A stretch of 33,021 nt of DNA from Candidatus Omnitrophota bacterium (GTDB lineage: Bacteria; Omnitrophota; Gorgyraeia; Zapsychrales; Zapsychraceae). The notes beneath the pieces are model-generated. The model ran no database searches and was not told the DNA's origin. It saw nothing but the letters and a program-made list of their open reading frames with translations. The stretch lies in assembly GCA_029567025.1 (NCBI GenBank), contig JAKQLT010000217.1, positions 1-33,021 on the forward strand, in the 5' to 3' direction. Shown piece by piece: positions 1 to 33,021 of this stretch; position 1 is the first letter of the stretch, and every line of letters starts with the position of its first letter. A program made the position numbers and the translations under genes.

Positions 1-189
1 GATAGAAAAGCTCAAATTGGCACGGGAGATAGAAGTGAGAAAATCCGCACTTATAATTTTCCTGATAGAAGAGTCACCGATCATCGTATTGGTTTTACAA
101 CGCATCAATTGATGAATGTCATCGAAGGCGAATTAGATGAAATTACCGAAGCGCTTTTAAAGGCAGAATATGAGGCGTCTTTAAAATGA
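1..189 (+). CDS. prfA: Peptide chain release factor 1, C-terminal part (5' truncated by window)
   Basis: Frame 1 reads [31 protein letters not shown]...EASLK*, the RF1 C-terminal motif; TGA overlaps the prmC ATG. Confidence 0.95.
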
Positions 190-980
190 AAATAGAGGAG
201 CAATTATTAACTCATCTTTTTAATTGTCGTCGTGTTGATCTTTATGCTGGAAAACGGACGTTAACGGATGAACAGATGCAAGTTTTTTCTCATATGAAAT
301 CACGGCTTTCTCAAGGAGAGCCGTTACAATACATTTTGGGCGCTGTTGATTTTATGGGCATTTCTTTATGTGTGGATGAAAGAGTCCTTATTCCTCGTCC
401 CGAGACAGAAGAATTAGTCGTATGCGCGATTGATTTATTGAAACAGGGAAACGGGTCACAGATAAGATATGTTTTGGATTTGGGGACAGGTTCTGGCAAT
501 ATCGCGATCGCGATTGCGAAAAATGTTTTAAATAGTTTTGTGACGACGGTTGACATTTCCCCAGCCGCGATAGATTTAGCTACATTAAACGCCCATGAAA
601 ATAAACTTAACGATAAAATACGTTTTATTTGCCAAGATATGAAGATTTTTTTAAAAGAAGAGATATTTCGCAATAAGTACGATCTTGTCATTTCTAATCC
701 TCCGTATATTCCTACCGCCCAGATCGAACAGCTTCCCTGTGATGTGAAGAAGGAGCCGTTTATCGCTTTAGACGGCGGAGAAGATGGTCTTAATTTTTAT
801 CGCGAAATTATTTCCGCGGCGCATTTATTGTTAGAAGATAATGGATGCCTTCTTCTGGAAATTGGCGAGTATCAGGCCGAGGATATTAAAAAAATAGTTG
901 AGGCATCAGGAAAATATCAAGAATGTTCTTTTCGAAAAGATAATGCAGGAAAACAACGGATAACCATTATAAAAAGGTAG
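186..980 (+). CDS. prmC: Release factor glutamine methyltransferase
   Basis: [29 protein letters not shown] and NPPY motifs; follows prfA. Confidence 0.96.
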
Positions 981-985
981 ATTGT

Positions 986-2257
986 ATGGATAAATTGATC
1001 ATCGAAGGTGGAAAATTTTTAAAAGGCGAGATTATGGTCAGCGGGTCCAAGAATGCCGCATTGCCTATTATTGCGGCCACATTATTAACGGATGAACCGT
1101 GTGTGATTCGCAATGTCCCACGGTTAATGGATACATCGACGATGATACGGCTTTTGAAATCGTTAGGTAAAGATGTGGAGTGGGGCAAAGATAATAAAAT
1201 TTTAATTTCTTCCAACGGTAAACCGAGTGATTTTGCGGATTATAAACTTGTCTCGACGATGCGCGGGTCTTTTTGTGTCTTAGGGCCTCTTTTAGGGAAA
1301 TTGGGTCATGCGAAAGTTTCTTTACCTGGCGGATGCGTTATTGGGGTTCGTCCGGTCGACCTTCACTTAAAAGGGTTGCGCGCTTTAGGGGCAAAAATTG
1401 AGGTTGAAGCCGGCTATGTTCTGGCCAAAGCGAATCGTTTAAAAGGAACGCATATGTATTTAGGCGGAGGGTTTGGTTCTTCTGTTTTGGCGACGGCTAA
1501 TGTGATGATGGCCGCTGTTTTAGCTGAAGGGGAAACCATTATTGAGTCTGCGGCGTGTGAGCCCGAAGTAGAAGATTTAGCGGATTTTTTAACGGCGATG
1601 GGCGCGCGCATTAAAGGAAAGGGAAGTCCGCGTCTTATTATCACAGGGGTAAAGAAATTAAAAGGTGTTAATTATCAGATTATTCCAGATCGTATTGAGG
1701 CCGGAACGTTTATTTTACTGGCGGCTGCCCTTCGTAATAATAATATCGTTATTAAAGGAGCGAACCTATCTCATTTAATGGCGCTTGTTGATAAAATGAA
1801 AGAAGCGGGCGTGAAGATAACGGAAAATAATGAAGGAGATATTTTTGTAAAAACTTCGAAAAATTTAAAACCTGTAACGGTTACAACTTATCCTTATCCG
1901 GGATTTCCGACGGATCTTCAAGCACAAATGATGGCTCTTATGACAACTATTGATGGGATTAGCGTGGTCACAGACAGGGTTTATCCGGATCGCTTTATGC
2001 ATGTCGCGGAATTAAATCGTATGGGCGCGAATATAAAAAAAGAAGGCAGCAACGCGGTTGTCCATGGTGTTAAACATTTATCGGGCGCGCCTGTTGTCGC
2101 GTCTGATTTACGCGCATCAGCCGCTCTTGTTATGGCCGGATTAACCGCTAAAGGAAAAACAGAAATACGGCGACTTTATCATTTAGACCGCGGCTATGAA
2201 AATCTTGATAAGAAATTAACACAGCTCGGCGCAAAAATTTATCGCGAAAAAGAATAA
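986..2257 (+). CDS. murA: UDP-N-acetylglucosamine 1-carboxyvinyltransferase
   Basis: [24 protein letters not shown] (catalytic Cys), [16 protein letters not shown]. Confidence 0.97.
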
Positions 2258-2264
2258 ATGGCGC

Positions 2265-2297
2265 AACCTTTCCCCACCCCCGGGGTGGGGAAAGGTT
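2265..2297. repeat. REP-like GC-rich palindrome, family A copy 1
   Basis: aacctttccccacccc-c-ggggtggggaaaggtt, perfect 16-bp arms; four related copies elsewhere in the window. Confidence 0.9.
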
Positions 2298-2310
2298 AAA
2301 GGGAGATGGT

Positions 2311-2889
2311 ATGATTTTGATGATCGATAATTATGATTCGTTTACGTATAATCTCGTCCAGTATTTCGGCGAGTTGGGCGCTGATTTACAAGTGTATCGG
2401 AATGACGCATTATCTCTCAACGATATTCAAAAAATGAATTCGAAGAAAATTGTTATTTCTCCTGGTCCTGGACGTCCAGAAGATGCGGGGATTTCTGTTG
2501 ATATTATTAAGTGTTTTTCTGGAAAAATTCCGATTTTAGGCGTGTGCTTGGGGCATCAGGCCGTTGGTTATGCTTTTGGAGGAAAAATCATTCGCGCTAA
2601 AAATATTATGCACGGAAAAACATCTCGTATAAAACATAACAATAAAGATATTTTTAAAAATTTAAAGAATCCTTTTGAGGCGACGCGATATCATTCTTTA
2701 GTCATTGAAGAAAAGACGTTACCTGATTGTTTAGAGGTTATGGCTTATACGCAAGAAGATAAAGAAATTATGGGCGTTCGACATAAACAATTTCCTTTGT
2801 GGGGTGTGCAGTTTCATCCGGAATCGATTTTGACAAAAGAAGGGAAAAATTTGTTAAAAAATTTTCTTCATATTAATGGAGGGCATTAA
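2311..2889 (+). CDS. trpG: Anthranilate/aminodeoxychorismate synthase glutamine amidotransferase component II
   Basis: [30 protein letters not shown]; lies in the trp cluster. Confidence 0.93.
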
Positions 2890-2905
2890 TTGTGAAGGTG
2901 TTTTT

Positions 2906-3919
2906 ATGAGAACATTTATTGAAAAAATTAAAGATGGCGAAAATTTAACGCAACAAGAGGTTGAAATTGCGATGCACGCCATTATGGAAGGTAAAACTCC
3001 TAAAAATGATATTGCGGATTTTTTATTGGCCTTGCGTCATAAAGGCCCAACTATCGATGAGATTACTGGCGCGGCAAAGATTATGAGGCGATTTGTTGTC
3101 CCCATAAAAAGTTGTCATAAAAATATTTTAGATACCTGCGGAACCGGTGGAGATAGAAAAAATACGTTTAATATTTCAACATTGTCGGCCTTAGTCGTGG
3201 CTGGCGCAGGAGTTCCTGTCGCCAAACACGGAAATCGTTCTGTTTCGAGTAAATGCGGAAGCGCAGATATTTTAGAAGAGCTGGGTGTTAATCTTGATAT
3301 TGCACAAGAACGTGTAACGGAATGTTTAAATGAAGTGGGGATTGCTTTTTTATTTGCGCAAAAACTTCATCCGGCGATGAAGAATGTCGCACCTATCCGT
3401 AAAGAATTAGGAGTTGAAACGATTTTTAATGTGTTAGGTCCTTTGACAAATCCGGCGAATGCGACACATCAGATTATAGGTGTCTATAATCGTGATTATG
3501 TGGAACCGTTAGCGCATGTTTTGAAAAATTTAGGTCTTAAGAAAGCGCTTGTTGTTCATGGCGGCGATGGGCTGGATGAAATTACGACAACCACCAATAC
3601 GTTTATCAGTGAATTTAATGGAAAAGACGTTGTGAGCTATGATATTTCCCCTGAAGAATTAGGCTTTCCATTAGCCGAGTTAGCCGATTTAGTCGGCGGA
3701 GACCTTTGCACGAACCTTGACATTGCTCAAAGAATTTTAGACGGCGAACACTGGCCTAAGAGGGATATTGTTGTTTTAAATGCTGCTTACGCTTTATATG
3801 TTTTCGGAAAAGTTGACACTATTTCCGATGGCATTGAAATGGCTCAAGGCTCTTTAGACACCGGCAAGGCCTTTGAAAAATTACAACAATTAAAGGAATT
3901 TACCAATCGTGGAAGCTGA
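2906..3919 (+). CDS. trpD: Anthranilate phosphoribosyltransferase
   Basis: DTCGTGGD, FNIST, KHGNRSVSSKCGSAD; start moved to ATG 2906 (gaaggtg RBS). Confidence 0.96.
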   Translation: MRTFIEKIKDGENLTQQEVEIAMHAIMEGKTPKNDIADFLLALRHKGPTIDEITGAAKIMRRFVVPIKSCHKNILDTCGTGGDRKNTFNISTLSALVVAGAGVPVAKHGNRSVSSKCGSADILEELGVNLDIAQERVTECLNEVGIAFLFAQKLHPAMKNVAPIRKELGVETIFNVLGPLTNPANATHQIIGVYNRDYVEPLAHVLKNLGLKKALVVHGGDGLDEITTTTNTFISEFNGKDVVSYDISPEELGFPLAELADLVGGDLCTNLDIAQRILDGEHWPKRDIVVLNAAYALYVFGKVDTISDGIEMAQGSLDTGKAFEKLQQLKEFTNRGS

Positions 3920-4700
3920 TTTTCTTCAACAGATCATCTCTCATAAACGCCATATCATCGAAACTAAAAAGGAATATTTTTTAAAGTTAAAGGATCATGC
4001 CAGCTGTTTGCAGACACAAAAGTATCATGTTTTTAAAAAAAGCATTTCAGCGCCTGATAAAATAAGTCTTATCGCAGAAATTAAGAAAGCCTCGCCTTCT
4101 AAAGGTCTTATTCGTGAAAATTTTGATGTTCTGTCTATTGCAAAAACTTATGAAGAACAAGGCGCGGCCGGGATTTCTGTCTTGACGGAAGATAGATTTT
4201 TTTTAGGAAGCATATCTTATTTGAAAAAAGTTGCGGATTGTGTTCATGTTCCGGTTTTAGCAAAAGATTTTTTTATCGATGAAGGACAGATTTATGAAGC
4301 CCATGCGCACGGGGCGAGCGCGGTTCTTTTAATTATGGCGATTCTAAAAGATCATGAAGTAAAACAATTAATGAATGTCGCGCGGTCTTTAGACGTGGAT
4401 TGTTTAGTTGAGGTTCACAATCGAGAAGAATTTTTGCGTGCTTTAGATTGTGGCGCTGAAATCATAGGCATTAATAATCGCGATTTAAAAACGTTTCATG
4501 TGGATCTTCGCGTTGCCGAAGAATTAATTCCGCAAATTCCTAAAGATAAAGTGATTGTCGTTGAAAGCGGCATTCATTTTTATGGTGAAGTAAAACGTTT
4601 TAAAGAATTGGGCGCGCAGGCGGTTTTAATCGGAGAAACTTTTATGAGAGAACAAGATATAGCACAAAAAATAAAGGAAGTGATGTATGGTCAAAGTTAA
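3909..4700 (+). CDS. trpC: Indole-3-glycerol phosphate synthase
   Basis: IAEIKKASPSKG, ISVLTED, IGINNRDL, ESGI. Confidence 0.96.
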   Translation: MEADFLQQIISHKRHIIETKKEYFLKLKDHASCLQTQKYHVFKKSISAPDKISLIAEIKKASPSKGLIRENFDVLSIAKTYEEQGAAGISVLTEDRFFLGSISYLKKVADCVHVPVLAKDFFIDEGQIYEAHAHGASAVLLIMAILKDHEVKQLMNVARSLDVDCLVEVHNREEFLRALDCGAEIIGINNRDLKTFHVDLRVAEELIPQIPKDKVIVVESGIHFYGEVKRFKELGAQAVLIGETFMREQDIAQKIKEVMYGQS

Positions 4701-5298
4701 GGTGTGCGGGATAACGAATTTTGAAGACGCGTCGAAATCCGCGTTTTATGACGCGGCGGCTGTTGGTTTTGTTTTTTGCAAAAAAAGTCCTCGCTATATT
4801 TCGCCGAGTAAGGCCAGAACGATTATTGAAAAGTTACCGCCGTTTGTGACTCCTGTCGGAGTTTTTGTAGATTTAAATGAGCGTGCGGTACGCGATATTT
4901 GCCGTTTTACGCGTATTTCAACGGTGCAGTTTCACGGAGAAGAAGATCAGATGTATTGCAAGCGCTTTAAAGATTATAAAATCATTAAAGCGTTTCGTGT
5001 CGGAGAGTATTTTGATATTGAAAAAGTGAAAAAATACAAAGTAGACGCGTTTCTTTTTGATACATATCAAGAAAATGTTGCCGGAGGCACAGGAAAGACA
5101 TTTAATTGGTATCTTTTAAAAGATATAAAATTTGATAAACCGGTTATTTTGTCCGGCGGCTTAAATCCTCTTAACGTAAAAGAGGCGATAGGGATTCTTA
5201 ATCCTTTTATGGTCGATGTCTCAAGTGGCGTTGAACAATCACCCGGCATTAAAAGTCCAAAATTAATCCGAGATTTCTTTGAGGCGGTAAAAGCGTAG
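4687..5298 (+). CDS. trpF: Phosphoribosylanthranilate isomerase
   Basis: KVCGIT, SPR, QFHG, GGTGKTF, DVSSGVE. Confidence 0.96.
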   Translation: MVKVKVCGITNFEDASKSAFYDAAAVGFVFCKKSPRYISPSKARTIIEKLPPFVTPVGVFVDLNERAVRDICRFTRISTVQFHGEEDQMYCKRFKDYKIIKAFRVGEYFDIEKVKKYKVDAFLFDTYQENVAGGTGKTFNWYLLKDIKFDKPVILSGGLNPLNVKEAIGILNPFMVDVSSGVEQSPGIKSPKLIRDFFEAVKA

Positions 5299-5338
5299 GA
5301 AGTTTTTTACAGCTTATAATTATGAGAAAGACAATTTC

Positions 5339-7293
5339 ATGAATTTTTTTATTAAGATGGTAGTCCCGTTTTTGCCTGTTTTCGTTTTCTGCTTTGTTTA
5401 TTTATTTTTTTTAACGATTTCTAGGCCCCAATTATTAGGATGGAAAGATTCTTTTTTAAAGAGTGCTGTCGTTTGGGCAGGATTAGTGGTTCTTAGCACT
5501 GAAATATTAAGTATTTGGCACGCGTTAAATTTTGAAAATTTAGTCTTTTTTTGGTGTTTTTTATTCTTTGGGCTTCTTTTTTTATTTTTTATAAATCGTA
5601 AAAAAGTATTTTCTATAGAAATAGAATTTTTAAAAAAAAGATTCCTTTCTTTTTTTTCTTTTTCCTTCGCAGTAATATTAAGTTTTTCCTTAGGGCTTCT
5701 TTTTTTGGCGGTAGTGGCCCCGCCGAATAATTATGATTCAATGACTTATCATATGTCGCGGGTAGAGCATTGGATCCAAAATCAAAGTGTTTTTCATTAC
5801 CCTACTAATATTACTCGTCAATTATTTTCTGCTCCATGGGCAGAGTTTGCGATTCTTCATTTTCAGATATTATCTCGATCAGATTTTTTTGCAAATTTAG
5901 TTCAGTGGACATCTTTTCTCGGAGTTGTGATTGGCGTTATGGCGATAGTTGAGAAAATAGGTGGGGGGGGGTATATGTTCAAACTTTAGCGGCATTATTG
6001 ACAGCTTCTCTTCCCATGGGTATTTTGCAAGCCACAACGACACAAAATGATTTAGTCTTAAGTTTTTGGGTCGTTTCTTTTGTTTATTTTTTGTTCCAAA
6101 CTATTAAAAATAATAATCGCAGTATCCTTCCATATGTTTTTTTAGGGTTATCGGTGGGGATTGGGTTCCTCACAAAAGCTACAATGATTTTTTTTATTGT
6201 TTCTTTTTGTAGTCTGGGAGTGCTTCATTTGTTATGCAAAAGAGAATTCAAAAAATATCTGAAAGGATTTGTTATTGTTTTTTCTATCGCGCTTTTGTTT
6301 AATGTAGGGCATTTTTATAGGAATTATGATTTGGGACAGCACATTCTTATGCCGATTCCAGAGGTGTCAAAAAATGTTGTTAATGAGCGTTTTTCTTTTA
6401 AGGGAGGATTGTCTAATACGATGAGAAATATTCTCCTGCATCTGAATTCGCCTTTTGAAGAAATAAATAATTTGATTTTTTCTTTTTCAAAAAAGATTCA
6501 TCAGTGGATGGATGTCGATTTTGATGATGCTCGGTATACTTATGGAAAAATTAAAGATTTTACTGTGAAAAATCATATTCATGAAGATGTTAGTGGGAAT
6601 TTTTATCATTTTTTGTTTTTGTTTATTTCTTTCATGGCGATTTTTTTATCGAGAAAAAAATATTTTAATAATTTTTATTTTTCTTTCTTGTTTTTTGGGA
6701 ATTTATTGGCTTTTTTTATTTTTTCTTTTTATTTAAAATGGCAACCATGGGGAAGCCGTTTGCAATTGCCTTTTTTTATGCTTGCGATTGCTTCAGTTGT
6801 ATTATTGTTTCAAGATATTAAAACTCGTTGGAGGTTTATTGTAAATGGGATTATTTTTTTCATTGTTTTTTCTTCTAGTCCATATCTTTTAAAAAATCCT
6901 GCTAAACGGTTAATTTCTGCGAAAAAGGCTACTGTTTGGAATACTTCGCGAGAGGATATGTATTTTGTTTATCATGAGAGATTGAGGAAAAAAGAATATA
7001 GAAAAATAGTGAATTATATAAAAGACTCCAACTGCCATGAGATTGGCTTATTTGTTGGGGAAGATGATTGGGAGTATCCCTTTTTTGCTTTGTTTCGAAA
7101 AGAGCAGTATCCTGTTCACATAGAACATGTTTTTGTTAAAAATGCGTCTTATAAATATTCTGACTTTTTATTCTCTCCTTGCGCTGTTATTCTTAAGCGC
7201 GAAATATCTGAAATAGATAGAAAGAAGAACGAAGATTTTTTTAAGTTGAAAAAATATTATTCGGATTATTTTGAATTATATTTAAAGGAGTAA
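5339..7293 (+). pseudogene. Polytopic GT-C/family-39-like glycosyltransferase, frameshifted at the G9 tract 5963-5971 (ORFs 5339-5989 and 5998-7293)
   Basis: Many TM segments; PPNNYDSMTYH in part 1; LPMGILQATTTQND, TK and WQPWGSR in part 2; the downstream frame is open back to the G run, so G7 or G10 would fuse the two. Confidence 0.75.
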
Positions 7294-7349
7294 AGAATTG
7301 TTATTTTATATGAATCTTGTAAGTCTTTTATTTTCTAAGCGATAAAAAT

Positions 7350-7378
7350 TTGTTATTTTTTAAAATGCATGTTATCTT
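7350..7378 (+). promoter_or_regulatory. Sigma70-type promoter for the riboswitch transcript
   Basis: TTGTTA-17 nt-TATCTT with extended TG, ~7 nt upstream of the aptamer. Confidence 0.55.
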
Positions 7379-7385
7379 TTGTTTA

Positions 7386-7543
7386 GGCCGATAAAGGTAA
7401 ACCCGGGGAAACTCGGGGACACAAAGCCGACAGACCTAAATAGCGTAAGACCTAAAAGGCCCGACGGTTCCTTAAGTGGACGGGGCATACCACGAGATGT
7501 GGCGAGGCGGTTGATGAGCTAAATGGTGGCTGGGTTGCCGAAG
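7386..7543 (+). ncRNA. Cyclic di-GMP-I (GEMM) riboswitch aptamer with an enlarged P3 loop
   Basis: GGTAAAC-cccggg-GAAA-ctcggg-GACACAAAGCC...CCTAAA...ATGGTGGCTGGGTTGCCG matches the GEMM architecture, with a compensatory U22-A45 pair and G20/A47/C92 equivalents. Confidence 0.88.
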
Positions 7544-7595
7544 AGCGAGGGCGGGAGATATCCGCATCTTTATCGGCTCTCTTCTTTAAAACGAT

Positions 7596-7625
7596 AATCC
7601 CTTACATGATAAGGGATTTTTTATT
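7596..7625 (+). terminator. Intrinsic terminator after the riboswitch
   Basis: aatccctta-catga-taagggatt followed by a T-rich run. Confidence 0.7.
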
Positions 7626-7698
7626 TGAAAGACATCTTTTCAAAAATCCTTTTAAAAAAAATAAGCAAAAAAAATGAATTATGCTACAATACGAATTT

Positions 7699-8004
7699 AT
7701 GAGTGAAAAATTAATGCGTGTGTATAAGAAATATGATGTGAGTCAGATCAAGCCGCATTTGATGATTTATGGCGATTTAAACGGCAGTTGCGCTAATTGT
7801 AATAATCTTAATGTGAAATTTACCGATATACAATGCCCCGAATGTAAATCTATTTTTAAATATATCGCTTTTCGCAATCCCAAGAATCATATCCCCAAAA
7901 TTTATAAATTAATGGAAGAAAAGCCCGATATGCTGATTATTGATTATGATGATTATCATAAAGCCTTAGGGGATCAGAAAGCCAAGAGCATTTTTAATGA
8001 TTAA
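7699..8004 (+). CDS. Small hypothetical zinc-ribbon protein
   Basis: CANC...CPEC; start at ATG 7699 or 7681; overlaps the next gene. Confidence 0.7.
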   Translation: MSEKLMRVYKKYDVSQIKPHLMIYGDLNGSCANCNNLNVKFTDIQCPECKSIFKYIAFRNPKNHIPKIYKLMEEKPDMLIIDYDDYHKALGDQKAKSIFND

Positions 8005-9139
8005 TCGGCCGCGTCTCATTCAAACACTGCAAAAAGTTGTTTCCTATAATTCTGAAAATCCGCCGGGAAATGAATTAGTCTTATCTCGTTTTATCGCCCA
8101 AGATATGAGATCGCTTGGGCTTGATGTGAAATTATATTCTTTTGCCAAAAATCGGCCGAATGTTATCGTCACATTAAAAGGAACATTTGAACGAGAAAAA
8201 GCGCAAAAACAAGCTCTTTTAATTACGCCGCATATTGACACTGTGCCGGCCGGAAAGGGATGGAAATATCATCCGTTAAGCGGTACTATTTCTGGCGGAA
8301 AAATTTACGGTCGAGGCACAAGTGATGATAAAGGAAATTTAGCCTCTTGTATGGAAGTCATGCGCGGTTTAGTTGAGGATAAAATAAAATTGCGTAAAGA
8401 TGTGATTTTAGCCGCGACGGTTGATGAAGAAACAGGAAGCCATTATGGCATAAAACCGCTTTTGGATAAAAAAATATTACGTCCGAAAATTGCGCTTGTC
8501 TTAGATTCTGATGAAGGCGACGCGATTGTCGCTCAAAAAGGATTGATGCATATTCGGATTCAGATTTTTGGAAAAAAAGCGCATGGCGCGTATAATTGGA
8601 AAGGTGTTAATGCGATTGAAATCGCGACGAAAATTATTACGCAATTAAAACAGATGGCTTTTAAATATAAAAAACATCCTTTATTGCGGCCTCCGACGGT
8701 AAATATCGGGACGATTAAAGGCGGTGACAAGGTCAATATCGTTGCGGATTTTTGTGAGTTTTCGGTTGATATTCGTTATTTGCCTGGCATGAATCCGCGC
8801 AATATTTTAAAAGAAGTAAAACATATTATTCGGAAATATATTTCAAAATTTAAAATTCTCGTTGATGATTTACAGTTTCCGTATGAAATAAGTGCGGAAA
8901 ACTCAGCTGTAAAATTGTATGTGGAAACAATCAGAAAATATGGGCTTAAAGGAAAATTAAAGGGAAGCGAAGGCGCGACCGTGATTACATTTTTTCAGGA
9001 ACATAAAATTCCAGCATTTGCATCAGGCTTTAGCGCCAGCGGCACCGCGCACGCAACCGATGAATTTATTCGCATGAACACATTATATAAAGGAACAAAA
9101 GCGCTTGAGGCGTTTATTAAAGAATATGATAAGAAATAA
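7997..9139 (+). CDS. M20 family metallo-hydrolase (DapE/ArgE-like)
   Basis: HIDTVP, GRGTSDDKG, DEETG, AHATDE metal ligands. Confidence 0.9.
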   Translation: MINRPRLIQTLQKVVSYNSENPPGNELVLSRFIAQDMRSLGLDVKLYSFAKNRPNVIVTLKGTFEREKAQKQALLITPHIDTVPAGKGWKYHPLSGTISGGKIYGRGTSDDKGNLASCMEVMRGLVEDKIKLRKDVILAATVDEETGSHYGIKPLLDKKILRPKIALVLDSDEGDAIVAQKGLMHIRIQIFGKKAHGAYNWKGVNAIEIATKIITQLKQMAFKYKKHPLLRPPTVNIGTIKGGDKVNIVADFCEFSVDIRYLPGMNPRNILKEVKHIIRKYISKFKILVDDLQFPYEISAENSAVKLYVETIRKYGLKGKLKGSEGATVITFFQEHKIPAFASGFSASGTAHATDEFIRMNTLYKGTKALEAFIKEYDKK

Positions 9140-9848
9140 GAACATTTTTTTATCTGCAATAATTGTTTTTATGTGCTTTTGGGTTTCGCCGACGCAAGGA
9201 GAAGAAAGAAATTTTTTTGGTGAAACGATTTCCTATCGCATAAAACAATTAGGCATGTCAGGAACCGCGACTTTAACGATTGACGGGCTCACAACGATTG
9301 AAGGCAAAGAAGCGCTGCTCATTACTTTTGTCGCTAAAGGATTTACGTTTTTTGATGAGGAAAAAATATATTTGGATCCAAAAACCTATTATCCGATTAT
9401 CGTAAAACGAGATTTAGATATTTTTGGCAATAAAGAAAAAATTGTGGAATATTATGATAATGAAAAAGGTTCTGTAAAAATTATTAATTCTCAAGATCCT
9501 CATAAGCCGCGCATTATTGAAAAAGGTAAGCCTATTGAAAATATTTACGGATTTATTTATCGTCAGCGTATTAAAGGGACATTTCATATAGGAGATGAGT
9601 TTTCTGTTCAGTTTCCGACACAAGAAGTGACGATTAAAGCGGTTGATATACAAAAAATGAATGTGGCTAAGGAAGATTATGAAGTTGTTTTTATGCAAGG
9701 CAAACCACGTAATCTTAAAATTTATTTTGATATAAGCGAAAATAAAATTCCTGTTCGTCTGGAAGGCACGTTTGGTTTTGGCGGCGCGGTAATGATTATG
9801 ACCGATTATAAAGAGACCAAAGACCAAAGACCAAAGACTAAAGACTAA
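9126..9848 (+). CDS. Exported protein, DUF3108-like
   Basis: Signal peptide, GETISYRIK...GTATL, beta-rich, KIPVRL near the C-terminus. Confidence 0.6.
   Translation: MIRNKNIFLSAIIVFMCFWVSPTQGEERNFFGETISYRIKQLGMSGTATLTIDGLTTIEGKEALLITFVAKGFTFFDEEKIYLDPKTYYPIIVKRDLDIFGNKEKIVEYYDNEKGSVKIINSQDPHKPRIIEKGKPIENIYGFIYRQRIKGTFHIGDEFSVQFPTQEVTIKAVDIQKMNVAKEDYEVVFMQGKPRNLKIYFDISENKIPVRLEGTFGFGGAVMIMTDYKETKDQRPKTKD
9814..9848 (+). repeat. Heptamer tandem array (AGACCAA x3, AGACTAA x2)
   Basis: Read directly from the sequence. Confidence 0.95.
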
Positions 9849-9853
9849 AAAAC

Positions 9854-10213
9854 ATGAGAGATTATAGAAATATTAATGCGTATAAGCATGCTGATGAATT
9901 GGCAATTGAAGTTTATAAAACAACAAAGAATTTCCCGAAGGGAGAATCTTTCGGTCTTATATCTTAATTAAGAAGGGCGGCAGTTTCAGTTGCAGCTAAT
10001 ATTGTAGGAGGCTCCAGTCGTCAACATAAAAAAGATTATTTAAATTTTCTTTTTGTATCAAGAGGATCTTTATGTGAAACAGATTATTTGTTAAATTTGT
10101 CTTTTAAATTGGGTTATCTAAAAGCAAATGAGTTTGACCTATTAGATGAGAAAAGAAAGGAAGTGGCAAAAACGCTATTTGGCCTTATTGAATCTGTCAA
10201 AAAAGAAGTTTAG
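9854..10213 (+). pseudogene. Four helix bundle protein (23S rRNA IVP / TIGR02436-like) with an internal stop
   Basis: MRDYRNINAYKHADELAIEVYKTTKNFPKGESFGLIS*LRRAAVSVAANIVGG...SRGSLCE; TAA at 9965-9967 replaces the conserved Gln. Confidence 0.9.
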
Positions 10214-10245
10214 GTCATTGGTCGTTGGTCTTTTGTCATTAGTCT
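10211..10245 (-). repeat. Degenerate inverted heptamer array (taggtca ttggtcg ttggtct tttgtca ttagtct)
   Basis: Approximate reverse complement of the 9814-9848 array. Confidence 0.85.
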
Positions 10246-10251
10246 AAAAAT

Positions 10252-11427
10252 ATGTTATCTAACAAAAATGGGCGATTTGGGCAATTCGGCGGAAGATTTG
10301 TTCCCGAGACACTCATGTCTTTATTAGAAGACCTTGAGAAAGTTTATTTTTCTTTGAAGAAAGATAAAAAATTTCATGCGGAACTTGATTTCTATTTAAA
10401 AGAATTTGCCGGCCGTCCCACTAATCTTTATCATGCCAAACGCTTAAGCGCGTATTATAAAACGCTTAAAATTTATCTTAAACGCGAAGATTTGCTGCAT
10501 ACCGGCGCGCATAAAATCAATAATACATTAGGCCAGATTCTTGTTGCTAAACGGATGGGAAAAGCGCGTATTATCGCCGAGACTGGCGCCGGACAGCATG
10601 GTGTCGCGACCGCGGCTGTGGCCGCGCTTTTTGGCTTAAAATGCGAAGTTTATATGGGTGAAGAAGATATGAAACGTCAGGCGCTTAATGTTTATCGTAT
10701 GCAATTATTCGGCGCAAAAGTTATTCCGGTTACCAGCGGATCAAAAACGCTTAAAGATGCGATGAACGAAGCGATTCGTGATTGGGTCACAAATGTTCAC
10801 AATACATTTTATTTAATTGGCTCCGTCGCCGGGCCTCATCCTTATCCGACGATGGTTCGCGATTTTCAATCGGTTATTGGCCAAGAAGCGCGCGCGCAAT
10901 TTTTAAAGAAAGAAAAATCCTTGCCGGATTATGTTTTAGCTTGTGTCGGAGGTGGAAGTAATGCCATGGGAATTTTTCATGCTTTTTATAATGATAAGAA
11001 AGTTAAATTTATCGGCGTTGAGGCTGCCGGACACGGATTAAATACACAACAACATTCAGCTTCTTTGCATAAAGGACATTTAGGCGTTTTGCATGGAAGT
11101 AAAAGTCAAGTATTGCAAACCTCCAACGGTCAGATAAAACTTGCGTATTCAATTGCCGCGGGGCTTGATTATCCTGGCGTTGGACCGGAACATTCTTTTT
11201 ATAAGGAAAGCGGCCGCGCCCAATATGTGGCTGTAACGGATAAAGAAGCGGTTTCGGCACTTAAGCTTTTATCTAAAGTGGAAGGAATTATTCCAGCGAT
11301 GGAATCCGCGCATGCGCTTAGTTATTTAGAGAAATTAGCGAAGAAGGTAAAAGATAAGGCTTCTGTGATTGTTTGTTTGTCCGGTCGTGGCGATAAAGAT
11401 ATGGAAACGATCAAGAATTTTATTTAG
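10252..11427 (+). CDS. trpB: Tryptophan synthase beta chain
   Basis: [40 protein letters not shown]. Confidence 0.98.
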
Positions 11428-11433
11428 TTTTTT

Positions 11434-11514
11434 TGTCATCCTTGTGGATGCAGGGAACTCAGATTTGAAAAGGTTGTGGCAATAAAAGAGATTCCTGCCT
11501 GTGCAGGAATGACA
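11434..11514. repeat. GTCATTCC...GGAATGAC-type palindromic element (family B)
   Basis: tgtcatccttgtggatgcagggaactc ... gagattcctgcctgtgcaggaatgaca, imperfect 27-bp inverted arms. Confidence 0.75.
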
Positions 11515-11523
11515 GATAGGAAA

Positions 11524-12321
11524 ATGATGAATCGCATTGATGAAAAATTTAAAGAATTAAAAGCGAAAAAAAAGAAGGCGTTTATTGCTTTTATAACAGC
11601 CGGTTATCCGGATTTAAAAACAACAAAAGAATTAGTTTTATCATTTGCTCGCGTTGGCGTTGATATTATTGAACTCGGTGTTCCGTTTTCTGATCCTTTA
11701 GCTGATGGCCCAACTATTCAAACAGCGTCTTATAAAGCGCTGCAAAAAGGCATAACATTAGAGAAAATTTTAAAATTAGTCGCTGAAATTAGGGAAATTT
11801 CTCAAATCCCGATTGTCCTTATGAGTTATTATAATCCAATTTTTTATTATGGTGAAAAACGTTTTGTTGAATGTGCGAAAAAATGCGGTGTAGATGGCGT
11901 AATTATTCCGGATTTGCCGCCGGAAGAAGCAAAAAATTTAATCGTTACAGCTAAAAAGAATGATTTTTCAACTGTGTTTTTTCTTTCGCCGACAACAAAA
12001 AAACCGCGCATAAAAAATATTGTGAATGCCTCAAGTGGTTTTATTTATTTTGTTTCAGTTTCAGGCGTGACAGGCGTACGTAATCAGTTTTCATCATCGA
12101 TTAAAGGAAAAATTATCGCGGTAAAGAAAATAACAAAAAAACCGATTTGTATTGGTTTTGGTATTTCAACGCCTCAACAAGTTAAAACAATGTCGCAAAT
12201 TTCTGACGGCGTTATTGTCGGAAGCGCGATTGTCAGTGAAATTTTAAAGCATGAAGGAAGAAAAGATCTTGTTCGAAAAGTTTCTTTTTTTGTCTCTCAA
12301 TTAACCAGCGAATTATCCTAA
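11524..12321 (+). CDS. trpA: Tryptophan synthase alpha chain
   Basis: ELGVPFSDPLADGPTIQ, PDLPPEE, GFGIS, DGVIVGSA; start moved to ATG 11524. Confidence 0.97.
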   Translation: MMNRIDEKFKELKAKKKKAFIAFITAGYPDLKTTKELVLSFARVGVDIIELGVPFSDPLADGPTIQTASYKALQKGITLEKILKLVAEIREISQIPIVLMSYYNPIFYYGEKRFVECAKKCGVDGVIIPDLPPEEAKNLIVTAKKNDFSTVFFLSPTTKKPRIKNIVNASSGFIYFVSVSGVTGVRNQFSSSIKGKIIAVKKITKKPICIGFGISTPQQVKTMSQISDGVIVGSAIVSEILKHEGRKDLVRKVSFFVSQLTSELS

Positions 12322-12326
12322 TCAGT

Positions 12327-13613
12327 ATGTATCAAAAAGAAATCTTACAAAATGGTTTTCGTCTTGTAACCCATCAGATGCCTAAACGCGATAGCGTTTC
12401 TTTGGGTTTTTGGTTTGGCGTCGGAGGGCGGCATGAAACATTGTCTCAAAAAGGGCTGGCCCATGTCATAGAGCATATGGCCTTTAAGGGAAGCCGAAAA
12501 TATTCATCGCGAGAAATTAAAGAGCGCGTTGAAGGCGTCGGCGGTATGCTTAATGCCTTTACGTCAGAAGAACAAACGTGTTTTTTTGCAAAAGTCCCAT
12601 CAAAATTTTTAAAAGAGGCCTTTGATGTTTTGTCTGATATTTCGTTTTTTCCGCAATGGAGACAGAAGGATTTTATAAAAGAAAAATCCGTTATTATGGA
12701 AGAAATAAAAATGTATCACGATCAGCCGCAATATTTGGTTATGGAATTATTGCATAAACTTTTGTGGCCGAATAATTCTTTAGGCGCGCCTCTTGCCGGA
12801 ACCGTTGATTCTGTCGCCGGGCTAACGTTAGAGGATCTTAAAAGTTTTCATCATAATTATTATCATTCCGGAAATGCTGTTTTGGTGGTGTGCGGAGATG
12901 TTTGCCATAGGGAAGTTAAAAAAATAGTAAAAAAGAAATTAGCGTCTTTAAAAAAACAAGAAGTATTGTTTTTTGATAAAGTGAATGAAGCTTTTTCCTC
13001 CCCGCGTATTCATTGTTATAAAAAAGATATCGAACAAACGCATTTGGCCATAGGGTTTCCTTCTTATGCCTATAGGGATGAGAGAAAATACGCGTTAGAA
13101 CTTTTGTCTATTATTTTAGGAGAAAATATGTCGAGCCGTTTGTTTGCGCAAGTGCGCGAGAAAAAAGGGCTGGCGTATGCTATTCAATCTAAGGAAAAAA
13201 CTTTTGAGGACACAGGATTTTTTGTGATACGTGCAGGGGTGGATAATAAAAAAGTTGTTGAAGCCACCGATGTTATTTTAAAAGAACTTATTAAAATAAA
13301 AGAAAAAAGCATTTCTTCCGATGAGCTTATTCGCGCGCGTGAGTATAAAATAGGACATCTCTTATTAGAAATAGAAGATACGTTAGAGCATATGTTATGG
13401 TTAGGAGAACATCTAATCTTTCGAAATAAAATAGAGTCTGTCAAAAATCTTGTAGAGAAATTTAAGAAAATAGGAAAGAAAGATATTGGCTACGTGGCGC
13501 AAGATATTTTTAAGCATAATAAACTAACTTTAGCGATTATCGGTCCTGTGGAAGAAAAAGATGAAAAGAAATTAAATGACTTTGCCTCACCCCGGGGATG
13601 GGGCAAGGGTTAG
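12327..13613 (+). CDS. M16 (pitrilysin family) zinc peptidase
   Basis: HVIEH inverted zinc motif, LNAFTS, SSRLF..VREKKGLAY. Confidence 0.93.
   Translation: MYQKEILQNGFRLVTHQMPKRDSVSLGFWFGVGGRHETLSQKGLAHVIEHMAFKGSRKYSSREIKERVEGVGGMLNAFTSEEQTCFFAKVPSKFLKEAFDVLSDISFFPQWRQKDFIKEKSVIMEEIKMYHDQPQYLVMELLHKLLWPNNSLGAPLAGTVDSVAGLTLEDLKSFHHNYYHSGNAVLVVCGDVCHREVKKIVKKKLASLKKQEVLFFDKVNEAFSSPRIHCYKKDIEQTHLAIGFPSYAYRDERKYALELLSIILGENMSSRLFAQVREKKGLAYAIQSKEKTFEDTGFFVIRAGVDNKKVVEATDVILKELIKIKEKSISSDELIRAREYKIGHLLLEIEDTLEHMLWLGEHLIFRNKIESVKNLVEKFKKIGKKDIGYVAQDIFKHNKLTLAIIGPVEEKDEKKLNDFASPRGWGKG
13579..13612. repeat. Family A palindrome copy 2, inside the 3' end of the M16 gene
   Basis: actttgcctcaccccggggatggggcaagggtt. 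Confidence 0.75.
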
Positions 13614-14959
13614 TCGATTTTTATAATTTTCGGTGTGATGAAAATAAGAAGGTCTCGGTTGGTTTTTTCTTTAGATTTATGTTTAAATAAATTCCCCACA
13701 ACAGGAATGCTTCCTAAGACAGGAACTTTAGAAACAGTTTCCACCGTTTTTTCTTTTATTAGCCCGCCGATAACCAGCGTGTCATTATTTCTCACGGTTA
13801 CTTTTGTAGAAGCGGATTGTGTATAAAATATGGGAATCGTCGCATCCATGCCAGAGGCGGAAGAGAAATTACGCTCGCCGACTTTTTCGCTGATTTCTGG
13901 AGTGGCTTCAAGGGTTACAAATTCATTATTATTGATTTTGGGCGTTACGTTTAAAACCACGCCATATTCCATCCAGTCAAACCCTGTAATTTCCCATTGC
14001 CCGATTTCTCCGCTGTAAGAATATTTAGGAACCGGGTCCTGGCTGACGACCTCAATTTTTGCTGGATTATTATCTAATGTCGTAATTCTTGGAGCTGAAA
14101 GCATTTTTGTGTCTTTGTCTTCAAAAAGAGCTTGCATCACAATAGAAAAATCTGAAGCATCCAAAGTCCCGAAGCTAAAAATATTGCTGATTTTTGGATC
14201 ATAAGGGCCTCCGGGATAGGCTTCTATAGCTGACGGGAAATCATCCGAGAAATAACGGGTATTTTTAGATTTTTTGTTAAAAGGAAATGTTGTAGCTTTT
14301 TTAGCGCCTATGGCTGTCCCAGAGATATTCCATTTAATACCGAGATTTTTTGATGCGTCTGCGTTGGTTTCAACGACTTTGACTTCAATAAGCACTTGCG
14401 GAATTTGCTCGTCTAAAAATTCTAAGCTATTTTCAAGGATTTTTAAATTAGCCACCGTGTCTGTTGCAATAACAATATTTGTCCTTTCGTCAACGACTAA
14501 TCGTCCGCGTTCTCCCAATAATTGGGTTAAAATATCTTTAACTGCTGTTACTTTCGCGAAATTAAGTTTAAAACGACGCGTTGTGATTGTTTCCTGGTCT
14601 TGTAAAAGAGGAGACGAGAGTGGATTTGGGTTCGCTTCTTTGGCCAATTCTTCTAAAGAATTGATAGTACGTTCAATCCCCATAATAGCGAGTAATGAAT
14701 CATTGACCGTTACAGTATTATTTTTTTCATCAATGAGGATTTCGCCGTTTTCTGTTAAAAGTTTTGATAAGGAGTCTTTAAAATCAGCGATTTTGATATG
14801 TTTGGGTTGAAAAGAGCGCGTGACCCAGCGGCTCGAGGATGGCGTTTTTATAACATTGTCGTTATCGGACAAAGAAGACGTTCCTTGCGCCCGTCCTAAA
14901 GAAGAAAAGCAAAAGATAAAGATAATAAAAAATATTAGAAATAATTTTAAATTTTTAAT
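13610..14959 (-). CDS. Secretin (PilQ/GspD family), probably starting at an ATT codon
   Basis: QVLIEVKVVE, LSAPRITTLDN, GVVLNVTPKI, LVIGGLI, KVPVLGSIPVVGNLF; frame is open upstream of 14872 and encodes a signal peptide. Confidence 0.88.
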   Translation of the reverse strand: MKNLKLFLIFFIIFIFCFSSLGRAQGTSSLSDNDNVIKTPSSSRWVTRSFQPKHIKIADFKDSLSKLLTENGEILIDEKNNTVTVNDSLLAIMGIERTINSLEELAKEANPNPLSSPLLQDQETITTRRFKLNFAKVTAVKDILTQLLGERGRLVVDERTNIVIATDTVANLKILENSLEFLDEQIPQVLIEVKVVETNADASKNLGIKWNISGTAIGAKKATTFPFNKKSKNTRYFSDDFPSAIEAYPGGPYDPKISNIFSFGTLDASDFSIVMQALFEDKDTKMLSAPRITTLDNNPAKIEVVSQDPVPKYSYSGEIGQWEITGFDWMEYGVVLNVTPKINNNEFVTLEATPEISEKVGERNFSSASGMDATIPIFYTQSASTKVTVRNNDTLVIGGLIKEKTVETVSKVPVLGSIPVVGNLFKHKSKEKTNRDLLIFITPKIIKID

Positions 14960-15035
14960 AGCGCGTCCTTTTTTTAAAAAATCATTTTCATTATAGGCAG
15001 ATAAAATAATGAATGCAATTATATTTCAATAAATT

Positions 15036-15064
15036 TTGCTAAAGGACAAAAAGTGTGGTATCTT
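15036..15064 (+). promoter_or_regulatory. Sigma70-type promoter
   Basis: TTGCTA-17 nt-TATCTT with extended TG. Confidence 0.55.
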
Positions 15065-15128
15065 TTTAGTGAGAGTAAAAATTGGCGTGATTATTTTTAA
15101 GAAAAATTTTGATATAAAAGGAGTTAAA

Positions 15129-15218
15129 ATGACAAAGATAAAAGATATGGCAAAAAAAGTGAAAACGTGTGTGAAAAAGATTGGAAAAGAAGAGGATCGC
15201 GAAAGGCAAGAAGAGTAG
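15129..15218 (+). CDS. 29-aa small charged protein MTKIKDMAKKVKTCVKKIGKEEDRERQEE
   Basis: AAGGAG RBS, own promoter and terminator. Confidence 0.55.
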   Translation: MTKIKDMAKKVKTCVKKIGKEEDRERQEE

Positions 15219-15254
15219 GCTTTTTAAAATATTTGTTATTATTTTTTTATTAAT

Positions 15255-15292
15255 TCCGGGCCGTTTTTATTTCTTACGGCTCGGATTTTTTT
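15255..15292 (+). terminator. Intrinsic terminator
   Basis: tccgggccgt...acggctcgga followed by T7. Confidence 0.8.
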
Positions 15293-15501
15293 GCCTGTTT
15301 CTTAACTGTTGGTAGAATAAACTCTTGATCGATTATTTCATTGGAATAAACGAGTATATGTCAACGGCCGGACCTTTTAAGAAATATTTCGTCTGCTTTA
15401 CCTTTGTTGCCCGTAGGAATTATTAAGGAATTCCTGCTTGAGGACAGGGAGGCAATGTAAAAATTTTAGTTTTTGATTGTTCGTAAAAATTAAAAAATAG
15501 T

Positions 15502-15548
15502 TTGATTTGTATACTTAAAAGAAGTATACTCCATTTTAGTAATACTAA
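15502..15548 (+). promoter_or_regulatory. Promoter with inverted-repeat operators upstream of the AAA ATPase
   Basis: TTGATT-17-TATACT; gtatactt-aaaag-aagtatac (15509-15529) and ttagta-a-tactaa (15536-15548). Confidence 0.55.
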
Positions 15549-15566
15549 TTCGGAGGACAATGCGTA

Positions 15567-16730
15567 ATGAAAAATCTAAAAAGAATTCTTAATATCAAAC
15601 TTCCGCAAAAACAATCCGCGTTTTTATGGGGAGCTAGAAAAACAGGGAAGACAACTTATCTTAAAGAGAGATTTCCTAAAAGCATTGTATATGATTTTTT
15701 GAAAACGGATTTATTTTTTGAGATCTCAAAGAATCCTTCGCTTTTACGTGAACGATTGCTGGCACAAGATGAAACGGCCCTTAAAGAACCTATCATTCTT
15801 GATGAAGCACAGAAGGTTCCTCAAGTTCTGGATGAAGTGCATTGGTTAATAGAAAATAAAGGTTTAAGATTTGTCCTCTGTGGATCAAGCGCCAGAAAGC
15901 TTAAGAAAGGGCATGCTAATCTTTTGGGTGGCAGGGCTTGGCGATATGAATTGTTTCCTCTTGTTAGTGCGGAAATTGGAAAAATTGATTTGCTGCGTGC
16001 TTTAAATCAGGGGCTCATTGCCAGTCATTATTTAGAAGAGGAACAATCGTCTAAGAAATCTTTAGAGGCTTATTTGCAGGATTATCTACGAGAAGAGGTT
16101 TTTGCTGAAGGGTTGACACGCAACATTCCAGCTTTTTCGAGATTTTTTGATGCTTTCGGATATTCCCATGGGGAGTTAACAAACTATACTAACATTGCGC
16201 GGGAATGCGGCGTTGATTCAAAAACGGTTAAAGAATATTATCAAATTTTGGTAGACACTTTGTTGGCGGTCAGGGTGGAACCTTTTAAAAAAAGACAATC
16301 GCGGCAAGTTATTTCTAAAGCTTCAAAATATTATTTGTTTGATGTGGGCGTTGCAGGATATTTGACAAAAAGACATTTAACAGAATGTAGGGGTTCAGAG
16401 TTTGGAAAGGCGTTCGAACATTTTATTTTGATGGAAATCGTTGCGTATAAATCCTATTCAAGTAAGGGTTTTACAATAAATTTTTGGAGAACGAAATTGG
16501 GCGTTGAGGTTGATTTTGTATTGGCACAAGGCGAAGTGGCCATTGAGGTTAAAGGTTCTAACCAAATTGAAAGAAGAAATATGAACGGAGTAGAAGTTTT
16601 TGCCCAAGCCTTTAATCCTAAAAGAAGCATTATTGTCTGCAATGAAAAAGAAAAGAGATTGTGTGGAAAAATAGAAATATTACCCTGGCGGATTTTTTTA
16701 GAGCAACTCTGGGCAGGCAAAATATTGTAA
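15567..16730 (+). CDS. AAA+ ATPase (AAA_14) with DUF4143 and a C-terminal PD-(D/E)xK-like domain
   Basis: GARKTGKT, ILDEAQK, CGSS, LLGGRA, KYYLFDVG, EVDFVL..AIEVK. Confidence 0.9.
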   Translation: MKNLKRILNIKLPQKQSAFLWGARKTGKTTYLKERFPKSIVYDFLKTDLFFEISKNPSLLRERLLAQDETALKEPIILDEAQKVPQVLDEVHWLIENKGLRFVLCGSSARKLKKGHANLLGGRAWRYELFPLVSAEIGKIDLLRALNQGLIASHYLEEEQSSKKSLEAYLQDYLREEVFAEGLTRNIPAFSRFFDAFGYSHGELTNYTNIARECGVDSKTVKEYYQILVDTLLAVRVEPFKKRQSRQVISKASKYYLFDVGVAGYLTKRHLTECRGSEFGKAFEHFILMEIVAYKSYSSKGFTINFWRTKLGVEVDFVLAQGEVAIEVKGSNQIERRNMNGVEVFAQAFNPKRSIIVCNEKEKRLCGKIEILPWRIFLEQLWAGKIL

Positions 16731-16950
16731 ATGGACCGGCCGATTAAATTTTCAGAAATTATGCTGACGCATTTCCGTTATATTTGCGCCAAGGGCGTTT
16801 TGAGGCAGCACTCTCTTTGTTAAAAGTGTCAAAATACTGTTTGGACGTCATATAGTTCAAGGATTGATGCGGATAGTCGGTATTGTAGTCGACAATACAA
16901 AAGATGTGGAAATCGAGAAATTAAATGAAGGCATTTTTTAGCGTTGGCTA

Positions 16951-17018
16951 TTGACAAATGTGCTATTTTGAAGTATTCTTCGTTTCAGATAATGGACAAT
17001 AAAAGGATTTATCTGAAA
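16951..17018 (+). promoter_or_regulatory. abiE promoter and inverted-repeat operator
   Basis: TTGACA-17-TATTCT; tttcagataa (16983-16992) / ttatctgaaa (17009-17018). Confidence 0.7.
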
Positions 17019-17629
17019 TGAACAAAGAAGAGGTTATTAAACAGTTTTTAGATCAAAAAATGCTGGTTTTTTCTTTTGAGGATTTTTGCGCGTTTTATCC
17101 TCAAGAAAATCCGGAAACGATTAAGAAGTGCCTTTTTCGTCTAAAAAAAAGAGGCTGGTTGTCTTCTTTGCGTAAAGGCCTTTATGAAATAACATTTCCG
17201 CAGGATTCTAATCTTCCTGATTTATATTTAGCCAATAAAATTTACGCGCCGTCTTATGTGTCGCTTCAAACCGCATTGTCGCATTATGGCATTATTCCTG
17301 AAGTCGCTATGGCGGTAACCTCCATTACGAGTAAAACAACACGGCAATTTAAAAATAAATACGGTTTGTTTATTTACCGCGCGGTTCAGCCTAAAATGTT
17401 TTGTGGTTATCAGATTGAAAAATATAATGGTTATAATGTGTTAATTGCAGAGCCAGAAAAAGCCTTGATGGATTATATTTATTTTCAAACATTTCGAGGC
17501 CAGAAATTTGATAGAGAAGCGCATCGTATCGATATGAAAAGAGTGAAGAAGATGAATAAAAAGAAAATTCAAAATTATGCGCAGTTATTCGGGCTAAAAT
17601 TAAAGGAGTCGCTTTATGCTCACATTTGA
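17018..17629 (+). CDS. Type IV toxin-antitoxin antitoxin, AbiEi-like
   Basis: wHTH LRKGLY, PSYVSLQTALSHYGIIPE, IAEPEKALMD. Confidence 0.85.
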   Translation: MNKEEVIKQFLDQKMLVFSFEDFCAFYPQENPETIKKCLFRLKKRGWLSSLRKGLYEITFPQDSNLPDLYLANKIYAPSYVSLQTALSHYGIIPEVAMAVTSITSKTTRQFKNKYGLFIYRAVQPKMFCGYQIEKYNGYNVLIAEPEKALMDYIYFQTFRGQKFDREAHRIDMKRVKKMNKKKIQNYAQLFGLKLKESLYAHI

Positions 17630-18410
17630 GGCTTTAAGCGAAGATGCAAAATTAAGAGGCATGCCAACGGCTAATACTCGCGGTATTTTACGGGAATATC
17701 TTCAGATTTTGATTTTAAAAGAGATGTATCAATTGCCGGCGGGCAGAAAGCTTTTCTTTACTGGTGAAACCTATTTAAGGCTGGCGCATCAAACGAAAAG
17801 ATTCTCAGAAAATTTAGATTTTAATGTCAGCGCTATGAGTAAGATTGAATTTGAAAGTGTTTTACAAAAAATCCAGGCCACGCTTAAGAAAACGGGTGTT
17901 AATACAAATTTGGAATTTGAGCATTGGGGAAATCTTTTTGTGGCTGAGCTCATTTTCCCAGATATCGAGAAATTTTATGGGATCGTTTTACCTCATTCTA
18001 AAAAAGAGGGAATTGTCATTAAGGTTGAAGCAAACAATCCAAAGTGGAACATTAAAACACAAACGCTCGCCATTACAGGTTTCGGACAAATGTATCCAGT
18101 TATTTGCACGGATAAAGGCGCTTTGTTTGCTGATAAAATTGACGCTTTGTTAAAGAAAAATCGAGCAAGGCATCTTTTTGATATTATTTTTATGTTATCT
18201 AAGAAATATCCGGTTGATAGCTACGTATTAAAATCGTTGGGAATTACAGAAAATCCTTTTGATGTTATTGTTAAATGTGTCAACAGTTTTTCTATTGAAG
18301 AATTAAAGAAGCAAGCGGAATCTTTAAGGCCTTTTCTTTTTGATGAAAGAGAGGCTGATTTAATTATTAACGCTCCTGCTATTGTAAAACAGTTGCTTGA
18401 GATGGATTAA
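17616..18410 (+). CDS. AbiEii/AbiGii nucleotidyltransferase-fold toxin with degenerate catalytic motifs
   Basis: LREYLQ..IL, FTGETYLRL, RFSENLDF, KIDAL..RARHLFDI; overlaps the antitoxin. Confidence 0.85.
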   Translation: MLTFEALSEDAKLRGMPTANTRGILREYLQILILKEMYQLPAGRKLFFTGETYLRLAHQTKRFSENLDFNVSAMSKIEFESVLQKIQATLKKTGVNTNLEFEHWGNLFVAELIFPDIEKFYGIVLPHSKKEGIVIKVEANNPKWNIKTQTLAITGFGQMYPVICTDKGALFADKIDALLKKNRARHLFDIIFMLSKKYPVDSYVLKSLGITENPFDVIVKCVNSFSIEELKKQAESLRPFLFDEREADLIINAPAIVKQLLEMD

Positions 18411-18430
18411 CTGTATAAATAGTTTTTTTG

Positions 18431-18490
18431 CTTGCTTTCCGTTTAACCTTTCGACATTATATCTTTTGATGAAAACCCCGCAATTATTTT
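18431..18490 (+). repeat. Diverged direct-repeat copy 1 of the ABC transporter promoter/start region
   Basis: 44/60 ungapped identity with 20889-20948 (hand count). Confidence 0.8.
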
Positions 18491-18881
18491 AGATTTTGTA
18501 TTAGACTGTCCGTTTGAGCGCCTTTTTTAAATGATTATTTTAAAAAACAGCAGATTATAAAAAGGCCACTGTTTATCCGCATTAAAAATTCTGTTTTAAT
18601 TTCTAAATTTTACTTTTTTACAATTTCCGTTTTAACTCGCAAAATATTGGAAAGATTTTATGATTTAGGGAAATTTATTTTGACGCTTGCTGGGGGGGGC
18701 AAGTGGCGCGATTTTATTCTCCGTCGGTAGAATTTAAAAAATGGCAAAGAAAACGGTTTTAAAAAAATGAATAAGGGCTTGCTTTTCTTCTATGGTATGG
18801 CATACTTATCGTAGAACAAAAATTTGGGAGTTAGAAAAAATTAATTTTAACCGTAATTTTTTTTTAAAAAAGGAGGAAAAT

Positions 18882-19030
18882 ATGGCGAAAAACGTATCGA
18901 TTAAAAAAATGCTACAGGTAAGGACAATACAGTTCGGGGAGAGGTAGCAAATCCTGGTCCAGATAAAGGTTGTCATTATCTTCCGAAGATCTCTAACCCG
19001 TGTGAAACAGACGACCCAATGTATCAATAA
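18882..19030 (+). CDS. Putative RiPP precursor peptide, frameshifted at the A7 tract 18903-18909
   Basis: Perfect AGGAGG RBS. As written: MAKNVSIKKMLQVRTIQFGER*. With one extra A: MAKNVSIKKNATGKDNTVRGEVANPGPDKGCHYLPKISNPCETDDPMYQ*. Directly upstream of an rSAM/SPASM gene. Confidence 0.65.
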
Positions 19031-19044
19031 AAAGTATATCTTAA

Positions 19045-19098
19045 TTTTTTTAAGAAGATTATTAATTTATGCGTTTTTTAATAATCTTCTTAAAAAAA
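19045..19098. promoter_or_regulatory. Perfect 21-bp inverted repeat between precursor and maturase
   Basis: tttttttaagaagattattaa - 12 nt - ttaataatcttcttaaaaaaa. Confidence 0.8.
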
Positions 19099-19223
19099 AT
19101 ATAATTTTAGTCGTAAAATTTGAACGATTTTGTTTCTATAAAATCATTAGTAATATCCCCACCCTTTTTTTAAAGAAATTATTAAATAAAAAAAGATATG
19201 AATTTGAATGTAAGGAGTCCTGA

Positions 19224-20864
19224 TTGAAAATGAAATGTTCGAAAATAATTAAGCCAATGCTTTTATTCCCATTTATTGCTAATGAGAAATATTATGTTTA
19301 TTTGCCTGTTTTGGGGGAAGTGTGGAATATTGATAGAAATGTTTTATATGAGGCTTTAAAACTTTTAAGTTCTTTACGTGTTGAAATGAGCGTTAGTGTT
19401 TTTAAAAAAAAATTAGTGGATAAGACAGCTGTTTCTGAACAGGATTGGAAGGGTGTTGAAGAATTGATTTTAACACTACAGACTCCTCAAAACACGAGAT
19501 TTTTAAAAAGGTCTGAAATTAATAAACGATTTTATCGAGAAAAAGAAATCATTGAAAAACGATATAATGAAACGTTAAAAATATATCGTTTGGGAAAAAA
19601 CAACGATGCAATTTCTGGTAAGCTTATATTAAATTTAACAGATCGTTGTAATTTTAAATGCAAATATTGTGTAGAGAGGGGAGATTTGTATTATGAACCA
19701 TCTGATCGTTGCTTGGGGAAAATGACTAGGGAAATAGGTTTTAATGCTATTCAAGACTTCTTATTTCAGCGAAAAAGAAGTGTTGTTAAGGAAGTTGAGA
19801 TTGTTTTTTTTGGCGGAGAACCTCTGATAGAGATGAATCTTTTAGTGGATCTTATTGAATTTGCAAAGAAAACACATAAAGGGTTATCCATGCGGCCTTG
19901 TTTAGTCCTAAAAGTTGCGACGAATGGGACATTACTAAACAAAACAAATGTTAGATATTTTGTTAAGGAAAACATTTGTTTACAAATCAGCCTTGATGGC
20001 CCTAAGGAAATACATGATAAATTTAGGCATAATATCGCGGGATTAGGCACGTTTAAGGCGGTAAGTAAAGCTGTAAGGATGCTTAAAAGAGAAGCCTTTG
20101 AAATGAGAAAGTTTGATTACTTTAGTAAATGTGTGTTTTTTATCGGGACATTTACAGATAATGCCGATAAGGAAAAAATAAAGAATTTTTTCTTACGGAC
20201 ACCTCTTCTTGTTTCTCTTCATGGAAAAAGGGCAATGTTTTTTTTGAACGCGATTTCTCCCTGTGGCCTGAAGGATTGTTATAGCTTTATAGAAAGAAAA
20301 ACAACAGCGCTTGAGAACTATGATTCAATAAAAAAGGATATTAACTCATTGAAAGATTCAAATGTCCCAAGAGATTATAAAATAAGCATACAAAGGCGAT
20401 TGAATTATTTTTGTGAAAAGAATGCTCAAAAGTTTTTGACCCCATCCCCCAGGAAAGAGCCTTGCGTATTAAGTGATAAATTGTGCAATATAGTTCAAGA
20501 AACAAAAACATTTGTAGAGTCTGATGGAACTATATATTTCTGTTCTCTTTGTAAAATTAAAGAGTTGGCCATAGGGAGTTATGCGGATAAAGGAATTGAT
20601 TTTGAGAGAATTAAAATTATTATGCAAGAATATTTGCAGTTCGGTAAAAAATGTTATAGTTGTCCCATACAGCCAGTATGTTCTCTTTGTTATCGAGATG
20701 GGAATGTTAATGGTCAGAAATATTTTTTTCCGCATAAAAATTCAAAGAATTGTGTGGATAATTTTAGACGGGTTCGCGAAAATTTTTCCTTTTTTTATGG
20801 ATTGATTGATGTTGTCCCCGAATTTAAGGTTTTTTATGAGAGATGGTTGAATAGGAGAAGATAG
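19224..20864 (+). CDS. Radical SAM/SPASM-domain peptide maturase
   Basis: CNFKCKYC, FFGGEPL, TNGTLL, ISLDGPKEIHD; SPASM C-x13-G-x4-C ... CxxC-x5-C-x2-C-x20-C; ~130-aa N-terminal extension; AAGGAG RBS with TTG start. Confidence 0.9.
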   Translation: MKMKCSKIIKPMLLFPFIANEKYYVYLPVLGEVWNIDRNVLYEALKLLSSLRVEMSVSVFKKKLVDKTAVSEQDWKGVEELILTLQTPQNTRFLKRSEINKRFYREKEIIEKRYNETLKIYRLGKNNDAISGKLILNLTDRCNFKCKYCVERGDLYYEPSDRCLGKMTREIGFNAIQDFLFQRKRSVVKEVEIVFFGGEPLIEMNLLVDLIEFAKKTHKGLSMRPCLVLKVATNGTLLNKTNVRYFVKENICLQISLDGPKEIHDKFRHNIAGLGTFKAVSKAVRMLKREAFEMRKFDYFSKCVFFIGTFTDNADKEKIKNFFLRTPLLVSLHGKRAMFFLNAISPCGLKDCYSFIERKTTALENYDSIKKDINSLKDSNVPRDYKISIQRRLNYFCEKNAQKFLTPSPRKEPCVLSDKLCNIVQETKTFVESDGTIYFCSLCKIKELAIGSYADKGIDFERIKIIMQEYLQFGKKCYSCPIQPVCSLCYRDGNVNGQKYFFPHKNSKNCVDNFRRVRENFSFFYGLIDVVPEFKVFYERWLNRRR

Positions 20865-20888
20865 TCAGAAGCTAAAAATATTTTTCCT

Positions 20889-20948
20889 CTTGCTTTCCCG
20901 CTAACCTTTCGATACTATAATTCTCAATGAAAAAAACAAATTTATTTT
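20889..20948 (+). repeat. Direct-repeat copy 2, the ABC transporter promoter (TTGCTT-17-TACTAT) and start
   Basis: Matches 18431-18490. Confidence 0.8.
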
Positions 20949-23089
20949 TTACCTACCAAAAATACATTCTCCCTTATTTAGGCAAAAGCGTTCTATCTCT
21001 TGTGATTGGCACAACGGCTATGATTTTTGGTATGATAACGCCGCTGATCACGAAGGTCTCCATTGATTACGCGTATCCTAATCGAGATATTTTTCTTTTA
21101 ACATTATTAATTCTTGCCGGAATTGTCCTTTTTCTTATTCGACGATTTTTTGATAGCATCGCCGGATATTTGGATATGTTTACGGATACGGACCTTGGCA
21201 TAAAGTTAAAAACAAAATTTTATGATAAGCTCCAAGAGCTTTCTTTAAAATTCCACAGTGAACAGCAAGCCGGCGATTTGGTCTATCGCATGGATGATGA
21301 TATTTCAACCGTTACATCCATGATCACGCAATTTATCGCGACTTCTTTGCAAACCTTAGCCCAGCTTTTCTTTTTATTATTTATCTGTTTTAAATTCGAT
21401 TGGCGTTTTACGGCGCTGGCTTTAACGGGCATTCCTATTTATTTTCTGGAAACCATGGTTTTTTCGAAAAAGCGTAAAGATGTTAGAGAAAAATCTTTAA
21501 AAATTCATTCCAGCCTTCAAAGTTATCTGCAGGAACGTGTGCCTGCTATAAAAATGATTAAATCTTTAGGCCGCGAGAAATTTGAATCCACGCTTTTTAA
21601 GAATAAAATAAAAGAAGTTTTTTTTGTGACTCGTCAAAGTCATGTGGTTTCATTTTTGAATTCTTTCGCGGATTCCTTTATTAGCACTATTTGGCTCGCG
21701 ATTCTTGGCTGGTATGGCGGCTATCGTGTGATTACCGGGAATTTAAGTATCGGCGAGCTTTTGGCTATTACCGCGTACGTTTCTCAAATTTACGGGCCGG
21801 TTATGCAAATCGGCGATATTTATAAATTTATGATCGAGGGCATGGTTTCGGTCAAACGTATTGATGAGGTTATTTCAGGAAAACCTGGAGTTGAAGACGC
21901 TCCCGACGCAAAAGAGCTCAAAGATGTCAAAGGCGATATTCTTTTTAAATCGGTTGATTTTAGTTATGTGCCGGAAAAACCTCTTATGAAGGATATTAAT
22001 TTAGCAATTAAAGCCGGGACATCCGTAGCCCTTGTGGGCCCAAGCGGCGCGGGAAAAACAACATTTACAGATTTGATTATGCGGTTTTATGATCCGGATA
22101 AAGGCGATATTTTTATTGATGGCCATAATTTAAAAAGCATCACACAAGAATCGTTGCGTAAGGCGGTGACTATTGTTAATCAGGAAATTACAATTTTTAC
22201 CGGGACAATTAAAGAAAATATTAAATATGGAAAAGAAAATGTGAGTTTTGAGGATATTGTCTCCGCGGCAAAAATGGCTAATGCCCATGAATTTATTGAA
22301 AAGCTTCCCGATGGATATGACACGATGCTCACTGAACGCGGGCGTAATTTATCCGGCGGACAAAGGCAAAGACTTACTATTGCGCGCGCGCTTATTCGTA
22401 ATCCTAAAGTTTTGATTTTGGATGAGGCGACTTCCGCGCTTGATCCTGAAAGCGAAGCGCGTATTCATGATGCGATGATTAAATTTAAAGAAGGCCGCAC
22501 GGTTGTTACGATTGCGCATAAACTTTCTACTATTGTTGATGCGGATGAAATAATGTTTTTTGAAAAAGGTCAGATTTCTGAACGCGGGATTTTTAATGAA
22601 CTTATGGCCATGAAAGGCCGTTTCGCTCGGTTTTTTGAAGTGGAGTTTGGAAATTTCCGTCATTTTTCAGATCGTTTGTCCCAGGAAGCCTTGCGTACCA
22701 AGCGTTATAAACGGCCATGTTCTTTTATGATGGTTCAGTTGCGAGATTTGGGGTTGTTAGCTCAAAAAATAGGCGAGGAAAATTTACGCGAAGTGTCTTT
22801 ACAAATAGAAGATGTGATACGTCTTTCTATTCGTGAAGTGGATTTTACGGCGAAATATCATGAAAATCGTTTTGTTGTGGGTTTGCCTGAAACTCCATCA
22901 GATGGCGCGCGTGTTGCCGCTGAGAGATTAGAAAAAAGAATCAGAGAATATTCTTTTGTAAAAAAAGATGAAGAAATAAAGGTTTCGCCTGTTATAGGCA
23001 TCGCGACGATAGGAGAAGACGCTCATACCACCACAGATCTTTATGTGCGCGCGGAAAAAATGATCGAAGATAAGTTGGCAGGAGTTTAA
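20927..23089 (+). CDS. ABC exporter (TMD+NBD) fused to a C-terminal degenerate GGDEF-like domain
   Basis: TM domain, GPSGAGKT, LSGGQRQR, LDEATSALD; tail RYKRPCSFMMV...IREVDFTAKYHENRFVVGLPET..GARVAAERL...IGIA..DLYVRAE. Confidence 0.88.
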   Translation: MKKTNLFFTYQKYILPYLGKSVLSLVIGTTAMIFGMITPLITKVSIDYAYPNRDIFLLTLLILAGIVLFLIRRFFDSIAGYLDMFTDTDLGIKLKTKFYDKLQELSLKFHSEQQAGDLVYRMDDDISTVTSMITQFIATSLQTLAQLFFLLFICFKFDWRFTALALTGIPIYFLETMVFSKKRKDVREKSLKIHSSLQSYLQERVPAIKMIKSLGREKFESTLFKNKIKEVFFVTRQSHVVSFLNSFADSFISTIWLAILGWYGGYRVITGNLSIGELLAITAYVSQIYGPVMQIGDIYKFMIEGMVSVKRIDEVISGKPGVEDAPDAKELKDVKGDILFKSVDFSYVPEKPLMKDINLAIKAGTSVALVGPSGAGKTTFTDLIMRFYDPDKGDIFIDGHNLKSITQESLRKAVTIVNQEITIFTGTIKENIKYGKENVSFEDIVSAAKMANAHEFIEKLPDGYDTMLTERGRNLSGGQRQRLTIARALIRNPKVLILDEATSALDPESEARIHDAMIKFKEGRTVVTIAHKLSTIVDADEIMFFEKGQISERGIFNELMAMKGRFARFFEVEFGNFRHFSDRLSQEALRTKRYKRPCSFMMVQLRDLGLLAQKIGEENLREVSLQIEDVIRLSIREVDFTAKYHENRFVVGLPETPSDGARVAAERLEKRIREYSFVKKDEEIKVSPVIGIATIGEDAHTTTDLYVRAEKMIEDKLAGV

Positions 23090-23091
23090 AA

Positions 23092-23607
23092 ATGTTCGGG
23101 AAAAAAGAATTAAAAGAAAAGAAATTATCGCTTAAGCAAAAAGGTTTTTTGGATAAAATCTTTGAAGAAGACATTCAAAAGCAAGCGAATTGCGTTGAAG
23201 TTTTAGGATGGGTAGGGCTTGTTGTCTTTGTGTTTCTTTTAGCCGTGCTCTGGACAGCCAAATTTGATGTTACTGTCCCGGCTGATCATGTTAAATTGGT
23301 TTCTTTACCGTCGGATAATAGTTTTATTCTTGAAGGTGAGATTGCAGAACTTTATGCGGCCTCGATTAAGAAAGGTCAAAAGGTTCACGTTCAAATTACT
23401 ACTCATCAAAATGAAGTTTTAAAGGTCACAAGCGCTATTTCTGAAGCGTATCCTAAAACGGGAACATTAAGTTTAATTATTAAAGTCGCGCCCATGCTTG
23501 ACGCTGGCAAACTTCAAGCTATTTCCAAAGAGATAAAGAATATATCTTTACGCGTCATTGTTGAACAAAAACGTCTTGTGACTCTTTTTCTCGAAAAACA
23601 AGAGTAG
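23092..23607 (+). CDS. Short HlyD-like membrane-anchored adaptor protein
   Basis: Single TM, then ILEGEIAELYAASIKKGQKVHVQI beta-barrel-like segment; coupled to the ABC gene. Confidence 0.55.
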   Translation: MFGKKELKEKKLSLKQKGFLDKIFEEDIQKQANCVEVLGWVGLVVFVFLLAVLWTAKFDVTVPADHVKLVSLPSDNSFILEGEIAELYAASIKKGQKVHVQITTHQNEVLKVTSAISEAYPKTGTLSLIIKVAPMLDAGKLQAISKEIKNISLRVIVEQKRLVTLFLEKQE

Positions 23608-23660
23608 GTTGTTTTTTATCCTTCGCGGTTTGTAAAAGAGGAAATTTCATTTTTTCACCA

Positions 23661-23689
23661 TTGACAAGCGAAAAAATATTCGTTACACT
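23661..23689 (+). promoter_or_regulatory. Near-consensus sigma70 promoter
   Basis: TTGACA-17-TACACT. Confidence 0.7.
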
Positions 23690-23730
23690 CATTTCAATAT
23701 TTAACTTATTATAAGAAAGGAAGGACGCAG

Positions 23731-23901
23731 ATGGAGAAATTATCATTTTATGATGTCAAGACTAAAGGAAAATTTGAAACCGATCAATATCAAGTCAAAG
23801 AAAAAGGCGGCAGATTTTTCGCCGTGGCCAAATCCCCTAAAGGCCCACATGAATGCTGGAGAGTTTTAAGCAAAGATCAAGCACAAAAGATGAAGAAGTA
23901 A
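23731..23901 (+). CDS. 56-aa basic protein resembling crenarchaeal chromatin protein CC1
   Basis: MEKLSFYDVKTKGKFETDQYQVKEKGGRFFAVAKSPKGPHECWRVLSKDQAQKMKK; strong RBS (aaggaagga) and promoter; below the ORF-track length cutoff. Confidence 0.8.
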   Translation: MEKLSFYDVKTKGKFETDQYQVKEKGGRFFAVAKSPKGPHECWRVLSKDQAQKMKK

Positions 23902-23951
23902 TTCTTTCGAGGAATTCCAGCACAAAAAATAATTATTTATTGGAAAGAGTT

Positions 23952-24329
23952 TTGAAGATTACCAAGTCCTCTTTAACATCAAAAAAACTTGCTGTTGTCA
24001 TAGCCCAACTGGCTTTTGATAAAAAGGCGGAAGATATTGTTGTCTTGGACATGCGCAAGGTCGTGAATTTTTGCGATTATTTTGTAATTTGTTCTGGGAC
24101 AAGCGACCGTCATGTCAAATCTATTGCCGATGGCATTGATCTTGGGCTTGAAGCATTAGGGGAAGCCATTCCGAAATTTAGCCGTAAAGCGCAGGAAACC
24201 GATTGGATCGTCTTAGATGTTGGAAATGTCGTGGCACACATTTTTCAAAAAGATCTAAGAGCGTTTTATAATTTGGAATATTTGTGGCAGGAAGCCAAAG
24301 TGGTTAATTTAGATAAAGACCTTTTATAA
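23952..24329 (+). CDS. rsfS: Ribosome silencing factor
   Basis: DKKAEDIVVLD, DYFVICSGTSDRHVKSIAD, WIVLD, FYNLEYLW; start moved to TTG 23952. Confidence 0.93.
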   Translation: MKITKSSLTSKKLAVVIAQLAFDKKAEDIVVLDMRKVVNFCDYFVICSGTSDRHVKSIADGIDLGLEALGEAIPKFSRKAQETDWIVLDVGNVVAHIFQKDLRAFYNLEYLWQEAKVVNLDKDLL

Positions 24330-24338
24330 AAATGTCCC

Positions 24339-26012
24339 ATGTTAGATGCATTAAAAACGCAATTACAAAATGTTTTAGCAGATTCTCTTAAAGATATTTT
24401 TGCGTCTGAAAATAACGTGCCAGAGGTTATATTAGAAATCCCCGCGGATAAAAACCACGGGGATTTTTCTTGTAATATCGCGCTTAAATCCGCAAAATTG
24501 CTAAAAAAATCTCCTATAGCAGTGGCAGAAAGAATCATCGCGGCTTTTCAAAAAGAGTTATCTTTAAATTTTTTAAAAAATAAAATTCAAAAAGTAGAAG
24601 TTAAGGCGCCGGGGTTTATCAATATTTTTCTCTCATCAGAAAGTTTTTATGATGTCTTAACCGCTATTGGGAAACAGAAAGATTTGTATGGCCAAACCAG
24701 TATCGGACAAGGCGAAAAAGTTCAGATAGAATTCGTGAGCGCTAATCCGACGGGGCCGTTAAGTGTCGCGCACGCGCGTCAGGCGGCTGTGGGAGACGCG
24801 CTGGGGAATATTTTAAAATTTTTAGGATTTAACGTTGATAAAGAATATTACGTCAATGACGGCGGCAATCAGATAAATATTTTAGGGCTTTCGGTGCGCG
24901 CGCGCGCTTTTCAAATTTTAGGAAAAGAAGTTGAATTTTTAGAAGATTATTATCAGGGCGAATATATTAAAGATATGGCGCGGCTTTTTATGGAGGAAAA
25001 TAAAATAAAAACGCTGGCCGATCTCGAGAAAAAAACGTCGAAAGAGTTTTCCCAATGGGCGTGTGCGTATTTATTAGGCGTTATTAAAAAAGAATTGAGT
25101 GATTTTGGCGTTCATTTTGATGCCTGGAGTTATGAGTCGAAAATTTCAACGCCGGAGAAAATTGAAAAAACATTGCGAGCATTGAAATCGAAAGATTTGG
25201 TTTATGAAAAAGAAGGGGCTTGGTGGTTTCGTTCGACGAGTTTTGGCGATGATAAAGACCGCGTGGTGAAAAAAAGTGACGGGGCGTATACATATTTAGC
25301 GCCGGATATTGTGTATCATGAGAATAAATTTAACCGAGGATATTCGTGGCTCATTAATATTTGGGGGCCGGATCATCACGGCTATATTCCGCGTATTAAG
25401 GCGGCGGCGCAGGCCTTGGGAAAAAATAAGGAAGATTTGGATGTCTTAATTGTTCAGCTTGCCACTATTTATCGAAATGGCGAATTATTATCTATGTCAA
25501 CCCGTCGGGGTCAATATATCAGTTTGCGCGAAGTGATGGATGAGGTCGGAGTGGATGCGGCGCGATTTTTCTTTTTGATGCGCCATATTGAAGCGCATTT
25601 GGAGTTTGATTTAGAAGTGGCTAAAAAACAAACAGCGGAAAATCCTGTTTATTATATTCAATACGCCCACGCGCGCATCCATAGCATTAATAAAAAAGCC
25701 CAAGAACAAAATATTTCTGTCGCAGAAAAAGGATTTTCGTTGCTTAAAGAAGAGGAAGAAATAACGCTGATTCGTCAATTGGGAGAATTCTCTCAGGCTC
25801 TTTCTTTTTGTTATGACCAGCTTGATCCGTATCCTTTGGTCAGCTATTTAATGGAATTAGCGATTATTTTTCATCGATTTTATGATAAACATAAAGTCAT
25901 TTCTGATAATATTGCTCTATCTCAAGAGCGGTTAACTCTTGTGAATTGCGCCAGGATTGTTTTCGCCAATGGCCTGCGACTTTTGGGTCTTCAAACTCCC
26001 GAACAAATGTGA
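24339..26012 (+). CDS. argS: Arginine--tRNA ligase
   Basis: EFVSANPTGPLSVAHAR, MSTRRG, YIQYAHAR, C-terminal PEQM. Confidence 0.97.
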   Translation: MLDALKTQLQNVLADSLKDIFASENNVPEVILEIPADKNHGDFSCNIALKSAKLLKKSPIAVAERIIAAFQKELSLNFLKNKIQKVEVKAPGFINIFLSSESFYDVLTAIGKQKDLYGQTSIGQGEKVQIEFVSANPTGPLSVAHARQAAVGDALGNILKFLGFNVDKEYYVNDGGNQINILGLSVRARAFQILGKEVEFLEDYYQGEYIKDMARLFMEENKIKTLADLEKKTSKEFSQWACAYLLGVIKKELSDFGVHFDAWSYESKISTPEKIEKTLRALKSKDLVYEKEGAWWFRSTSFGDDKDRVVKKSDGAYTYLAPDIVYHENKFNRGYSWLINIWGPDHHGYIPRIKAAAQALGKNKEDLDVLIVQLATIYRNGELLSMSTRRGQYISLREVMDEVGVDAARFFFLMRHIEAHLEFDLEVAKKQTAENPVYYIQYAHARIHSINKKAQEQNISVAEKGFSLLKEEEEITLIRQLGEFSQALSFCYDQLDPYPLVSYLMELAIIFHRFYDKHKVISDNIALSQERLTLVNCARIVFANGLRLLGLQTPEQM

Positions 26013-26018
26013 TTTCCA

Positions 26019-26056
26019 CTCTTTTCCTCACCCACCCCAGGGGTGGGGAACGGTTA
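26019..26056. repeat. Family A palindrome copy 3
   Basis: ctcttttcctcacccaccccaggggtggggaacggtt. Confidence 0.75.
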
Positions 26057-26108
26057 AAATTTTTTAAAAAATTCTATTTTAAAAATAATACTCTTGTAGA
26101 ATAACTCC

Positions 26109-27806
26109 ATGCAAAAGATTTGGAATATGGCGCCATGTGATTTTAAAAAGGCGGCTGATTTAAGCCGTCTTTTAAATGTCCCGTCTATTATCGCGCAAAT
26201 ACTTATCAATCGCGGCATGGAAGATGCTGAAATCGCGAAACATTTTTTAAACGCGGACCGTAAAAATCTATTTGATCCTTTTCTCTTAAAAGATATGGAT
26301 AAGGCGGTTTATCGTATTCAGGAGGCACAAAAAAATAAAGAAAAAATACTTATTTACGGCGATTATGATGTGGACGGGGTTACCTCCGCCGCCGTTTTGA
26401 TAAAAACATTGCGTGCGTTAGGATTAGACGTGATTAACTATATTCCGCATCGCGTGGAAGAAGGTTATGGGCTTAATTTAGAAATTGCTTCTTTTGCAAA
26501 ATCACAAGGCATTCATTTGTTGATAACCGTCGATTGTGGAATTACCGCGAATAAGGAAATCGACGCTTTAAACGCGCAAGGGATTGATGTTGTGGTCATT
26601 GATCATCATGAGCCGTCGGAGATTCTACCCAAGGCCTATGCGATTATCAATTCTAAAAGAAAAGATTGTGATTATCCGTGCAAGGATTTAGCGGCTGTAG
26701 GAACCGTCGCGAAAATGGTTCAGGCCTTGACAGGAGAAATCCCTCAAGATGTGATGAATTTTGTGGCGATGGGCACCATCGCCGATGTCGTGTCTTTAAC
26801 ATCGGAAAATCGTATTTTTGTCAAAGAAGGATTAAAAGGTATTGCGCAAACACAAAACTTAGGATTAAAGGCGCTTCTTCAAATTGGAAAAATTCAAGAG
26901 AAAGAGCTTTCCCCGTTTCATATCGGATTTGTTTTAGGCCCGCGGATTAATGCCGCCGGGAGAATGGATTCGGCGCAGACCGCGTTAGATCTTTTTCTGA
27001 CGGATGACCCGCATAAGGCCCTTCAATTAGCCAAGCAATTAGATGGTTTCAACGCGGATCGTCAAAAAATGCAGAAAGATATTTTAGAAGAGGCCTTAAA
27101 TAAAATAGAACAAGAGATGAATTTTAATCAAGAGAAGATTATTGTGATCGCGCAAGAGTCTTGGCATCGAGGAGTTTTAGGCATTGTGGCGTCAAAGATC
27201 GTTGAAAAATATTACCGTCCGGCAATTGTTATTTCTTTGGAAGATAATATCGGCACAGGTTCGGCGCGTTCTATCGACGGATTTCATTTGTTTGATGCCT
27301 TAGCCGCGTGTTCGTCTTTTTTAGAAGAATACGGCGGGCATAAAGGCGCGGCAGGTTTAACGATTAAAAAAGATAATATTGAACCGTTTAAAAAGAAAAT
27401 TAATCAAATGGCGGAGGATTTTTTAGAGATCAAAAAATTATTGCCGACGGTTTTTATTGACGCGGAAATTTCATTGCGAGATATTGACATTCATTTGGCG
27501 CGTTTGATAAAGTCCCTTGAGCCGTATGGGGAAGGAAATCCCTCTCCGGTTTTTTGTTCGAGGAATTTATCGGTGATTAGCGAGCCTCAGATTTTAGGGA
27601 AGGAGACATTAAAATTTTGGGTAACCGATGGGCGTCAAACGCTTTCTGCGGTCGGCTTTGGCATGGCAAAATATAAAGAAATGTTAACGCCGGAGAATTA
27701 TATTGATTTGGCGTATGAAATTATTATTGATGATTGGAATAAAACGCCAACACCCCAATTAAAATTGAAAGATATTAAATTGTCTGAAGTAGAAGAGGCG
27801 TTTTAG
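26109..27806 (+). CDS. recJ: Single-stranded-DNA exonuclease RecJ
   Basis: YGDYDVDG, TVDCG, DHH, GPRINAAGR, GSARS, GGHKGAAG. Confidence 0.97.
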   Translation: MQKIWNMAPCDFKKAADLSRLLNVPSIIAQILINRGMEDAEIAKHFLNADRKNLFDPFLLKDMDKAVYRIQEAQKNKEKILIYGDYDVDGVTSAAVLIKTLRALGLDVINYIPHRVEEGYGLNLEIASFAKSQGIHLLITVDCGITANKEIDALNAQGIDVVVIDHHEPSEILPKAYAIINSKRKDCDYPCKDLAAVGTVAKMVQALTGEIPQDVMNFVAMGTIADVVSLTSENRIFVKEGLKGIAQTQNLGLKALLQIGKIQEKELSPFHIGFVLGPRINAAGRMDSAQTALDLFLTDDPHKALQLAKQLDGFNADRQKMQKDILEEALNKIEQEMNFNQEKIIVIAQESWHRGVLGIVASKIVEKYYRPAIVISLEDNIGTGSARSIDGFHLFDALAACSSFLEEYGGHKGAAGLTIKKDNIEPFKKKINQMAEDFLEIKKLLPTVFIDAEISLRDIDIHLARLIKSLEPYGEGNPSPVFCSRNLSVISEPQILGKETLKFWVTDGRQTLSAVGFGMAKYKEMLTPENYIDLAYEIIIDDWNKTPTPQLKLKDIKLSEVEEAF

Positions 27807-27811
27807 TATTT

Positions 27812-28039
27812 TTAGGCCTTTTTGATTTTTCCGGCCTGGATACAGCTGGTGCAGACATACGCTCTTTTAACCGTTCCATCGAGATTGATTTTAATCCGTT
27901 GAAGATTCGGAAGGAAACGGCGCAATGTTTTTCCTGTAATTTTTGAACCTGCACCGCCTTTTTTCTTTTCCATACCGCGTCGTTTATATTTATTGCCTGG
28001 AATAGCGCCTTTATTGCAGATAATACATGATTTAGCCAT
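27812..28039 (-). CDS. rpmB: 50S ribosomal protein L28
   Basis: CIIC..GN..RRG..KKGG.G.KITGKTLRRFLPNLQ...VCTSC. Confidence 0.93.
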   Translation of the reverse strand: MAKSCIICNKGAIPGNKYKRRGMEKKKGGAGSKITGKTLRRFLPNLQRIKINLDGTVKRAYVCTSCIQAGKIKKA

Positions 28040-28169
28040 GGTTAAAATCCTTTATCAAAAAGTTAATGAAATTTTTATTTGAGATTAAAAGTATACTGAA
28101 AAAGATTTCTTTGTCAAGCCCATACTCATTGGCTTTAACCGAATCGTTGAGGGCCTTTTAAGGAGAAAT

Positions 28170-29891
28170 ATGGAAACAAATCTTTTCGAAGGTTTAAAGG
28201 TTTATCAAAAACGTGTTTTTGTGCCGGAAAACGCGGATTTAATGGACGAGCAAGTTATTAAAGAAATGTTTAACACGTTATTGCATAAACGCATAAATTT
28301 TTTCCAGGAATTTGAAGAATGGATTTTAAATCGTTCGGAATTAGAATCAGTTTTGGATCAGCACGGCGCTATTTTATATATTCGTATGACGTGCCAGACG
28401 GACGACGTGGTGCGCGCGCAGGCGTATACGCGATTTATAGAAACGATAGCCCCGGTGATAAAACCGCTTGAAGACGCGTTGAATAAAAAATATTTAGAAC
28501 TTCTACAGTCGTTTCCTTTGCCTGAGCGTTATGATATTTATAGCCGAGAGATAAAAGTTGATGTGTCTTTGTTTCGAGAAGAAAATATTTCTTTGGAAAA
28601 AGAATTAGAACTTTTATCACAGGAATATCAGAAGATTTCAGGAGCTATGACCGTTTTTTTTCAAGGCGAAGAAAAAACGATGCCGCAAATGGCGACATAT
28701 TTGCTTAATCCTCAGAGAAATTTACGAGAATCTGCGTGGAGGGTGACGGCTTCTCGTCGGTTACAAGATAAAGATGCATTAGAGGGGATTTTTAATAAAA
28801 TGGTTTTACTCCGTCATAAAATTGCCCAGAATGCGGGATTTAAAAATTACGCGGAATATAAATTTCAGGCCCTGCATCGTTTTGATTATAACCTTGCGGA
28901 TTGCAAGCAATTTCATCAAACGGTTGAAAAGAGTATCGTCCCTGTTTTAAGGAAAATGTTAGAAAAAAGAAAAGAAATCATGGGGCTTGAGGCGCTTCGT
29001 CCGTGGGATGTAGCGGTTGACGCGTTATCGCGGCCTGCTTTAAGGCCTTTTGAAAAAACCGAAGATCTGATAATCGGTTGCCAGAAGATTTTTCATCAAC
29101 TCGATGAAGCGCTGGGCGCAACGTTTGAGGGCATGAGACAAGATAACCTTTTGGATCTGCAAAGCCGTAAAGGCAAGGCTCCCGGCGGATATCAGTCAAC
29201 GCTACAGGAATTTCGCAAGCCGTTTATTTTTATGAATGCCGTCGGTACAGACCAAGACGTGCGCACGCTTCTTCATGAGTCGGGACACGCGTTTCACGCG
29301 CTTTTGTGCGCTGATGAGCCGTTATTGGATTATCGTCACGCTCCTATGGAGTTTTGTGAAGTAGCATCAATGAGTATGGAATTGTTGGCCGGAAATTTTT
29401 TAGGCGTTTTTTATAAAAACGCAGAAGATGTCAAAAGATCTCAAGTTGATCATTTAGAAGATTGTTTGTCTGTCTTAGCGTGGGTGGCGACGATTGACGC
29501 GTTTCAGTTTTGGATTTATGAGAATCCGGACCATTCTTTAGAAGATAGAAAAAAGGCCTGGTGTGAAATTTATCGACGGTTTAGTTCCCAAGTGGTTGAT
29601 TGGTCAGACTTATCTCAAGAGGAAAATTATTTATGGCATCGGCAGTTGCATATTTTCGAAGTTCCGTTTTATTATATCGAATACGCTATCGCGCAATTAG
29701 GCGCCTTACAGATTTGGCTTAATGCTAAAAAAGATTTCAAAAAAACGATGCGTCAATATAAAGAGGCGTTGTCTTTAGGTGGTTCGCAAAAATTACCCGA
29801 ACTGTTTGAAAAGGCAGGTATTGTTTTTGATTTTTCAGAAAGAACGATTAAGCCGCTTGCCACTCTTTTAGAAAAAGAAATCGGCTTATAA
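28170..29891 (+). CDS. M3 family oligoendopeptidase (PepF-like)
   Basis: GKAPGGY, HESGH, EVASM, HIFEVPFYYIEY. Confidence 0.93.
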   Translation: METNLFEGLKVYQKRVFVPENADLMDEQVIKEMFNTLLHKRINFFQEFEEWILNRSELESVLDQHGAILYIRMTCQTDDVVRAQAYTRFIETIAPVIKPLEDALNKKYLELLQSFPLPERYDIYSREIKVDVSLFREENISLEKELELLSQEYQKISGAMTVFFQGEEKTMPQMATYLLNPQRNLRESAWRVTASRRLQDKDALEGIFNKMVLLRHKIAQNAGFKNYAEYKFQALHRFDYNLADCKQFHQTVEKSIVPVLRKMLEKRKEIMGLEALRPWDVAVDALSRPALRPFEKTEDLIIGCQKIFHQLDEALGATFEGMRQDNLLDLQSRKGKAPGGYQSTLQEFRKPFIFMNAVGTDQDVRTLLHESGHAFHALLCADEPLLDYRHAPMEFCEVASMSMELLAGNFLGVFYKNAEDVKRSQVDHLEDCLSVLAWVATIDAFQFWIYENPDHSLEDRKKAWCEIYRRFSSQVVDWSDLSQEENYLWHRQLHIFEVPFYYIEYAIAQLGALQIWLNAKKDFKKTMRQYKEALSLGGSQKLPELFEKAGIVFDFSERTIKPLATLLEKEIGL

Positions 29892-30000
29892 AAATTTTTA
29901 TAAAAAAAATAAGGATTTTTTTAGCCAAGCCAATCTTCTGTGTTATAATGACAAAAAATAAATATAAAAGATAAAAATCTTTTTAAGAAAGGCGGGAATT

Positions 30001-30594
30001 ATGAAATCTGTTAAATATCTATTAATAGTATTATTTTTATTGTGCGTCATTCCAGCTTTTGCCCTTAAAGGTGTTTTAGCGACAGAGGAAGATATGACGG
30101 CCCTTAAAAAAGATATTTTGGCGGGTAATATCCAGGCCGGGAAAACTCGTTTAAGCGAGATTCAGGAAAAATACGGAGAAGCCGCGAGTATTAAAGAAAC
30201 AGATAAAACGATTATTTATGATTATAACGGCAATTTGAAAATAGAATTTGAGAAAAAATGTTATATGCGCAAATGGGAATATGATTATTCCCAACCGCAG
30301 CAATATCGTAACACCACTGAAATTAAACAGCTTCGAAAAGATTTGGCGGCTGAAAGAGTCGCCGGAGAGTATGTTGAGTTTAATGAAAAAATTGTTAAGG
30401 ATTATAAAAAGCCAACAGCCGCTTTTGAAAAATTCGGTGATGGAGAGCTTTCGATTTATTATTATGGGGAGCTTAAGTTGACTTTTGAGAATGTGTACGC
30501 GGTAAAAAAGTGGGAAGGCAAAGAATTGGATAAATTGGAAACGGGTGTTTTGACATCTTCCTCAGCGGTTTTATCCACAGCAGAGAAAAAATGA
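30001..30594 (+). CDS. Exported hypothetical protein with two internal repeats
   Basis: Signal peptide; duplicated LxKD..A...Y.G.LK..FE.....KWE unit. Confidence 0.75.
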   Translation: MKSVKYLLIVLFLLCVIPAFALKGVLATEEDMTALKKDILAGNIQAGKTRLSEIQEKYGEAASIKETDKTIIYDYNGNLKIEFEKKCYMRKWEYDYSQPQQYRNTTEIKQLRKDLAAERVAGEYVEFNEKIVKDYKKPTAAFEKFGDGELSIYYYGELKLTFENVYAVKKWEGKELDKLETGVLTSSSAVLSTAEKK

Positions 30595-30609
30595 TTTATT
30601 CATATTCTC

Positions 30610-30651
30610 TTTTAACCTTTTCCCCACCCCGGGGGTGAGGGAAGGTTAAAA
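30610..30651. repeat. Family A palindrome copy 4
   Basis: ttttaaccttttccccaccccgggggtgagggaaggttaaaa. Confidence 0.85.
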
Positions 30652-30661
30652 GAAAGCCAGC

Positions 30662-31210
30662 ATGATATTTCATAAAGATAGATATAAGAAAAAAGTCGTT
30701 ATTGCCGAAGGCCAATTTATTCGTTTTGTTAAAAGAGGCCATTGGGAATATTTTGAGCGTAATAATTGCGGCGGCATGGTGATTATTTTGGCCATGACCA
30801 AGAAGCAAGAAGTTTTATTTGTCGAGCAATACCGTCCGCCGGTGGATAATGTGGTCATTGAATTTCCTGCCGGGTTAGTTAAAGATAAAAAGAAAAAAGA
30901 ATCTTTTGTTCAAGCGGCGCGTCGTGAATTATTAGAAGAAACAGGTTATCACGCTAAAAAGATAAAGAAAATCCTTTATGGCCCGGCCTCAAGCGGCATG
31001 ATGTCAGATATGTTGACGGTTATGATGGCGTTTGATTTGAAAAAAGTAAACGGCGGTGGCGGAGATGAAAGCGAAGATATCAAAGTGCATCAAATTCCTT
31101 TTTTTAAAGTTGAGAAATGGCTTGAAGCTATGCGAAAGAAAGGTAAGCTCGTGAGCCCGCGTATTTACGCTGGACTTTATCTTTTGGCAAAATATAATAA
31201 ACTTAAATAA
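30662..31210 (+). CDS. NUDIX hydrolase (ADP-ribose pyrophosphatase-like)
   Basis: VEQYRPP, EFPAG, AARRELLEETGY Nudix box. Confidence 0.92.
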   Translation: MIFHKDRYKKKVVIAEGQFIRFVKRGHWEYFERNNCGGMVIILAMTKKQEVLFVEQYRPPVDNVVIEFPAGLVKDKKKKESFVQAARRELLEETGYHAKKIKKILYGPASSGMMSDMLTVMMAFDLKKVNGGGGDESEDIKVHQIPFFKVEKWLEAMRKKGKLVSPRIYAGLYLLAKYNKLK

Positions 31211-31241
31211 CCTTTCCTCACCCCGGGGGTGGGGGAAGGGT
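31209..31241. repeat. Family A palindrome copy 5
   Basis: aacctttcctcaccccgggggtgggggaagggt. Confidence 0.85.
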
Positions 31242-31270
31242 AAGGTAAATTAAAAACGAAGGAGACAACA

Positions 31271-32278
31271 ATGGTTTCATACAAACAATTAGGTTTTGTT
31301 AACACCAAAGAAATGTTCGCTAAAGCATTTAAAGGCCAATACGCTATTCCCGCCTATAATTTTAATAATATGGAACAAATTCAGGCGATTATTACGGCCT
31401 GTGTGGAAACGCAATCGCCGGTTATTTTGCAGGTTTCCAGCGGCGCGCGTAAATACGCGAATCAAGTCCTTTTGCAATATATGGGGCAAGGCGCGATAGA
31501 GATGATGAAGGCTTACGCTAAAGAAAAAGGATTGAAAGAAATTCCTATCGCGCTTCATTTGGATCACGGCGACACCTTTGAATTATGCAAATCCTGTATT
31601 GAAACAGGTTTTTCATCCGTTATGATTGACGGCTCGCATCATTCTTTTAATGATAATATTGCCTTAACCAAAAAAGTGGTTGAATACGCGCATCAACATG
31701 ATGTCACGGTTGAAGGCGAGCTTGGCGTTTTAGCCGGGATTGAAGATGAGGTTTCTTCCGCCGTTTCTCATTATACAAAGCCCGAAGAAGTCATTGAATT
31801 TGTCAGTAAAACCGGCGTTGATTCTTTGGCGATTTCAATTGGAACATCCCACGGCGCAAATAAATTTAAACCAGAACAATGCACGAAAAATGCGGATGGT
31901 GTTTTAGTTCCGCCGCCTTTACGTTTTGATATTTTAGAAGAAATTGAAAAGAAAATTCCGGGATTTCCTATTGTCCTTCATGGATCTTCTTCTGTTCCGG
32001 TTGACGCTGTTAAAATGATTAATTCAAATGGCGGAGCGCTTAAAGATTCTATCGGTATTCCTGAAGAACAACTTCGACGCGCGGCAAAATCTGCAGTGTG
32101 TAAAGTAAATATTGACTCCGACGGACGGCTTTGGATGACAGCCGCGATACGAAAAGTATTTGTTGAGAAACCAGCGGAATTTGACCCGAGAAAATATTTA
32201 GGCCCGGCAAGGGATGCATTGGTCATGATGTATAAACATAAAAATCAAAATGTTTTGGGTTCAGCAGGCAAAGCGTAA
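31271..32278 (+). CDS. fba: Class II fructose-1,6-bisphosphate aldolase
   Basis: LHLDHG, SSVMIDGSH, VEGELG, GTSHG, VLHGSS, FDPRKYL. Confidence 0.96.
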   Translation: MVSYKQLGFVNTKEMFAKAFKGQYAIPAYNFNNMEQIQAIITACVETQSPVILQVSSGARKYANQVLLQYMGQGAIEMMKAYAKEKGLKEIPIALHLDHGDTFELCKSCIETGFSSVMIDGSHHSFNDNIALTKKVVEYAHQHDVTVEGELGVLAGIEDEVSSAVSHYTKPEEVIEFVSKTGVDSLAISIGTSHGANKFKPEQCTKNADGVLVPPPLRFDILEEIEKKIPGFPIVLHGSSSVPVDAVKMINSNGGALKDSIGIPEEQLRRAAKSAVCKVNIDSDGRLWMTAAIRKVFVEKPAEFDPRKYLGPARDALVMMYKHKNQNVLGSAGKA

Positions 32279-32298
32279 AGTTTTTTGGATTATTGGGC

Positions 32299-32323
32299 GG
32301 ACCGTTTTGGAAACGGTCCCTAC
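32299..32323 (-). repeat. GTAG-type REP-like hairpin (family C)
   Basis: Minus strand reads GTAG-GGACCGTTTCCAAAACGGTCC; a second gtaggg at ~32355. Confidence 0.55.
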
Positions 32324-32377
32324 GAGAAAAAGAAGGGAAAACTTTTTGTTTTTTGTAGGGCGCGATTCTCCGGGTTT

Positions 32378-32450
32378 GTCATTCCCGCATGCTTTAGGCG
32401 GGAATCCAGGTGGGAGTCATGGATCCCCGACAAAAGATTTCGGGGATGAC
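32378..32450. repeat. GTCATTCCC...GGGATGAC palindromic element (family B)
   Basis: gtcattcccgcatgctttaggcgggaatcca ... tggatccccgacaaaagatttcggggatgac; an extra ggaatgac end at ~32466-32474. Confidence 0.8.
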
Positions 32451-32506
32451 AGTTTTATGGAAGCCAGGAATGACATTTAAAAAAATATAAAAAAAGGATA
32501 AAAAAA

Positions 32507-33021
32507 ATGAAAAAAAATATAAATTTGCTTTTGTTCTTCTTTTTTATTTTTTTCGCAACATTATCTTTTGCTGGTTCGGTTTCTTTAACCACGTATTATC
32601 CTGCGCCGTTTGGTAATTATGACACGCTCCGCCTTGTGCCGCGAAGTGCTCCAGCGTGTCATGGGGATGGGGCTAATAGAGGGATTATGTATTTTGATAC
32701 AACGACGGATAGTTTTAATATTTGTGGAGCTGTTTATAATTTTGATACAGGAGCTAAATCGATTGTTTGGACGCCTGTTGAACAGTTTTGGCAACGAAAC
32801 CTCTCCTATCCTTATGCGATTATTGCATCTGGACATGAGGGTATTCCTGTTAAAAAGCTTATGGTTGGAATAAGGACAAAAGAACCTCGAGGGATTCTTG
32901 ATGTGAATGGCGGGAGTGCAGTCGATACTGATGGAGATGTAGAATCTATTTATCTTGAGGCTGAAAGCACATCTGCGGCCGTTGAAGGAGGAAGGATTTA
33001 TTTTATACCAGGGAGTGCCCC
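32507..33021 (+). CDS. Secreted 'LTTYYPAP' family surface/fibre-like protein (3' truncated by window)
   Basis: MKKNINLLLFFFFIFFATLSFA-GSVSLTTYYPAPFGNYDTLRL...VGIRTKEPRGILDVNG; aagga RBS; open to the window end. Confidence 0.8.
   Translation, partial: MKKNINLLLFFFFIFFATLSFAGSVSLTTYYPAPFGNYDTLRLVPRSAPACHGDGANRGIMYFDTTTDSFNICGAVYNFDTGAKSIVWTPVEQFWQRNLSYPYAIIASGHEGIPVKKLMVGIRTKEPRGILDVNGGSAVDTDGDVESIYLEAESTSAAVEGGRIYFIPGSA

Follow-up and report, generated by a model that had tools for sequence, protein, structure and literature searches.

A CC1-family protein gene in Omnitrophota bacteria and its likely kinship with the DUF5679 zinc ribbon

What is a short lysine-rich reading frame resembling a crenarchaeal chromatin protein doing just upstream of rsfS and argS in a bacterial genome? 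In the review literature, CC1 appears as a lineage-specific chromatin protein of Crenarchaeota (PMC7613761), and a preliminary description, made from the sequence alone, had read the ORF as its bacterial homologue and as an overlooked nucleoid-associated protein. The window studied here, i.e., the whole stretch of DNA that was analysed, is a contig of 33,021 nt (JAKQLT010000217.1) from the genome of a Candidatus Omnitrophota bacterium (GCA_029567025.1; 1.6 Mb, 92.7% complete; hereafter G000). Taken as a whole, it seems to us quite probable that the product of this ORF is a bacterial CC1-family protein, which would be an abundant, sequence-independent nucleic-acid binder descended from the DUF5679 zinc ribbon through loss of the zinc. 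The argument turns on the following features of the window.

23661..23689, + strand: sigma-70-type promoter-like site, TTGACA-17 nt-TACACT, with 10 of 12 consensus positions (consensus scan)
23716..23725, + strand: Shine-Dalgarno stretch AAAGGAAGGA, 5 nt 5' of the ATG, read from the sequence
23731..23901, + strand: gene assigned to the CC1 family, 56 aa, ATG start, TAA stop
23940..24329, + strand: rsfS, ribosomal silencing factor (PF02410, E 4.2e-30)
24339..26012, + strand: argS, arginyl-tRNA synthetase, as context (PF05746, PF00750, PF03485)

The ORF at 23731..23901 is a real gene on which purifying selection acts. When its product was compared with a 90%-clustered protein collection, 693 candidates arose and 692 of them passed E<=0.01, the best 120 with 76–93% identity and a length of 56–79 aa, while a phmmer search against 1.84 billion representatives returned 116 representatives of 50%-identity clusters at E<=1e-3. 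Synonymous codon changes outnumber non-synonymous ones in 11/11 comparisons within the window's order, and the gene is single-copy in G000, so that the 56-aa Lys-rich ORF of the preliminary description stands as a gene. The encoded protein has a computed mass of 6569 Da, a pI of 9.76 and a net charge of +7 (12 Lys and 2 Arg). Public MAG records label it “hypothetical protein”, and the exact 56-aa sequence is present in the ESM Atlas, where the bacterial labels WWE3, Chloroflexota and Bacteroidota are each attached to one or two records, too few to delimit the range of the family. No Pfam or NCBIfam family was matched by the window protein or by six CC1 proteins from Crenarchaeota, the only rows lying far under the cut-off (Phage_zn_bind_2, E 0.12; Pox_I3, E 0.18), in agreement with the statement of PMC7613761 that no HMM exists for Cc1. 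This absence of a CC1 profile model explains the “hypothetical” labels on these genes. A sequence search of the PDB, by protein as well as by profile, gave nothing meaningful.

To examine the distribution of the gene, we relied on an even sample of 301 Omnitrophota genomes (G000 counted), of which 38 carry it, each with one match (E 1e-25 to 3e-32). The carriers comprise 30/30 genomes of the window's order (families f1–f6, including G000) and eight genomes from five other families of the same class, with no carrier among the genomes searched from the other Omnitrophota classes. Hence, the attribution of the protein to “this lineage” in the preliminary description holds for an entire order and for five further families of its class, not for the whole phylum, while the conservation of the ORF in related genomes, on which that description had staked its reading, was indeed found. 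As for synteny across Omnitrophota, rsfS lies directly 3' on the same strand in 15/15 other loci of the order, and in 3/8 loci of the other families. NadD-like genes and rsfS are commonly adjacent in bacteria, and in family f21 the CC1-like gene sits between the two. The upstream genes show no conservation among the Omnitrophota loci compared.

These data also bear on whether the ORF could be an archaeal contaminant, a mis-binned fragment or a chance ORF. At face value, such a reading might draw on the fact that the closest named relative is archaeal, a protein from a Nanoarchaeota single-cell genome with 70% identity to the window protein (37/53; E 6e-28), and on a few public records oddly labelled Elusimicrobia or Bacteroidia. 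Yet the gene lies within a 33-kb contig among bacterial genes (ABC exporter, rsfS, argS), its G+C content equals that of the window (0.374 vs 0.372), it recurs in 38 Omnitrophota genomes with a conserved bacterial synteny and a sigma-70-type promoter, and it has hundreds of homologues evolving under purifying selection. Synteny, promoter, G+C content and homologues together rule this reading out, its probability being next to nil, and the preliminary argument against contamination, which had invoked the bacterial context alone, is thereby strengthened to an exclusion.

Regarding expression signals, a promoter scan of the region yielded two sites against 3.5 expected from shuffling, so that the scan by itself carries little weight, and the support for the promoter-like site comes instead from its conservation upstream of orthologues. 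The arrangement TTGACA-17-TAnnnT, at an unchanged upstream distance, is found in 12/12 loci of the set L001–L012 and in 13/24 Omnitrophota loci overall; among these 24, three others have TTGAAA/TTGAAT-17-TA[CA]ACT, three have another TTGnnn-16/17-TATAAT, and a promoter of this pattern is absent from the remaining five. AAGGAGG-type sites occupy the position corresponding to the Shine-Dalgarno stretch in related loci, and the near-consensus promoter and strong ribosome-binding site described beforehand are thus confirmed, as are rsfS and argS downstream (by Pfam).

Only two RNA runs contain any part of the stretch, in the form of contigs, from which ranking the expression of the gene is impossible and in which a lack of cover carries no meaning; the only runs with identical sequence are labelled activated sludge and wastewater. 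A contig of 244 nt, assembled in a metatranscriptome of activated sludge, is identical to 23785..24028 and takes in both the stop codon of the CC1-like gene and the rsfS start; as a single contig of low depth from a library that may contain DNA, it attests no more than that the stretch is present in an RNA library. The listed rsfS ORF, beginning at ATG 23853, would overlap the CC1-like gene, but translation of rsfS probably starts at TTG 23940 or 23952, with which the two genes do not overlap. On the other side of the gene, the window encodes (+ strand) a 720-aa ABC exporter (ABC_membrane and ABC_tran; 20927..23089) with a GGDEF (diguanylate-cyclase) domain at its C-terminus, in which a transporter is fused, unusually, to a c-di-GMP synthase domain; a 171-aa HlyD-like protein (23092..23607, + strand) comes next.

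Several lines of evidence make the 56-aa protein almost certainly a member of the CC1 family. Among the phmmer matches to the window protein are three short, CC1-type sequences (P0219, P0220 and P0231; E 4e-4 to 9e-4), which trace to Pyrobaculum, Thermoproteus and Desulfurococcales genomes. In BLASTP, the window protein and a Thermoproteus protein of 56 aa (computed pI 10.0) share 24 of 51 residues (47%; E 2e-14), and an hhalign comparison of 16 Omnitrophota with 16 crenarchaeal sequences reaches a probability of 98% (E 1.4e-13) over 50 columns. Both the similarity to Thermoproteales CC1 pointed out in the preliminary description and the profile comparison proposed there are therefore upheld by significant matches.

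That the crenarchaeal sequences are CC1 is supported by their distribution. An alignment of P0219, P0220, P0231 and a cluster-mate led to 71 loci in species-representative genomes; since the scan patterns fit the crenarchaeal form, this count is not a measure of the range of the family in other bacteria. Pyrobaculum, Thermoproteus or other Thermoproteales account for 39 of these loci, and 29 bear record titles of Desulfurococcales and allies (including one Thermoprotei and three Sulfolobales MAGs), while the last three are spread over a single-cell genome of Nanoarchaeota and two MAGs, one of Thermoplasmatales and one of Halanaerobiales. The bulk of the loci thus has the distribution reported for CC1, i.e., Thermoproteales and Desulfurococcales (PMC2275093), which supports the identification. 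Moreover, three CC1 copies per genome occur in P. oguniense (two of the products being identical), Pyrobaculum WP30 and Thermoproteus CP80, while T. tenax is described as having three CC1 genes, the products of two of them identical (PMC3189178), and the values tabulated for its CC1 are 56 aa and pI 10 (Table 1 of PMC7613761). T. tenax itself is not among the 71 loci, hence equating the Thermoproteus and Pyrobaculum proteins with the purified CC1 rests on genus-level relatives and on the descriptors given in citing papers.

The family is held to occur only in Crenarchaeota, which does not agree with its presence in 38/301 Omnitrophota and 10/201 Nanoarchaeota-phylum genomes. As the restriction reflects prior knowledge of the range and is not a criterion of homology, these occurrences widen the family and do not exclude the window protein from it. 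Single CC1-family genes were also noted under other labels: L082 2998..3147 (Halanaerobiales MAG), L081 2998..3159 (Thermoplasmatales MAG), P0269 (Bacteroidia) and P0050 (Elusimicrobia). Besides its three strong CC1 genes, Thermoproteus sp. CP80 has a fourth, far weaker match to the family profile (G305:C1:7034-7174; E 7e-11), which may be a divergent paralogue.

As judged from sequence, the nearest named relatives of the window protein are DPANN archaea, not Crenarchaeota/Thermoproteales. Two public relatives are labelled Candidatus Nanoarchaeia and “archaeon”, one each, the second label coming from the clusters of 20 distant representatives, which yielded hardly any organism names, and the matches in the ten Nanoarchaeota-phylum genomes (of 201 sampled) are strong (E<=3e-20) and have the ECWRV motif and the C-terminal helix in common with the bacterial form. 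This long form, common to Omnitrophota and DPANN, points to an old transfer between domains, which may have gone in either direction. A tree of 127 rows and 56 columns was computed with a quick method; it omits those 48 representatives, out of 116, whose sequences were fused, very long, truncated or frameshifted, leaves most forks unsupported and gives no direction of transfer. It interleaves 24 Omnitrophota rows with seven Nanoarchaeota-phylum rows and ten from metagenomes within a single group of weak support (SH-aLRT 81), places crenarchaeal CC1 elsewhere, nested among short metagenomic forms, and splits off the DUF5679 outgroup at 99. The Omnitrophota rows do not come out as one clade, nor does the AU test reject such a clade (p 0.40). 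In the four Nanoarchaeota-phylum loci whose neighbours were scanned, we found no common context and no link to rsfS, the neighbours being FtsY/SRP54, Fur, DUF655 and a Kazal-domain protein. The latter, on a Nanoarchaeota contig with the CC1-like gene (L080 1413..2132), is 239 aa long and contains three protease-inhibitor domains of the Kazal type (E 2e-20). Finally, some metagenomic relatives are fused forms, in which a C-terminal CC1 domain follows several membrane-spanning segments or a coiled coil, with a Lys-rich linker (P0134, P0158, P0160; P0152, P0155, P0201, P0206, P0225, P0233); Pfam scans of ten fused forms brought out no informative domain.

An AlphaFold2 model based on a 95-row alignment of the family (mean pLDDT 87.8) has strands at residues 4–8, 13–17, 20–25, 28–34 and 41–46, followed by a helix at 48–55, from which the window protein is confidently predicted to be a Cren7/Sul7d-type SH3-like barrel of five strands, extended by a C-terminal helix. 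In a structural search against representatives, Cren7 (4r55_A) comes first, with 51 of 53 residues aligned at 2.2 A rmsd and a Z of 5.9, a value modest in absolute terms and under the distinctive range of the search method; the next row has a Z of 3.7, and lower ones include Tudor, chromo and SH3 domains as well as zinc ribbons (NrdR, ZitP, RNA-polymerase subunits). With Foldseek, the model has no match at E<=1e-3, the top rows including Cren7 (TM 0.64, probability 0.92, E 0.93), Sac7d and Sso7d. The small beta-sheet protein announced in the preliminary description is thus recovered in the model, and the comparison with Cren7 and Sul7 that it had proposed has Cren7 as the best solved match.

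This likeness of fold has no counterpart in sequence: set against 24 Cren7 sequences in hhalign, the CC1-family profile remained under 3% probability (E 0.02–0.3) and the Pfam model of Cren7 (PF11520) did not match the window protein. CC1 is likewise described as resembling Sul7/Cren7 in its beta-rich organisation without sequence similarity (PMC4200833). For Cren7, an origin from a zinc ribbon through the loss of cysteines has been published (PMC5906684), and the likeness of fold between Cren7 and CC1 may reflect parallel descent from different zinc ribbons. Apart from this, proteins of Thermoproteota genomes (L160–L163) belong to the Cren7 family with all four cysteines kept (CPKCG ... CPSCG), and match the zinc-bearing Cren7 relatives reported by Kaur et al. 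2018, who mention CC1 once, in the conclusions.

Which zinc ribbon, then, could have given rise to CC1? In the Nanoarchaeota sample, the CC1-family profile yielded four weak matches (E 8e-6 to 3e-4), all of them falling exactly on DUF5679-model genes. A Pfam scan of two (L096 and L097) returned DUF5679 with E 1.8e-15 and 7.6e-15, and the identity of the other two follows from the coordinates shared with DUF5679-model genes. Aligned by hhalign with 24 DUF5679 proteins, the 95-row CC1 family gives a probability of 75% (E 2.5e-5) with 55 collinear columns over the full length, the Omnitrophota subset 51% and the crenarchaeal subset 39%, while Cren7 served as the negative control (under 3%, as above). 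We regard a link of this kind, at 75, 51 or 39% depending on the sub-alignment, as moderate in strength. The Pfam DUF5679 model does not list the window protein at E<=10, and no DUF5679 gene was found in the G000 genome searched.

The four zinc-ligand cysteines of DUF5679 align with D8 and T11 (first CxxC) and with S35 and G38 (second CxxC), which in the model lie in the beta1/beta2 and beta4/beta5 turns, and the only cysteine of the window protein, C42, is away from these positions. It is at the beta1/beta2 and beta4/beta5 turns that the zinc-ribbon knuckles map onto Cren7, according to PMC5906684. A model of DUF5679 (pLDDT 75.8) has the same order of five strands as that of the CC1-like protein, and a structural search with it again ranks Cren7 first (Z 4.0), in a tie with the zinc ribbon of NrdR (Z 3.8). 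An ESM Atlas cluster with 17% DUF5679 members scores 0.89, which we take as a lead only.

The genomic distribution of the two families was compared as well. In one Nanoarchaeota single-cell genome, the DUF5679 gene ends 34 nt 5' of the CC1-like gene:

L088 about 1345..1467 and 1495..1677 (= G301:C91:3894-4016 and 4050-4214), same strand: pair formed by the DUF5679 gene and the CC1-like gene of genome G301

These adjacent genes look like a tandem pair of an ancestor-type and a derived-type copy. Moreover, DUF5679 is present in 123/201 Nanoarchaeota-phylum genomes and in only two of the ten with a CC1-like gene, which hints that the latter displaces DUF5679, the numbers being small and the genomes related and non-independent. 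Altogether, alignments and models make it likely, in our estimation, that the CC1 family descends from the DUF5679 zinc ribbon and has lost both its cysteines and its zinc. In the literature, we found no paper stating a zinc-ribbon origin of CC1, and the papers listed as mentioning DUF5679/PF18930 concern unrelated topics; to our knowledge, DUF5679 has no known function.

What the protein does in the cell can be approached through its characterised relative. The CC1 of T. tenax is described as a 6-kDa basic protein binding both single- and double-stranded DNA (PMC4200833, PMC2275093). By analogy, the CC1-like protein would most likely be an abundant monomer binding single- and double-stranded nucleic acid irrespective of sequence, with the basic face of its barrel coating or protecting DNA, and it would act beside HU, SSB and cold-shock proteins, not in their place. 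On these grounds, nucleic-acid binding appears likely, and a true nucleoid or chromatin role, which is what the preliminary description had proposed, falls just short of an even chance. HU (PF00216) is encoded by 295 of the 301 Omnitrophota genomes, including all carriers, and G000 has two SSB genes above the Pfam cut-off and two cold-shock (CSD) genes. The idea that CC1 replaces HU was accordingly rejected, as was, for G000, a replacement of SSB or Csp: with all three present, there is no vacant role for the CC1-like protein to fill.

Two other functions have to be weighed against this nucleic-acid-coating role. The protein might be an RNA-binding or ribosome-associated factor acting together with RsfS to silence ribosomes or control translation, instead of a DNA or chromatin protein, as could be suspected from rsfS lying directly 3' on the same strand in each of the 15 loci compared from the rest of the order (and in three of the eight from other families), from the RNA-library contig spanning both genes and from the presence of L44e and other ribosomal chains among the weak fold matches (Z 2.6–3.1), small basic beta-barrels and zinc ribbons being common in ribosomal proteins. 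Yet the link to rsfS is absent from 5/8 loci outside the order and from the four Nanoarchaeota-phylum loci scanned, the position between the NadD-like gene and rsfS in f21 looks like an insertion site and not like functional coupling, and the only characterised relative binds DNA (PMC4200833, PMC2275093). With the linkage lost beyond the order and absent from the archaeal loci examined, we consider this explanation unlikely. The protein might also be mainly a protector of single-stranded DNA, i.e., an accessory SSB, as has been proposed for CC1 in Thermoproteales, which are described as lacking a canonical SSB: CC1 binds ssDNA cooperatively, about as well as dsDNA, and has been suggested as a substitute for SSB in T. 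tenax and Pyrobaculum (PMC3189178, PMC2275093, PMC4200833). G000, however, encodes two canonical SSB genes, which leaves nothing to substitute, and we deem this function somewhat less probable still than a ribosomal one.

What is new here is a bacterial member of the CC1 family, known until now from Crenarchaeota only; we found no report in the literature of a bacterial CC1, and the archaeal range, with DPANN, is wider than the one described. Strictly conserved bacterial orthologues and DPANN relatives at 70% identity change the known range of CC1 and make it a candidate case of a chromatin-type protein common to two domains. A mesophilic CC1-family protein would also be easier material for the biochemistry of CC1, and the alignments made here could seed a family model for naming these genes in annotation. 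Were the link to DUF5679 true, CC1 would have an origin of the same kind as Cren7/Sul7, i.e., a zinc ribbon that lost its metal, and DUF5679 would receive its first functional lead. Going further, we tentatively entertain a scenario, which we hold to be rather doubtful, in which CC1-type proteins are mobile between domains: they would have arisen from the DUF5679 zinc ribbon in DPANN, passed between DPANN and Omnitrophota (ultra-small cells) and become fixed in one order as a highly expressed second nucleoid protein beside HU. If so, the protein would be an archaeal-type component of bacterial chromatin, comparable to bacterial histones.

With respect to known systems, the window protein shares with Cren7/Sul7d (Sso7d, Sac7d) its size class and basic character. 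Compared with DUF5679 (PF18930), it retains none of the four zinc-binding cysteines (0/4), while the short CC1 forms end in the C-terminal [YW]-R-I-L-G-K of DUF5679. The fused forms recall the CdvA-coiled-coil-Cren7 fusions described by Kaur et al. 2018. Like HU, the CC1-like protein is a small, basic protein, presumably abundant and indifferent to sequence, but the two are unrelated in fold and sequence, and both occur in every carrier genome searched.

The closest comparison is with the CC1 of T. tenax, Pyrobaculum and Desulfurococcales, with which the window protein has in common its length (56 aa), its pI (9.8 vs 10.0), the motif L-x-F-Y-D-[VI]-K-x-K-x-x-F-E-T-D-x-Y ... F-A-V-A-x-S-P ... 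[WY]-R and a beta-rich structure, in which its model agrees with the published description of CC1 (PMC4200833). CC1 belongs to hyperthermophilic archaea. By contrast, the window protein comes from a bacterium, probably a mesophile (activated-sludge and wastewater runs), it occurs in genomes with HU and SSB, and its gene is single-copy, whereas the crenarchaeal genomes have three copies. Between its strands 3 and 4, it is also devoid of the T-A-R-G-type insert of 4 residues that CC1 has, and its W-R motif leads into a conserved helix, SKDQAxKLKK, in place of the terminal LLGKKK of crenarchaeal CC1.
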